Positions 1-64,000 of a stretch of DNA of 64,000 nt are shown piece after piece (the first letter of the stretch is position 1; each line of letters begins with the position of its first letter). The DNA is taken from contig JASJQH010006880.1 in NCBI GenBank assembly GCA_040143965.1, forward strand, positions 1 to 64,000, read 5' to 3'. Under the pieces are notes generated by a model. That model did no database searches. It was not told the origin of the DNA and saw nothing but the letters and a program-made list of their open reading frames with translations. The position numbers and the translations under genes were made by a program. The stretch comes from Basidiobolus ranarum. Lineage: Eukaryota.

Positions 1-294
1 TGGTTTTCACTTATTGATTTATTGAGTAGAAAGTTGACATTTATAGTTTTGTCAACATGTTGACAAACTAACATACAGAATGTGTTAAGAAAGGTCCTAG
101 GAACATGTGGGCAAAGTTTAGGGCTTCTAGCACAAGTTTGAAAAGTCTATATATCTGAGAACTTCTAAGTTGGTAAGAATATTCCAAGTATATTCCAATT
201 GAGAATAATTGATAATATCTTAGTGAATTATAAGATAACTAAGTACTAAGCTATATATGACTATATAGGTGTTTAGGCAATGATAATTTCAACA
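1..294 (+). repeat. Dispersed non-coding repeat, copy A (truncated by window start)
   Basis: Colinear with 55259-55530, e.g. shared gggcttctagcacaagtt and taagataactaagtactaagctatatatgactatataggtgtttaggcaatg. Reverse complement of the copies at 61773 and 62241. Confidence 0.95.
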
Positions 295-943
295 CAAAAT
301 ACTTCAACAATACCATTGTTGTTTGAATATCACACACAATGTTGAGAAATGAAAAAACACATTTGTTCGCATTCAAGTCAGAATTTGGTCCAGAGTCAAT
401 AATATATACGATATATCCAGCTATCCAAGAAATTTAAGCCAGCGTCAGATCTAGATTATGGAATGTAACACTGTTCATTCCATCTACTATATATTAGTTT
501 CATATGCTCGAGATACCAGTCAAATCCTGACCCAACTGGAGATATTTGTTTCTAATCCGAACATATTGGCCATTTGCACTCACATGGTCCTCACATGCAC
601 AACACATTCTGCATATTAATTAATGGCCAATAAACAGGCAAGTTGTAATCATGGAGACACATTACCTACTATTTGGAATAGTTGGAAGCAGGTCAAGTAT
701 AGGAATCGGATCAAAAGCAATGATTGGCTATTGGGATGTTTTACTTAAACTAAGTTAACTACATATTTATACAAATAGTACTATAAGTTAAAGTATTATT
801 ACAGGTAGTCTTAACGAGGAGTGTAAAGCGTGACAATTAGTCGCAAAAAAAGTTTACCAGAGTCCGAAAAATATTTGGCTTACTTCCTTCGTACTCCAGT
901 TTATTCTTAATTACCCGTTCTTTGGAGCGAGTTTGTTCTCAAG

Positions 944-2345
944 ATGAAAAAGTCCGAGCCACAAGTACAGTCTCTTTTTCAGACACTTCAGATTTGGTCC
1001 TCTTTGGCATTTCAAATTTCCCTCACTGATTGGCTAACAATAGCCGCCCTGATTTTTGGAGGATGTTGTAGTAATGTATTTACCTTGGAAGTATTAATTG
1101 GGTATGCTTGCACTCGGATCGTACATCTTTATGTTGATGTATTACTCACCTCTATTTACTTAAAGAGGGGCTAAGAAAAGTGGAAATCTCGTAACCTGCG
1201 CACAATTCTTATTCGTCTCTTTTGATGGATTGACCCAGCATTTATACTTTCCTAAAGAAACATATCTTCCACGCCTCAAAGAACGAAAGGTTCCGGTAAT
1301 TTCTTGGCTCATCATGGTGGTGTTGTTTTTTTCTTTATCCGTCATGAACAACTTAGCACTTGGTTATCACATTTCAGTACCACTTCATATTATATTCCGA
1401 TCAGCTGGTCTTATGTTCAACATGATCCTAGGGTGGCTCATTTTAAACAAGAGGTACTTGAATTATTACCTTTGAAATTTTTTCACCGAGTGGCCATTCT
1501 CATGATTGCATTATGTTAGATATTCGATGAAACAAGTTGTTGCTGTCATTCTTGTATCCATTGGTGTTACTGCCGCTACTTTAAGCTCTGCAGATACTAC
1601 CCAGGTAAACTTGTACCAAAGTTGTGTTGAGTAGAGGCAAACTAATCCCTTCTCCTCAAACATAGAATGCATCGCATGATCACATGAACTATAGTGATTG
1701 GATAATTGGAGTCACTTTGCTTCTCATTGCCATTATTCTTTCATCTCTCCTTGGGCTCTATCAAGAGGTGGTGTACAAGAAATATGGAAATCAATGGCGT
1801 GAAAGCTTATTCTACACGGTAAGACTCTTTTGGAAAGTGTTATTTGATGGAATAATGCTAATAGAGACATTGTAGCATTTCCTCTCTCTTCCATTCTTCG
1901 CCTTCTTTTATCAAGACATTCTGGAGCAGCTTCAACTGTACTTCGCCTCGGAGCCGATGAAACTGAGCCAGATATTCGAAGGGCTTCCTCTTTATGGTAT
2001 TGCCCAATCGATTTTGGGGGATTTGGCGTGTCCGAAATTAGTTCTATTCCTGATATTTAATATTCTTACCCAGTAAGTACATGTTCTTAACTAAGCATGT
2101 GAATAGCATCTGACCTATATTCTGGTAGGTATGTCTGTATCTCTGGTGTTCACCGACTTACCGGAATGGCCACTTCATTGACGCTGAATCTAGTACTAAC
2201 GCTTCGTAAGCTTGTTAGTCTGGTCATTTCAGTATGGTACTTTAACAATGACCTGAGCTTCGAAGCAATGGTTGGATGCTCCATGGTATTTTTGGGCACC
2301 GTATTATATTCCATGGGCTCCAATAGCAAGAAGAAAGCCTCCTGA
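944..2345 (+). CDS. YEA4: UDP-GlcNAc/UDP-xylose transporter, Yea4/SLC35B4 family (multi-exon)
   Basis: Motifs LIFGGCCSNVFTLE, MNNLALGYHISVPLHIIFRSAGL, WRESLFYTH and TSLTLNLVLTLRKLVSLVIS across GT-AG introns. Ends KKKAS, a KKxx-type signal. Confidence 0.9.
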
Positions 2346-2642
2346 TATAAATAATGATACCAACACTTAGAAACCTCGATTACTAGAGAAAATAAAGGAA
2401 TTGTTTGAATATCTAATACTACTCTTGGACCTTATGAGCATGCTATGACTACTTCTATATTGATATTCACTAGACCCATCCGCTAGACACATCACAGTTT
2501 GAGATACATCTTGGTATCTCGTAGCTGTTTGACCCAAACCCCCCTTCACTTCACCAATTTAACTATATGATAACATGTGGGTTAAGTAACGACAATTTAT
2601 TGATTATTGACAAGAAATTGCTAGGAAAAGAAAATGAATGGT

Positions 2643-3019
2643 TTAATCGAAAAGACCGAAACCCATATCATCATCAGACTCTTCCTTGGCCTCTTCCTTT
2701 TCTTCAGCAGCAGGGGCATCTTCGGTGGAAGCACCGGCAGCAGCACCACTAGCAGCAGCGGGGGCAGCGCCTCCAGCACCAACATTCATCAACAAATCGC
2801 CAATGTTCTTACCAGCCAAAGCTTTGGCAAAGAGAGAAGCCCAGACAGGTTCAACATCAACACCAGCGGCCTTGGTGAGGGTAGAGAGCTTGTCAGCCTA
2901 GATTGTAGGATTAGTATCTGTTATAGTGACTATTCCATCCATCAACTACTTACGGTGATCTCAACACCATCATCTTGAAGGATGAGGGCGGCGTATACAA
3001 TAGCTTGTTCAGAGGACAT
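2643..3019 (-). CDS. RPP1: 60S acidic ribosomal protein P1 (exons 3019-2954 and 2897-2643)
   Basis: Manual translation [49 protein letters not shown]...[13 protein letters not shown], with a 56-nt GT-AG intron. Absent from the ORF track. Confidence 0.97.
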
Positions 3020-3759
3020 CTTTTAAATTAAACAGAAAAATTCGTGATACGCAAGTAACGATTTAACTCCTGAGGAGATACAAGACGCTTGAGCACGAAA
3101 GAGGGAAAGAGTTTCCTTCAAACATATTGCCTTTTTGATATCAAAATTCACCAAAATCTTCCACCTTACCTTGAAGTATCATTGGCTGATCATAGTCAGA
3201 GATTAGTCGCGAAATTTTTACATGAAAAAAATAAGCCAGGTCCTTGAGCCTCGATGATCTCACCCAACCCTAAGAATTGGAAAGATCTGAACTAGCCTAA
3301 CCCTAATTATCACAACACTCATCTCCAAATCGAATTTGTTACATACGAAAACAATTGATCTTGATTAGTTCTTTGTTAATCGCTATTTGGTGTCATCACC
3401 AATAAAAAAATCTCTTTGTTGGCAATGTGAATGTAAACAATAGGTGCCAATTCGTGATGATTATTGAGAGCTATAAATAATCGTATTTTTCACAAATAGC
3501 TGATTATTGTAACATGTTGAATCAATGCTCAGGGAGTATATCAAAAATAGATACTAATGATTGGACTACATAGTAAACAATCCAAACAACCGTTGAACGA
3601 ATCGAAATAGTCAGTTGAGTTCCATTATATAAACAATATTGGTTACCTAGAAGTTTGCTCATCTTAGTACTGTGAATTTTATTCGCCTTTAGAAAGTAAA
3701 CTCTTTTCGTGTCAGTCTGTTGCGAAAAGTATTGTAAAGCAGCCACTTCATACATTCTA

Positions 3760-6663
3760 ATGCTTTTATTTCATGATGCTGCAGGCTTACAAAGCCCGAA
3801 TAAAAAGGTACTTAATAAAAATCACCTTCTTTAGAAGCCATACTAAATTTCTTCTCCAGAAGAATCAAGTCGAACAGAAAACACCAAATTCCTTGCAAGC
3901 CAATCTCAAAGCCATATTCACTAGGTTCGATTATGACAACAAAGGCACAATCGTCGCTGAAGATCTTTTTCCAATACTGGACCTATTCGAACGTGAACAA
4001 GGCATATCTTTACTCGATGCAGAACCTAAAGGTCTTTTGAACAAATTTTGTCAGAAAAATAGTGATCTCGAGTTATCAGCTGAAGATCTCCATCGACTTA
4101 TCTCCCAATTATCTTCACCCTTAAACATTCGCACACCAAGTAAATCTCCAAGAATTTCCACTCCTCGTTCTCACTCGGCATTGGGTTTCGTTCACCCATT
4201 GTCACCTCTCTCCTCTCGAAAAAGAACCACACCCATTATTTCAAAAACTATTAGTACAAAAAAAGTTGCTGTCAGTAGCTTAAGACGTAGAAGTTTGTCC
4301 CAAAGTGGCTTTCCGAGCAGACTATTTTTTGACAAAGAGGAGAGAAAATTGTCACCACACTTTTCGAACACTTCTCATTCAATCATTGAAGAAGATAATC
4401 CTGGTTCGGTTATTTATAGTCGTAGTTTATTTTTGAGCGATTCAGCTGATAGTCTTGATTCACCTCGTCAGGTACTTTTATTTTTATTGCTCATACGGTA
4501 CTTCAAAATACTAACCTTCATAATTAACCTGCATTTAGCTTGACATGATCGACAAAATAAAGACACCAAAATCAGCGCGTCATTATCGTGATACGATAGA
4601 GTCATGGCGTGAGCGTTCCTATGAAGCAAGTTCATGGATTTCTTCTGCTTCCGAAGGAGATGTAAGTTATGAGGGATTGGAAGGAGAAAAAGCTCGACTG
4701 GAGTTTGAGGTGAGTTTTACCCATTTTGAGGTTTTACAGTCTGTAAGCTGACTGTATTATGTTAACGAAATATATAGAGAGATGAAGATCTTTCCTCTTT
4801 ACAGATTAGTCACCTCAATAGGATAACCGTCGATTTGAACAAACGACTTCGACAGGCAGAGAAAAGCTTGAATTTTTCAGTTCATCAACATGAGGATCGG
4901 ATTAGCGATTTGCAACATCGTATTGATGATATGCATAATGAATTGGTGATCAAGAAAAGGGACATTCAGGAATTGAAAGGTCACGAAAAAACCCATTTGG
5001 CACAAATAAATATGGTATGCCTTATGTATTCCTCACAACCTTTTTGTAACTACCGACTCAGTCGTTTTGATAGCTTGAATCAGAGGTTGTTTCTGTTTCC
5101 CGACTCTTGACCCACCACAAAAATATGTATTCCGATCTCAAACGGCAATGCGAGGAAAAGAAAGGTAACTATGTTTAGCTCTCTGTGGTTTTCGTCATTT
5201 AACTTACAAATCATGGTTTTACCCAGCCGAAAATGAGAATTTCCAGCAGCAGTTGAGATACAAGGAAAAAGAACTTTGCGAAGCTGAGGCGGAGCTCCTT
5301 ACATTTGCATCTGAGCAGAAAAAGGTATCGTATATATCGAATATCTTCTATTTCTTAGATGAGATTATTTATCTTCATTAAAAGTTTCAGGAAGAGCGAA
5401 CAACTCTGGAGAAGCATATTGCTAGACTTGAAAATGAGGTCAGGTTTGCTCAAACACTGGAAACAGAGGTTAATGAGCTTCAAGAAGAAAACCATTATTT
5501 AAGGAACGTTGTTGAAAATCTGCGTAATGACTTGGATGACGCTATCAAAGGCATTCATAACAGTTCGGGTAGAGAATCTGAGATGCATAGCTATCAGCGA
5601 GGCGAGGTAATTATTTCGTTATAATTTGTGGTATCCGAGTGATACTAATATAACTATAATTTTGTGCAGAATTTACATTCCGAGTTGGCACCCCTGTTAC
5701 AGAAAAACTCCGATCAGAGTAAACATACTCAAATTGTGCCAGACTCCGACCAACGTGAGAATCTCGACCTAAATGTAAGAATTTGTAGGTTTGAATCGTT
5801 GAAGTATCTGTCTAAACTCTTATGAAATAATAGAGTACTATCAAATACGCCAATGCCTTGGTGGATGAGAACAACTTCTTCAAATCTCAGGTAGATGACG
5901 CCACGCAGAAATGGATGGATGGTAAGTTACAAATGTCATAATCGTCGCTTTGTGATGCATATAGTAACTTTCTTCAGCATTGGAGCAACTTCAACAAGCA
6001 AAATCCTCCGTCAAAGAAGAAAGGGAAGCTCTATTAGCTGAAATCGAACATCTTCGCAATCCTATTCAAGTTCCTGTTTCTCACCAAGATATGATCACTC
6101 AATGCGACCTACTTTCAGTGACCGATTCGTTAGTTGACGCTTCGGTCCAGTATGAATACCCCGAAAACCTAGAAGAGGCGATCGATACCACTCCCAATGC
6201 TATTGCCCCATGCACCACCAAATTAGTAGTAAATTTAGAAGAGCATCAGTTGTTAGAAAATAGCTATCAAAAACTGACCAAAGAATTTGATTCTCAGAAG
6301 ACAATCATCAACGAGCTATTAACGTTAAATGACAGTCAAGCCCATACCGTTTCTGCAGCATCTAAATATGATACCAACACCGTTGGACATACTCTTGGGG
6401 GTCATTCTCAAACGTTGTTGAAATTGATCATGTATACTTTGATGATATTTGTTTTGGGCATTCTATCTAGTATCATATTATCCAACCTATCCTTTTACAC
6501 TGAATCCACCAACGCTCTTGAGGATTCCTACATGGACACTTCATCGTGGATGACTCAGGTATCGAATGAGATTTACCATTCAAACACTAGTGCATTCAAA
6601 TTCATCACCCAGTGGTTTAATATTTTCAGTGATGACAATGACATGGTTCAAATTCCGACTTGA
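3760..6663 (+). CDS. EF-hand-like / long coiled-coil / C-terminal single-TM protein, Kms1/KASH5-like (multi-exon; start 3760 or 3773)
   Basis: N-terminal LKAIFTRFDYDNKGTIVAEDL resembles an EF-hand loop. Spliced exons join into a long heptad-rich region. Hydrophobic helix LIMYTLMIFVLGILSSIIL near the C-terminus, which ends VQIPT*. Confidence 0.7.
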
Positions 6664-7554
6664 ATGATCGTTGTCATGCTAAATATTCCCTGGTGGAGCA
6701 CAGAGTACTCTCAACATACATATGCATATATCTTCCTATCTTTTTATTTATTCTTCGTGTTTATGCTTTACAACTTTCACTTGATATACTTCCAAGGTAA
6801 ATAAATGAGTTCACCCTTTTCGTATCATGCACATGGCAGGGTATCAGTGGTAGCATTAGCAATAGTAGGGTATCAGCAGTACCCAGGCAATGGATACTCG
6901 ACACATGGAATCAGGATTGGCAATAGGTGATGTTTAAGGTGTTGTTTGCCTGGATCATCAAATACCACTTAACCTTACCAATCTCACAACACACAATTAA
7001 TCTGATGTTTGAGCGACCATTTTCGTGATTTTAAACCAAGCCAATGGCTATATATATCGTGTACTCATATCATGCTTACTGCCAATGAAGATGCATGTAT
7101 ATTACGTGTAACCTGTAGAGATACAGTACAACATTTTCCCATCATAATCTCAGTTCCTCATATTATTATTGAAATTATTCGAACTGTAAGCGTGATGGAG
7201 TTCGCTGGGATTACTTCCATATTGAGTGATTTGGTTAACATTTGATTGAAAGAAGAAATAAATAAATTCAAAGTAGATTTCGATATGGTATTGGAATCCC
7301 CCAATTCACTCTAGGCGGTGAATAGGACATCGCAATCTTGATAGGAGGGGCTAATACTGTTTATAGACACTTTCGAACACAGTACAGTTCTATCGTTAAT
7401 TCACTTTTCACTTTTCCCTTTCTTTCAAAACTATTACGTTCATTTTTGACTTCCGTTTATTGTTACTATAGAAGTACACTCTTTTTGAGAACTTTACTTA
7501 ATACTCAATACACCCAACCTAATTCAAGCTATATTGCTCAACTACACATCTTCC

Positions 7555-10500
7555 ATGATGAGTAGACAAGAGCCTTTTTCGGCCACTGATGGCTCACGTA
7601 TCCCCCTGCTAAAAGCCTACCGTACTGGTGAAGCTCAAGACTTTATGACATCAGAACCCATGGGGCTATCAGGTGGAGATGGTTCCTCATCTATAGGTCA
7701 AAATGACGCTGAATACAGTTTTCCCTCTTCGAGGGATTCTACAGGAACTACTAGTCGAATATTTTCTGGTAAACATCAAAGTAGAATTTATTCCAACTTA
7801 ACTGGGATAGGTTAGAGCTCACTATTGTTATTTCTCTTTTGAATATTATTATTCTTGATATCTAACGTTCACCTAAAACTATAAAGAAAGTACCTTAAGA
7901 CCACCTCGTGGTCAACATGTTAGAAGTAACTCTGATGGAGAGTTCACAAGAATGTCTCGTACTAGTGAAACCATGAGTCTCTCTAAAAAGAAGGTTCTCA
8001 TTTACCCAGCATTATTATCTAAAGTAGCCGAGGTTTTCCGAGAAAAGATAGTACTACAAAATCTTATGAAAGACTCGCTGGAGTATAAAGATTGCTTTAC
8101 AGGACGGGAGGCGGTTGTAAGTATGCATTGTGTCTATCGATATACTGACATGGTAGTAACTTTGATCGAATTCTAGGATATAATTTGTTACATCATTCGT
8201 ACTAGTGATAGGAATCTGGCCTTACTTCTAGGTCGTGCGCTAGATGCACAGAAAATGTTTCATGATGTTACGTATGAGCATAGACTCAGAGATAGTTTAA
8301 ATGAATTGTACAAATTTGATGAGTTGATCTCCACTTCATACGATGAAGACGAACCAGATAAAAACTCTACCAGCCTGGAAGATGTAGATTCTGGACCTAC
8401 GGTGAATGGAGTGTTTACTTTGCTAGCTGGTTGCTACTCCCCAACATGTACTCGGGATAAACTTTGCTACAGTATTGCCTGCCCTAGACGACTCGAACAG
8501 GTACCACCCATCGCTTCATTGGTATATACATTCCCTCTAACAGTTAATTCCAAACATAGCAAGCAAGATTAAATATGACCCCTAGCGCTGGCCTGAAACG
8601 AACCGAGAGTCGTTCTTCACTTCAAGACAAACAAGTAGTCATCCAGTTTTCTGAGTGATTTACCAGTATCTCTTCTTAACCCATTATTTTAGGAGAAACA
8701 AGATTTCTGGATTAACTCTGTCCCTAAAGATATCGTTGATTCAGTTTCCAAAGAAGAACAAAAGCGACAGGAAATCATCTTTGAAGTCATCTATACCGAA
8801 AGAGACTTTGTTCGTGATCTTGAGATTCTGAATGAGGTATGTTGTGTCGCACCAAAATCCCTGGGTAAATTTTTATTGACTTGGGAATTTCATAGCTCTA
8901 CATGGCTCCGCTGATGTACGCCAGTGTGATTGAAGAGACAAGAAGAGAATCCTTTGCTCGCGATGTGTTCTACAATGTGATGGAGGTATACTCTGTTGGA
9001 TCTAAACTCAGTGATGATCTTATTAAAAGACAGAATGAGAGGGCTGTCGTTGAGCAAATTGGGGATGTTTTCCTAAAGCATGTTGGAAATTTCAAACCTT
9101 TCGTCAGCTATGGTGCTCATCAAATCTACTCCAAACATTGTTTGGAGCTGGAAGCTAAGCGTAACCATAGATTAGCTAAGTTCTTGGAGGTAAGATGAGC
9201 TATACATTTGATATCAACCTTCTTTCTTAACTGGTATCTAATAGGAGAGAGAACGCTTACCGGAGTCTCGTAAGTTACCGATCTATAGTTTCTTGGGACG
9301 TCCAACTACAAGACTTGGTCGTTATCCTTTGCTTCTTGAGGCGGTAGTCAAACATACTCCTGACGGTCATCCCGATAAACGTGATTTGCCCATTGTCATC
9401 AAAGCTATCAAAGAACTATTGTCTCAAGTCAATACTGAGACTGGTCGTGCTGACAATAAACTTCGTCTGACCAAGCTTAACGATGCACTCTTCTCAAAGA
9501 ATAATGATATCAAGGTCAGGTGAAGATTCTCTAGAGTGAGAGTTATTCTTATCTAATATATAATTTCGAACATTTATAGGAATTAAGATTGTTGGATGAG
9601 AGTCGTCAATTAATTAGAGATGGTCCGATCAAAAAGCGTTCCGGTGTGGAACAAGTAGAATTGACCATGTTCTTATTCGATCATGCTTTGCTACTTACTA
9701 AAAAGAAGAAGACCAAAGATTCCGACTTCTACGAATATAAAGTTCATAAGAAAGTAAGCATCAACTATGAGCTCTTGTATTAATTACGTACTTATTCATC
9801 TATCGTTTAAGCCAATCCCACTGGAACTTCTCTCTTTATCTTCCACGGATGAAGCGATCCCTAGAGTGGTCACAAGGCGCTCTAGCGCTGTCTTTATGGG
9901 GAAAGGCCATCTTCCCGGAACAGTCACTCCTAAATATATCTCAGAAATAGGAAAAGGAGGGTATCCCCTTACAATTACTCATCTAGGGAAGAATGGTGGC
10001 AATCATACTCTATACGCTGCCAGTCAAGCTGATCTACAGATGTGGAAGGAGAAGATAGAGCAACAGCGAACTTTAATTACTGAAAAGAAGATGAAATTCG
10101 ACATGGAGGTATTGACGGATATAACATTTAATACTACCAACAAAGTAACCTGCTCCGCCGTTGTCGGTAAGTACTTCTGAGACTGTGTTGTTTAGTCCTT
10201 TGGAAATAACCCCATTCCTCTTCAGATTTTAGCAAGACGATTGTCATCGGAGCTGAAGATGGTATATATGTTGGAGTTGAAGGATCGCGCAAGAGTTTTA
10301 GAAAGGTCATTGATATTGAGAGAGTGTCCCAAGTTTCCGTATTGGAGAGCTATAATATTCTACTTGTATTGGCAGGTAATGTGATTCTCAGAACTTCACT
10401 ATTGATGGTCATTGTGGTATTAACCATTCCCGTCGGACTATCTAGATAAGGTTCTTGTTACCTTTCCGCTGGGGACACTGGAGTCTACAGAGCTGGTGAG

Positions 10501-11526
10501 CATCAAACGCTCCCGAAAGATCAGCTCACATGTTAGCTTCTTTAAAGTTGGTGTTTGCTTGGGGAAGACATTGGTTTGTGTAGTCAAATCCACTGCCCTT
10601 TCTTCCACGATTAAGACATACGAACCAATCCCCGTTGACACCACCAAGAAAAAGAGCTCTCTAGGAAAGAGACTATTAATTAGAAGTGGTGGTGATGGGA
10701 TGAAAGTATACAAGGTTGTTTGACAAACTACCACGAAGAGTTAATTGTATCAGCTACTCACATACTCTTCCATACAGGAATTCTACATCCCCACTGAGTC
10801 CTCATCGGTTCATTTCTTAAAGTCGAAGTTGTGTGTTGGATGTACTAAAGGGTTTGAGATTGTTGATCTGGAATCACTCAATACTCAAGGTTTGTAGTTT
10901 GTTTCCATGGAAAATGTAGCGCAAAATGATACTTACATCTCCATCTAAAGACCTGTTAGACCCAGCTGACGAGAATCTGAGCTTTGTTTTGAAAAGAGAA
11001 AACATTCGACCCGTCAGCATCTTTAGAATCCGAGATGGAGATTTCTTGCTGTGCTATGACGGTATTGTAGTAAGCTGTGCTTGAACACCTAGTCTAAGGA
11101 TACTAATGCTGGATTTGTTTTTTTGTTTGTACCTAGAATTCGCGTTCTACGTTAATAAGAATGGTCGAAGATCACGCCCTAACTTCATTATCAACTGGGA
11201 GGGATCTCCATCTGCTTTCGGTAGAGTAGTTTCTTAATCTGGAGAATACAGAATAGCACTAAACTTTCTATTGATTTTCTCTAGCTCTTCAATATCCATA
11301 TGCTATTGCATTTGACCCCTCGTTTATTGAGATTCGACACATCGAGACTGGGGAACTTGCACAGGTGATTATTGCCAAGAATCTACGTCCACTCTGCATC
11401 GACAATCAGGCCATACACTGTGTCGTTGACTCGATTCTTGACTACCAGAGTGTACTAAAATTACAGCTTCGAACTGAAGAGCCCTTAGGCCCTGATTCAG
11501 TGGAGCAGAAGGTGAATGGAAGATAG
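7555..11526 (+). CDS. ROM2: Rho1 guanine nucleotide exchange factor, Rom1/Rom2/Rgf family (DEP-DH-PH-CNH)
   Basis: YPALLSKVA, KDCFTGREAVD (DEP), CYSPTCTRDKLCYSIACPRRLEQ, KRQEIIFEVIYTERDFV (DH), RPTTRLGRYPLLL, FLFDHALL (PH), FYIPTESSSVHFLKSKLCVGC (CNH). Confidence 0.93.
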
Positions 11527-12013
11527 GCGAGCTTAATCACACTACATCTCTAGTCATCCAACATCCCACTACTCTTAACCATCCCACCTCGTCATACCCT
11601 ATGAATGTACAATGTGTCATCTAAACTTCTCATTCCCCCTAATCCATATCATCCATTGTATTTTTCACTGGTCCTCAGATAGCACCTTTACCTCGTGTTT
11701 CCTTAGGATTTCCCCGTTGACAACCTAGATACTTACATCTCAATAATTTTACATAAGGCATAGCACTTAGATTGTAGTGCACTAAATTCAGTAGATTATT
11801 AAAACCAAATCAAGACATTCCAACTTCTATCGCGTATTTCCTAGTAAAATCGAAGTAAAAAAAACCTCAAGAGCAGTCAACACATTATAGTGTATGAATG
11901 AAATTAAAAAAAAAAAAATTGAATACAAAGTACGATTATAATAAGTATCGAATATTTTTTCCATTCAATAGATTATTTATTTTGAAAAGGAATCTTTGTA
12001 TATTCTTACTACC

Positions 12014-13117
12014 ATGTCGAAATTAACTTCCGCCGATTCTTTAGAAGACGACTTTTACTTTTCCGGTTCAGCAAGTGAAGGGGAAATAGAAGAAACGAAA
12101 CCAAATGAGACCACGTCTGATGTTGAACCAACAGAAGAGGAACTTAACTCTAAAAAAAGAAAACTAGAAACCAAGAAAGCTAAAAAAACCAAGGTATTAT
12201 TGGAATGGTTTCATTAAATATGAATAACTTTCTAAAAAATCAACTATTTTTTTTTGGCGGGGGTTTTCTTCTCTTCTAGAAACCTAAGAAAGCATATGCA
12301 CTAACCAAGGAATTCAGCAAAATGTCTAGTACAGAGTTATCAGAGTTTTATTTTGAAAAACAACGGGATTGTCGTTCACAATTATCAGAATTGGAACTAC
12401 AAGAGTTACAGTTTAAGGGTAAACTTACTATTCTCAAAGAAAAAGAAAGACCGACCAAATGATTGAATTGTATTGATTTTATATTAGAGAGTTGCTTTGT
12501 CGATACTCGGGAGTTTGAACTTGAACATACCCTAGAAAATCTTACTCAAGTATTGCAAAAAAGTGAGCTACCTTTACTTTATATAACGACTAATCCTTGT
12601 GTTTACTAACCATATGGTTCAAGTTATTCCTACCTACAAAGCCACATTCGTTAGAAAACCGGCGAAAACCGGTGCACCTACTCTTATGATTATCTGTAGT
12701 TCAGCTATCAGAGCCGTAGATGTATGCAGGTAAATACCTCTCAAGAAACCAAGAAATTCATCCCATTATCCTAAACCCATTAATTTCTAATATAGAGCAG
12801 TAAAGAATCTCACGAAAACATGTCCAGTTGGAAAACTTTTCGCCAAGCATAAGAAGTTAGCGGAACAAATTTCCTTCCTTAAAGCATTCAACTTTAATAT
12901 CGCCATTGGCACACCTAATCGTATTATGAAAATTCTGGACGATTCGGATGCACTCAACTTGGAGAGATTAGCCATTTGTTTGATTGATTGTCATCGTGAT
13001 CAGAAAGAACGTACTATATTTGACATTCCTGAATGTCGTGGAGATCTTTTCTCTCTTATTGGTAACCATTTAACACCTCTTCTCAAGGAAGACAAGTTGA
13101 AGTTGGTCTTCTATTAG
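12014..13117 (+). CDS. CMS1: Cms1/CMSS1 U3-associated pre-ribosome protein (multi-exon)
   Basis: DSLEDDF at the N-terminus, ICSSAIRA, GKLFAKHKKL, IGTPNRI, DCHRDQKERTIFDIPE. Confidence 0.88.
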
Positions 13118-13314
13118 ATATTTTTTTGAGGGTAATTCATTAGATATGTATGTTAGACGCACATTCAATTAAAAAATGGTTTTATTAAAACGACAAGTTC
13201 TCCTCATTCACTTCATTTACACGTGGGCATACACTCTGACTCGTAAATCAACCTGGGAGGAGATCAATGGAATTTAAATAAAGGGAGATGAATATCGATT
13301 AAGTGTTGAATACA

Positions 13315-14320
<1,006 letters not shown>

Positions 14321-14744
14321 CTAACCGTAGCTACGCAGACAAATAGTAGTTGTAATTTGAAAATTTGGTTGCGTAATATCGTCAATGGAATATCCTCCTA
14401 GGATCCAACATGTTTACGTCGATGCAACCCCCGAGCCAAAATGCTATTACGCAATGTAAAAATTATGATGATTAGTTTTCTTGGTTTCTGCTTAAATTAT
14501 TCCTCATTGATTAATTCTGATGCGAATCCTGATTACTTGATTTCCATCTGATTCAGAAATCTAGTGACAAATGAACTAGCAGTGTTGCTCTTTCGATACA
14601 ACTGATCTATTGGATATTTGGTGTTTTATTGAATAGCCTCCTTTTCATAGCAATAGTTAGGATCAATCAAAGATTTATGTCTTTGTAAATGTTTATTTTG
14701 TTACAAGTGGGGAAGAGTAAATAGTTCCAAGATGGAAAGCATCC

Positions 14745-17024
14745 TCAAAGTTTAGGCTCAGGGTTGGACATCCATCCGAATTCAAGCTTCTTCTTACCTC
14801 CAGGCTTGATCATTACATTGATAACAGACACGGTCTCTTTTTCTTCGAGAGCTTGATTGACGGCCTTTCCAAGTTCTTCAGGTGTACGTACAAAATATCC
14901 CTTCCCGCCAACTGCTTCAGCAATCATATCATAGCGAGTTTCTGGCAACAGTGCTGTGGGTGGCAACTTCTCAAATGCGGTCTTGGAGAATTCACCATCA
15001 TCTAAACCATGATATATACCATTGTTATTAACTACAATTATTATGAGGGGAAGCTTGGCACGAGCCGCGGTTTCAAGCTCCATAGCACTAAAGTATTGCA
15101 CAAAATTGTAACGCTTAGAAAGGTTGAAATATACATCCGACTGATATCACTCAGGTACAAACCTAAATCCAAATGCAGAATCCCCAACAATGGCCACAAC
15201 TTTTTTGTTAGGATGGAATACTTGAGCTGCAATAGAGAAACCCATACCGACTCCCATCGTAGCAAAGGTACCTACGTGTTGAAATTTTAGCATTGCTTGG
15301 ATGTTAAATTTAGACGTGTGAAATATTTAAATACCCGCATCAAGTCTTAGGCGTGGAGTATACATATCGAAGACCGTTCTCGCTATATCCATGGTGTTAG
15401 CACCTTCACTTACAATCATTACATCTTCCGGTAGTCGCTGCTTAATTTCAGAAAATACCCTATGGTAGGACATTGGAATAGAATCATCTTTGTAACGCTT
15501 CTCATTGGATTCGGTATTAGCCTGGATCTTTGCTTTCAGTTCCTTCAAGAATGGACTATTTTGTGAATATTGGTAACCCTTTAATCCTTCTGTGAGTTGT
15601 CTCACAACAAGGGAGATATCTCCCACAAGTGGAAGAGTCTCTCGGTTATTACTGATTTCTTCCGGACAGATATCAACTTGGATAATTTTACAATCTTTGT
15701 GAATTCTTGGGGCCATGCCGAAATGCAAAATCCAGTTAAGTCTAGCTCCGAGAAGAACAATAGCATCGGCCTTGGCAAGAGCCTTCGAACGAGCGGCTGC
15801 TACACAGAGAGGATGTGTGTCAGATACAACTCCCTTTCCCATTGGTGTAGGTAGGAAAGGAAATCCAACAGATTCTATTAAATGATTGACCTCATGTTCA
15901 CTTTTTGCGTATGCTGCACCTTTACCAACGATAATGAGGGGATTTTTTGCAGTTTTCAACACCTCAATAGCTCTTTCAACATCACGTGTATCGGCCTGGT
16001 ATTTAGGTGCTTCAGGGATTTGACGATGGATTGCAACCTTTCCAGATACGGTTCCCTGGATAAAGTCACCAGGCAAATCGATGTAACAGGGACCTGGTCG
16101 TCCGTACATAGAGGTTCTAAATGCCTTCTCAACAACGAATGGGATCTGTTCGATACTTCCGGGGCGAGCTGCAAATCTAGGCAAAATGTCAGACTGAGAA
16201 ATCTTTCAATAGGTGAGTTCTATAAGCCTACTTTGTATACTGACGACAAGCCTCGATTTGTCTAAATTCTTGAAATCCACCCATATCTTCCTGTAATATT
16301 AAACATATAAATATGAGCTCGATATATCAAATATCAAGAACTATTTCAAAAATGAATGGGTACCTGGGTAGTGTCGCTGGAGCCACTAATCAAAATCATG
16401 GGCTAAAATATGCAGTTTACGGTAAATGAGAGTAACAATCAAAATAGTATTACGTAATAGAAGCTCACCCAACAGTTAACTTGTGCATTTCCAAGTCCAG
16501 CAAGACCTACATTCATAAACTGTCAAAGATATGGTCAACGGAAAACCACAACAATGTTCATACCATGAATGACACCTGGACCGGATACAGTTAGACAGAC
16601 CTAAAGTGCAAAATAAAAAGTTAGTATCAACAATTTGCCTCGAAGCAGCTTTCCACTTATATGCTTACACCAGGACGACCGGTAAGAAAACCTGAAGAAT
16701 GAATTTAGGAAAGATCCTTTTCTATGACTTTGTATGCAAACTTACCCCAAGCACCAGCAGCGTAACTAGCGGATTGTTCGTTTCTAAAGCCAATGAATTT
16801 GATCCCAGCTTCAGTCAATGCTTCAGCAACCTATGGCATCAAAATTTAGTATTGAATTGATGTATATGTTTTACCTATCTGAAAGTAGCAATTACCACAC
16901 ATTAAATATACAGTACCTCTACCACTGGAATGCCAACTATACCAAAGACCACAGTCACCCCCTGTTCCTTCAGGCACTCTGCAATAAGCTTGGCTCCATT
17001 TGATTTTTCTAGTAGAATAGACAT
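14745..17024 (-). CDS. HACL1: 2-hydroxyacyl-CoA lyase / oxalyl-CoA decarboxylase-like TPP enzyme
   Basis: [72 protein letters not shown]...NNNGIY. C-terminal PKL is PTS1-like. Confidence 0.93.
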
Positions 17025-17552
17025 AGTTCCGATATTAGCTAGTCTTCAGAAACATTCGATTGATTTATATAAAGTTCATCTCAGATATGAAAATGTATGA
17101 TTCAATTCATGCCTGACCGCCTTTAGTCATACTCGCAATCATATTCAAAGTATATACCTGTAATCTGGTTGTAGTTTCCTTATATGCTCATCATGTGACG
17201 GAATGTCTAGATTTCGAATATTATGAGAAAGAATAAGTTTCTTAAATTCTCACATTGCTGCTATATCCAACCGAGATTGTAATTTGCGAACAAATGTGGT
17301 AGTACCAGCTTTGCGTGATTTTTCAAAAAGTGTTGTATTAAGTAAGGATCCGATAGCAGACTGGAAAATAGCGCAAACTTGATGACCTCTATTTATATTA
17401 GCCAATTGATAAGCAATTTAAATAGTACTGATAATACAAATCAAGTAAATAAGATAATGGTATAATAATCTAATAGATTTGTAATGACAAGGTATCTAGT
17501 ATTCATAACTGTTAAATCGAAATATATAGAATAAAACCTATTAGCATAAATA

Positions 17553-18905
17553 CTAGACTCCATCTTGACTTTTAGGAGAAGGATATGCACAGCTTCCATG
17601 CTCCTCCTCGCCTTCATAACAAATATGGGAGCCAACGCGTGCGAGAAACATTTTGAGACGGATACGTAGACAATCATTGTAAAGCTTTTCGTGTGATGAT
17701 TTTAGAATACCACTGTGAATCATTCTAAGGAAACTGTAAAAGTCGCATACTGATATTAATCGTTCTCTACAAAAACTGCAGGCAATCTTTGTCTCCACAT
17801 CGTGATCGTCCAGGCGATATGTGTAGTTGGTTGATGTGGCTACATGATGATTGCAAAGTGTGCAATTACTCCTTGCATACTGGAGTTGTGTTTCCTTTTG
17901 CTCATAATTGGTAAACAATGGCTCGATAACGATAGTCCCTACTTGTACAGCTGTAGCCAATTTCCTGTTTTGAAACCAACTGCGAACACCCGCTGTGGTA
18001 TCAAAACGCATCAAGACATCAATATCTTCTGTGATACATCGCTTCACAAATTTAGATTGAAAGATATTTTTAGGAGGTTGTTCTAAAAACTCTTTGAATT
18101 CAATGTACCGAATATCATCAAAATTAAAGGAAAGTCCATGCTCGCCGATTGTACTCTCTTCAGAATACATGCAACTATCGTAGCTTTGCTTATCTAATTC
18201 GGAAAGTAATGACCCTCTGTCATTCGATATACTGTCGTCGGTATAGGTAGAGGATTTTGGAGAGGGTAAAGGATTGTCGAACAGATCACTATTTGTTAGC
18301 TTCTTGTCTATATGAATAGTTAGAGGAGGTAGCTTGTGTTGTGGAGCGACTGGTTTGGTCTTTATAAAGTTACACTTGAGTTCTACAAGCTGTTCCGATT
18401 GTAAACTTGAAAGTTCTCGATATTCCTCGAGTTGCCTTTCTAGTATGATGTTCTTGCGTTTGATTTCAGCACATACTTTTCGTTGCTCCACTACCATCTT
18501 ATTAGCCTCTTCGAATAACTTGATAGACAACTCCTCGAGTTCGTTCTCCAACTCGAATTTTGCGTGTTCTACTTCCCCTCTCAGCTCAGTCTCATCGATA
18601 AGCTTCTCAGCGAGTCTCTTCATGTCTAGCTCGTATTGGGTCGCATCTTGTCTTTTGATGTGAGCCAAGGTGATTCTTAGCTCGGCAATTATTTCTTTGG
18701 AGGATTTCAAATCCTTTTCAATGAAAAGCAAACGTTGCTCAGTATTGAATTTCTCCTGCTCCAACTCGGCAAGTCTAATCCTCAGCGAGTTTATTTCTAG
18801 ATAAGGATTCTCAGCGTCCGAATCAACGGTGAGCTGACTTGAGTTTGTGAACGTGCTGATACCTAGTTCATTTGAATCAAAGGTCCGTGGTTGTGACACA
18901 GTCAT
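17553..18905 (-). CDS. SEC2: Rab GEF Sec2/Rabin8 family (intronless)
   Basis: ELEELSIKLFEEANKMV Sec2 coiled coil, KRCITEDID, and Cys-rich C-terminal CTLC...CSFCRERLISVCDFYSFLR. Confidence 0.88.
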   Translation of the reverse strand: MTVSQPRTFDSNELGISTFTNSSQLTVDSDAENPYLEINSLRIRLAELEQEKFNTEQRLLFIEKDLKSSKEIIAELRITLAHIKRQDATQYELDMKRLAEKLIDETELRGEVEHAKFELENELEELSIKLFEEANKMVVEQRKVCAEIKRKNIILERQLEEYRELSSLQSEQLVELKCNFIKTKPVAPQHKLPPLTIHIDKKLTNSDLFDNPLPSPKSSTYTDDSISNDRGSLLSELDKQSYDSCMYSEESTIGEHGLSFNFDDIRYIEFKEFLEQPPKNIFQSKFVKRCITEDIDVLMRFDTTAGVRSWFQNRKLATAVQVGTIVIEPLFTNYEQKETQLQYARSNCTLCNHHVATSTNYTYRLDDHDVETKIACSFCRERLISVCDFYSFLRMIHSGILKSSHEKLYNDCLRIRLKMFLARVGSHICYEGEEEHGSCAYPSPKSQDGV

Positions 18906-19711
18906 AACAAAGCAAATTCCTTCGTTGATACCAATAAATGAAGATTATACAATCAGTAAGGCATACAACTGTTCAAAAGAGGTAGAGGTGATATTCTAAG
19001 GCAAGGTTGGCTGGTAGCGTGAAATATATTAGCGTGAAATATATGGCTAATTGGAGATGGGCTGAATATATAGTTGAGTGAGGATAATAGCTGATTATGG
19101 CTGTGCAGCTTTATTTGAAGCCATCTGAGATAGCCTCATGTAGTCTTGCCTTTCTTTACGGGAATTAGTCTATATCAAAGCTATTAAGTAACGATTGTAT
19201 TCAACAGCCTTGATGCATCACAACCCAAATAACAGTAAGATAAACCGATCGGATTTAATCTCATCCTACACAAAATAATTCACAATTGATGCAGCATTCT
19301 GCGTAGCGTTGAGAGGCTGTTGTTTGCTAAGCGCCCAAAATTGGATTATATATTGTTGCATAATCCAACTAGGTCTAATCCAGATGATAGTATTGTATCG
19401 CTATCGAGTTGACCAAATTATTGTTCATGATGTCTCTACCTGTGCTATCGGACCGTTACACTAACAAAACAAATCAGTAAACTCCTCTCATGGCCCCATG
19501 TTGGCCCCATGGATATAAAATTCCTCGTGAAATAGAATTTTGGGTTTTAAGCAAAATAATAAAAAAAATCCTTGGATTTGTTCAATGGATGGGGCCCCAA
19601 ATGCTAAGAGTGATTCTTTGGTTGGGGTAATTGGCCTTTGTAAAAGGTATTCATTATTAGAACACAAGGTTTCTTGTCACTTCGGCCTGTTCTTCAAATT
19701 TATCCTACAGT

Positions 19712-20141
19712 ATGTCTCTTGCCAACTATATCAAGCAAAGCTCTTTCCTTCAAAAGATTTTCGTCCCTTTGGGTAACGCATACGCTAATGCTGCTGGTTA
19801 CAGACGCCTTGGTAATACCTCATCAACTTTATTTCTCTCTCGTAGATTAACTTCTAATACTTTCTATTTTCCTCGTAGGCCTTCGTTATGACGACATTAT
19901 TGCCGAAGAGAGCGATGTTGTTAGAGAGGCTTTGAGACGTCTTTCCGAAAAAGAAACCTACGACAGAGCATATCGTCTTCGTGTTGCTATGCAATGCTCT
20001 CTATCCCACACCGAGCTCCCCAAAGCTCAATGGACCAAACCTGAAGAAGATATTCGTTATCTGCAACCAATAATTGACAGTGTTGAGCGTGAAAATGCTG
20101 AACGTGCCAAGTTCGATTCCCTTAAGCCCACTCGTAACTAA
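19712..20141 (+). CDS. QCR7: Cytochrome b-c1 complex subunit 7 (one intron)
   Basis: YANAAGYRRLGLRYDDIIAEE...ALRRL...YDRAYRLRVA...LPKAQWTKPEED. Confidence 0.95.
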
Positions 20142-20406
20142 AACCACGTTACCCTACCTCTTCACTTTTCTCCTTTTACATAAGCATTTTAAACACCATT
20201 AAATACTCGAGAGCTGTTTCGATAGAATATTTTCTCTTACATTTATTTGTCTTTTGGCATACTTGTCCATTTCAAACAAAAGTTGCAAAACGACATTGTC
20301 CATCAAAAATAATCCTCGGTCATTATTTTAATGTACATATTTTATGACGATGGGGGGAGGGAGGGAGGATGAATAGGAAACGGCCATAGGTTTGTAAATG
20401 GAAGAT

Positions 20407-23400
20407 TTAATGAATTCTAGCAAGTTCCTCAATGATTTTAGTTAATTCTTCAACGGTGGTTTTGAGTGGTGTACCTCCCTCAATACCAGTCACCACGTCT
20501 TCCATACGTTCCTTTTTCAAATCCAAGAAACACTCGATTAAATCGCCGTCTAAAAACCCATGACAAGAGACTGTCTTTCGTTCATTTTGGAAGGCTCTCC
20601 ATCTACAACAAGCTGTGTTCAGTGATATGAAAAGAAATGGAAACATGAAGGGCAAATACATACTCTTGATGGTCCAGTCCACCGACTCCATGGATAACTC
20701 TAGTCAGATTAGATTGAACTTGAAGTAAGAAGTTATACTGATCTTCAGGAAGTGTGGCAACAACTCCAATAGCACCATTAGCCGTACCAAAGAGAAGGCT
20801 GGGTATGGCAGGAGTTTCATTGTCAGGCTGGTTCATTACCAAAGAACCTATGCATTGTAACGGTTGAGATGTGTTATCTGTTTACATGACAATATACACA
20901 CTTACCGTGTCTGAATTTGTTCACAAACTCTCCTAGATGGAATTGACCAACCGTTTCAAGCCTTCTTCTCTCTTCGTCAGTTGTAGCCTCAGCATTTTTG
21001 CGAACAGTGAATAAATTAAAGCCTATTTCTGACCCAATATAGATATCATCATCTAGGGCTTCGACAGCACTCATCCAATTTGAGTTATAATCTTTAGAGA
21101 TCTCCTCAATCGTGTCATCTAGCTGCTTATAAGCCAAGAGTGAGATGGATCGCATAAGGTCACCAACAACGATGAAGTCTCCACGTGTCACAATATAAAG
21201 AGCTAGGACATGTCCTTCATGGCTATAAACATGATTCAAAGCTCCAGTTTCGCTCTCGTTCAAGCTCCATTCAAACAGAGATACCTATACTTCCACAAAC
21301 AAATTAAGATTAACATATGAAATCTACAAGAAGGGTTTTGAACAGTGTTTAGTATGCCTTGTTATTGATTCCCGCCAAAAGCTTCCCAGCAAAAGGCACA
21401 ACAGAGTACACACATCCTTTCACTTCAATATCGGATATAAGTTTAATCTGGCGTGTGTCCGACACTTGAAATACCAATATTTTCCCGGATTTTGGTTCGT
21501 CTTGATCAGGCAGTGCAAAAGCAGTGCCAACCACGTAGTAGACATTGGAATCTTGTTCGAAGGTAACACTTGAGATACACTGAACGGATTCATGGGTATC
21601 CATCTGGAATGAGTCGAGAACTAAGGGAGGTAATTTGAGTGTTATATAGCTTCTCTTCGTAATAAATCATCAGATAAAATGGTAGAAACTAACCCTCAAA
21701 GGTTTGGTCATCAAATAGTTTAAAATACGATGTCTGATCTTCTTCTCCCGATATGGGATCCACAGAAAGCTTCATCGTCAAAACTCCAAACGTGCGAGTG
21801 GCTTCTTGGTGAGTAATTCGTCGTGCCATTTCTCCCAAGGGCACTGTTCGAATGTGAAGTTTCTGGATCTCATCAATGGTACCAATGGTAAGTCCTTCAT
21901 CGGAGGAGAGTGCCAGGGAATTGGGGAATGAAGAAGAATGGAAAGGGCAAACAGATGTGACCTCCTACAATTGTGCTTTTAGCAATACTCCTTAAAAAAT
22001 CCTACAACAAGGCTAACCTTTAGATTGACATTGGAGTATGAGAGCTTTTGATTGCTACTGTAAATAACGGTGGGACGATCTGACGCTGCAAATACATGCG
22101 TTGTTCCATTGGATTTAAAGGTAGAAAGCACAATGGGCTGAGTGCCCAAGGTAATCTTTTTACGGTCAGTCAACTCTCCAGTAGTCATATCAAGGACAAA
22201 GTTGAATAGATGGCCATCACCTGGATAGTAATAAGTTAAGTGAGGTACACTCTGTCATATGCGCACACTGGTAACTAACCTAAAGCTATCAAAAGGTAAT
22301 TGATTCCCTCGAAGGAAGCCATCAATACGGATCTTGGAATAATCTCTAGAAAACCAAGTAAATAAAGAAGTAAGAATCTATCCAAATGATTTCTCAGCAT
22401 GAATATCTAACCTCCTCCTAAAAACTGCTTGTTCAATGGCTCGAGTGTTGGTAAACGTAGAAGTTTAACACTGATATCCGTCCACAGACCGACAGCACAG
22501 ATTGAAGACGAAGTTGGTGAAGAAGGATCCAAGGGATTGATGTCGAGACAGGCGATTTCATGCTCTAACTGACAACGACTGTTCGATTGAAAAAATAAGA
22601 GATCTGCATCTTAGAATTGTATATCACTCTACATACTTTTTTTCGATCAGCTCTGACTCGCGAATCTCGAAATAGACAAGAATACCACCACCAAGTGCCA
22701 CTACGATTTGAGAAGGATTGATACAGGCAACATTTATCTTGGAGCCAGCATCAGGAAGCCACTTGGAGATGGAGGTTTTGCTTTCGACATCAATTAAATT
22801 GATCGAAGACTCTGTAACCTATCATTTGATTAGCACCCTTTTCTTTCAAGTCATGGGGAGAGAGTTAGGGTTACGTACCTGTGCTACAGTTTTACCACTG
22901 ACATTTGCAGTAGCAATAGTCATCTCGTTTGTTTCAAAGCCTCCAAAATCCTCAACCTCTTCCATTTCCTCTCCATCTAGAGCCAACACACGCGTTTCAC
23001 CAATAAACGAGATGACTAGCATATTTTCATGACTGAAATTGACACGAAAAATTAGGTAAGACTCCATCAACTGGATGCATTTACAAGTACCTCGCGTCAT
23101 ATGTGGGGCGTAGCGACCAGATCCCTTTGATGCCGCTCATTTCTAAGACGGCCTGCTCATTTATCCCAACACCGTTGCGAATAATGCGCAGGGAGCCATC
23201 TTTGTAAGCTCCAGAGCATGTGACAATTTGCCCCTAGGTGAAAAAGATCAGCGTTTCATCTAATCAACATTGAATTTCCTCGTATTCATACTTGGCCTTG
23301 TCTTTCCAAATCAACAACACAAAAATCGGCAATTGGTGCTAAATTTGTAAACCGATCGACGATTTCCAGAAAATCTTCATTCTCGTTCGGTTCGGTGCCT

Positions 23401-24904
23401 AGCTTGACAAGCTGAGAGTCTCCAAAGTGGGACCCTACAAAAGTATATCCATTGTCAAGATAGACTATGCAAGATGCAGCAGAGGTCTATGTTACACAGG
23501 TACAGAGTAATTGAGAAATAGTCCCGAGAAATATAACCGTTCGTAGCCATAAGCCTAATTACCTCGCCTAATCTTTCCAACTTCAAGTCTGCGACTACGT
23601 TGTCGTTGCTAAGCAAAACAAGGACAAAAAGATTCCCTAAATAATCACCCAAAAGGTACCGCGAGCCATCGGGGTCAATCTGACCATAACTGGAAGGATT
23701 AGTCAAGGATACTAAATGCAATACACTATAAGGCTAGCTCTAATCTTTTGATAAGGATACGCTTTGATTACGGTCGTTTTTATCGATATAGACCTGGTGA
23801 TTTTGCCGTTGTAATACGTAATTGTTTGCTCCCCAATAGTGATAACCCCGCCTATAATAGTTTAGTACATTATTCAATCAAGGTGGCAAACAACTAAATC
23901 TCCATTACCTAGTGGTGCTGGAACTCCAATTAAGAGGTTAGCACCCGGCTCCACATTGCTAATACTCCAAGGCCCTTCCAGGAATTCCTTGTCTTTGATT
24001 GAAATCTCGTATGTTTTGATATGTCTAGCTTCTTTAGTATCCTGATACAATACCGCTAAGGTGGGTTTAGCCACTCCGTGCAAAAACGTCATTGAAACAA
24101 TCAATAGCTCTTCAAGTCTATATACGACGCATGAACAATGAGGTTGATAAATTGTCTACACAGTGAAGTCATAATGTGAAGCTTTTGTAATACCGAATAT
24201 TGAAAGCGTCTCGTAAATCTCCTATTTTAACAGATTTAAGGGAATCTTTTCCGCGACTAGAGCTTCTGGTCACTCCAGAATGCTTGCCTATGCTTTCCTT
24301 TTCTATAGGGATAACTTTAAAGAGCCCTTGGTACAAGTGCATTCCAATAAGACGACACTCAGAGTCAATTAAACCAATCTGGCCACTGTCGCACGGTTTA
24401 CCAGTGAGATCTTTCAAATCTCCATTTGCCTCGGTGTTCAAAACACCAGCATCATGGTCATAAGAGAGTACGAAAAATTTGTATTTTTCTGTGGATACAA
24501 ACAAAAGATCCGTATCACGACCCTGAAGTATTTGAAATGGTTAATTAAAAGACATAGCTCAATCAACAAAGAATAAAATATGAATTCTATTGCATTTTGA
24601 AGTTATACAATATATACACATACCGGTGGACGATATAATTTTAACGTGGCAATTCTCCCATATACTCCAAATTCCATAAAAGGTCTCAAGCCTTCTGGGG
24701 AAAGCAAATATATCTCGATCCTTGTACCTTTACTGAGTAAAACAGTAGTGTTAATAATGGAACATGTCTCAGCAGCTACTGAACAAATCCTCGTCGACCA
24801 TACCTCACAATTAAATTGGTGTGCTCTGGCCCAGTAAATTTTCCTTTAACGGCATTTTGTATAGAAGTTGACTTCTGTGCAGTCACTACGTAATTATAAG
24901 CCAT
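20407..24904 (-). CDS. DDB1: DNA damage-binding protein 1 (CUL4 adaptor), many introns
   Basis: [103 protein letters not shown]. Confidence 0.97.
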
Positions 24905-25190
24905 AACAGAACGAAAATAATATTTCGATAAACGTTGAAGAGACTTAGAGAGCGTTCACTACGTAATAATAACAATCTACACAGCACAGTATGATAATGT
25001 ATAAACTCTTGTTACATGTATGATTTCGCAAAACAAATTAATAGCAAACACGTGACTGCGATGATTGTCCTGGCCAGTAGAAATATTTATAATAATCAAA
25101 CTAAATAAATATTAACTTCTGCGTTATACTTACACAAGCTGGGCCAACAATTATGCTTTATATTGACTGTTCGTTCATGCGACTACGTTG

Positions 25191-27588
25191 ATGACTTCAC
25201 CAGAGATAAATCGAGACCTTACTGAACTTAGTATTCAACTAAACAGCGTTATCAATAATGACAATTCGGTTAAAGGACCAACTCTTAAGCGTAATATATT
25301 TAGACTGCTTGAGTTAGCTACCAAAGGATATGACCTTTCTTCTTTATTGAAAGATATAATTATGGTAAACTAAACTACATTAATATATCAGTCCTGATTT
25401 TAACCTCACTCTCTATCTTGGAAGGTTGCTGCAAAGTGTGAGTGGGTAGATAGAAAACTCATCTACTATATCTTAAGCTTGCAAGCTACTTCAAATCCGG
25501 AAATATTTTTGTTACTCATAAATTCTTTAAGAAAGGACTGTACACACACAATTGGAACTATACGTGCTCAATCTCTGAAAATACTTTGTACTTTCCCGAG
25601 CACATTAGACCCTGATAGTTATAAGAGCTACTTGACAGATGCTCTAAAAACTGCTCTAGCAGATTCTAATCCTTATGTTAGAAAAACCGCAGTAACGCTT
25701 TTGCAAACAATTAGGCGAAAGTATTCCATTTCATTGGGTATTTTGTTACCGTTACGATATTACATAATTAGATACCTCATAATAACAATATTACAGTAGA
25801 ATTTAATCCGATCCTAGGCAAGTTGGTCGCCGACCCTAACCAAGAAGTTTCAGCAGGAGCAGTTGCTTTACTGTGTGGAGTTGTAGGGATTGACTCCTCC
25901 TTGAGCTCACGAGATTTCTTCAAATTATTGAAAAAGATCGAGCATATTGATTCATGGAATCGATGCCAATATCTCAGATTGATGAATAACTTCTCCATAA
26001 GCACGGAAAACGAATTTCTAAAGATCATGGTAAAGTTCAGTGGCCATTCTTTCACGAAATATGACAAGAACTAATACCTGTACATAGACTCGGTTAGAGC
26101 ATAATCTTCATCACTCACATCAAGGGGTAGTCTTTGGAACAATGGAATTTCTAATTAATCAGGCGAAACGCTTCCCATCAATTCTTCCAGATACTCTGAA
26201 TGTCCTCAAAAGTAAAAGAGTTCATAAAATCTTGGAACGCCACATACGACTTACATTTAAGAATCGAAACTGTAGAACCCCTGCTAAATGCTTTAGCACT
26301 AGGAGATCAAGAGCTTATGTTTCTATCGCTAACCCACCTACGAGCCATTGTGACTGCTTATCCAACTCTAGCCTACACTTTAAGATATCGTGATTTTTAT
26401 TGCAGGTCGATAAGCTTTGACTTTTGATTCCAAATAATCATTAACACGAATTCTCGATTACATAGAGATCAAGACTCTTCTTTTTTAAAACAAGAGAAGA
26501 TTAACATGCTTGCTGACATAGTTGCAGAAGAGAGCGCCTTGGAAATTCTAGAAGAGCTTTAGTATGCTGATTACTGATGTCTGTAGATGAACCGTTTAAC
26601 CTAAATTTATACCTTTAGTCTCTACGCCGTTAACGCAAGTACTACGGTGGCACATTCGTCGATTCTCGCCATATCCCAAATTTCTGTTAAGATCCCGAAG
26701 ATGTCTACCCTTTGCCTCAGAAAGATCCATGAGATTTGCACACTTCGCAAAGAACTAATTCCGTTCATATTTACAGTAATCTCAAGTCAGATTCACTGGT
26801 TAATGGCGCTTTGGAAGCAATACACGGTATACTAATTATGTTCTTTACTCTAGTATGCCTAGGAAATGTACCCTCCAAAAATGGATCCAGTATTCTTACT
26901 CAATTCTTCATATTTCTAAATGATATTGCGGATTCCAATGAAGCAGTAATTTCGTTTCTCAGAATACTAGGAAAATATGCAGCACATATTTCTGAAGTTC
27001 CATATATACTCGAGGAGTTTATAAGAGTAACTCAACCTACAACAGCAACAGATGTGTATATAGAACTGTTACATAGTACCTTGGCCGCATTTTTTCAGAA
27101 ACCAAGTGAGTGCAGAGATCTCTTAGGTTTCTTGATGAAAAGAGGCTCGGAACCTGATGTACCGCAGCCAGTTCTGGAGCGAACACAAATTCTATATTTG
27201 CTATTGAAACTTGATCGCCCTTTGGTATGTGACAAATCAAATAGATAGAACGACACTCTTCTGACTAACGCAACTTAACAAGGTTCAACGGTTGATTGAA
27301 GATTACTATGACATCCACTTCACCTCAGAATCATTGATTAATATCCCGGTTAGTTAGTATAACGTCAAATCCTATGGTCATCCATTCATTGTTGCATATA
27401 CATATTCTTAGAAACGGAACGTTCAAGACTTCAACTCGCTAAAGATCATACTACCGTCATGGGTTGAGAAAATGCCCACTGAACCGTCAACAAGTCACCC
27501 TTTAGATAAGGGTAAATCGGTATTGATAGATCTAACTAACAACGATACAACTCTAATTGAGCCACACCCAGATGATTCTGTACATTAA
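25191..27588 (+). CDS. AP4B1: Divergent beta-adaptin, most similar to the AP-4 beta subunit (multi-exon)
   Basis: ATKGYDLSSL, RKLIYY, LLINSLRKDC, LADSNPYVRKTA, VPYILE, ELLHSTLAAFFQKPSECRDLLG, DFNSL. The LRKDC and FFxKPxECxDxLG segments resemble AP4B1 as I recall it. Confidence 0.72.
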
Positions 27589-27897
27589 CTTTATATTTCT
27601 TCAATTCACGTGACAAACGTTTTTTGAATTCAATATATTTGTTATATATATGTTATATTTGGCATTCTATATCCCTACAAACGGCTTTTCACTCCCTTCA
27701 ATCAGGGATGGTAATAAATCAGATATCCCAGTCCATCAAAGGCTGAAAAAAAAACAAAAAAAATATTGCCAAACTTATTTGGGGATTATAATTTGAGACC
27801 CCAAATTGGAATTATTCGATCGGATAATAAAAAGAGAGTTGACAAAAATTATACCTTCTCTTTCATACACGTTCAACGGGTACTCTGTGCATCCAAC

Positions 27898-28804
27898 ATG
27901 AAGGTGATTATTTGCTTGTTAATCTAATACTTTGCCGTAACCATACATCAAAATATGTATCAAAACAATCGATCTTCAAATAACTAATAATTCCTTTAAC
28001 TAGTTGAACATCGCCAACCCAGCCACTGGCTGTCAAAAGACCATCGAAATTGATGATGAGCGTAAGGTGTAAGTAAAGGATGGGATCGGATGTAGTTCGT
28101 ATTCAAGATTCTAATTTGGATTGATTTGATGTAGTCGTTGTTTCTACGATAAACGTATGTCCTCCGAAGTTCCTGGAGATTCCATTGGTGATGAGTTCAA
28201 GGGATATGTCTTCCGTATCACTGGTGGTAACGATAAGCAAGGTTTCCCCATGAAGCAAGGTATTCTCCTTCCTCACCGTGTCCGTCTCCTTTTGTCCAAG
28301 GGTCACTCATGCTACCGTCCCCGCCGTACTGGTGAACGTAAGAGAAAGTCTGTCCGCGGTTGCATCGTCGGTTCCGACCTCTCTGTTCTCTCTTTGGTTA
28401 TCGTTAAGCAAGGTGAACAAGAACTCCCCGGTTTGACCGATACCACTGTTCCTAAGCGTTTGGGTCCCAAGAGAGCCAGCAAACTTAGAAAGATGTTCAA
28501 TCTTACTAAGGATGATGACGTTCGTAAGTTCGTTATCCGTCGTGAGGTTCAACCCAAGAACGCTGAAAAGAAGCCATACACCAAGGCTCCTAAGATTCAA
28601 CGTCTTGTGACTCCTCTCACTCTTCAACGCAAGAGACACAGAATTGCTCTTAAGCGTAAGAACTCTCAAGCTTCCAAGGAGGCTGCTGCCGATTACGCTA
28701 AGCTTCTTGCTCACCGCGTTAAGGAACAGCGCGAAAAGAAGGAAGAGATCAAGAAGAGAAGACTCAGCTCTCAACACGCCAGTGCTGCCAAGAGCCAAGC
28801 TTAG
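27898..28804 (+). CDS. RPS6: 40S ribosomal protein S6 (exons 27898-27903, 28004-28068, 28135-28804)
   Basis: [14 protein letters not shown]...[16 protein letters not shown]...[11 protein letters not shown]...[11 protein letters not shown]...KRRLSS. Confidence 0.98.
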
Positions 28805-29412
28805 AGTAGTTAGCTAGCTCGTTTTCCCTCTTTGTTTTTCTTAAAATAAAAAACTAACACGACGTGGTACGCTGTATCAATTTCTGTTTCCTATGTAAAT
28901 TTGTCCAGTCAAAAGAATATAAAGTCAGACAAAGGCATTAATAATTATCTTTGTCATATATGTCAACAATCGAAATCAAGTGCGAAGCATTTTGCATCTT
29001 TACGTTGAAGTGTTATTCTTCGGTTATAGTAGAATTCCCTTTATTACAGTGTATAGCTGTACCTCATGTTGTTTATGGGAATTTTGGTATGCTGCCTGAT
29101 TGAGTGAGAAAAATCTATACAGAATACGCAGTTTTGAGTAGTATCAAACAACGTGAGACCAATCTCGAAATAACTAAGCTCAAAGTTTAAATTTCAGTTT
29201 CGAACGCGAATAATAGGGGACACTGGATCAACTTCATATATAATTTGATTTTGTTGCTGAAATTTTATGAGGAAAATGATTCATTGATCATAAAATCAAT
29301 TGCAGACAAGGATTTTTTTTCAACATTACACGACGAAAAGAAATACTTTCGACTGCTCTTTTGCATCTTCCTTCGTCTCACAATAACCTAACGTGTCAAA
29401 CAACTTATAGAT

Positions 29413-30342
29413 ATGACAAGAATTACAAAATTATACAGAAAAACACACGAGGAAGCCTCTGGGTTTGAAGTAACTCCTTTGGTGCCAAAAAAGTCAAGTC
29501 AAAAGCGTAATAGTGGAGTGCGTGAATATAGCTCGGAGAAAAAGCCGAAACTTACTAAAGACCAAAGACAAGAAAAGTATAGTGCTGGAGGTAGGACTTA
29601 ACCTAGAGTTTGAGTTTAGTTTTCAATTCTCACATACCTTTATTTGTAAAGGAGCTGAAAGATCAGAATCCAGACGTCTTCGTCGAATTCGTGAGCGTAA
29701 TTCCAACATTGTAAGTTTCACTTGTATTCTCACCCAACCTCAAAGAAAAACGGAGACTAATTTTGTTTCAAAAGACTTGTTTCGTATGCAGACAGACCGG
29801 TCACCCTGCTAAAGATTGCCCTAAAGCCGATGAAAGTGGAGTTGGTATTTGCTATAATTGTGGCTCTACAGAGCATACTTCTAAGGACTGCCGCAAGCCC
29901 GCTGATGGTTAGAGGGAATGGTTTCTTTGTATATATGTGCAACTCTAACTGTAAATTTCATATAGGTAATCCATTCTCATATGCCTCTTGCTTTATTTGC
30001 AACGGTCAAGGCCATCTTGCTTCCAAATGCCCTCAAAATCAGAAAGGACTCTATCCTAACGGTGGTGGATGTCGTTACTGTGGTTCCATCAATCATTTGG
30101 CGAAAGATTGTCGACCTGCTACTAACTCAGGTATGGTTTTTCATGAGATTTTCTATCGGTAATTCGCTAATTAAGCGTAAATCCACTTTACTCCTACAGA
30201 GAATATGACTACTATTGGCAAGATTGATCTCGAACAAGGAGGTGACGATGATGATGTATTTGTTGCATTACATAAAATTCAAAAAGAAAAGGCTCAGCCT
30301 AAGCCTGCATCGAAGCCCAAGAAAAAGGTCGTTACTTTCTAA
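29413..30342 (+). CDS. ZCCHC9: Four-CCHC zinc knuckle RNA-binding protein, ZCCHC9-like
   Basis: RSESRRLRR, then CFVCRQTGHPAKDC, CYNCGSTEHTSKDC, CFICNGQGHLASKCPQNQKGLYPNGGGCRYCGSINHLAKDC. Ends KKVVTF*. Confidence 0.85.
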
Positions 30343-31035
30343 ATTGCAATTTCCATTCCAATTCCCAATTCTCGTTCAAAAATTAGACTGTACAAATAAT
30401 AAAGTAAATTTCTAAGCAGCACTTACAATGACTAAATATGGGAGTTTGGCTAGGGTATGGTTATATATAAAATTGCCTTAACTGGTTAAAACTTTATATG
30501 CTAACAATGGAAAATACCTGTGATGATCTGAGTCCTGATCCTGCGACCAGCATATAAAGAGCATAGAATGAAAGACTGGTTTTATTGACTTTAAAGCTGC
30601 ATGCCAATTACAGAATCATTGAAATACCCTTGTGGCTGTGCTGCCGTGATGCCATACCTTATCATCCCTTACATTGCGACTACTGATTCGTCTCTTAGTG
30701 ACTGTTACTCCGTGCAAGTATTGTAATCTGTGCTTTTTGATTTCGCTTACCGTGAAATTTGCTTGTTTGTACACCAACCATGATTTTGTAAAATAACACC
30801 CTGATTTTTACTTTACACTTTCAGTTAATTATTTGCTACAAGTTCCCCTTCCCTAGAACTATATTCTTTCGCTGAAGATATCATCACAGGGTCTTCTCTA
30901 TTTTTCTATTAGACTCTTTGTACTTTTCAGGTCTATTCCATTGTATAGCGTGTAGTGATAATATTTTCTTTAACCTTGATCTTGCTCCTTAGACTTATTT
31001 TCAAACTTCATAGATATCTTTGACAGCTCCGTATA

Positions 31036-34000
31036 ATGATGTCCAAAATCCCAAAGCCTGGTTCTGGTTTACCTCCGCCTTCAAAGCGAAAGCCTTTTGG
31101 TTTTTCATTGAACAACAACACCCCTTCGGACCGTGACTCTGTTTCTTCTGACGCTTCATCTGAGAACTCTCGTTTCTCAAGAACCTTATCTTCTGACCGA
31201 ATTTCACCTTCACATACACCCACCCCTCCTCTTAGCGGACCCCTTAGTGCTATCAATAAGCAACTTTCGAATGGTGCAGTTTTTCGTAAACCAAGTCTTT
31301 CCAAACCTTCCTCTGCCAATAGTTCTCCAATTTTGGTACCTAGTGAGAGGCTCTCTCTTTCAAGTCCTGGAAAACCTCTCGGAACCAAAAAGAACTCAAA
31401 AATATCAACCTTTTCGAATATTCCTTCCCCTTCTTTCCACAGCCCTTCTGAGCAGGGTGGCAACTTTCCTCCTGGCTCGACTTTGTTATCCCCAAAACGT
31501 CTCAGCGTGTTAAAGCAACACCCACCAAGACCTAACTCTCCGGCTATTTTGAGCCAATTCCAAGTTGGAGACCGTGTAAGTGTTGAGTCTATGAATCTCA
31601 GTGGTATTCTACGATTCTTAGGGGCTACTCAGTTTAAACCTGGTACTTGGGCAGGAGTAGAGTTGGATGTAGAAGGAACAGGAAAGAATGATGGAATCGT
31701 TGATGGGTAGGTGAAATCATATCTATTTCTAAAAGTTCGAACTTTCATATAAAATGTGAATAGACACCTAATTCTAATGCTTGCTTAATTTATGATTTAG
31801 AGTTGTATATTTTACGTGCCCCCCTAAGACTGGTATATTCGTGTTAGGACATAAGCTTACGAAGATTCAACCTGACCAGACTAACACCCCTATGGTGAAT
31901 ACAAATGAATCTGTTGATTCTGTGTCGAAAGATTCCAACAGATCAATATCAAAGAGAAGAGGAGTACCACCTCCTGGCCCTATATCTAGTACTACTTCTC
32001 CCGTGAAAAGGTCATCATTGTTGCTCTTATCCCCGGTAAATCCTGTTCCTAATGTAACTGGTGCTAGAGCATCTCGATATATTGGGATGACCGCAGCTCA
32101 GTTAAAGAAAGTTAATTCTTCCCCAGTCTCAAAAACGTCTCCTAGTGCTGAGGCAAGCACATTAAAGAGTAAACGAGAGAGCGCCCGAAAATCCCTTCCT
32201 ATTACACAGAGTGGTGATTTGAATGCTACCACTAAGTTATCACCTAGCTACTCGGTCCCATCACCCTCCTCTTCACCAACTTCATCAAAAGGACCACCGA
32301 CCCCTTCTAGATCTAATTCTCCGGTTCATTCAGCTGTCGCAATGCCTACAACAGAAATAATCGAAGAGGATATGATCACCCAGGAATTCGACTCACCTAC
32401 TTCAGGTGAGTACATGACACTGGAGCAAGCAAACACCAAAATTCAACGACTGGAACTTAAAATCGAAATGCTAAAATCAGAAAACGAATTTTTCAAACTC
32501 TCAAGCCAGCAACCTTCTCAGATAATATCTCCGGGAGATTTGGGAGAAAATGCTCACGATATTGTCCAAACATTATCACAGGTAGATGAGTTAAAAAAGG
32601 ATTTAAATGATTTTAGAAATCTCCAAGATCAATGGGAAACAGTAAAGATGGAGCAATCTGACAGCATCATCCAGTTAGAGTTGAAAGTGGATCAATATTT
32701 GGAAGAAATCAACGTACTCAAGACTGAGAGACTTAATTCACAGCTGGAATCGGAAAATCGAATCAAATTAGAAACCCTTGCCATCTCTGAGGAATTAACG
32801 AAGCAACTTGATGAGAAGACAGCTCAAATATCCGAGCTTCAAAACACCATCGATTCTATGAACGCTAAACTTGATGAAAAGATCCTAGCTGAGACGAAGC
32901 TAAAAGAACATACAGAAATACAAAGAGAAGGAGACACAGCTAATCAAGAGTTAATTATCTCATTACAAAGTGAACTCGAGAATAAGAGTATAGAAGTTGG
33001 AAAACTCACCGCTCGCTTAGACCGAACTAAATCTGATTTTGAAAAAGATAAGAGTCAACTAATTGAGACAATTTCAAGGATTCAAAGTGAAGAAAAAGAG
33101 AGAATTCAAACATATAAGGAGCAGCTTGCCACTGCAGATAACACCAATACTGATGTATGTGCACTGGAGCAAAAGCTTGAAGAATTCGAAAGAATTATCA
33201 AAGATCAAGAAGAGATGGTGAGCCAGCTGCGATCCGCTGGCTCGGAAGCTTTTGATCACTACGAGGGTGAACTTCAAGCCCTAAAGGAAGAAAATCACTC
33301 TCTACAAGAACAAATCAAAAATATAGTTGATGCTGGGACGCAATTGGAATCTGAGTCTGACTCTTTGAAACTTGAACTTGAGAAAGCCAAGACCCGAGAA
33401 GAAGAGCTAAAGAGTGAAACTAATGCACTGCAAGAAATCGTTGATAATTATCAGATAAGTAATACTAAGCGTAAAGATGAAATACAAAAACTCAAAGCTG
33501 AGGTGGCACGGTTAACGGAAAATCAGACAGAAGGAGTTGAACACAATACTCAAGAAAAAGACACCCTCTTGACCGAATTAAGGGAGTTACAAAGCAAATT
33601 CGAAACATTGCAAAAAGAAAGAGAGGAATCATTAAAACAACAAGAAAGTTTCAAATTGGTACATGCTTCCACAGAGGAAGAGCTTAATCAAGTCAAAGCA
33701 GCCTGTAAGGAATTTGCCACCTCCCAAGAAACATGGTTTGCGGAAAAAAAGGAACTTGAAGCAGAGATCTCCAATATCAAGAGACTTCTAGAAGAAAAGG
33801 ATTTAGAGATAGCACGGTCTGCTGTCAATAACTCAGAAAAGGTTCAGCCCACCGATACCATCAAGGATTTGCATGGTATGATTAAGGAGGATTCTTCTCA
33901 ATTTGAAAGTATTATCGAGGAAAAGAACGAGGAAATTCGCAAACTTAGCTCCGAGTTGGAGGTGTTACATTCGCAATTGAGTGCGATCGAGCTCAGTAAA

Positions 34001-34972
34001 GCACATGTCCAGCCTATAGATGAGCAAGATATTCCGTACGAAGAGCTCCGATCTAAACACGATGAATCCTTAACCCAGTACAATAGGTTGCAAACTGACT
34101 ATTCAGCTCTAATGGACGCCCAAGCTAGTCTCCTTGAGGCACACAAGCAGATGGAAGCTGAATGTTTAAAACTAATGGATGAGGTTGAGAGGCTTCATAA
34201 TGAATCCCTCGAAGGAGACATGATATTTTCTACCGACGAAGTAAGATCTGACGAGAGTCAGTTGGATGATGTAGAGGTAAATCGTCTTCGAGGAACTCTT
34301 TCGGAGAAGCAAGCCATTATTAGTCAGATGAAGGTACAATACAAGGATGATATACGACAACTTCAGAAGCGGTTGACGGATCTTGAAATTACAAAGCAGA
34401 AAGAGATTGAAATGCAGTCCAAAGATATTGCAGAATTAGAGAGCATTGTTGAGCACAAGATCTTCCGAGAAGCAGAGTTAGAAGAGCAAATTGCTGAGCT
34501 AAAAAAGAGGGTAGATCATATGGATACAACTTCCCAGGTCTCTTCCAAGTGCGAAGATGAACCTCTGACTGAACGGCCAGAAAAAAATGCATCTAACACC
34601 AAGTTTAGCTCTTTATCTGAGAGCCTTGCTGACGATCTGGATACTGAGCTATATTGCGAGTTGTGTGATTCAGCCGGCCATGACATTCTTTCTTGTACAG
34701 CCTATCCCATCGATATGAATGAGTACAATGGATACGAAAGTGATGTAGGTGATGATAGCGACAGAGCGGTATGTTTAATGAATCCTTCAGATCATTGTTT
34801 ATTGCTTTTAATTTTTCTCTTTATTTTGCGTTCATTTACTAGTATTGCGATAATTGTGAAGAATTTGATCTTCATTGGACAGATGAATGTCCCAACCAAG
34901 ATGAGGTAATATCTTGTGCACATCTGCTTTTAACGCTACCATAATAACTCTGCCTTTTTGTAGACTTTTTAA
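31036..34972 (+). CDS. CLIP-170/Tip1/Bik1-type microtubule plus-end protein
   Basis: CAP-Gly domain (LRFLGATQFKPGTWAGVELDVEGTGKNDG), long coiled coil, knuckles YCELCDSAGHDILSC and YCDNCEEFDLHWTDEC, C-terminal DETF*. Confidence 0.9.
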
Positions 34973-35429
34973 GATACTTTACTTAGTAAAGATGAGAGAG
35001 TGAATATTGTACAGATCCTTTGTTTCCTATCGTTGTTCTTATATATATCCATTTATCCTCTAAATATCATTATTCTATCCGTATGTACGTGTCGTTAGGT
35101 AACACCTTCCAATACCATTCACATTTTGAACCAAAATATTTGAATTAATTTAATTACTCATTCTCTATTGTCTGCCTTAACAGTTTGTGAGATAGATTTC
35201 CTTACAGTTGTTTCATGCGACAAGTAAAGAGAAGCAGTCTTCGTCTAACAAGCATTCAATGTTTTATTTGGTTTAGAAATGTATAATGCTGCCAAATATT
35301 GGTGAATAAATTGAATGTGCATGATGTTTAAAGCCACGTGGTCTTGATCATCGTTTACAGTTCGTTCAGTGGATGAAGATCAAGAATATAAATGATAAGC
35401 TCCACCTCAAGTCAGTCAAACCAGATTTT

Positions 35430-36196
35430 ATGTTAAATATTCCCTTGCTACTAACACTAGTTGAGCTATTCCTTTTCAAGGAAGTAGCCGGTCATATGGC
35501 TATGATGGAGCCCGCTCCACGTCGATCCGAATATAATCCATTCTTTCGTCAGAGCAATGATATCGATTACGATATAACTTCCCCTCTGGATAGCCAAGTA
35601 AGTACTATCCGTACACCATCAGTTCAACTTGTGTTAGTTATACTGTAAACTTTGTGACTGAAACTCATTTCTTTTGTCATGAATAGAGACCATACCCTTG
35701 CCAAGGAGCTCCCAGAAGTCACACAGTAGCTACCTACCAAGCTGGACGTTCTATTTCAGTTCGAATAGGGGGTGACGCTTCACACGCTGGTGGACATTGT
35801 CAATTTGCTTTATCATATGATGGAGGAAGAACCTTTGTTGTGATCCAAACTGTACTTGATACGTGTCTATCCAAGGGGAACCAATTCTCAGTACCACTAC
35901 CCAAAGATGCACCAAGTGGAAATCAAGTTATATTTGCCTGGACTTGGATCAATAAGACTGGTGATCGACAGTATTATATGAACTGTGCGGACATCGTCGT
36001 AAATGGTAAAAAAACTGGTGGTAAAGTCACTGGACCAAGACTGTTGGTAGCAAACTATGGTAATCTACCAGTTATACCTGAATGGCCGGACCCAGAATGG
36101 CAGGGACGTAAACAATTCCAAGCAAGGCCAATAATCACCATCCTGGGGCCTCGTGGTAACGTGGAAGAGGAGGAGGACGATGATGATGAAGATTAG
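35430..36196 (+). CDS. Secreted AA11-like lytic polysaccharide monooxygenase (intron 35598-35686)
   Basis: Signal peptide ending EVAG followed by His1 (HMAMMEPAPR), YPCQG, ASHAGGHCQFALSYD, FAWTWINKTGDRQYYMNCADI, acidic tail. Confidence 0.82.
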
Positions 36197-36398
36197 TACA
36201 ACCTAGACAATTTGGTGAAACTTGATTTCTATCCGCCTATATACACCCACACACAAGCACAATACCACTGTATCATTATTTATCTTGATCCTATAATAAA
36301 GTATTCCAATGTCATGATCCTGTCAGGTCATAAAATTTTGATCTATATTGGCCAGGGAAGTCCAATTCAAACCTCAACCAAGAATAGATATTTCAACT

Positions 36399-38348
36399 AT
36401 GATACGCGGGTTGAATAGACTAAGGGCATTAAAGGATATTCCTTTTCATACAAATCCCTCAGTAACAAATGGAGTATATACATCTATTCAAGTTAGAAAT
36501 TTCTACCGAACTACCTCTCTTTTACAAAAGGAGAGTTCCATTCAGCGCAAAGTAACTACTCCTCAATGCAATATTACTACCAAAAAATTGGAAACTCTTT
36601 TGATAGAGAGAGATTGGGAGAAATCTTGGTCGGAATTTAGTAAACTACTGAAGACTCATCAAGGAGACAAACTCAGTATATGGCAATTAACTAGACTCCT
36701 TCAAGTCATCACTAAAAAAACTTCAGCGGAAAGTGAAAAGAGGGGAGAAAAAGTTATCAATACTATGAAGGAATATCAAATTCACTGCAACTCTGGAAGA
36801 GAGTATAGCAGTTTGATATTGTTTTTTGGAAAATATGGACGCTTCGGTGAGTTAAAGCAAGTATTAACGGAAATGAAAGAGAGAGGTATCCAAAAAGATG
36901 TCTTTGTTTTCAATGCTCTTATTGAATCCTTTGGTCGAATTAGTTCGTCTCAGGCGTATGGAGTATACCAATTATTACAACAAGAATCTGTTACTCCCAA
37001 CAGCTACACCTTTGATATCCTTGCAAAAGCCGCTGAGTCTCACGAAGATACAGAGCTACTCAGAAAGATATACGAAGATATAAAGAAGTATACCACTAAC
37101 CTAGATGTTTCGCTGTATACCACCATGATGAACGTTTGTCTGATCAAAAGAGATTTAGAACTAGGAATGAAGCTTTACAAGGATATGGTGCAGCATAGGC
37201 AAGCCTTTGATCCATTCGTAAACGCCACCTTTTTGGACATGTTACTTAAGCAAGGAGAAGCCGAAAAAAGTGTAGACGTATATGAGAACATGATCCAACA
37301 CAAAATGCCAGTCAATTCACAAATGATGAATACAATGTTAAGCGTGTTTTCAGAAAATAAGTTACATTCAAAAGCCATCGATGTTTTTAGTACAATGATT
37401 GTACAAAAACTCACGCCCTCTCAAGAAAAATGTGATCACTTCCTTCAAGAAGTTTGTAAAAGTGGAAACATTCAGCAAGCAGTGAATGTTTATGGAATGA
37501 TGCACAGTGTAAATATCATTCCTTCCGAAAACACGTGCCAATTACTTCTCAGTAAGTATCTCGCCGATAGTTCGGAAGCTCAGTGGAATCTAAGGATCTG
37601 TCAGCAGATGGTAGAGCAAGGTATACGGTTGAATGAGCAGGACGTGGAAACCATGATTGAAAGGTACTTGAAGACGTCCAGGCCCTCTTATGCCATTGAT
37701 TTGTATGATTCAATCGCTGCCCAAGGAATTCAATTGAGCCGCGAAACTCAACAAGCGGTTTCTGATGCGCGAAAGGTCCATGAAATAGAGAAGAATCGTA
37801 GAACAACGGAGCATTATCGATTTTTGATCATTAATAGCTCGAAAAAACGAGATTTTAAGCAGGGAGTTAGACTTTTTGAGGAGATGCTCTCGACAAACAT
37901 CAAACCTGATCAATTCGTGTATACTATGGCGATGAACTGCTACAGTCATTGCGGCAACGGAGAGAAGGTGATTGAGCTATGGAATATTGTTAAAGACCTA
38001 CCACTTCCCCAGAAAGCAAGAAACATATCGGCCTCGATATTATTGGATTCCTGTGGATTGAATTCTACTTTCGATACTCTCCGAGCTACCTGGGAAGGCC
38101 TCAAGACTTCCAAATTCCCTCTGGACGAAAACAACTTCACCTCGTACATTGAGGCGTTGTGCAAGCATGGTAAATATCCGGAAGCAAGAAGAGTCTTCCA
38201 AATTGAAATGGAGGAATCTGGTTTACAACAAAGCTTCAAGACATGTGAAACCATTATCACTCAATTTAAAATGAGCAAGCACCGTCACGAGTTCCACAAA
38301 CTGTTTAGCTACATCCAGGCTAAGCACCCGAAGTATTTTTCTGTATAA
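36399..38348 (+). CDS. Pentatricopeptide repeat protein, probably mitochondrial (intronless)
   Basis: Repeated ~35-aa motifs (KDVFVFNALIESFGR, PNSYTFDILAKA, PDQFVYTMAMNCYSHCG, DENNFTSYIEALCKHG). Arg-rich N-terminus MIRGLNRLRAL. Confidence 0.88.
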   Translation: MIRGLNRLRALKDIPFHTNPSVTNGVYTSIQVRNFYRTTSLLQKESSIQRKVTTPQCNITTKKLETLLIERDWEKSWSEFSKLLKTHQGDKLSIWQLTRLLQVITKKTSAESEKRGEKVINTMKEYQIHCNSGREYSSLILFFGKYGRFGELKQVLTEMKERGIQKDVFVFNALIESFGRISSSQAYGVYQLLQQESVTPNSYTFDILAKAAESHEDTELLRKIYEDIKKYTTNLDVSLYTTMMNVCLIKRDLELGMKLYKDMVQHRQAFDPFVNATFLDMLLKQGEAEKSVDVYENMIQHKMPVNSQMMNTMLSVFSENKLHSKAIDVFSTMIVQKLTPSQEKCDHFLQEVCKSGNIQQAVNVYGMMHSVNIIPSENTCQLLLSKYLADSSEAQWNLRICQQMVEQGIRLNEQDVETMIERYLKTSRPSYAIDLYDSIAAQGIQLSRETQQAVSDARKVHEIEKNRRTTEHYRFLIINSSKKRDFKQGVRLFEEMLSTNIKPDQFVYTMAMNCYSHCGNGEKVIELWNIVKDLPLPQKARNISASILLDSCGLNSTFDTLRATWEGLKTSKFPLDENNFTSYIEALCKHGKYPEARRVFQIEMEESGLQQSFKTCETIITQFKMSKHRHEFHKLFSYIQAKHPKYFSV

Positions 38349-39000
38349 CTCGATCCTCGATGAATATAAGTAGATATATTTGATCCGATACATTCGGATA
38401 CCCAATAGAACGTGAACAGGATATTGCCAGGCGAATTATTGTAGATGCCGTTGAAATTAACTAGACTATGGTAGACGCCATTGATATTAGCTAGAGACAC
38501 CTAACTAAATAAATCCTGTTCCTCAGCCATCATTAAAGCCTGTTGGCCATAACAGAAGAGGAGAGGAGAGAAGCAATTGGATACAGTGTTATGTTACATT
38601 TATTGACAGATTCTATCGAGAGAGGTGACGTTCGAGAGGCCGTCATCTCAGTTTCGCTCAAAATAAGAGCATTCAAAAGAAGGGAAAGTTCACATCTATT
38701 TGTTTGTTGATAATGCCCATAGTACCGCATATGCATACCAAAACAGGCACTAGGCTGCATCATTGTTCTAAATATATAACAGGAGAAAAGCCACAATAAT
38801 TGGGGTTATTGGTTTAATGGTGCACCCAACGCAGGAAAATGTACAATCTGATGGCTGATAAATCTCAACATCGTAAAGATGAGCTTCTGTGATTATAGGG
38901 TGGTGGTAATAGTGATAAAGCAGAAGAATGAATATAACAGGGGGAATGGTCTAAATGTGGATTCTTTGGTGCATTGGAGGTAAAGAGGGCTTGCTGGTGG

Positions 39001-40314
39001 TTAGAACAGTCGGGTGAATTTAAAGGTTTGTCCCTTTCGTGAGCGTAAGAATCGAGGGAAAGTGTGTCGTACCATAATCTCAGTTACTTCAATGATGGCG
39101 GCATCAAAGATTGATCCATCAATATCTTCATCTAGAATTCTGAGGGTGATCTGCTTGACTACGGTATTGCAAAGATTGACTTGAAGTGCAGCCCCTGGTA
39201 CTATAAAAGTGTCATAGATAGCTAACACTTCGTCTTTGAGCAAGCTCTTGGAGAGTTTCTTTGCTCGTTGACAACGCTCAAAAAACAAAGGGTTCTCAAT
39301 GCTAAACTCCTTTACAGTGAAATCTTTGAATTGTTCGAAAAGTAATGGGTCGTGAACTACTTCGTAGAATCCCATTTGGCCCTTTTCCAGACTCCATTGA
39401 TTACGGGTGTTTCGGTAAACTTTGATCAAAGGTATGTTAATCATGATTACTTGAATAACCATCAATCCGAACACGAGGAAGTAGCTGGTTGCAAACACGG
39501 AGTGATAGGGTTTAAATACGTCCACGAAGGAGTATACAAAGAAAATTCCTAGAACAATCATTATAGTCATTACTATATAAAGGAGCTCTCTACGAATCCC
39601 GAAAGCATCTTGCACCCCATGAAGCATGTACAAGCAGAAGGATCCAATCACTAATGCATAGGTACAGCAGATTATCTTTAAGGGAAGAAAGACAACATGC
39701 TCGAAGCAATCCGAAGAGGAATCGATCTCAAAAACTTCTTGATGAGTTACGGTCATGATTAGAGTGATCACTATTTGCATGATAATCGCACCACCAAGCC
39801 CATAAAATATCCATTTTGAAGGTAAGCGGATGCGATAGCGAAATAGATTAATATGATCCATAGTTCGCTCCTCTTTACCCAATCCATCGGCATCAAATAT
39901 AAGCTCAAGATGCTCGTTGCCTGGGTCTTTCATCTCAAATTGGTGGATTTTGGAAACGGAGCTCTTTGAGTATCCTTGGCGGACTGCTTGGAGTTTGGCG
40001 TGGCTGGCATAGAAGGTTATCGCAAGCTTTAAATATTTTAGAAGTACGGTTAGTATGGTTATAGCCCCCCCTATCGAGATAAACCAAATGGCTATACCAC
40101 ACAAGAATTTGGTTCGAGTCATTTTAGCAATGAGATAAGCCATCAGGATATTCATAGATAAAACACTCGCTATAGATAATACGACGCTTCGGTATTTGAT
40201 CATGTCATGCTTCCGGTTACTTATAAACATCAATATGGATATAAGGGTAAACAGCAACCAGAAACCCAGTAAGCACATGTTCACTATCAAATGGGCATCT
40301 GAGTTAAACTCCAT
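39001..40314 (-). CDS. Seven-transmembrane protein fused to a C-terminal RGS domain
   Basis: Seven hydrophobic segments, DAFGIRREL loop, RGS box FKDFTVKEFSIENPLFF...IYDTFIVPGAALQVNL...TFPRFL. Confidence 0.87.
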   Translation of the reverse strand: MEFNSDAHLIVNMCLLGFWLLFTLISILMFISNRKHDMIKYRSVVLSIASVLSMNILMAYLIAKMTRTKFLCGIAIWFISIGGAITILTVLLKYLKLAITFYASHAKLQAVRQGYSKSSVSKIHQFEMKDPGNEHLELIFDADGLGKEERTMDHINLFRYRIRLPSKWIFYGLGGAIIMQIVITLIMTVTHQEVFEIDSSSDCFEHVVFLPLKIICCTYALVIGSFCLYMLHGVQDAFGIRRELLYIVMTIMIVLGIFFVYSFVDVFKPYHSVFATSYFLVFGLMVIQVIMINIPLIKVYRNTRNQWSLEKGQMGFYEVVHDPLLFEQFKDFTVKEFSIENPLFFERCQRAKKLSKSLLKDEVLAIYDTFIVPGAALQVNLCNTVVKQITLRILDEDIDGSIFDAAIIEVTEIMVRHTFPRFLRSRKGQTFKFTRLF

Positions 40315-41757
40315 TTTGTACAGCGGGGAGGACTGAAAACCAGGTCATCAATTTTTCCTTGATAGTAGAAACCAACAGAGGCTTTTATATGTGTAAGGGT
40401 AAGCTCTGATTTCCCATCAGACACTATAGAAAAGTCCATGTACCACTATTTCTCAAGTATATTCAAGTACAGAGTACGATTAGGAAATCTAGATTGCTGA
40501 TTTTTGCTTACTATTGAAATGGTTGAGCATTGCTAGACGACCCTAACCCTAGCTGGAATAAGCAATATGTCCAATGGCTCCTTCTGCTTTGCAAATCACT
40601 CGAGTTATTCACGCATGCCGGATTTTACCTGACTTTAACAAGTTCTCCGTAAGTAGTCAGTATTGGAACCAACATGGCTATATGAGGGGACACATGTTCG
40701 TAAAAAGTGACATGTTGCAACCTACACTCAGTAATATCAATGCTACACAATGCTTTTCAAATTGTGCTTTACAACAGGCGGAGAACTTATATGTATACTG
40801 AGTGTACCAAGACGCACTATCCCTACTCAAGTTAATAAAGAATTCCACACCACGATTTTGCAATAGAATTGAGCTTCCTGTGCATCGTACCACAACTCTA
40901 TCCTGTTGGCCAGGCACCATGTAGTATTATCAGTATTAATGTATCAGTACTGGTACAGTCGTTGAGAAATGCAGCGGTTTGCCTATCAGCGCTGGTGGGT
41001 TTGGGTCACAGATAAGAGTTATTAAAGCTCATGACTAACCCAAAATTGTACAGTGTTGGCAGCTACGATCTTGAAGGTATTTAGAACCTGCTTAACCTTG
41101 TAAACTTTAAGAAATTTTTATTGTCTATCACTTGTTTATTACGTAGAGCAACGATCAGAACAAACGAATATGTTTACAGTTTCAATTATGTACGCAGAGT
41201 GAGCATGTTGAATAAATCTACTGTTTGACACACTAATACTCATCAATCTGGTTTTTCTCAAATCGATCGTCATTCGGCCAGTTTATGCTAAATGGTTTAA
41301 AAGTGTCTAACTTAGTCAATGTTATATATATGGACTTTCATTTTTCTCGATATTTTATTCTCGTGTCAGATAATTTATCTCAATGTCGACCATTGGCAAA
41401 CAAATCTAGCATAGAAGTGCCTTCAGATCGAACTTTTGCTAATAATTTATTTGATCTACCGCGCAACAATTGAGCGATGACTTAGCAATGTCCCTATTTG
41501 TGAATTTCTATGCCTAGAATATCACCATCAAGGTCAGAATTATCGATCTCTAACCTCAATGATGTCGAGATACATTAAAAAACCGCTATTGAACTTACCA
41601 TGACACGGACATTGGGAAAAATCGAGTTCTTACTTGGGCAACTACCGATCGTTGACCAAACCACTAAAACCCCCCATTTTTGGAAAGAAGAGCAGTATAT
41701 ATAAAGGCGCCTCCCATCAGAAATAACCACAACCTACATACATTACACCCGTCAAAA

Positions 41758-42371
41758 ATGGATTTATATTTTATTCTAAACACTCCAGCCTCTCAATTAT
41801 ACTCAAATGAATCTTCCGACTCTTCAGTAGGCAAATCAGTTTTTGTATGTGAGTTTGCTAGTTGTGAGAAAGCCTTTACGAAGAAGTCTGACCTTCAAAG
41901 ACATCAACGCACACATACAGGAGAGAGACCATTTCAATGCAATTTATGTGGTAAAGGATTCATTCAGCGATCAGCTCTTAGCGTCCACAAGCGCACCCAT
42001 ACTGGGGAGAAGCCACATATTTGCCAGCACCCTGGGTGTGGAATGTCATTTAGTGATGTATGTATTTGAGACTCAATCTCGATCACTGGATATATTTGCT
42101 AATGTTTATCCTCTAGTCATCCTCTTTATCACGCCATCGTCGTATTCATACGGGAGTCCGTCCATACGTCTGTACTCATGTGAACTGTAGCAAGAAGTTC
42201 ACCCGAAGAATTGCTCTTTTAAAACACCAACGCAAACATGATTTTCATCACATGATTAAGTATGACCTCAACTGCGATGGATTGAAAAACATGTCACCTC
42301 ACCACGATCCTTCTTTTCTCAAAGAAGTTAGCTTTGTTTATCATCAAAGTGGAATTGAATCCCAAGTTTGA
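41758..42371 (+). CDS. C2H2 zinc-finger transcription factor, four fingers (intron 42058-42116)
   Basis: Four C2H2 fingers with linkers HTGERPF, HTGEKPH and HTGVRPY. Confidence 0.9.
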
Positions 42372-42949
42372 GCCCAATACTAAGCAACTTAGAGGAGTAT
42401 GCCAGCTTCAGAAGGAGCCTCTTTATCCTTGTATATATATATATGTAAATATCTTCAACTGTATACTACCAAGTCCCACTCTATCATGAATTTATTACGA
42501 TTCACGGAAATGTGGTTATGTGCTAACCTCAATCAAATTTTGTAAATAAACATCAGAGCTCCTATTAATTTATGCGTGGTACTCCATCTCTAATTTACTT
42601 CTCAAAAGGGAACTAAATCTGCACGCTTTGCAAATAGAACGATACCTCTAGAAATATTTACCCGAGACATATTGCAATACCAAATATATGCTAGAGATAA
42701 GATAAATGATCGATGGCAGCTTTGGAATGCTAATAAAAAGGGTTAGGGTTGTGTAAGTATAGTAGGGTAAGTATAATAGACTAAGCAATTGATAAATATA
42801 TATAAATAGATTGATCAGGAATCGGTATAATTTAGGTTTATCTTTACCAACCTCCTTTCATTGGATTTCCCACTTTCACTGTCTTATAAAAAGGGAACTT
42901 TCCTAATCACTTTCTTCTCTTCTTATTTGCTTTATCACTGCTTTATTTG

Positions 42950-43676
42950 ATGAATTCATTACAATTGCGAGACGTAAATAACTCTGGAAACCACCGTGCA
43001 CCCTTCCCTTTCTCCTTAGCATTCACGAGACATCGACCGTCTCAGTCAGTAATTGAGAATAATTCCCAAAGACAAGATGGACTTGTGAGTACGGACGAGA
43101 ATAGCTCAGCAATGCTCGCCGTGGATCATGATCAAGCCTTGTGGAATAGGGTGACCTCCGTACGAAAGAATAGAGAGATTCTTACTAATAAATTTCGATT
43201 GTTTGTAAGAATATCTTTGCTATTCGTGATATTGATTCTGATTTTTGGTGTGGGCCCCCTTCATCTACAATGGTGGATTGTTTTCATTCCGATGGGATTC
43301 ATGGTTATGTCCATGGCCTACGTAGGCGTAAGTTCGTTCTTTTGAGAGACTTTGTGTGATTGATTTCACTAACTTTGTTGTATAGGTTTTGAGATGCCGA
43401 ATCCGAACCATGGATAGAGAGGAAGTTAGCCTATTACAATCTATGGGTCGAGCTAGTAGTAGACACAACAACAATACGGATACTACTTTCCTACCACCAC
43501 CTCCTCCTACTTATGCAACTGCTGCTGCCCAGCCGCCTGCTTATATCAATCCCCTAAAAACCCCAAGCTACGTATCATTACTGCCCGCACATACAAGGAC
43601 CAATTCTCAGAGAGAAGGCAGGTCTAACTCTACGCAATCCCAAAATGAAATTATTATTGAAATGTCACAAGTGTAG
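42950..43676 (+). CDS. Small two-TM membrane protein with PPxY motifs (intron 43328-43385)
   Basis: In-frame splice GGC|gtaagt...atag|GTT. Two hydrophobic helices, then a tail with PPPPPTY and PPAY. Confidence 0.72.
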
Positions 43677-44362
43677 TTGGATCAACCAAAAATAGAAGAC
43701 CCTTCTCTGACCTTTAAATTCCACACAACTGTAGTCTTATACCCTGACGGAAATCTTTTGTACCGTCTAGCCGAACATCTTTTTGCACGTATTCTCACCC
43801 TTTATTCATCTTGTAATGTGTTGCTTGTACATAATTAAATCGAGATCTGCTCCTCCAATCACCTTGCTCTAACCAGTTCAGTTCAATCTTGGCAACTGTT
43901 TATTGATCTAGTTGCTATAGGTTGCTTCTTGTGGATATACCTGACTATTTATAGGTCGCTCCCTAGTAAAGAGTTAATATGGAGATATGGCGTATATGGA
44001 ACAAATATTGAAGATATGGTATTCTTGGCCACACCGGATTTAATTACTCCCTTAACTTTTGGATATTCTACACTTGGTTATTTATGTTATATCACTTGAC
44101 TATTTGATTCTTGATCTAGACTAATCTCACCCATTGTGGCGGTTACCTGTGGCGGTTACCTGGTTATTCACATAAACATTGCCTGTAATTAATTTGGTTA
44201 GTTTCCTTGAACAAATCAATTTATTTCTATGCATGCTTGCCAGAATGGAGATTAAGGAGTAAATAGGGATTCCGAAGGCTTAGCTGGCTATCTCTCATTA
44301 CCACAGTCACTTCTATATCTGATCTGGGATAGTACTCTGTCCTCCCACATGTCAAGAATAGA

Positions 44363-47300
44363 ATGAGCTCCATACGCGTGATATTGAAAGAAAGTAAGAG
44401 TCACTTCAGTTTCTTCAACTTGACTATGAAATTTAAAACCACAGGATAGGATTTTTAGAAGCTATCAGAACGACAAAAAACATTTCAAAATGGAAAGTGT
44501 TGATTACTGATCCCACTTCAGCTCACTTGTTGTCGAACTGTTGTAAAATGTATGACATCCTGGAGGAGAAAGTCACACGTAAGCGGATATTTTATCAAAA
44601 TGGAAATTCTGCTTTAATAAAAGCTGTCTCGGAGAACTTACTTGTGGTTTATTTTTCAAAGTGTTGGAGAATATCGAGTTCAATCGACAACCTTTCCCCG
44701 ACTTGGAAGCGGTATATCTACTCACCCCTACGTTTGAATCAGTATTCAGACTTTTGGAAGATTTTTGCTCTAAAAAGGGACCTATGTATGCGGCTGCTCA
44801 TGTGTTCTTTACCTCAGGTATATGATGAGTTTACATCAGCAAGTTCATTTTAAAAATCACCTCTTTCCAAAATATAGGCCTAGATGAGCAAATGTTCGAA
44901 AAGATTTCGTCCTCTAGAGCCATGAAATTTATCAAGACACTACAGGAACTTTATGTGGATTTTATAGGTTTGATTCTAGGTAGTGTAATACTTCACTCCA
45001 ATACCCAACTGCTTACACTAGGGTATACCCTTTGAAGGAATTGAATCACGAGTATTCTCACTTGAATTACCGAACTCTTTCTTTACACTTTTTTCACCAC
45101 ATTCCAATCGTAAATCTGCGTTAGAACTTCAAGATATTGCTCGTAGGGTATAGAATTTCGTTTATTATTTAGATTAGTGGATTCAGAATTCCTAACCTAC
45201 CATTTCCCATACATATATCTAGCTCGTTTCAGTTTGCGCTTCTTTGGATGAAAATCCGGCCATTCGTTATTTCTGTCCAGAGACCGAATCCAACAATACA
45301 GTTATATCAAGGAAGTTGGCAATGTTATTACAAGCGGAGATGGATGTATTTACTCAGAATAATCAACAATTCCCGGCAAGTGTCATGGTATCAACTAGCT
45401 GTATTCAGCGCAGTCGATTAATTGTTTTCAATTCAACGATCTAGGTTCGGAAAGACCAACCCAAAAGCTTATTCTTGGTACTGGATCGAACCATAGATAT
45501 GAAGAGCCCTTTTCTTCATGAATTTACTTATCAGGCCATGAACAATGATCTTTTGACGATTGAAGATGGCGTTACTTATAAGTAAACATTCCAAATACTT
45601 TCCAGAATTCTAAGAGAAGAAGGCTTATTTTGTTTAGGTTCAAATATACAACAGGTACAGATGATCAAGCTGAGAGACAAGTGAGACTTAATGAAGAAGA
45701 TAAACTTTGGACGGAAATTCGCCATAAACATATCGCTGAATGTATCGAGCATGTCATTACGAACTTTAAATCTTTAATTGGCGATAACAAAGCGATCGCC
45801 AACTTAGGAGCGAAGTAAAGGCTATCTCTTTAGAATATATCTTCCTTTGGTATTGAATATTGGCTCACTTCCTTTTTCTGTTAGTGGTGAAGCAGCAAAT
45901 TTAAAGAAACTCAAAGATATTCTGACTTCTTTACCCCAGTTTCAAGAACAAAAAGATCAAGTATTACAAGGATTGAGAATAGATGATTGCGATGACATAA
46001 TCAACTAATGATTTTAGTATTCTGTACATTTAGCCATAGCCCAAGAGTGTATGAGCATATTCGATAATGGGAAATTAACAAGTGTTGCTAGGGTAGAGCA
46101 AGTAACTACACCTTTATTGTTGCCTTATTCAAATCCAACATTTTGACTCAAAAAGCATCATTATATAGGATATGGTGACTGGAGTTGATGCTGAAGGAGA
46201 GCCAAGTAAAAATGTAGTAGCAGACATGGTGCCCTTGTTGGATGACCCAACCATTGAGTACGACGCATTTGCCATTTTTCTCGACAAGATACTTTTCTAA
46301 CAGAGTCATTAGTCAAGAAAATAAACTCCGAATGCTTCTACTCTATATCATTTCCCGCGGTGGAGTGAAGGAGGATGATCGAAGAAGGTTGCAAATTCAT
46401 GCCCAATTGAAGCCAAGTGATATGGAGATACTGGGTAATTTACCGCTACTGGGAGTACCATTAAATAGGGTAAAATTTCCCTTAATTGTTACACATTTTT
46501 TTAATCCAGTGTTTCAGTTCAGTAACATTGTTTCTAAATTACCCTTGTCCTGACCATAAAGATCCCAAAAACACCCCAAGAGAGAGCAACTAGAAAACTG
46601 AAGTTTCTTCAAGGGAAAAAGACTTCAGAAGATGGTGACACACCATATGAACTCTCGAGATACACGACGGCTGTAAAATCTATAATGGAGGTTAGTTGTT
46701 CAGGAAACGAATGGTTTGCAATTTTCCACTAAAAGTTATGGTTGTTCATAAATGTAGAGTCTGATCAAATGTAACCTTGATACCATACTCTACCCATACG
46801 TAAGAGAGCCGGAAGATTTACGTACATTTCAAGAGACTCAATTTTCGGCCACTTCGCTGAGGAGGTGAGATGAGTTGGAAAAAACTCTCGAAAAACCGGT
46901 ACTAACTATATTTATTCTTTGAAAGTCACAAACCAAGCTGGCAACAAAATAATGATGGATCACGGGGCGAGGTAACAAATATAGCAGTAATCTCCTAGAG
47001 AATAGATATTCAAGCTCATTAAATCAATAGGAGAATAGCTATGGTCTAACTGGAAAGCTTATCATATTCGTGACTGGTGGAGTCACCTACTCGGAAATTA
47101 GATCAGCATATGAAATAGCAAAGACTTACCAACGGGATGTCTACATAGGTATGTTGCCATTAGACAATGACTGAAGCACTGTGTTTTGACATCTTAGGAA
47201 CCACTTAGGAAGCACTCATATTATCACTCCCAAATCATTTCTTGAGGACCTAAGGTTCCTTCGAGCTCCACCTAGCCCCATTGCCAAGAAACTCAACATT

Positions 47301-47495
47301 GGTGACTTAAAGATTAGCGCAGATATACCGGTTGTCGCGAAAGTCATACCCAATGAAGAAGCAAAAATCATCAAGAAAGAAACCAAAGTTAAGGAAGAAA
47401 CCGTGGTAACGAGTGCAAGTAAAACCAAGAATCATGGGGTGGAGAAGAAACCGGGAAAGAAGATCCTGACCAAGTTAAGATTACAAGGACGCTAG
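44363..47495 (+). CDS. SEC1: Sec1/Munc18 SNARE regulator, many introns
   Basis: WKVLITD, CCKMYDILEEKVT, EAVYLLTP, LDRTIDMKSPFLHEFTYQAM, LWTEIRHKHIA, YELSRY, IFVTGGVTYSEIRSAYE, GSTHIITP. Confidence 0.94.
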
Positions 47496-48390
47496 ATATA
47501 ATATTATTGGTGGACTTTTGCTTTGCATCTATTCCCATTGTCCATACAAATAACTGCCTAAACATAAACACCTACCTTAATTGATTCCCTTGCCACTGTG
47601 ACTTTTCTCTCCATATATTTATATATATATATACTGCCCAATTTGTTCAAGGAGGCAATTCAGGCCCAATCAAGATCTCTTTTGTATGTGAAGATCAATA
47701 CAACTAGTGTTAGTAAATCCATGCATAACCATGCTATCGCTTAAATAAATGGATCTGTGGTTAGATTTCTTGGGAGTTATTTCCGCCCTTAGGATCACCT
47801 TTGGACCAACTTATGTGATACTGGTTTCCATCCGACAATGCCTCGGATAGTCTGTTGTTCAATTCTTAAGCAGCGCTTGTTAGGGACATAAATGGTTTTC
47901 TGAAAGAAGAAATGCTATAATTCAGCACAATTGTTCGGGTTGTAACGCTGGAAGAAGGCAGTTACATTAACATGCATCCAAGCTAAAGTAATCAACATCT
48001 ATTAATCAAAATCAACTCGATCCTACGGTTAGCTTTACTTAGCCTTACATCATGAGATTTTTAGATTAATAGATGTTTTCCCCGATGTTTGGCGATGTAC
48101 ACTTGTGATGTACACTTAATTCCTTTCTTATATGAAAGAACATGTACTAAGAAATATATTGTTTGAAAAAAAATGCACTCCAAAGCGTTCGCTATTCTAT
48201 CACCTTTATGATTTTCTTGTTAAAACCCTGACTCGTTCGTATTTTCCTCCACTTCTTCCCTCTTTGAGTACCGGTCCCATTTTTATTTACATCAATCCTT
48301 CCTCACGTACGCGAGTTTTCCTTTCTCTTCATTCAACTCATACCCAACCATCCTTTATATATATATCAAGAAAGTTCAATAACCTAGAGT

Positions 48391-49223
48391 ATGAAGGAAC
48401 AGCTCGTACCTAGCCCAAGAACTCGACAGGCGTTAGTAAATAGATATTTTAATGAACAACGAACACACACAACTAACGAGTCAAAAGGCCTTGGTAAACT
48501 TCAGACGCAAAAGAATGGCGACGTTACGTGTCATATCAAACAACGTTGTACCCAGTCTACCTTCCATTTAAGAGCCAAACTAATAGGTATAAAAGACAAC
48601 ACTTCTTCCCTACTTGACTCTATCTGAAACTTTCCCTTATGTTGATAGAGGTCGCCGAAGAAATGGTCAACCATATGTTCGAATGCAACCATACCCATAT
48701 CGAAATCCACGAACAACACCGGTTACCAAAACTTTCAGAGTTTATTGAAATCGTAGTACGACGTACAAATACGAGTTTAACTAGCATTTTAATAGCATTA
48801 ACTTATTTAACTCGATTAAAGAAAAGGCACCCTGGGTGTAAAGGAACTTATGGGTCTGGTCATCGACTATTATTGGCTTCAATAATTATTGCTACGAAAT
48901 ATCTCAACGACGACGCGTACTATAATAAGACTTGGGCAATCGTATGTAAAGGAATATTTACGATAGAAGAGATCAATAAGATGGAATTGGAGTTGTTGTT
49001 TTTTTTAAACTTCAAGTTGTACATCTCTCTGGAGTATTGGTCGGATTTTATCACACTGATAGACAGCAAATGCTCAGTTCATTTCGAACCAGGTTTATTA
49101 TGTAAATTATACTTCCAAGTCAAGGAATCATCACAAACAACCAACTCAAATCCAGTAGATTCAATTAAACTTGACTGTAATCAACTTACAGGGAATTTTC
49201 CAAAGAGGTCAAGTTTAATTTGA
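48391..49223 (+). CDS. Pho85-type (Pcl) cyclin, paralog 1 (intron 48587-48648)
   Basis: LPKLSEFI...ALTYLTRLK...HRLLLASIIIATKYLNDD...NKTWA...EINKMELELLFFLNF. Confidence 0.88.
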
Positions 49224-50407
49224 AGCTAATGGAAGGAGAACTCACTACCGAATCTTTATTCATATTACTTACAGTCTTTACACCATTCTCAGTCTCCGTT
49301 TCATATATTTTTTTAGATCTTTTAGAATTTCTCCATTTCTTTTTAATTGAGTTGAATCTCGTCGTATTGTGTTCTCTAAGGTCTCTGTAAGTCAATGTAG
49401 AATAAAGAATTTCTCTACATTATTGTTTGATAAATATTCGGGTATGTTTATGTGGGAGATCTTGCGTTGAGTTTAAAAAAGTGCATAAAAATACTTGATC
49501 TATTGTTCACTTATTCAAGTCGACTAGATACACACAAGGTAACTCCGGCTACAACTAACGACATTCCTAATAAATCTAAGTCATGGATTAACTTCATGTT
49601 ACATGAATATAGGGTAACTTGATGCTTTACCTCTACTGCTAACTTTCTCGCCTAAAAGGTATCCAGCGAAGGTAGTAAATATGAAAGTAAGAGAATTGGT
49701 AATAGGTACAGCCAAAGATAAATCTAGATGGAAGGAAAAGAAACTGAGAACTGAAAACAATAGAATATTCAAGAAACTCTTTTAGAAATTTACCTGCTTT
49801 TCCCAGAGTGTAATAATATACAACAGAACCACTCAAGTTAATAGCCAACGGTAAAACATACTGGTCAATAAAAGAAAGTACTTTTAGTAACTCTTCTCAA
49901 TCTTATAGTCGTGTGGCTTATATTATCGCTGAAGATCAATTCAAAAGAAAACTTACTTGCCAACGGGTTATTAAAAACCAAATCTCAGCTAAAGTTTGCT
50001 TTAAGAAGGTGTCTTTTTGAAGATTTTCTAAGCCTTTCGAGCCACGTTTAATGAAGGGATTGGTAAACCCCCAACATATTGCAACTAAAAAGAACCCAAT
50101 GGCATTTTCTATGTTGAAAATACAGAAATATTTGTAAGTTTTTCTGCTACTCTAATATATTACTTTGTACATTCTAGTGAGATACCTATGATGGCATTAC
50201 TCATTTCATTAACTGGCTACGTTGATTGTAAGTACTGATTGTATCTCTCTTAGTTCCATCGATACATTGCCATCATGACCCCCTATCAACAAATCCGAAA
50301 GCCAATCACATGATGTAGAGAATTTTCAAGTTTGATTTATTATCAATGATTATTCCGGAATGAAGTATACAAGAGTAATATATACAGCAATGTATAAATA
50401 AGCACAG

Positions 50408-51403
50408 CTACTTAGGTGTACCAAAAACAGATTGAGGCAATAGTGACCACATATGAGGAAGTATGGGCATACTAAGGCGCTTGTGAACTGTATCTACTAT
50501 AGGAAAGCGAGGAACAATTGTGTTTAGCGGCTTCTGACTTACTTCAGATTGGAGTGGAAATTTCTTGGGGTCTAGAGTTAGTGATTCATTTCGGGTGATA
50601 ACCTGTGGCTTGCTTTGACGAGTCTTAGACTTGGCTTGAATATGAATCGCTTGGAATCTGCCACAAACATGATCAATCAGTTGTCCGCTAGAGTTTGGTT
50701 TACCGGAATCATGCCAGTTTCGTGACACCTTTTTATCCATCAGATGTACAAAATCCTTCCATTGTTCAGAGGTGATGTGTAATTTGAAATTCAAGAAATA
50801 CAACAACTCGAACTCCATCTGATTGATTTCCTCAATACCAAACATCCCATTGCTTACCAGTGCCCAAGTCTTATTATAATATGCATCGTCATAAAGGTAC
50901 TTGGTAGCTACTATGATTGCCGCTAACAACAGTCGATGCCCAGATCCATACGTTCCTCTACATCCAGGGTGTCGTTGTTTCAATCGAATCAAGTACATAA
51001 GCGCCACTAATATCGTGGAATGGCTGGTGTTCATGCGTCTAACAATCTTTGATATAAAGTCAGAGAGTTTAGGTAGCTTCTCTTGTTCAGTATCATCAAC
51101 CTTAAGGTCTCCACAATGAAATAAAGTATTCACAATCCTTTCGGTGATGTCTAGGTTGGCAATGAGAAGAGTCAACCCAAGAAGTCACATATCCATAGCT
51201 TAACTGAAGTACATACCTATCAATTCTACACGAAGCTGTGTGGTAAGATACTCCTTAGAACGTAAACCACTAGAACCGTTTAATAAAACTCGATTGGAGA
51301 CTTTCCCAAGCTCGTTAGCAGAGTGCGAAGTTTGAAGTTTTTGGCTACATAGTCTGTTATTGACTAGGATAGTTTGGGCAGAGTTGGGTACTTGGGTTTT
51401 CAT
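50408..51403 (-). CDS. Pho85-type (Pcl) cyclin, paralog 2 (intron 51216-51151)
   Basis: LPKLSDFI...ALMYLIRLK...HRLLLAAIIVATKYLYDD...NKTWA...EINQMEFELLYFLNF. Confidence 0.88.
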
Positions 51404-52780
51404 GGTAACTCTCCTAATATAAAGGAAGAAGAGATATAGCTTAAGGTGATATTCAAGTTGAAACTCCGAAAATACCAACTTTCTATGGTCTATTGCAAAA
51501 AGAATGGCTTGTAGTTGACAGCGATCTCTAAGGCGGTAAGGTTTAAATAATTCTCTGGCAGCAAAGAAAAGCAGCCGGGTCTCTACTTTTATTCAAGTGT
51601 TTGAGAAACCATTGTGACAGATTTACATTCTCCTTCAAGATTATCCCGATAAAACATACTCTTGTTGATACTATTCTAAAGTGCTGTACTTCGCAGTGAA
51701 AGAACCGCCTAGAAAATTAGGGCCATTACCAAAATTCACCCAATCCACTGCACCTCCAAACATCGGGAAAAACATCAACTACACTTTCACGGTAATTTTC
51801 CATTTAATAACCGACACATGAAACCCGAAACAAGTTTTCCGTAACCCTCTTGACCAACCTTCGAGAAGTGTACTACCTCAGCTGAACCAAATTGGTCACC
51901 AATCAGTCCATCACCTATTGATATTTGCACTTTGAATAGCTTGATGCATCTGGCGTTGTTTAAATTACATACAATCCTTGGTGGAAACATCAATATATGC
52001 CAATGATGTCAGATGGTAGGTGTTGATTTGAGAAACACACCAGATTTGAAAAGAACACCGGCGTCAAGTATTAACCGAGTTCGGTAATTATTGACACTTA
52101 CGGCCTTGTCTAGTTCACCACCAATACTCTTGCATAACCCTAACCCTAGTTCCTCACGAGATTCCGCACAAACTCCTCAAATCAAACATAATGGGTGGGT
52201 ATTATGGTGGGCGTACAAGCTTGGGGTGGTGGGGAGTCATGATTCGAAGGAATTTCAAGCAGTTCACTCGGCTCACGCAATAATTAGATGAATTATCTTA
52301 ATATGGGATTGGCAAAGGGCAGGGTTGCTAATTCTATATGGCCCCGTTCTAAATATAGCTCATGTTGAGTAACATCTGAGTATTTTCACAATGTGTAATG
52401 TTTGTGTATTTCAGCAATAGAGCAATGGAGCGATTTGAATTCAATTTGAATTGGGAATGATGAGATCTGGGTATATTACATGACATATATATATATATTA
52501 CATCATATAGCATTGTATTCAATTTGTTAGGGTTAGGGTATATTTTTGAGGGTTAGAGTTGATTCTATTTTATTTTAGATCCCCTCATTTCCTCCACGCT
52601 ACTCCTGGCCTCAAACCCCACTATTTTTACATATAACTGCCGAGCACAGTTTGATTTGTATTCCGTTTCTTTGACTTGCTTAATTCTACCTTTTCTTATC
52701 CCATTTTAGTTCCCATACTGGTAGGGAAGAACACTTAGAAACACTTACTGCAAATCTTACCCCTTTGAAACTAAGAAATC

Positions 52781-53490
52781 ATGTCCAAGTTAAATGTTCG
52801 AGTTCCCATGATTAACTCCTGTTGCTTCTGTGTCAACCTGAGAACCGCCACACTAATTTTATCTGCTCTCGGCATTGTAAGTGTTTATTTTTGCTAATTG
52901 TCATAATACTCTCTTCTAATGTATTATATTTTCGTAATTTAATAGTTCAGTCACTTGTATAGTGCCCTTGTGATCAGACAAATGCCTAAAACTCAAGGAT
53001 CTTTCTTATATACCCTCTGGATCATTTACTCATATCTTTCAGTCGCAGTTTGCGGTGCTGGCGCCTTCGGTGTTTATAAGAACAAGGTCAAGTTATTGAG
53101 AGTGTTTGCTTTCTATTACTGGGTTGATCTTGCCCTTGGCTTCATTCTCAGCATCCTCTTCTCAGTCAAAGCTTTCCACTTGGAGGATTCCGTTTGTCAA
53201 GAACTTGGCAATGATGCCGGTAGCAAAATCAATTTGGAAACTTGTCATCAATTTTATAACAATGCAGCTCTTGCCGTATTGGTAGCTCTTGGTCTTTCAT
53301 TAGTCATCAGAGTAAGTCTTCATCAGATTGGGATTTATATAGTATTCATTAACCAACCCTACTTTATCAATAGTTACATTATTCCCTCGCAGTTTGGTCA
53401 TACTATAGACAAAGCACTACAACTCGTTATGCCCATGTCGACCTCTCTAATGAGGATACTGACAAGTTGTACGAAACCGACTTTGAGTAA
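52781..53490 (+). CDS. Four-TM membrane protein, LAPTM/DUF4728-like (three exons)
   Basis: SCCFCVNLRTATLILSALG at the N-terminus, GAFGVYKNKVKLL, two Cys in the second loop, and a short acidic tail ending YETDFE*. Confidence 0.72.
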
Positions 53491-55021
53491 AGTTTCGAAC
53501 CGATGCCTTCTACTTTTCGATGTGATTCACTGGTGAGTGTAAACTATCGATGGTACCACTAGTCATTCATATCAGACTACGCAGCCCACTTACGGATATA
53601 ACGAAACCGTTTCTTTTTATTCTTTCCATATCTCCCATGGCTTCACTAGATCCCACCACAAATTTATTTTCCTTTTTTACTTCACTTTCATTCACTTGTA
53701 CTCAAACTTGAAATCCCTCCTCCATCGTATTTCCTTTGTCAGTGATGTGGATGTTTACCTCTGATTTATGGTGACTTTTTCTTCCGACCCTAACCCTAAA
53801 TGCTGAGCCCTACTCATTGATACAAATAAACCCTAATACAGAATTTCCCCCATATTTAGGCTAATATCTGGATATAAATGGGATTATTTTAGTTTATATC
53901 GATGAGTTTTTATCCAATCAACTTGAGATATAATGGTCGATGATCTAATGATATCGGTGGATCTATGGCGCATTCGTAAATGTTTCAATTAATGAGGTAT
54001 AATGGAGTAATAGTAACGACAGAGGTCCTACTCTTGCTATTTTTAATATTGAAAGTGACTATATTCGGTGGAAATTATTAAACATCTCAACCATTATACA
54101 TTACATTGTGCATCATCATCTTATTCCTGAACCAAATGCTTTTTAATAAGTATCCCTTTGAACTCCAATCACATCCGAATCCCATGATATCTATATATAC
54201 AGAGTCTAGGGCTATTGTTAGTAAGTGCTTCATGAAGCTGGTGTGATGTTCTGTGCGTATCTCGAGATAATCGTTTCACACTTCACATAAATCTGGAATA
54301 TTAACAATAGCTAGCTTTATGCACATAGTTTTATGCACATACATACCCTTGTGGTCCTTTCATCATTGGTAAGAGTCACAGTAGGGTTTGATTAGAAGTG
54401 GTCCGTTTGAATGTATTTCTTAAGATCTTCTCTTTGTCCCGTCAATATCGGATTTATATTTATGTCAGCATTGGACCAAACAGGCCATGAAATGAGATTT
54501 GCAGCAGACTCAATTATTGATTTTTGGATTGTAATAATACTGGAATATTACTTCAAATCAATTGGAGCCCAGTTTAGGAGTAAAAATATAGCCCATATTG
54601 TTCACTTGATTGATAATTAGACCCTAATATCATTTCCAAGCACTTCAAAACTATCAAGAAATGTACAGGTTGACGAGGTGACTAGATGGGAACTGTCACA
54701 TGTGATCAAATAAGTTCATTTGTGATGTATTACTCTACTGTATGGAACCGTTACTTCTCCATTTGTTCAAGACTTCAAGAACTCAAGTTTTTTTTAATGT
54801 TCATCAACCATCTTTGCCAGCCTCCTTTACATCAACACAAAATTTGATGTTCGTTTAAAGATATATTTTCTCAATACATCTAGGGCATATATAGTGTATA
54901 CATTGTTTACTGGATCACAGAAATACTCAGTAAAGGAACGATGTGTATGATGGACTTGATATACTGATATCGAGAAGTTTGCACTTGATGCTTAGATACA
55001 TGCCAAGCAATCTGCTTTTGG

Positions 55022-55200
55022 TTGTTGATAATGACATAGCTTAAACATCTATATAGGCATATAGCTAGCTACCTAAACTTCACTATGATATTCTTCTATA
55101 TCTTCACTTGGAATTTACTAGAATTATTTTTATCAACTTGAAAGTTCTCAGATTATATAATTTTCTCAAACTTGTCCAAGAGACCTCTAACTTTGTACAC
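55022..55200 (-). repeat. Partial, more diverged inverted copy of the dispersed repeat
   Basis: ttgttgataatgacatagcttaaacatctatataggcatatagct...aaagttctcagat...aaacttgt...aactttgtacac aligns with the first ~180 nt of the copies at 61773 and 62241. Confidence 0.8.
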
Positions 55201-55202
55201 CC

Positions 55203-55530
55203 GATGTTAAAGTATTTGGGAGCCTGTTGGAAGTGGTTTGGAGAATTAGAGGAATTGGTGGTTTCACTTATTGATTTATTGAGTATTCAGTTGACATTTA
55301 TAGTTTTGTCAAGATGTAAACAAACTAACGTGTAGAATGTGTTAAGGAAGGTCCCAGGAACATGTGTGCAAAGTTTGGGGCTTCTAGCACAAGTTATCAG
55401 AATCTATATATCTGAGAACTTCTAAGTAAATTCCAATTGAGAAATATGGATAATATCTTAGTTCATTATAAGATAACTAAGTACTAAGCTATATATGACT
55501 ATATAGGTGTTTAGGCAATGCTAATTTCAA
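55203..55530 (+). repeat. Dispersed repeat, copy B
   Basis: Runs gatgttaaagtatttgggag...ggcaatgctaatttcaa. Matches 1-294 directly and 61773-62128 and 62241-62572 as reverse complement. Confidence 0.95.
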
Positions 55531-57266
55531 TACTGGGGCTGGTTAAGTAACCTATGCAGTGGAATGAACCAAGTAAGCCTGTCCTTATCAATCATTACAC
55601 CAGGGTTGTAGTGATGTGAGGGCATCAGTTAGCTAAGTGAGTCAGAAATTAGATATTGATGAAATTGTCAATGTCTGGAATTCTTAGAGAGGTATTAAAG
55701 AAATCAGGAATTTTCACTATTTCAATCGATAGAAAAACAGAATGTAGTTATATCCAGAACATTCAAGGGAGTACAATTTATCTTGTGGGGTTAATTTTAT
55801 GATTTAGAAATTGCAAGTCAACTCAGCTAATTCGGAGATATGCCGCATAAGAATAATATCTATTAGTTGTGATGATAGATTAGGGATATTAAAGTAATGT
55901 ATACTGTAAATAGTAAACTCTATACACTTCAATGTGCTGTAGTGGTAGTTTATTCAAAATTTAGGGTCAATAGTGAACTGAAGCATCTCTTCAGTTCAAG
56001 GATGCGTGTCAATTTAAAGCACTCAGATTTAGTGAGCTCATAAAGCTTGCACATTGGTTTTATTATATTCTTTCTAAATTTATACTTCAGTATAGAAGAA
56101 AGCAGTAAGATGAAGTATCAACTTACCCCTTACGCCACCTTTTATCTTCTAAATTATTGATATAGGCTAGTTGGCCATATTTTGCAATTATCGAACTCTG
56201 TTGATATACCATTATTTCAAAAATGACACAGTTGGCTTCAATTATGATCACCGAAAATCGATTAATCGATCAAGCTCATTTATCGCAAGCAATATCACCT
56301 GAAAGCACTGTATGTTATGCGTGTAACCGATCACACTTGCACTATCTTGATAAAGTTTTCGCATATATATAATACAGTATTGTTGACAATTAGATATCAA
56401 CATAGACAAATAATTGATTAATATGCAGCAATCTAGAGTGTCTAATCCATATTTCCAGTAACATTACCCAGGTCATTGAAGATGCCCTCTAGACTCCTTC
56501 GCAAAGATCACCTCGGTTCAATACTTGAAGTTCACACTACAGTGATGAATCGAATGTATCTCTAATGAAATTGTGTAGAAAAATTCCATGTAAATAAGAA
56601 TATTAGGTATTTTACGTAGATTTCTATCCCTTTCAGTAAATTATGTGGGTCAATTTTGAAGATAGACGAGGATATTTTAGAAAAGAGTAGGAATTGAGTA
56701 GGAATTGGGCTATCTGCACTGAGATCAGCCATAAATGGTGTTGTTGGGGAAGATAATGTAGACTGACGTATAAAGAGCAAATCAAGTAAGGTAGATCTTT
56801 GGAGAAGTTTGGATTCGGGACTCATGTCAACGTGGTGAAGTCTATATTTGGATGGGATGATCCCATTTGTATAACATTCCTTGATTACACCGAATGAAGG
56901 TGAAATTATCATTGATGTATGTTAATTATCTCTGGAATTGGGAACGCAGATTTAGAAAAAGGTTACCAAGAAATAATTGCCATGGCCTTGATATGGCAAC
57001 CTACACTTGCAATTACTATTGATTTGCTGAGTGATGTCTCGTTCAATATACAATAGGTGTTGTATCAACACTAACATACTAATAATGTTCAAGGTGCTTG
57101 AGGAATATGGTTTATTCGACCGCAGAAAGGTTAATATTAGAGGCAGGATGTAGTAAAATGAATAATGCTCAACATATGCGTCAAGTTAATTACAAAGGAG
57201 GTGTTTCTAAGGGACGAGATGGAAGTGGAATGCCACTGATTTCTAGGCAAACGATTGGCGATATCA

Positions 57267-58688
57267 CTATTGTTCAACCATAGCAGGGGATTCAGTTTCC
57301 TCAGGTACATGCCCGGTAATCTCTTCGATACTACGACCTTTGGTTTCGGGTAAGAAGAAGAGAACTCCAATGAAACCAACGATACAAGCAACAACGAAGA
57401 TCAAGAACACATAACCTTGCATAGCATTCTTGAGGGATGGGAAGAAGAAACCAACGATAAAGTTACCGAGCCAATTGAGACCAAGGGCACTGGAAGCTAC
57501 GGTGGAGACAGCTCTAGTGGGGATGAGTTCGGAAATGATCAAGAAAGGAATGGGTCCCATTCCCAATGCAAATGCAACAACGAATGCAAATAGACCGAGA
57601 ATGACGAGTCCAGAGTCATTGCATTGAATGCCAATAATCATAAGTACATTGAATGAAGCCATACCGGCAAGACTGATGAGAACGAGAAACTTTCTACCGA
57701 CACGATCAATCAAGAGAATAGTGACAATGGTGGAGAGCAAATTGATGGCACCAACTCCGACGGTAAGATACTGTGCGGTTTGGTTTCCGTAGATGGAGGT
57801 GAAAATAGAGGTGGAGTAGTACATAATGCCGTTGATACCACAAAGTTGCTGAATGATACAGAGGAACATGCACATGAAAGCATGCTTACGAGTTAATGGG
57901 TCGTTCATAATGAATCTGAAACCATCCATCATCGAGGTTTGCTCACCAGCGGCCTTAGCATGAGCACGAGCATCTATCATAGTTTGAAGTTCGCCGGAAA
58001 TATCCAAACCTTTACGAAGCTTGAGTAAAGATTTCTCGGCATCTTCAATACGATCCTTGGAAACATAGTAACGGGGAGTCTCAGTAATGAAAACTAAAGT
58101 GACCAACTGAAAGATAGCAATAGCACCAGTAAGAGCTAAGCACACACGCCATCCAGAAGGGCTAGATAAACCGAGACCAGCAGCTTGAGTGATTAACTGA
58201 CCGATGACACAAGTAAGTTGGGTCATAGCACCGTAGGCACCACGAACTCTAGTAGTGGATACCTCACCGATGTAGGTGGGAAGAACGACAGTTCCAAAGC
58301 CAGACCCAATACCAGTGAATAAACGACCAACAATCCACATACCCTTGTTCTTGGACAGACCAATGAGTAGAGCACCAATGATGAAGAAAATATTGTTGAA
58401 AATTAATGAGTTACGACGACCGAACTTTGCTTGGGCCCAACCAGCGGAAAGGCCTCCGATAGCACCACCGATGGAGAAACTACTGACAGCAAAACCCCAC
58501 ATCCAATCGCCCATGGTAAAGCAAGCAGGGAAACCATTGATTTTTTCATCAGGGTTATCGCAGGAGATAATAGAGGCTTGGACAATGTTGGTATCTGAAG
58601 TATTCCAACCGTTGTTGAAGGATACAAGACAAGCAATAGAGACGCATAAGACTGTGTAGAAAGAGAACCCAGCCTGAGACGAATCCAT
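57267..58688 (-). CDS. MFS sugar porter, GLUT/Vps73-like (intronless)
   Basis: FNNGWN, FGRR, GRLFTGIG, PTYIGEVS, ETPRY, QQLCGINGIMYYSTSIF, DRVGRK, GPIPFLIISEL, PETKGRSIEEI. Confidence 0.93.
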   Translation of the reverse strand: MDSSQAGFSFYTVLCVSIACLVSFNNGWNTSDTNIVQASIISCDNPDEKINGFPACFTMGDWMWGFAVSSFSIGGAIGGLSAGWAQAKFGRRNSLIFNNIFFIIGALLIGLSKNKGMWIVGRLFTGIGSGFGTVVLPTYIGEVSTTRVRGAYGAMTQLTCVIGQLITQAAGLGLSSPSGWRVCLALTGAIAIFQLVTLVFITETPRYYVSKDRIEDAEKSLLKLRKGLDISGELQTMIDARAHAKAAGEQTSMMDGFRFIMNDPLTRKHAFMCMFLCIIQQLCGINGIMYYSTSIFTSIYGNQTAQYLTVGVGAINLLSTIVTILLIDRVGRKFLVLISLAGMASFNVLMIIGIQCNDSGLVILGLFAFVVAFALGMGPIPFLIISELIPTRAVSTVASSALGLNWLGNFIVGFFFPSLKNAMQGYVFLIFVVACIVGFIGVLFFLPETKGRSIEEITGHVPEETESPAMVEQ

Positions 58689-61600
58689 CGACCCCTTATG
58701 TTCTTTTGTAGATTGGCCAATCATTAAATTATTGGGAGATATCAAGCGAGGCGATATGTATTAGCGGAGATATCGAAGGAGAGAGATGTTTAAAGTAGAC
58801 CTTGAGAGTGAATTGCAAAATATAATGGAGAAATATGCTGCTACAGATGCTATTTATACTCGGATTTGGGAATTATTTATACACGATTATGTGCTCTGTT
58901 AATAAACTGTTTTTGGAATTTATACTGTGACTATGATTGGATGATCGAACAGTCTACATTGTCGTGTCTGGACTATCTAGTTACCTTTAAGTCTTGTTTA
59001 GCTTTGCTTTACTCTAGTTGTTGATTTGCTTTTGCTAAGCTTTTATACATGTCTAGACTGAGCCATCTGGTCAATTCCGATCCATAGCTGCTGCAGAGGT
59101 AGTGTTCATACATCAAAGGGCTAACTGATAAACGCGTAGATGAAAATATACCAAATAATGATGGACACAGTTTTTGCGGGCAACTCTGGACAGGACAAGC
59201 ACCTGCTAACACTGATTAGTAACACCATCAGGTGAGTTGGAATACCCGGGTGGAATGCTCGGTGTTATAGGAGAGGCAAGAACCCATTTGTCGGGCTAAT
59301 TAAACTTAAAACGTTTGATTTACTTCCAACAACCAATGATTCTGCTTTGGTATTTCTGCAATTGTTAGTAACTTGGTGGAGGCCATTTAAAACCGCATGC
59401 ATGTTCAGAACTGATCATTTGGCAATACAAATTCAATATAAATAAAGCATCTAGAGCACTTCTAATTCTGGAGAAACCAATGGGTGTTGTTGCTTAATGC
59501 ACTTTAGCTGTCCTTTTTAGAAGCTCAGCAAATATTGGCCATTAAGTTTCAAGCTAATCTAGCTACAACGTTGATCGGGGTTACTGTCTTCAAAAAGGAG
59601 AATCCAGATACCCTTCTAGATCATGGTAGTTGCTTTTGTGTTAACAAAACAACTCATCCAATTCTACGGGAGATATCGGGGTAAGTTCAATCATTCATTG
59701 GTCTGACTTTTCTGGTTTTCTCATTTGCCTCTCTTGGATGACTAACATAATATCAGTAGTACTTTTGACAGGAAATAGCCCTAGTCTCCGTGCATCCAGT
59801 AAGTGCATCCTTTCAAAAGGTGGTTTATGTATATGATCAAAGTTGTCGTCAGAGGGGATATCTTGTCCAGCGATATCCCCAAATATCGCAATAGAAGGAT
59901 ACCCAGCGCCCTGGGGTTACAACAGAGGTCAATTATCCGTTACGGCTTTACTAATCCTGAATTCCGCTTTACTGCAGAGACGTCATGTGGACCTAGCTTT
60001 GGATGAGGAAGGAGGTAAAAATCAATGATTGGCTAGACTGATATTAGCTGTCAGAAGATGAAATAGGCAATTACGTCAATAAGGTGCTAACAAATGTTCG
60101 ACCTTTCCAAGCTTAACTCTGTTGCTCAGATTAGAAGCAATTATTCCTTAGAATGAACTATGAATCTGTTTTTGTAATAAGAATAATCTGCTCCGTTCAT
60201 ATCGATTTTAACGTAACTTACATGGAATGTGAAAAAGCCGGTATTGTGTGAAGCACAAGATTAATATCAGCTTTCGTGACACAAATCTACATATACGTTC
60301 ATGCCAATCAGTACCAGTGATCAATCTGTCACTGGAACAATCCAAGGATCCTTGAAATGGAAGAAGAGACTACATGGCGAGAGAGTACAGGAACTCTCAT
60401 GTTACAAATATTATCCCCACATCAGATATATACAAATTTAGTAAGCTGGTGTGTTACCTGGCGAAGTAGTGAAACGGTAAAAATCCTGACTGTCCAGTAA
60501 CCCTCGGTGGAATCTCCTAAAGATGGTATACTACAGTCTGGGTTACAAACGATCATTCTGCCAAAAACTTCTGTAGAACTTTTTGGTGACTCCAAAGGCT
60601 CTTCTTATCGTTACAAGTAAGTTGTATTATAGAATAATTAATGGAGTGAGTTCAATCAATTGATGTCAGTAGAAAGGAAGATCGTACTCCCATGACTTGT
60701 GTAAAATATTCTTAAAGAACAGGGGCTAAGTTTTGTCACTTGAGGTTCGATTGATACTGAAGAAAGAAACGTAATGAATTTACGTTACAAACCGCTGCAG
60801 GTATTCCTGAGGAATCGATGTTTACGAATACCAAACTTCAGCTAAAGCCTTTTTTATAGGAAGCTTAAATCAACATCATACGCAGGGCCGTAACTAAATA
60901 CTTTTGCTATCTTTATTGTAGACGAACTTGAGTTTCATTTCTTCATCACATACGCCTCAAAATATTGGTTATTCCAGTCGTTATAACCAATACTCTGCCA
61001 TTGTGCTAACAAAAGTGATATTGTTAAAAAAGGCGGTGTGACTCTATCAGTATTTCCAATGACTGATTTTAGAAAAAGTGCAGTAACATAGAGTAATTAA
61101 ATCTTGTTTGATTCATCCGAAGATAGGGTTTTTTGAATAAAAAGAGAGTTAACTTATGAAGTCAATGTAGTGAAGACTGTAAGGGAATCTCCAATCCAAC
61201 CATTAAATGATCCAGAAAGAATCCCCAACTTGCCTCACTTTTTATCTACTCCTCGACGACAATCTTGAATCCGTTAGATGACGGTACCACAAGTAATAGA
61301 CCGAGGAAACGATGCTAAAGTGCACATACATCGTCGAATACCTATTTATATACAAATCGAAGTAATGGGATCATTGGAAATCATTTTCATTACTAGTAAA
61401 AAATTTAAAACGACCATATGTAAAACATTTGGATCAAGAACACGGTTACCTACATGTATGTCCCAACTATTTGAACTTCTTACCACCAAGGTGTAACAAT
61501 ATTAACTATGAAATGCTAATATGAGGAGACAATACTCGTGCTCTAGTGATTGCAGATAAATAGCAACATGCTACGCGGCCAAAATTGTAGAAAAATTGCC

Positions 61601-61772
61601 TGGTAATTGCCACACAGGAATACTCAATCCTGGTTGTGTAGAGTGATTCAAAGGAAATATATGGTGCAATACTTCTCAAAGCAATTGCGAAGCTCGTTTC
61701 GCCAAAATATTTCATTGATATTCCTTGGCAGTATCTTGATTTACAGAAGCATTACTTCTCCCATTCACCTTT

Positions 61773-62128
61773 TTGTTGAAATTAGCATTGCCTAAACACC
61801 TATATAGTCATATATAGCTTAGTATTTAGTTATCCTATATTGAACTAAGATATCACCTATTGTTCTCAATCGGAACTTACTTGGAATATTTTTTACCAAC
61901 TTAGAAAAAAAAATTCTCAGATATATAGGTTTTTCAAACTTGTGCTAGAAGCCTCAAACTTTGCACTCATGTTCCTGGGACCTTCTTTAATACATTCTAC
62001 ACGTCATTTTGCTTACATCTTGACAAAACTATAAATGTCAACTTTCTAAATAAATCCTTAAGTGAAAACCATCAATTTCTCTGGTTCTCCAAACCACTTC
62101 CAACAGACTCCCAAAGTACTTCAACATC
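61773..62128 (-). repeat. Dispersed repeat, copy C
   Basis: ttgttgaaattagcattgcctaaacacctatatagtcatatatagcttag...ctcccaaagtacttcaacatc. Confidence 0.95.
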
Positions 62129-62240
62129 TTTCAGTGTGAGCATATATTTTACTTATTGCTCATAAAAAAATAACATTTTTTCCTGCCTAGTCTATATGAT
62201 ATTAATGTTGAAAATACTCCTCAAGCACTTTTACTATTTT

Positions 62241-62572
62241 TTGTTGAAATTAGCATGGTCTAAACATCTATATAGTCATATATAGCTTAGTATTTAGTTA
62301 TTCCATATTGAACTAAGGTATCACGAACTATTCTCAAGAGGAATTTACTTAAAAGTTCTCAAACATATTGATTTTTTGAACTTGTGCTAGAAGCCCTAAA
62401 CTTTGCACACATGTTCCTGAGACCTCTCTTAACATATTTTATACGTTTTTATGCTTACATCCTGAAGCAAAACTATAAATGTCAACTTTATGCGAATAAA
62501 TCAATAAGTGAAAACCACCAATTTCTATAGTTCTCCAAACCACTTCTAACAAACTCCCAAAATACTTTAACA
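62241..62572 (-). repeat. Dispersed repeat, copy D (direct repeat of C, 112 bp away)
   Basis: ttgttgaaattagcatggtctaaacatctatatagtcatatatagcttag...ctcccaaaatactttaaca. Confidence 0.95.
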
Positions 62573-63290
62573 GATAAAGGGTATGCACATGTACAGATAT
62601 CGCAAGTGGGTTGAAAGGTATATAATAGGGATTAGTAAACCGAATATTAATAACCGGTTGATGAGCGTTCAACAGTAGTAACAAACATTATCCCGTATAA
62701 ATATTGTCACAGTAAATATTTTAACAAAGAGGTCCATAACTGAACAAAGCTCAATTGTCAATGTAAACAGACTCTTTGGTGCTAGCCACACGTAGTTTTC
62801 TAACTTAACTGTACCTATCTACAATGTATATAGTAGTAGATCACCAAGTTTATGATTTTGATGTGAAGGAATTTCCGCCTATTTATTTCCCCATATGACG
62901 TAATTTCCGCATTGCATGATCTTAGTCCATTTATAAACTCCAATATTTTATTACGTCGTATCTTGTGGTTTTACTCCTGAAATACATTATGCATATGTTT
63001 ATACCAAATAAAAAGAAAGTGATTACTTTGAAACAACCAAACTCTCGGATAATTCTTTAAAAGTATAGTAACGACATGAAGAGTAAGTGTACTCATCATA
63101 AATGTAATTGAATTTCAAGAGATAACTGTAGATATGATAGTCACACTCTTTAGTGTTATCCTTCCTAGTTTACAACTTTAGTGAATCCAGAGATTCGGAT
63201 GCTCTAACTCACGTGATGAAGAAATTGAAGCCATCATTACTAAATAAATAAGTATAAATAGATGAATAATCTAAACGGATTAGTAGCTAG

Positions 63291-63340
63291 TCCTAGAAAT
63301 TACTAGAAATAGCTAGAAATAACTAGAATCAGCTACAAAT
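63291..63340 (+). repeat. 10-bp tandem repeat (nnCTAGAAAT) x5
   Basis: tcctagaaat tactagaaat agctagaaat aactagaatc agctacaaat. Confidence 0.85.
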
Positions 63341-63426
63341 TAAATTAATAATCGTAATAATTTCTCATAAATACTAGATTTTTTCTGATGAATTGAATAT
63401 TATTTTACAATCTACTAATAATCACA

Positions 63427-64000
63427 ATGACTACCGCTACTTTCATCCCATTTTATACTCACTCTTCTCCTTTCGAGCTATTTCCCTGGTATCCAACGCA
63501 CAAGCGTAAAGCTTGTCAGTCACTCTACCCTGATATAAGCCCGCTCTTTGATCGAAATCAACCAGATGAATTCTACCCTTCCAAACGAAGAGCGGTTCAC
63601 CCTACCACTTACAGACAGCACACAGTAGATCCACAGTATTATTGTGGCTTATCACCTGATGAATACTATACTCAGTCTATAACAGATTATTCAAGTGAAA
63701 GTGAACAAGAACAACAATTCGATTCAAAAGATGACTTGGAGTCCGAATTTTCACATCCTTTCGTTTCCGAAAAAACGACTTCAAACCCCATACCAAAACC
63801 AGACTCAGAGTCAGATGTCAAAAGCCCTAAATCACGCCATAATAAGAAATCTCGTCGCCGGAATACTCCTAAGATAGATTCTGATAAAAAAGAAAATCGC
63901 AAGCATAAATCAACCAAAACTTCCAAGGTGGCCAAGCGGAAACAACGAACTTCATCGGCTAAAAAAAGAAAACTTCAAGCTCATAGGCTAAATGAAGCAG
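63427..64000 (+). CDS. Hypothetical protein, 3' truncated by the window end
   Basis: Stop-free frame of 191 codons from ACAATG: MTTATFIPFYTHSSPFELFPWYP..., then an acidic block and a Lys/Arg-rich block (AKKRKL). Not in the ORF track because no stop codon falls in the window. Confidence 0.6.
   Translation, partial: MTTATFIPFYTHSSPFELFPWYPTHKRKACQSLYPDISPLFDRNQPDEFYPSKRRAVHPTTYRQHTVDPQYYCGLSPDEYYTQSITDYSSESEQEQQFDSKDDLESEFSHPFVSEKTTSNPIPKPDSESDVKSPKSRHNKKSRRRNTPKIDSDKKENRKHKSTKTSKVAKRKQRTSSAKKRKLQAHRLNEA

What the first reader, a model, noticed from the sequence alone, without database searches (positions are those of the whole stretch)
3760..6663. Candidate KASH protein and dynein-activating adaptor (EF-hand, coiled coil, Spindly-like motif, TM, IPT end)
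Seen: an EF-hand-like N-terminus (FDYDNKGTIVAEDL), a long coiled coil, the spliced motif GE|NLHSELA (5670-5690) right after it, one TM helix, and a ~55-60 aa tail ending VQIPT*. Known: vertebrate KASH5 is an EF-hand/coiled-coil dynein adaptor anchored in the outer nuclear membrane; S. pombe Kms1 is a similarly built KASH protein; KASH peptides end with a penultimate Pro; dynein adaptors carry an LxxE Spindly motif. Inference: a LINC component with a longer-than-metazoan luminal tail in an early-diverging fungus, likely annotated only as hypothetical.
Basis: partly seen in the sequence, partly recalled or inferred. Interest (0 to 1): 0.7.

Follow-up and report, generated by a model that had tools for sequence, protein, structure and literature searches.

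The report
Fungal KASH5-like nuclear envelope adaptor
This Basidiobolus gene encodes a membrane-anchored coiled-coil protein built like KASH5, the vertebrate protein that hooks meiotic chromosomes to the dynein motor, and it belongs to an unnamed family found across the fungi, so this kind of link between nucleus and motor may be much older than vertebrates.

Summary
Window 3760-6663 (+) is a 10-exon gene. Its 785-aa product is identical to NCBI "hypothetical protein K7432_000266 [Basidiobolus ranarum]".

The protein has these parts in order:
- an EF-hand pair (residues 27-100);
- a Ser/Pro/Arg-rich linker;
- a ~197-residue coiled coil (282-478);
- the motif NLHSELA (494-500), whose first codon follows an intron;
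- one TM helix (704-726);
- a 59-aa tail ending VQIPT.

An exhaustive HMMER search found 135 relatives. All 30 that I could name are fungi, from chytrids to mushrooms and Taphrinomycotina. No Pfam family was shared by the 63 hits scanned.

E498 is kept in 50 of 50 aligned members and L495 in 48 of 50. Pro at -2 occurs in 62 of 81 TM-bearing hits, and 44 of these end in PT. All 8 Basidiobolus paralogues end Q[IV]PT. The Neolecta homologue is named Kms2 by its source.

My best reading (0.55) is a SUN-tethered outer-nuclear-membrane protein of the Kms type that acts as an EF-hand-type dynein-dynactin adaptor, like KASH5. SUN, LIC and dynactin binding were not tested. The scan has no earlier finding on this.

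The parts
3760..6663 (+). Whole gene: 10 exons, 9 GT-AG introns (52-68 nt), 785-aa product plus stop
   Evidence: Exon join translates exactly to P0005 = NCBI hypothetical protein K7432_000266 [Basidiobolus ranarum]. Exon 1 (MLLFHDAAGLQSPNKK) resembles the N-termini of the B. meristosporus orthologues P0151 and P0152.
3890..4111 (+). EF-hand pair, residues 27-100. Loop 1 is D40-D51 (3929-3964) with K at loop position 5 and D at 12. The second loop is non-canonical.
   Evidence: The family profile A3 hits calmodulin at E 5.6e-12. AF2 model pLDDT 75, H-loop-E-H twice. Foldseek and VIA matches are all EF-hand lobes. The domain is detected in 81 of 135 hits.
4112..4571 (+). Ser/Pro/Arg-rich linker, residues 101-231, predicted disordered (crosses intron 2)
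   Evidence: pLDDT under 50 over 99-236. 29 Ser, 12 Pro and 12 Arg in 131 residues. Low conservation in A1.
4784..5561 (+). Conserved coiled coil, residues 280-478 (exons 4-7); the homology core of the family
   Evidence: Single AF2 helix 282-478. Heptad signal. Best-matched stretch in most of the 135 hits lies within query 280-475. 131 of 135 hits carry it.
5604..5690 (+). Spindly-like motif E|NLHSELA, residues 493-500, split by intron 7 (5607-5669); LHSEL itself is 5673-5687
   Evidence: E498 is kept in 50 of 50, L495 in 48 of 50 and L499 in 41 of 50 rows of A1. The family form is [ST][KR]SL[GA]xE[LM]. 74 of 81 TM-bearing hits have [LM]xxE[LVIMF] within 90 aa after the coil. It fits the published consensus L-Phi-x-E-Phi / JxxE-Phi.
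6226..6360 (+). Conserved pre-membrane helix, residues 641-685 (NSYQKLTKEFDSQKTIINELL)
   Evidence: AF2 helix 641-685. It aligns with QYExLSRELxxQKxLIxEL of the Taphrinomycotina members. Conservation rises over 641-680 in A1. Function unknown.
6415..6483 (+). Single transmembrane helix, residues 704-726
   Evidence: The only Kyte-Doolittle segment above 1.6 (peak 2.54). Conserved YTL...G pattern in the family. Basic residues lie on the N-terminal side in the paralogues.
6484..6660 (+). Luminal tail, residues 727-785 (59 aa): Y-x-D-x3-W segment, an amphipathic W-containing helix, and the end VQIPT (QIPT = 6649-6660)
   Evidence: Tail alignment of 67 hits. 62 of 81 TM-bearing hits have Pro at -2, and position -3 is V, W, I or F in 53 of those 62. 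8 of 8 Basidiobolus paralogues end Q[IV]PT.

Best explanation
The gene encodes a tail-anchored protein of the outer nuclear membrane. It is a KASH-type partner of the SUN protein and belongs to a pan-fungal family that includes the Taphrinomycotina proteins annotated as Kms2.

Proposed mechanism, all inferred from architecture:
1. The single C-terminal helix sits in the outer nuclear membrane.
2. The 59-residue tail crosses the perinuclear space, and its free C-terminus (...VQIPT) docks in the SUN domain. This fixes the protein at the nuclear envelope or at the nucleus-associated microtubule organiser.
3. In the cytoplasm the protein dimerises through the ~200-residue coiled coil.
4. It then acts as an EF-hand-type dynein-dynactin adaptor. 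The N-terminal EF-hand pair, on a flexible linker, takes the dynein light-intermediate-chain helix. The coiled coil lies along the dynactin filament. The LHSEL motif just after it contacts the dynactin pointed end (p25).
5. The result is microtubule-based pulling on the nucleus or, through SUN, on chromosomes.

Shown here: gene structure, domain folds, family membership and conservation. Inferred: location, SUN binding, dimerisation and dynein-dynactin binding.
For: Architecture. EF-hand pair, coiled coil 282-478, one TM and a 59-aa tail.

Family.
- 135 homologues at E <= 1e-3, 60 at E <= 1e-10.
- 30 of 30 named ones are fungal, spanning Chytridiomycota, Basidiobolomycota, Zoopagomycota, Mucoromycota, Glomeromycota, Basidiomycota and Taphrinomycotina.
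- 81 of 135 have core plus C-terminal TM. Of these, 60 also show the N-terminal domain and 74 a [LM]xxE[LVIMF] after the coil.

Selection acts on the predicted contact points.
- E498 is 50/50 and L495 is 48/50 in A1. Neither was a criterion for choosing the rows.
- Pro at -2 in 62 of 81 (44 PT, 7 PS, 7 PV, 2 PI, 1 PQ, 1 PL), with V, W, I or F at -3 in 53 of 62.
- 8 of 8 Basidiobolus paralogues end Q[IV]PT.

Match to the literature.
- KASH is defined as a TMD plus a short tail plus a C-terminal 4-aa pattern, with PT decisive in plants (PMC4050730, passages).
- The Spindly consensus is L-Phi-x-E-Phi, updated to JxxE-Phi, and binds dynactin p25. The FIP3 EF-hands hang on a long unstructured loop (bioRxiv 10.64898/2026.04.25.720804, passages).
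- The Spindly motif follows a coiled coil of similar size in all adaptors (PMC5379953, passages).
- KASH5 has an EF hand at 18-109, a ~190-residue coil, a putative Spindly motif at 371-376 after the coil ending at 349, forms a homodimer, and binds LIC helix 1 (PMC3787381, PMC10071310, PMC9242646, passages).

Link to Kms. P0005 and the Neolecta protein named 'Karyogamy meiotic segregation protein 2' give two collinear BLASTP matches, E 1e-16 for the coil and 1e-07 for the EF domain. S. pombe Kms1 is described as an ONM KASH protein and dynein adaptor (PMC3787381, passage).

Lead only. The ESM Atlas by features ranks a Basidiomycota cluster first (0.95) and the vertebrate KASH5 cluster third (0.86). 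Rab11-FIP4, ninein-like and other EF-hand coiled-coil clusters follow.
Against: - No binding or localisation was tested. No SUN, LIC or dynactin sequence of this fungus could be obtained (no SUN domain in the window's 27 long ORFs).
- No match to KASH5's Pfam models (KASH_CCD, EF-hand_9) or to Pfam KASH. This holds for P0005 at E <= 10 and for five relatives at E <= 1. The 50-member scan shows only 25 of 143 families, so it is not exhaustive.
- The tail (59 aa; family median about 62) is longer than the 9-40 aa of the working KASH definition. It shows no sequence match to solved KASH peptides.
- 19 of 81 TM-bearing hits lack Pro at -2. These include Mucorales (ends LPVS, IPLS, AVLA, VTLS) and Entomophthorales members.
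- EF loop 1 has Lys at ligand position 5 and the second loop is non-canonical, so calcium binding is doubtful. Published FIP3-LIC binding is calcium-independent.
- JxxE-Phi is a short motif. By my own rough estimate it would appear by chance in about one in five 90-residue stretches, so only its aligned invariance carries weight.
- Homology to S. pombe Kms1/Kms2 itself was not shown (one search found only the query). Kms1 is described as having a short KASH domain (PMC3410425, passage).
- The ESM score for KASH5 (0.86) is below the tool's 0.9 bar.
Confidence: 0.55

Rival explanations
1. It is a SUN-bound KASH protein, but a structural one. On this reading it works like S. pombe Kms2 or budding-yeast Mps2, anchoring or inserting the spindle-pole body or nucleus-associated organiser in the envelope. 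The EF-hand pair and the LxxE motif would then bind organiser components rather than dynein-dynactin.
For: The tail evidence is the same as for the best explanation. The only named relative is called Kms2. Kms2 is discussed in the listed papers as an SPB and nuclear-envelope-breakdown factor (search listing only, PMC8351742). EF-hand pairs are generic peptide-binding modules, and the closest folds are calmodulin, centrin and S100.
Against: Three features together have a published rationale only for dynein adaptors: the invariant JxxE-Phi placed 15-40 residues after a ~200-residue coil, an N-terminal EF-hand pair on a flexible linker, and the conserved coil length. The two roles are not exclusive. 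Basidiobolus has two paralogue groups that could split them.
Confidence: 0.25
2. It is a tail-anchored coiled-coil protein of the ER or Golgi (a golgin or tether, or an LRMP/Jaw1-like ER protein). It would not depend on SUN, and the conserved C-terminus would serve another luminal partner or retention.
For: No sequence similarity to any curated KASH model. The tail is longer than the canonical 9-40 aa. Many tail-anchored coiled-coil proteins exist (general knowledge, recalled).
Against: A 45-70 aa luminal tail with a conserved free C-terminal Phi-P-T is the defining trait of KASH proteins in plants and animals. It is kept from chytrids to mushrooms. Golgin tails are very short (recalled, not tested here).
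Confidence: 0.12
3. It is a mis-predicted or non-functional gene, and the resemblances are chance.
Against: The reading frame is open across 10 exons with canonical splice sites. Orthologues at 54-58% identity and paralogues at 36-43% in two Basidiobolus species keep all domains. There are 135 homologues.
Confidence: 0.02

Closest known systems
Vertebrate KASH5 (CCDC155), the meiotic LINC component and transmembrane dynein activating adaptor
   Same: Same order of parts and similar sizes: an N-terminal EF-hand pair (18-109 against 27-100), a ~190 against ~197-residue coiled coil, a JxxE-Phi Spindly-type motif about 20 residues after the coil, a disordered stretch, one TM and a luminal tail with penultimate Pro. 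The ESM Atlas lists the KASH5 cluster third (0.86, lead only).
   Different: No hit to KASH5's Pfam models. Here a ~130-residue linker separates the EF-hands from the helical region. The tail is 59 aa, against the ~20-aa KASH peptide of KASH5 (PMC9242646, passage), and ends V-Q-I-P-T. KASH5 is described as conserved in vertebrates (PMC3410425, passage); this family is fungal.
S. pombe Kms1 / Kms2 (KASH partners of Sad1)
   Same: Both are fungal outer-nuclear-membrane coiled-coil proteins with a C-terminal TM. Kms1 is described as a dynein adaptor tethered by Sad1. The Neolecta member of this family carries the source name Kms2 and matches P0005 in two collinear blocks.
   Different: Direct homology to the S. 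pombe proteins could not be tested here. Kms1 is said to have a short KASH domain. A 2014 study found no close homologues of Kms1/Kms2 outside the species by BLASTP (PMC4050730, passage). No paper in the searched library holds Kms1 together with 'Spindly motif' (0 papers). None holds KASH5, Kms1, EF-hand and dynein together (0 papers).
Plant KASH proteins (WIP, SINE families)
   Same: A TM followed by a tail whose last residues fit x-[VAPIL]-P-T, with the terminal PT decisive. Here the end is Q-I-P-T, and the family mostly ends V/W/I/F-P-T.
   Different: The cytoplasmic parts are unrelated. Plant tails are 9-40 aa. Gln at -4 is outside the plant pattern [DTVAMPLIFY].
EF-hand-type dynein activating adaptors (RAB11FIP3, CRACR2a, ninein/NINL)
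   Same: An EF-hand pair as the candidate LIC-binding module, a long dimeric coil, and a Spindly-type motif after it. [quoted passage not shown] These clusters appear among the ESM look-alikes.
   Different: Those adaptors are soluble and bind cargo through small GTPases or centrosomal partners. This protein is itself membrane-anchored. No sequence-level homology beyond the EF-hand was shown.
S. cerevisiae Mps2 / Csm4 (KASH-like partners of Mps3)
   Same: Fungal tail-anchored partners of a SUN protein at the SPB or at meiotic telomeres (search listings only; otherwise recalled).
   Different: Not compared here. No Saccharomycotina protein was among the 30 named hits. Budding-yeast telomere movement is actin-based (PMC3787381, passage).

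Membership tests
KASH proteins (working definition of Zhou et al. 2014, PMC4050730) | Putative KASH domain lies immediately C-terminal of a transmembrane domain and is the C-terminus of the protein | tested here: met
   TM 704-726, tail 727-785, then the stop codon.
KASH proteins (working definition of Zhou et al. 2014, PMC4050730) | Luminal tail of 9-40 aa (up to 60 in their deep search for animal KASH proteins) | tested here: not met
   The tail is 59 aa. The family median is about 62, range 33-126, among 62 hits with Pro at -2. It falls within the relaxed limit of 60 quoted.
KASH proteins (working definition of Zhou et al. 2014, PMC4050730) | Conserved C-terminal 4-aa pattern (animals [PATHQL]PP[QTVFILM]; plants [DTVAMPLIFY][VAPIL]PT), present in most family members | tested here: inconclusive
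   QIPT fits positions -3 to -1 of the plant pattern but not -4. 62 of 81 members have Pro at -2 and 44 of 81 end in PT. 8 of 8 Basidiobolus paralogues end Q[IV]PT.
KASH proteins (functional definition) | Binds the SUN domain; localises to the nuclear envelope in a SUN- and tail-dependent way | not testable with these tools
   No SUN sequence of this fungus was available. No complex prediction was run.
KASH5 / CCDC155 family (Pfam PF14662 KASH_CCD, PF14658 EF-hand_9) | Significant match to the family's curated profiles | tested here: not met
   Neither profile is listed for P0005 at E <= 10 nor for P0057, P0138, P0127, P0006 and P0151 at E <= 1. No profile-profile comparison could be run.
EF-hand pair | Two helix-loop-helix units packed as a four-helix lobe, with sequence similarity to EF-hand profiles | tested here: met
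   A3 profile against PDB: calmodulin at E 5.6e-12. AF2 topology. Foldseek probability 1.00 and VIA Z 8.9 to calmodulin lobes. On the single sequence the match is sub-threshold.
EF-hand pair | Canonical Ca2+-ligand pattern in the 12-residue loop (positions 1, 3, 5, 12) | tested here: not met
   Loop 1 is D-Y-D-N-K-G-T-I-V-A-E-D, with Lys at position 5 and Asp at 12. The second loop lacks the pattern (read).
Dynein-dynactin activating adaptors | N-terminal LIC-binding module of a known type (CC1 box, Hook, EF-hand, RH1) | tested here: inconclusive
   An EF-hand pair is present. LIC binding could not be tested.
Dynein-dynactin activating adaptors | Long coiled coil (about 200-260 residues) followed by a Spindly motif (L-Phi-x-E-Phi / JxxE-Phi) | tested here: met
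   Helix 282-478, then L495-H-S-E498-L499. E498 is 50/50 and L495 is 48/50.
Dynein-dynactin activating adaptors | HBS1 (QxxH/Y plus acidic patch) near the start of the coil; homodimer; activates processive motility | not tested
   A conserved [HQ]-E near residue 315-316 (E316 82%) was seen but not analysed. Dimerisation and motility need experiments.
Kms1/Kms2 family of S. pombe | Detectable homology to S. pombe Kms1 or Kms2 | not testable with these tools
   No S. pombe sequence was retrieved. The indirect evidence is that the Neolecta homologue P0057 is named Kms2 by NCBI and matches P0005 at E 1e-16 and 1e-07.

The most novel reading that the evidence does not exclude
The pan-fungal family found here (EF-hand pair, ~200-residue coil, invariant SLxxEL, TM, Phi-P-T tail) and vertebrate KASH5 (with LRMP/Fue) descend from one transmembrane dynein-dynactin activating adaptor of the opisthokont ancestor. 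If so, KASH5 is not a vertebrate invention. The fungal Kms proteins would be its orthologues, and the nuclear envelope would be one of the oldest dynein cargoes with a dedicated adaptor. The long fungal tail with a plant-like VPT end would then show how SUN-KASH contacts looked before the animal PPPX form.
Probability: 0.3. Interest if true: 0.78.

Novelty: new member of a known kind. Interest (0 to 1): 0.6.

Why it matters
KASH5 is presented in the literature as the first transmembrane dynein activating adaptor (PMC9242646, abstract) and as conserved in vertebrates (PMC3410425, passage). S. pombe Kms1/Kms2 were reported to have no close homologues elsewhere.

This gene shows that the same build is kept, motif by motif, in an unnamed family. 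The build is an EF-hand pair, a coil of fixed length, a Spindly-type motif, a membrane anchor and a Pro-Thr end. No Pfam family was shared by the 63 hits scanned, and the named members run from chytrids to mushrooms.

That gives fungal cell biologists a concrete candidate for the protein that couples nuclei, spindle-pole bodies or meiotic telomeres to dynein. It also gives point mutants to make (L495/E498, the last four residues, the EF-hand pocket). Finally, it makes testable the question of whether nuclear-envelope dynein adaptors are ancestral to fungi and animals.

Tried and rejected
- Whole-genome search: no genome is held for this window.
- Word-indexed protein searches:
  - the last exon against longer proteins found only the protein itself;
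  - the 50-row family profile found only 8 Basidiobolus proteins;
  - the Taphrinomycotina profile, meant to catch S. pombe Kms1/Kms2, found only its own first row. Kms membership therefore stays indirect.
- Pfam: nothing above the curated cut-off on the protein or its exons. At E <= 1e-4, 52 of 63 hits had no family. Only annexin (3 Pucciniomycotina members) and NPHP3_N (1) pass the cut-offs.
- PDB by sequence: nothing for the whole protein or for TM plus tail. The A1 profile gave only weak coiled-coil and calmodulin matches, and no KASH peptide among the 60 rows shown of 268.
- Full-length AF2 without an alignment was poor (pLDDT 48) and was used only for secondary structure.
- ESM Atlas on residues 640-785: no usable hit.
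- Complex prediction was not used. No SUN, LIC or p25 sequence of this fungus was available, and a homodimer pass would not have changed my odds.
- No dynein-adaptor EF-hand structure appeared among the listed fold matches. That is inconclusive, since all EF-hand lobes score alike.
- Earlier scan findings: none on this locus, these words or this sequence.
- Considered and rejected: an intron-less start at the in-frame MML (3773). The spliced N-terminus matches the orthologues and the database model.
Full report
1. What is in the sequence

Window 3760-6663 on the + strand reads as a gene of ten exons. The nine introns are 52-68 nt long, all GT...AG, and have 23-39% G+C against 40% in the coding sequence. 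Joined, the exons give 785 codons plus TGA. The product is identical, letter for letter, to a database protein named "hypothetical protein K7432_000266 [Basidiobolus ranarum]" by NCBI and "EF-hand domain-containing protein" by UniRef. Basidiobolus ranarum belongs to the Basidiobolomycota, an early-diverging fungal phylum. The first, 16-codon exon is supported by the similar N-termini of the B. meristosporus orthologues.

(a) EF-hand.
- FDYDNKGTIVAEDL is residues 39-52.
- Alone, the protein reaches only sub-threshold Pfam scores (EF-hand_7, E 0.011).
- The ~85-residue N-terminal domain is homologous across the family (81 of 135 hits).
- A 26-row profile of it (A3) hits calmodulin in the PDB at E 5.6e-12.
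- AF2 with that alignment gives pLDDT 75 and the topology helix-loop-strand-helix twice.
- Foldseek's listed matches are EF-hand lobes, with E no better than 0.013 but probability 1.00 for the top ten.
- VIA-align gives Z 8.9, rmsd 3.3 A over 75 residues to the calmodulin N-lobe, and all 50 rows shown are EF-hand proteins.
- Loop 1 has Lys at ligand position 5 and the second loop is non-canonical. I therefore expect a structural, peptide-binding EF-hand pair rather than a calcium sensor.

(b) Coiled coil.
- A single predicted helix spans 282-478.
- It has no proline, 2 glycines, and a clear heptad register: 62% hydrophobic at a/d against 33% overall.

(c) Motif.

(d) TM helix.
- One segment passes the threshold, 704-726.

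(e) Tail.
- It has 59 residues and ends VQIPT.

Between the EF-hands and the helical region lies a ~130-residue linker rich in Ser, Pro and Arg, predicted to be disordered.

3. Relatives

An exhaustive HMMER search of 1.84 billion representatives returned 135 proteins at E <= 1e-3, 60 at E <= 1e-10 and 4 at E <= 1e-30. I could name 30 of them in three look-ups, and all 30 are fungal:
- a second Basidiobolus ranarum paralogue;
- Acaulospora, Calcarisporiella, Benjaminiella, Phycomyces, Umbelopsis, Bifiguratus and Rhizomucor;
- Dimargaris, Syncephalis, Neoconidiobolus and Massospora;
- Spizellomyces, Borealophlyctis, Thoreauomyces and Phlyctochytrium;
- Marasmius, Dentipellis, Tulasnella and Fomitopsis;
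- Rhodosporidiobolus, Mixia and Jaminaea;
- the Taphrinomycotina Neolecta, Saitoella and Pneumocystis.

None of the 30 was from Saccharomycotina, Pezizomycotina or Schizosaccharomyces. The other 105 hits are unnamed, so this is not a census.

No Pfam family is shared by the hits. At E <= 1e-4, 52 of 63 scanned hits had none, and only annexin (three Pucciniomycotina members, N-terminal) and NPHP3_N (one) pass curated cut-offs.

Basidiobolus carries several paralogues: at least three in B. ranarum and five in B. meristosporus. They form two groups. Group A is this gene with P0151 and P0152 (46-58% identity within the group). Group B is P0006 and P0147-P0150 (34-43% identity to group A).

4. What is conserved

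Of the 135 hits, 131 carry the coiled-coil core, 81 the N-terminal domain and 81 a C-terminal TM. Many of the rest look like truncated gene models.

Among the 81 with core plus TM:
- 60 also show the N-terminal domain.
- 74 have [LM]xxE[LVIMF] within 90 residues after the coil.
- 62 have Pro at the penultimate position (44 PT, 7 PS, 7 PV, 2 PI, 1 PQ, 1 PL). The residue before it is V (25), W (15), I (9) or F (4) in 53 of these 62.
- The median tail is about 62 residues.

In a 50-row full-length alignment (A1) the only invariant column is E498. The columns at 90% or more are M1, E358, L458, L495 and P784. I chose the A1 rows partly for a Pro-containing end, so P784 there is biased. The fair figure for the penultimate Pro is 62 of 81. 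L495 and E498 were not selection criteria.

The family form of the motif is [ST][KR]-S-L-[GA]-x-E-[LM]. It sits 15-40 residues after a conserved coil end resembling LKETIDRLRFDLDELR.

The tail has three shared elements:
- a Y-x-D-x3-W segment;
- an amphipathic Trp-containing helix (here FKFITQWFNIF; in Glomeromycota IILYWIETLL);
- the Phi-P-T end.

All eight Basidiobolus paralogues end Q[IV]PT.

The exceptions matter. Nineteen of the 81 lack the penultimate Pro. Among them are Mucorales proteins ending LPVS, IPLS, AVLA or VTLS, and Entomophthorales proteins.

5. How it most likely works

The conserved free C-terminus after a single TM is the hallmark of KASH proteins. It was used as such to discover the plant families, where the terminal PT is decisive (PMC4050730, passages).

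The cytoplasmic half has the three elements that define dynein-dynactin activating adaptors:
- a known type of LIC-binding module (an EF-hand pair);
- a long coil of fixed length;
- directly after it, a Spindly motif.

The Spindly consensus is L-Phi-x-E-Phi, recently widened to JxxE-Phi, and it binds dynactin p25 (bioRxiv 10.64898/2026.04.25.720804, passages; PMC5379953, passages). In FIP3 the EF-hands hang on a long unstructured loop, as they do here.

The one published protein that unites both halves is vertebrate KASH5:
- EF hand at 18-109 and a ~190-residue coil (PMC3787381, passages);
- EF-hands plus coil spanning 1-349, with a putative Spindly motif at 371-376 (PMC10071310, passages);
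- a homodimer that binds LIC helix 1 (PMC9242646, passages).

The corresponding numbers here are 27-100, 282-478 and 495-499.

I therefore read the protein as an outer-nuclear-membrane anchor. SUN would hold it through its tail, and it would recruit and probably activate dynein-dynactin. Location, SUN binding, dimerisation and motor binding are all inferred.

6. Relation to known families

Works like: KASH5.

Member of:
- Not of KASH5's Pfam families, as far as HMMER sees.
- The ESM Atlas places the KASH5 cluster third among look-alikes (0.86). Rab11-FIP4, ninein-like and other EF-hand coiled-coil clusters come after it. Scores under 0.9 are leads only.
- The family does include a Neolecta protein that NCBI names Kms2. 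It matches this protein in two collinear blocks, E 1e-16 and 1e-07. The most economical filing is therefore as a distant member of the fungal Kms-type KASH proteins.

This has limits. I could not retrieve S. pombe Kms1/Kms2 to test it. Kms1 is said to have a short KASH domain (PMC3410425, passage).

A 2014 study reported no close homologues of Kms1/Kms2 outside the species. In the searchable library:
- no paper holds Kms1 together with 'Spindly motif';
- none holds KASH5, Kms1, EF-hand and dynein together;
- none of the 15 papers listed (of 37 found) that hold at least three of Kms1, Kms2, KASH and EF-hand mentions EF-hand.

About 1.7 million PubMed Central articles and subscription journals are not covered by these searches.

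7. Rivals

- A purely structural SPB or nuclear-envelope role of the Kms2/Mps2 kind (0.25). It is compatible with the tail evidence and not exclusive of the adaptor role. The two Basidiobolus paralogue groups could divide the tasks.
- A SUN-independent ER or Golgi tether (0.12). This is hard to reconcile with the conserved Phi-P-T end.
- An artefact (0.02). The open frame across ten exons and the conserved paralogues exclude it.

8. Verdict

The gene itself is a new, unannotated member of a known kind, a KASH-type nuclear-envelope protein.

The wider point is the unnamed pan-fungal family with KASH5's full adaptor architecture and an invariant Spindly-type motif. I could not find it in print, and it would interest people working on LINC complexes and on dynein adaptors.

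Interest 0.6. Confidence in the combined KASH-plus-dynein-adaptor reading 0.55.

Noticed in passing
P0041, P0055, P0058 (family members; P0041 is from Rhodosporidiobolus, the other two were not named): Three long family members (1424-1557 aa) carry annexin repeats in their N-terminal part (P0055: E 8.7e-35, three stretches). They keep the coil, the SLxxE motif and an R-[IV]-P-V end. This would be an annexin-KASH fusion.
   Followed up: partly
P0016, P0018, P0022, P0042 (P0016 is from Benjaminiella, Mucorales; the others were not named); P0114, P0135 (Neoconidiobolus, Massospora): These members keep the TM and the Trp-containing tail helix, but their tails do not end in Pro-Thr (ends LPVS, IPLS, AVLA, VTLS, or unrelated). 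The terminal motif has drifted or been lost in some lineages, or the gene models are cut.
   Followed up: partly
Basidiobolus proteins P0005, P0006, P0147-P0152: The family is multiplied in Basidiobolus: at least 3 copies in B. ranarum and 5 in B. meristosporus. They form two old groups (34-43% identity between groups), and all end Q[IV]PT.
   Followed up: partly
window 31024-34906 (+): A CAP-Gly domain (E 6.7e-13) at the end of one ORF is followed by a 1037-aa open frame with no Pfam hit. This is probably a CLIP-170- or p150-like microtubule-binding coiled-coil protein.
   Followed up: no
window 39004-40344 (-): One open frame combines a 7-TM stretch with a sub-threshold match to class C GPCRs (7tm_3, 27.3 bits against a cut-off of 33.5) and a C-terminal RGS domain (E 2e-15). 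This would be a receptor-RGS fusion.
   Followed up: no
window 48618-49220 (+) and 50411-51184 (-): Two divergently oriented cyclin-domain ORFs (Cyclin_N and Cyclin) lie about 1.2 kb apart.
   Followed up: no
window 6226-6360 (+), residues 641-685: A helix just before the membrane (NSYQKLTKEFDSQKTIINELL) is conserved between Basidiobolus and Taphrinomycotina (QYExLSRELxxQKxLIxEL). It has no assigned role and could be a further partner site.
   Followed up: partly
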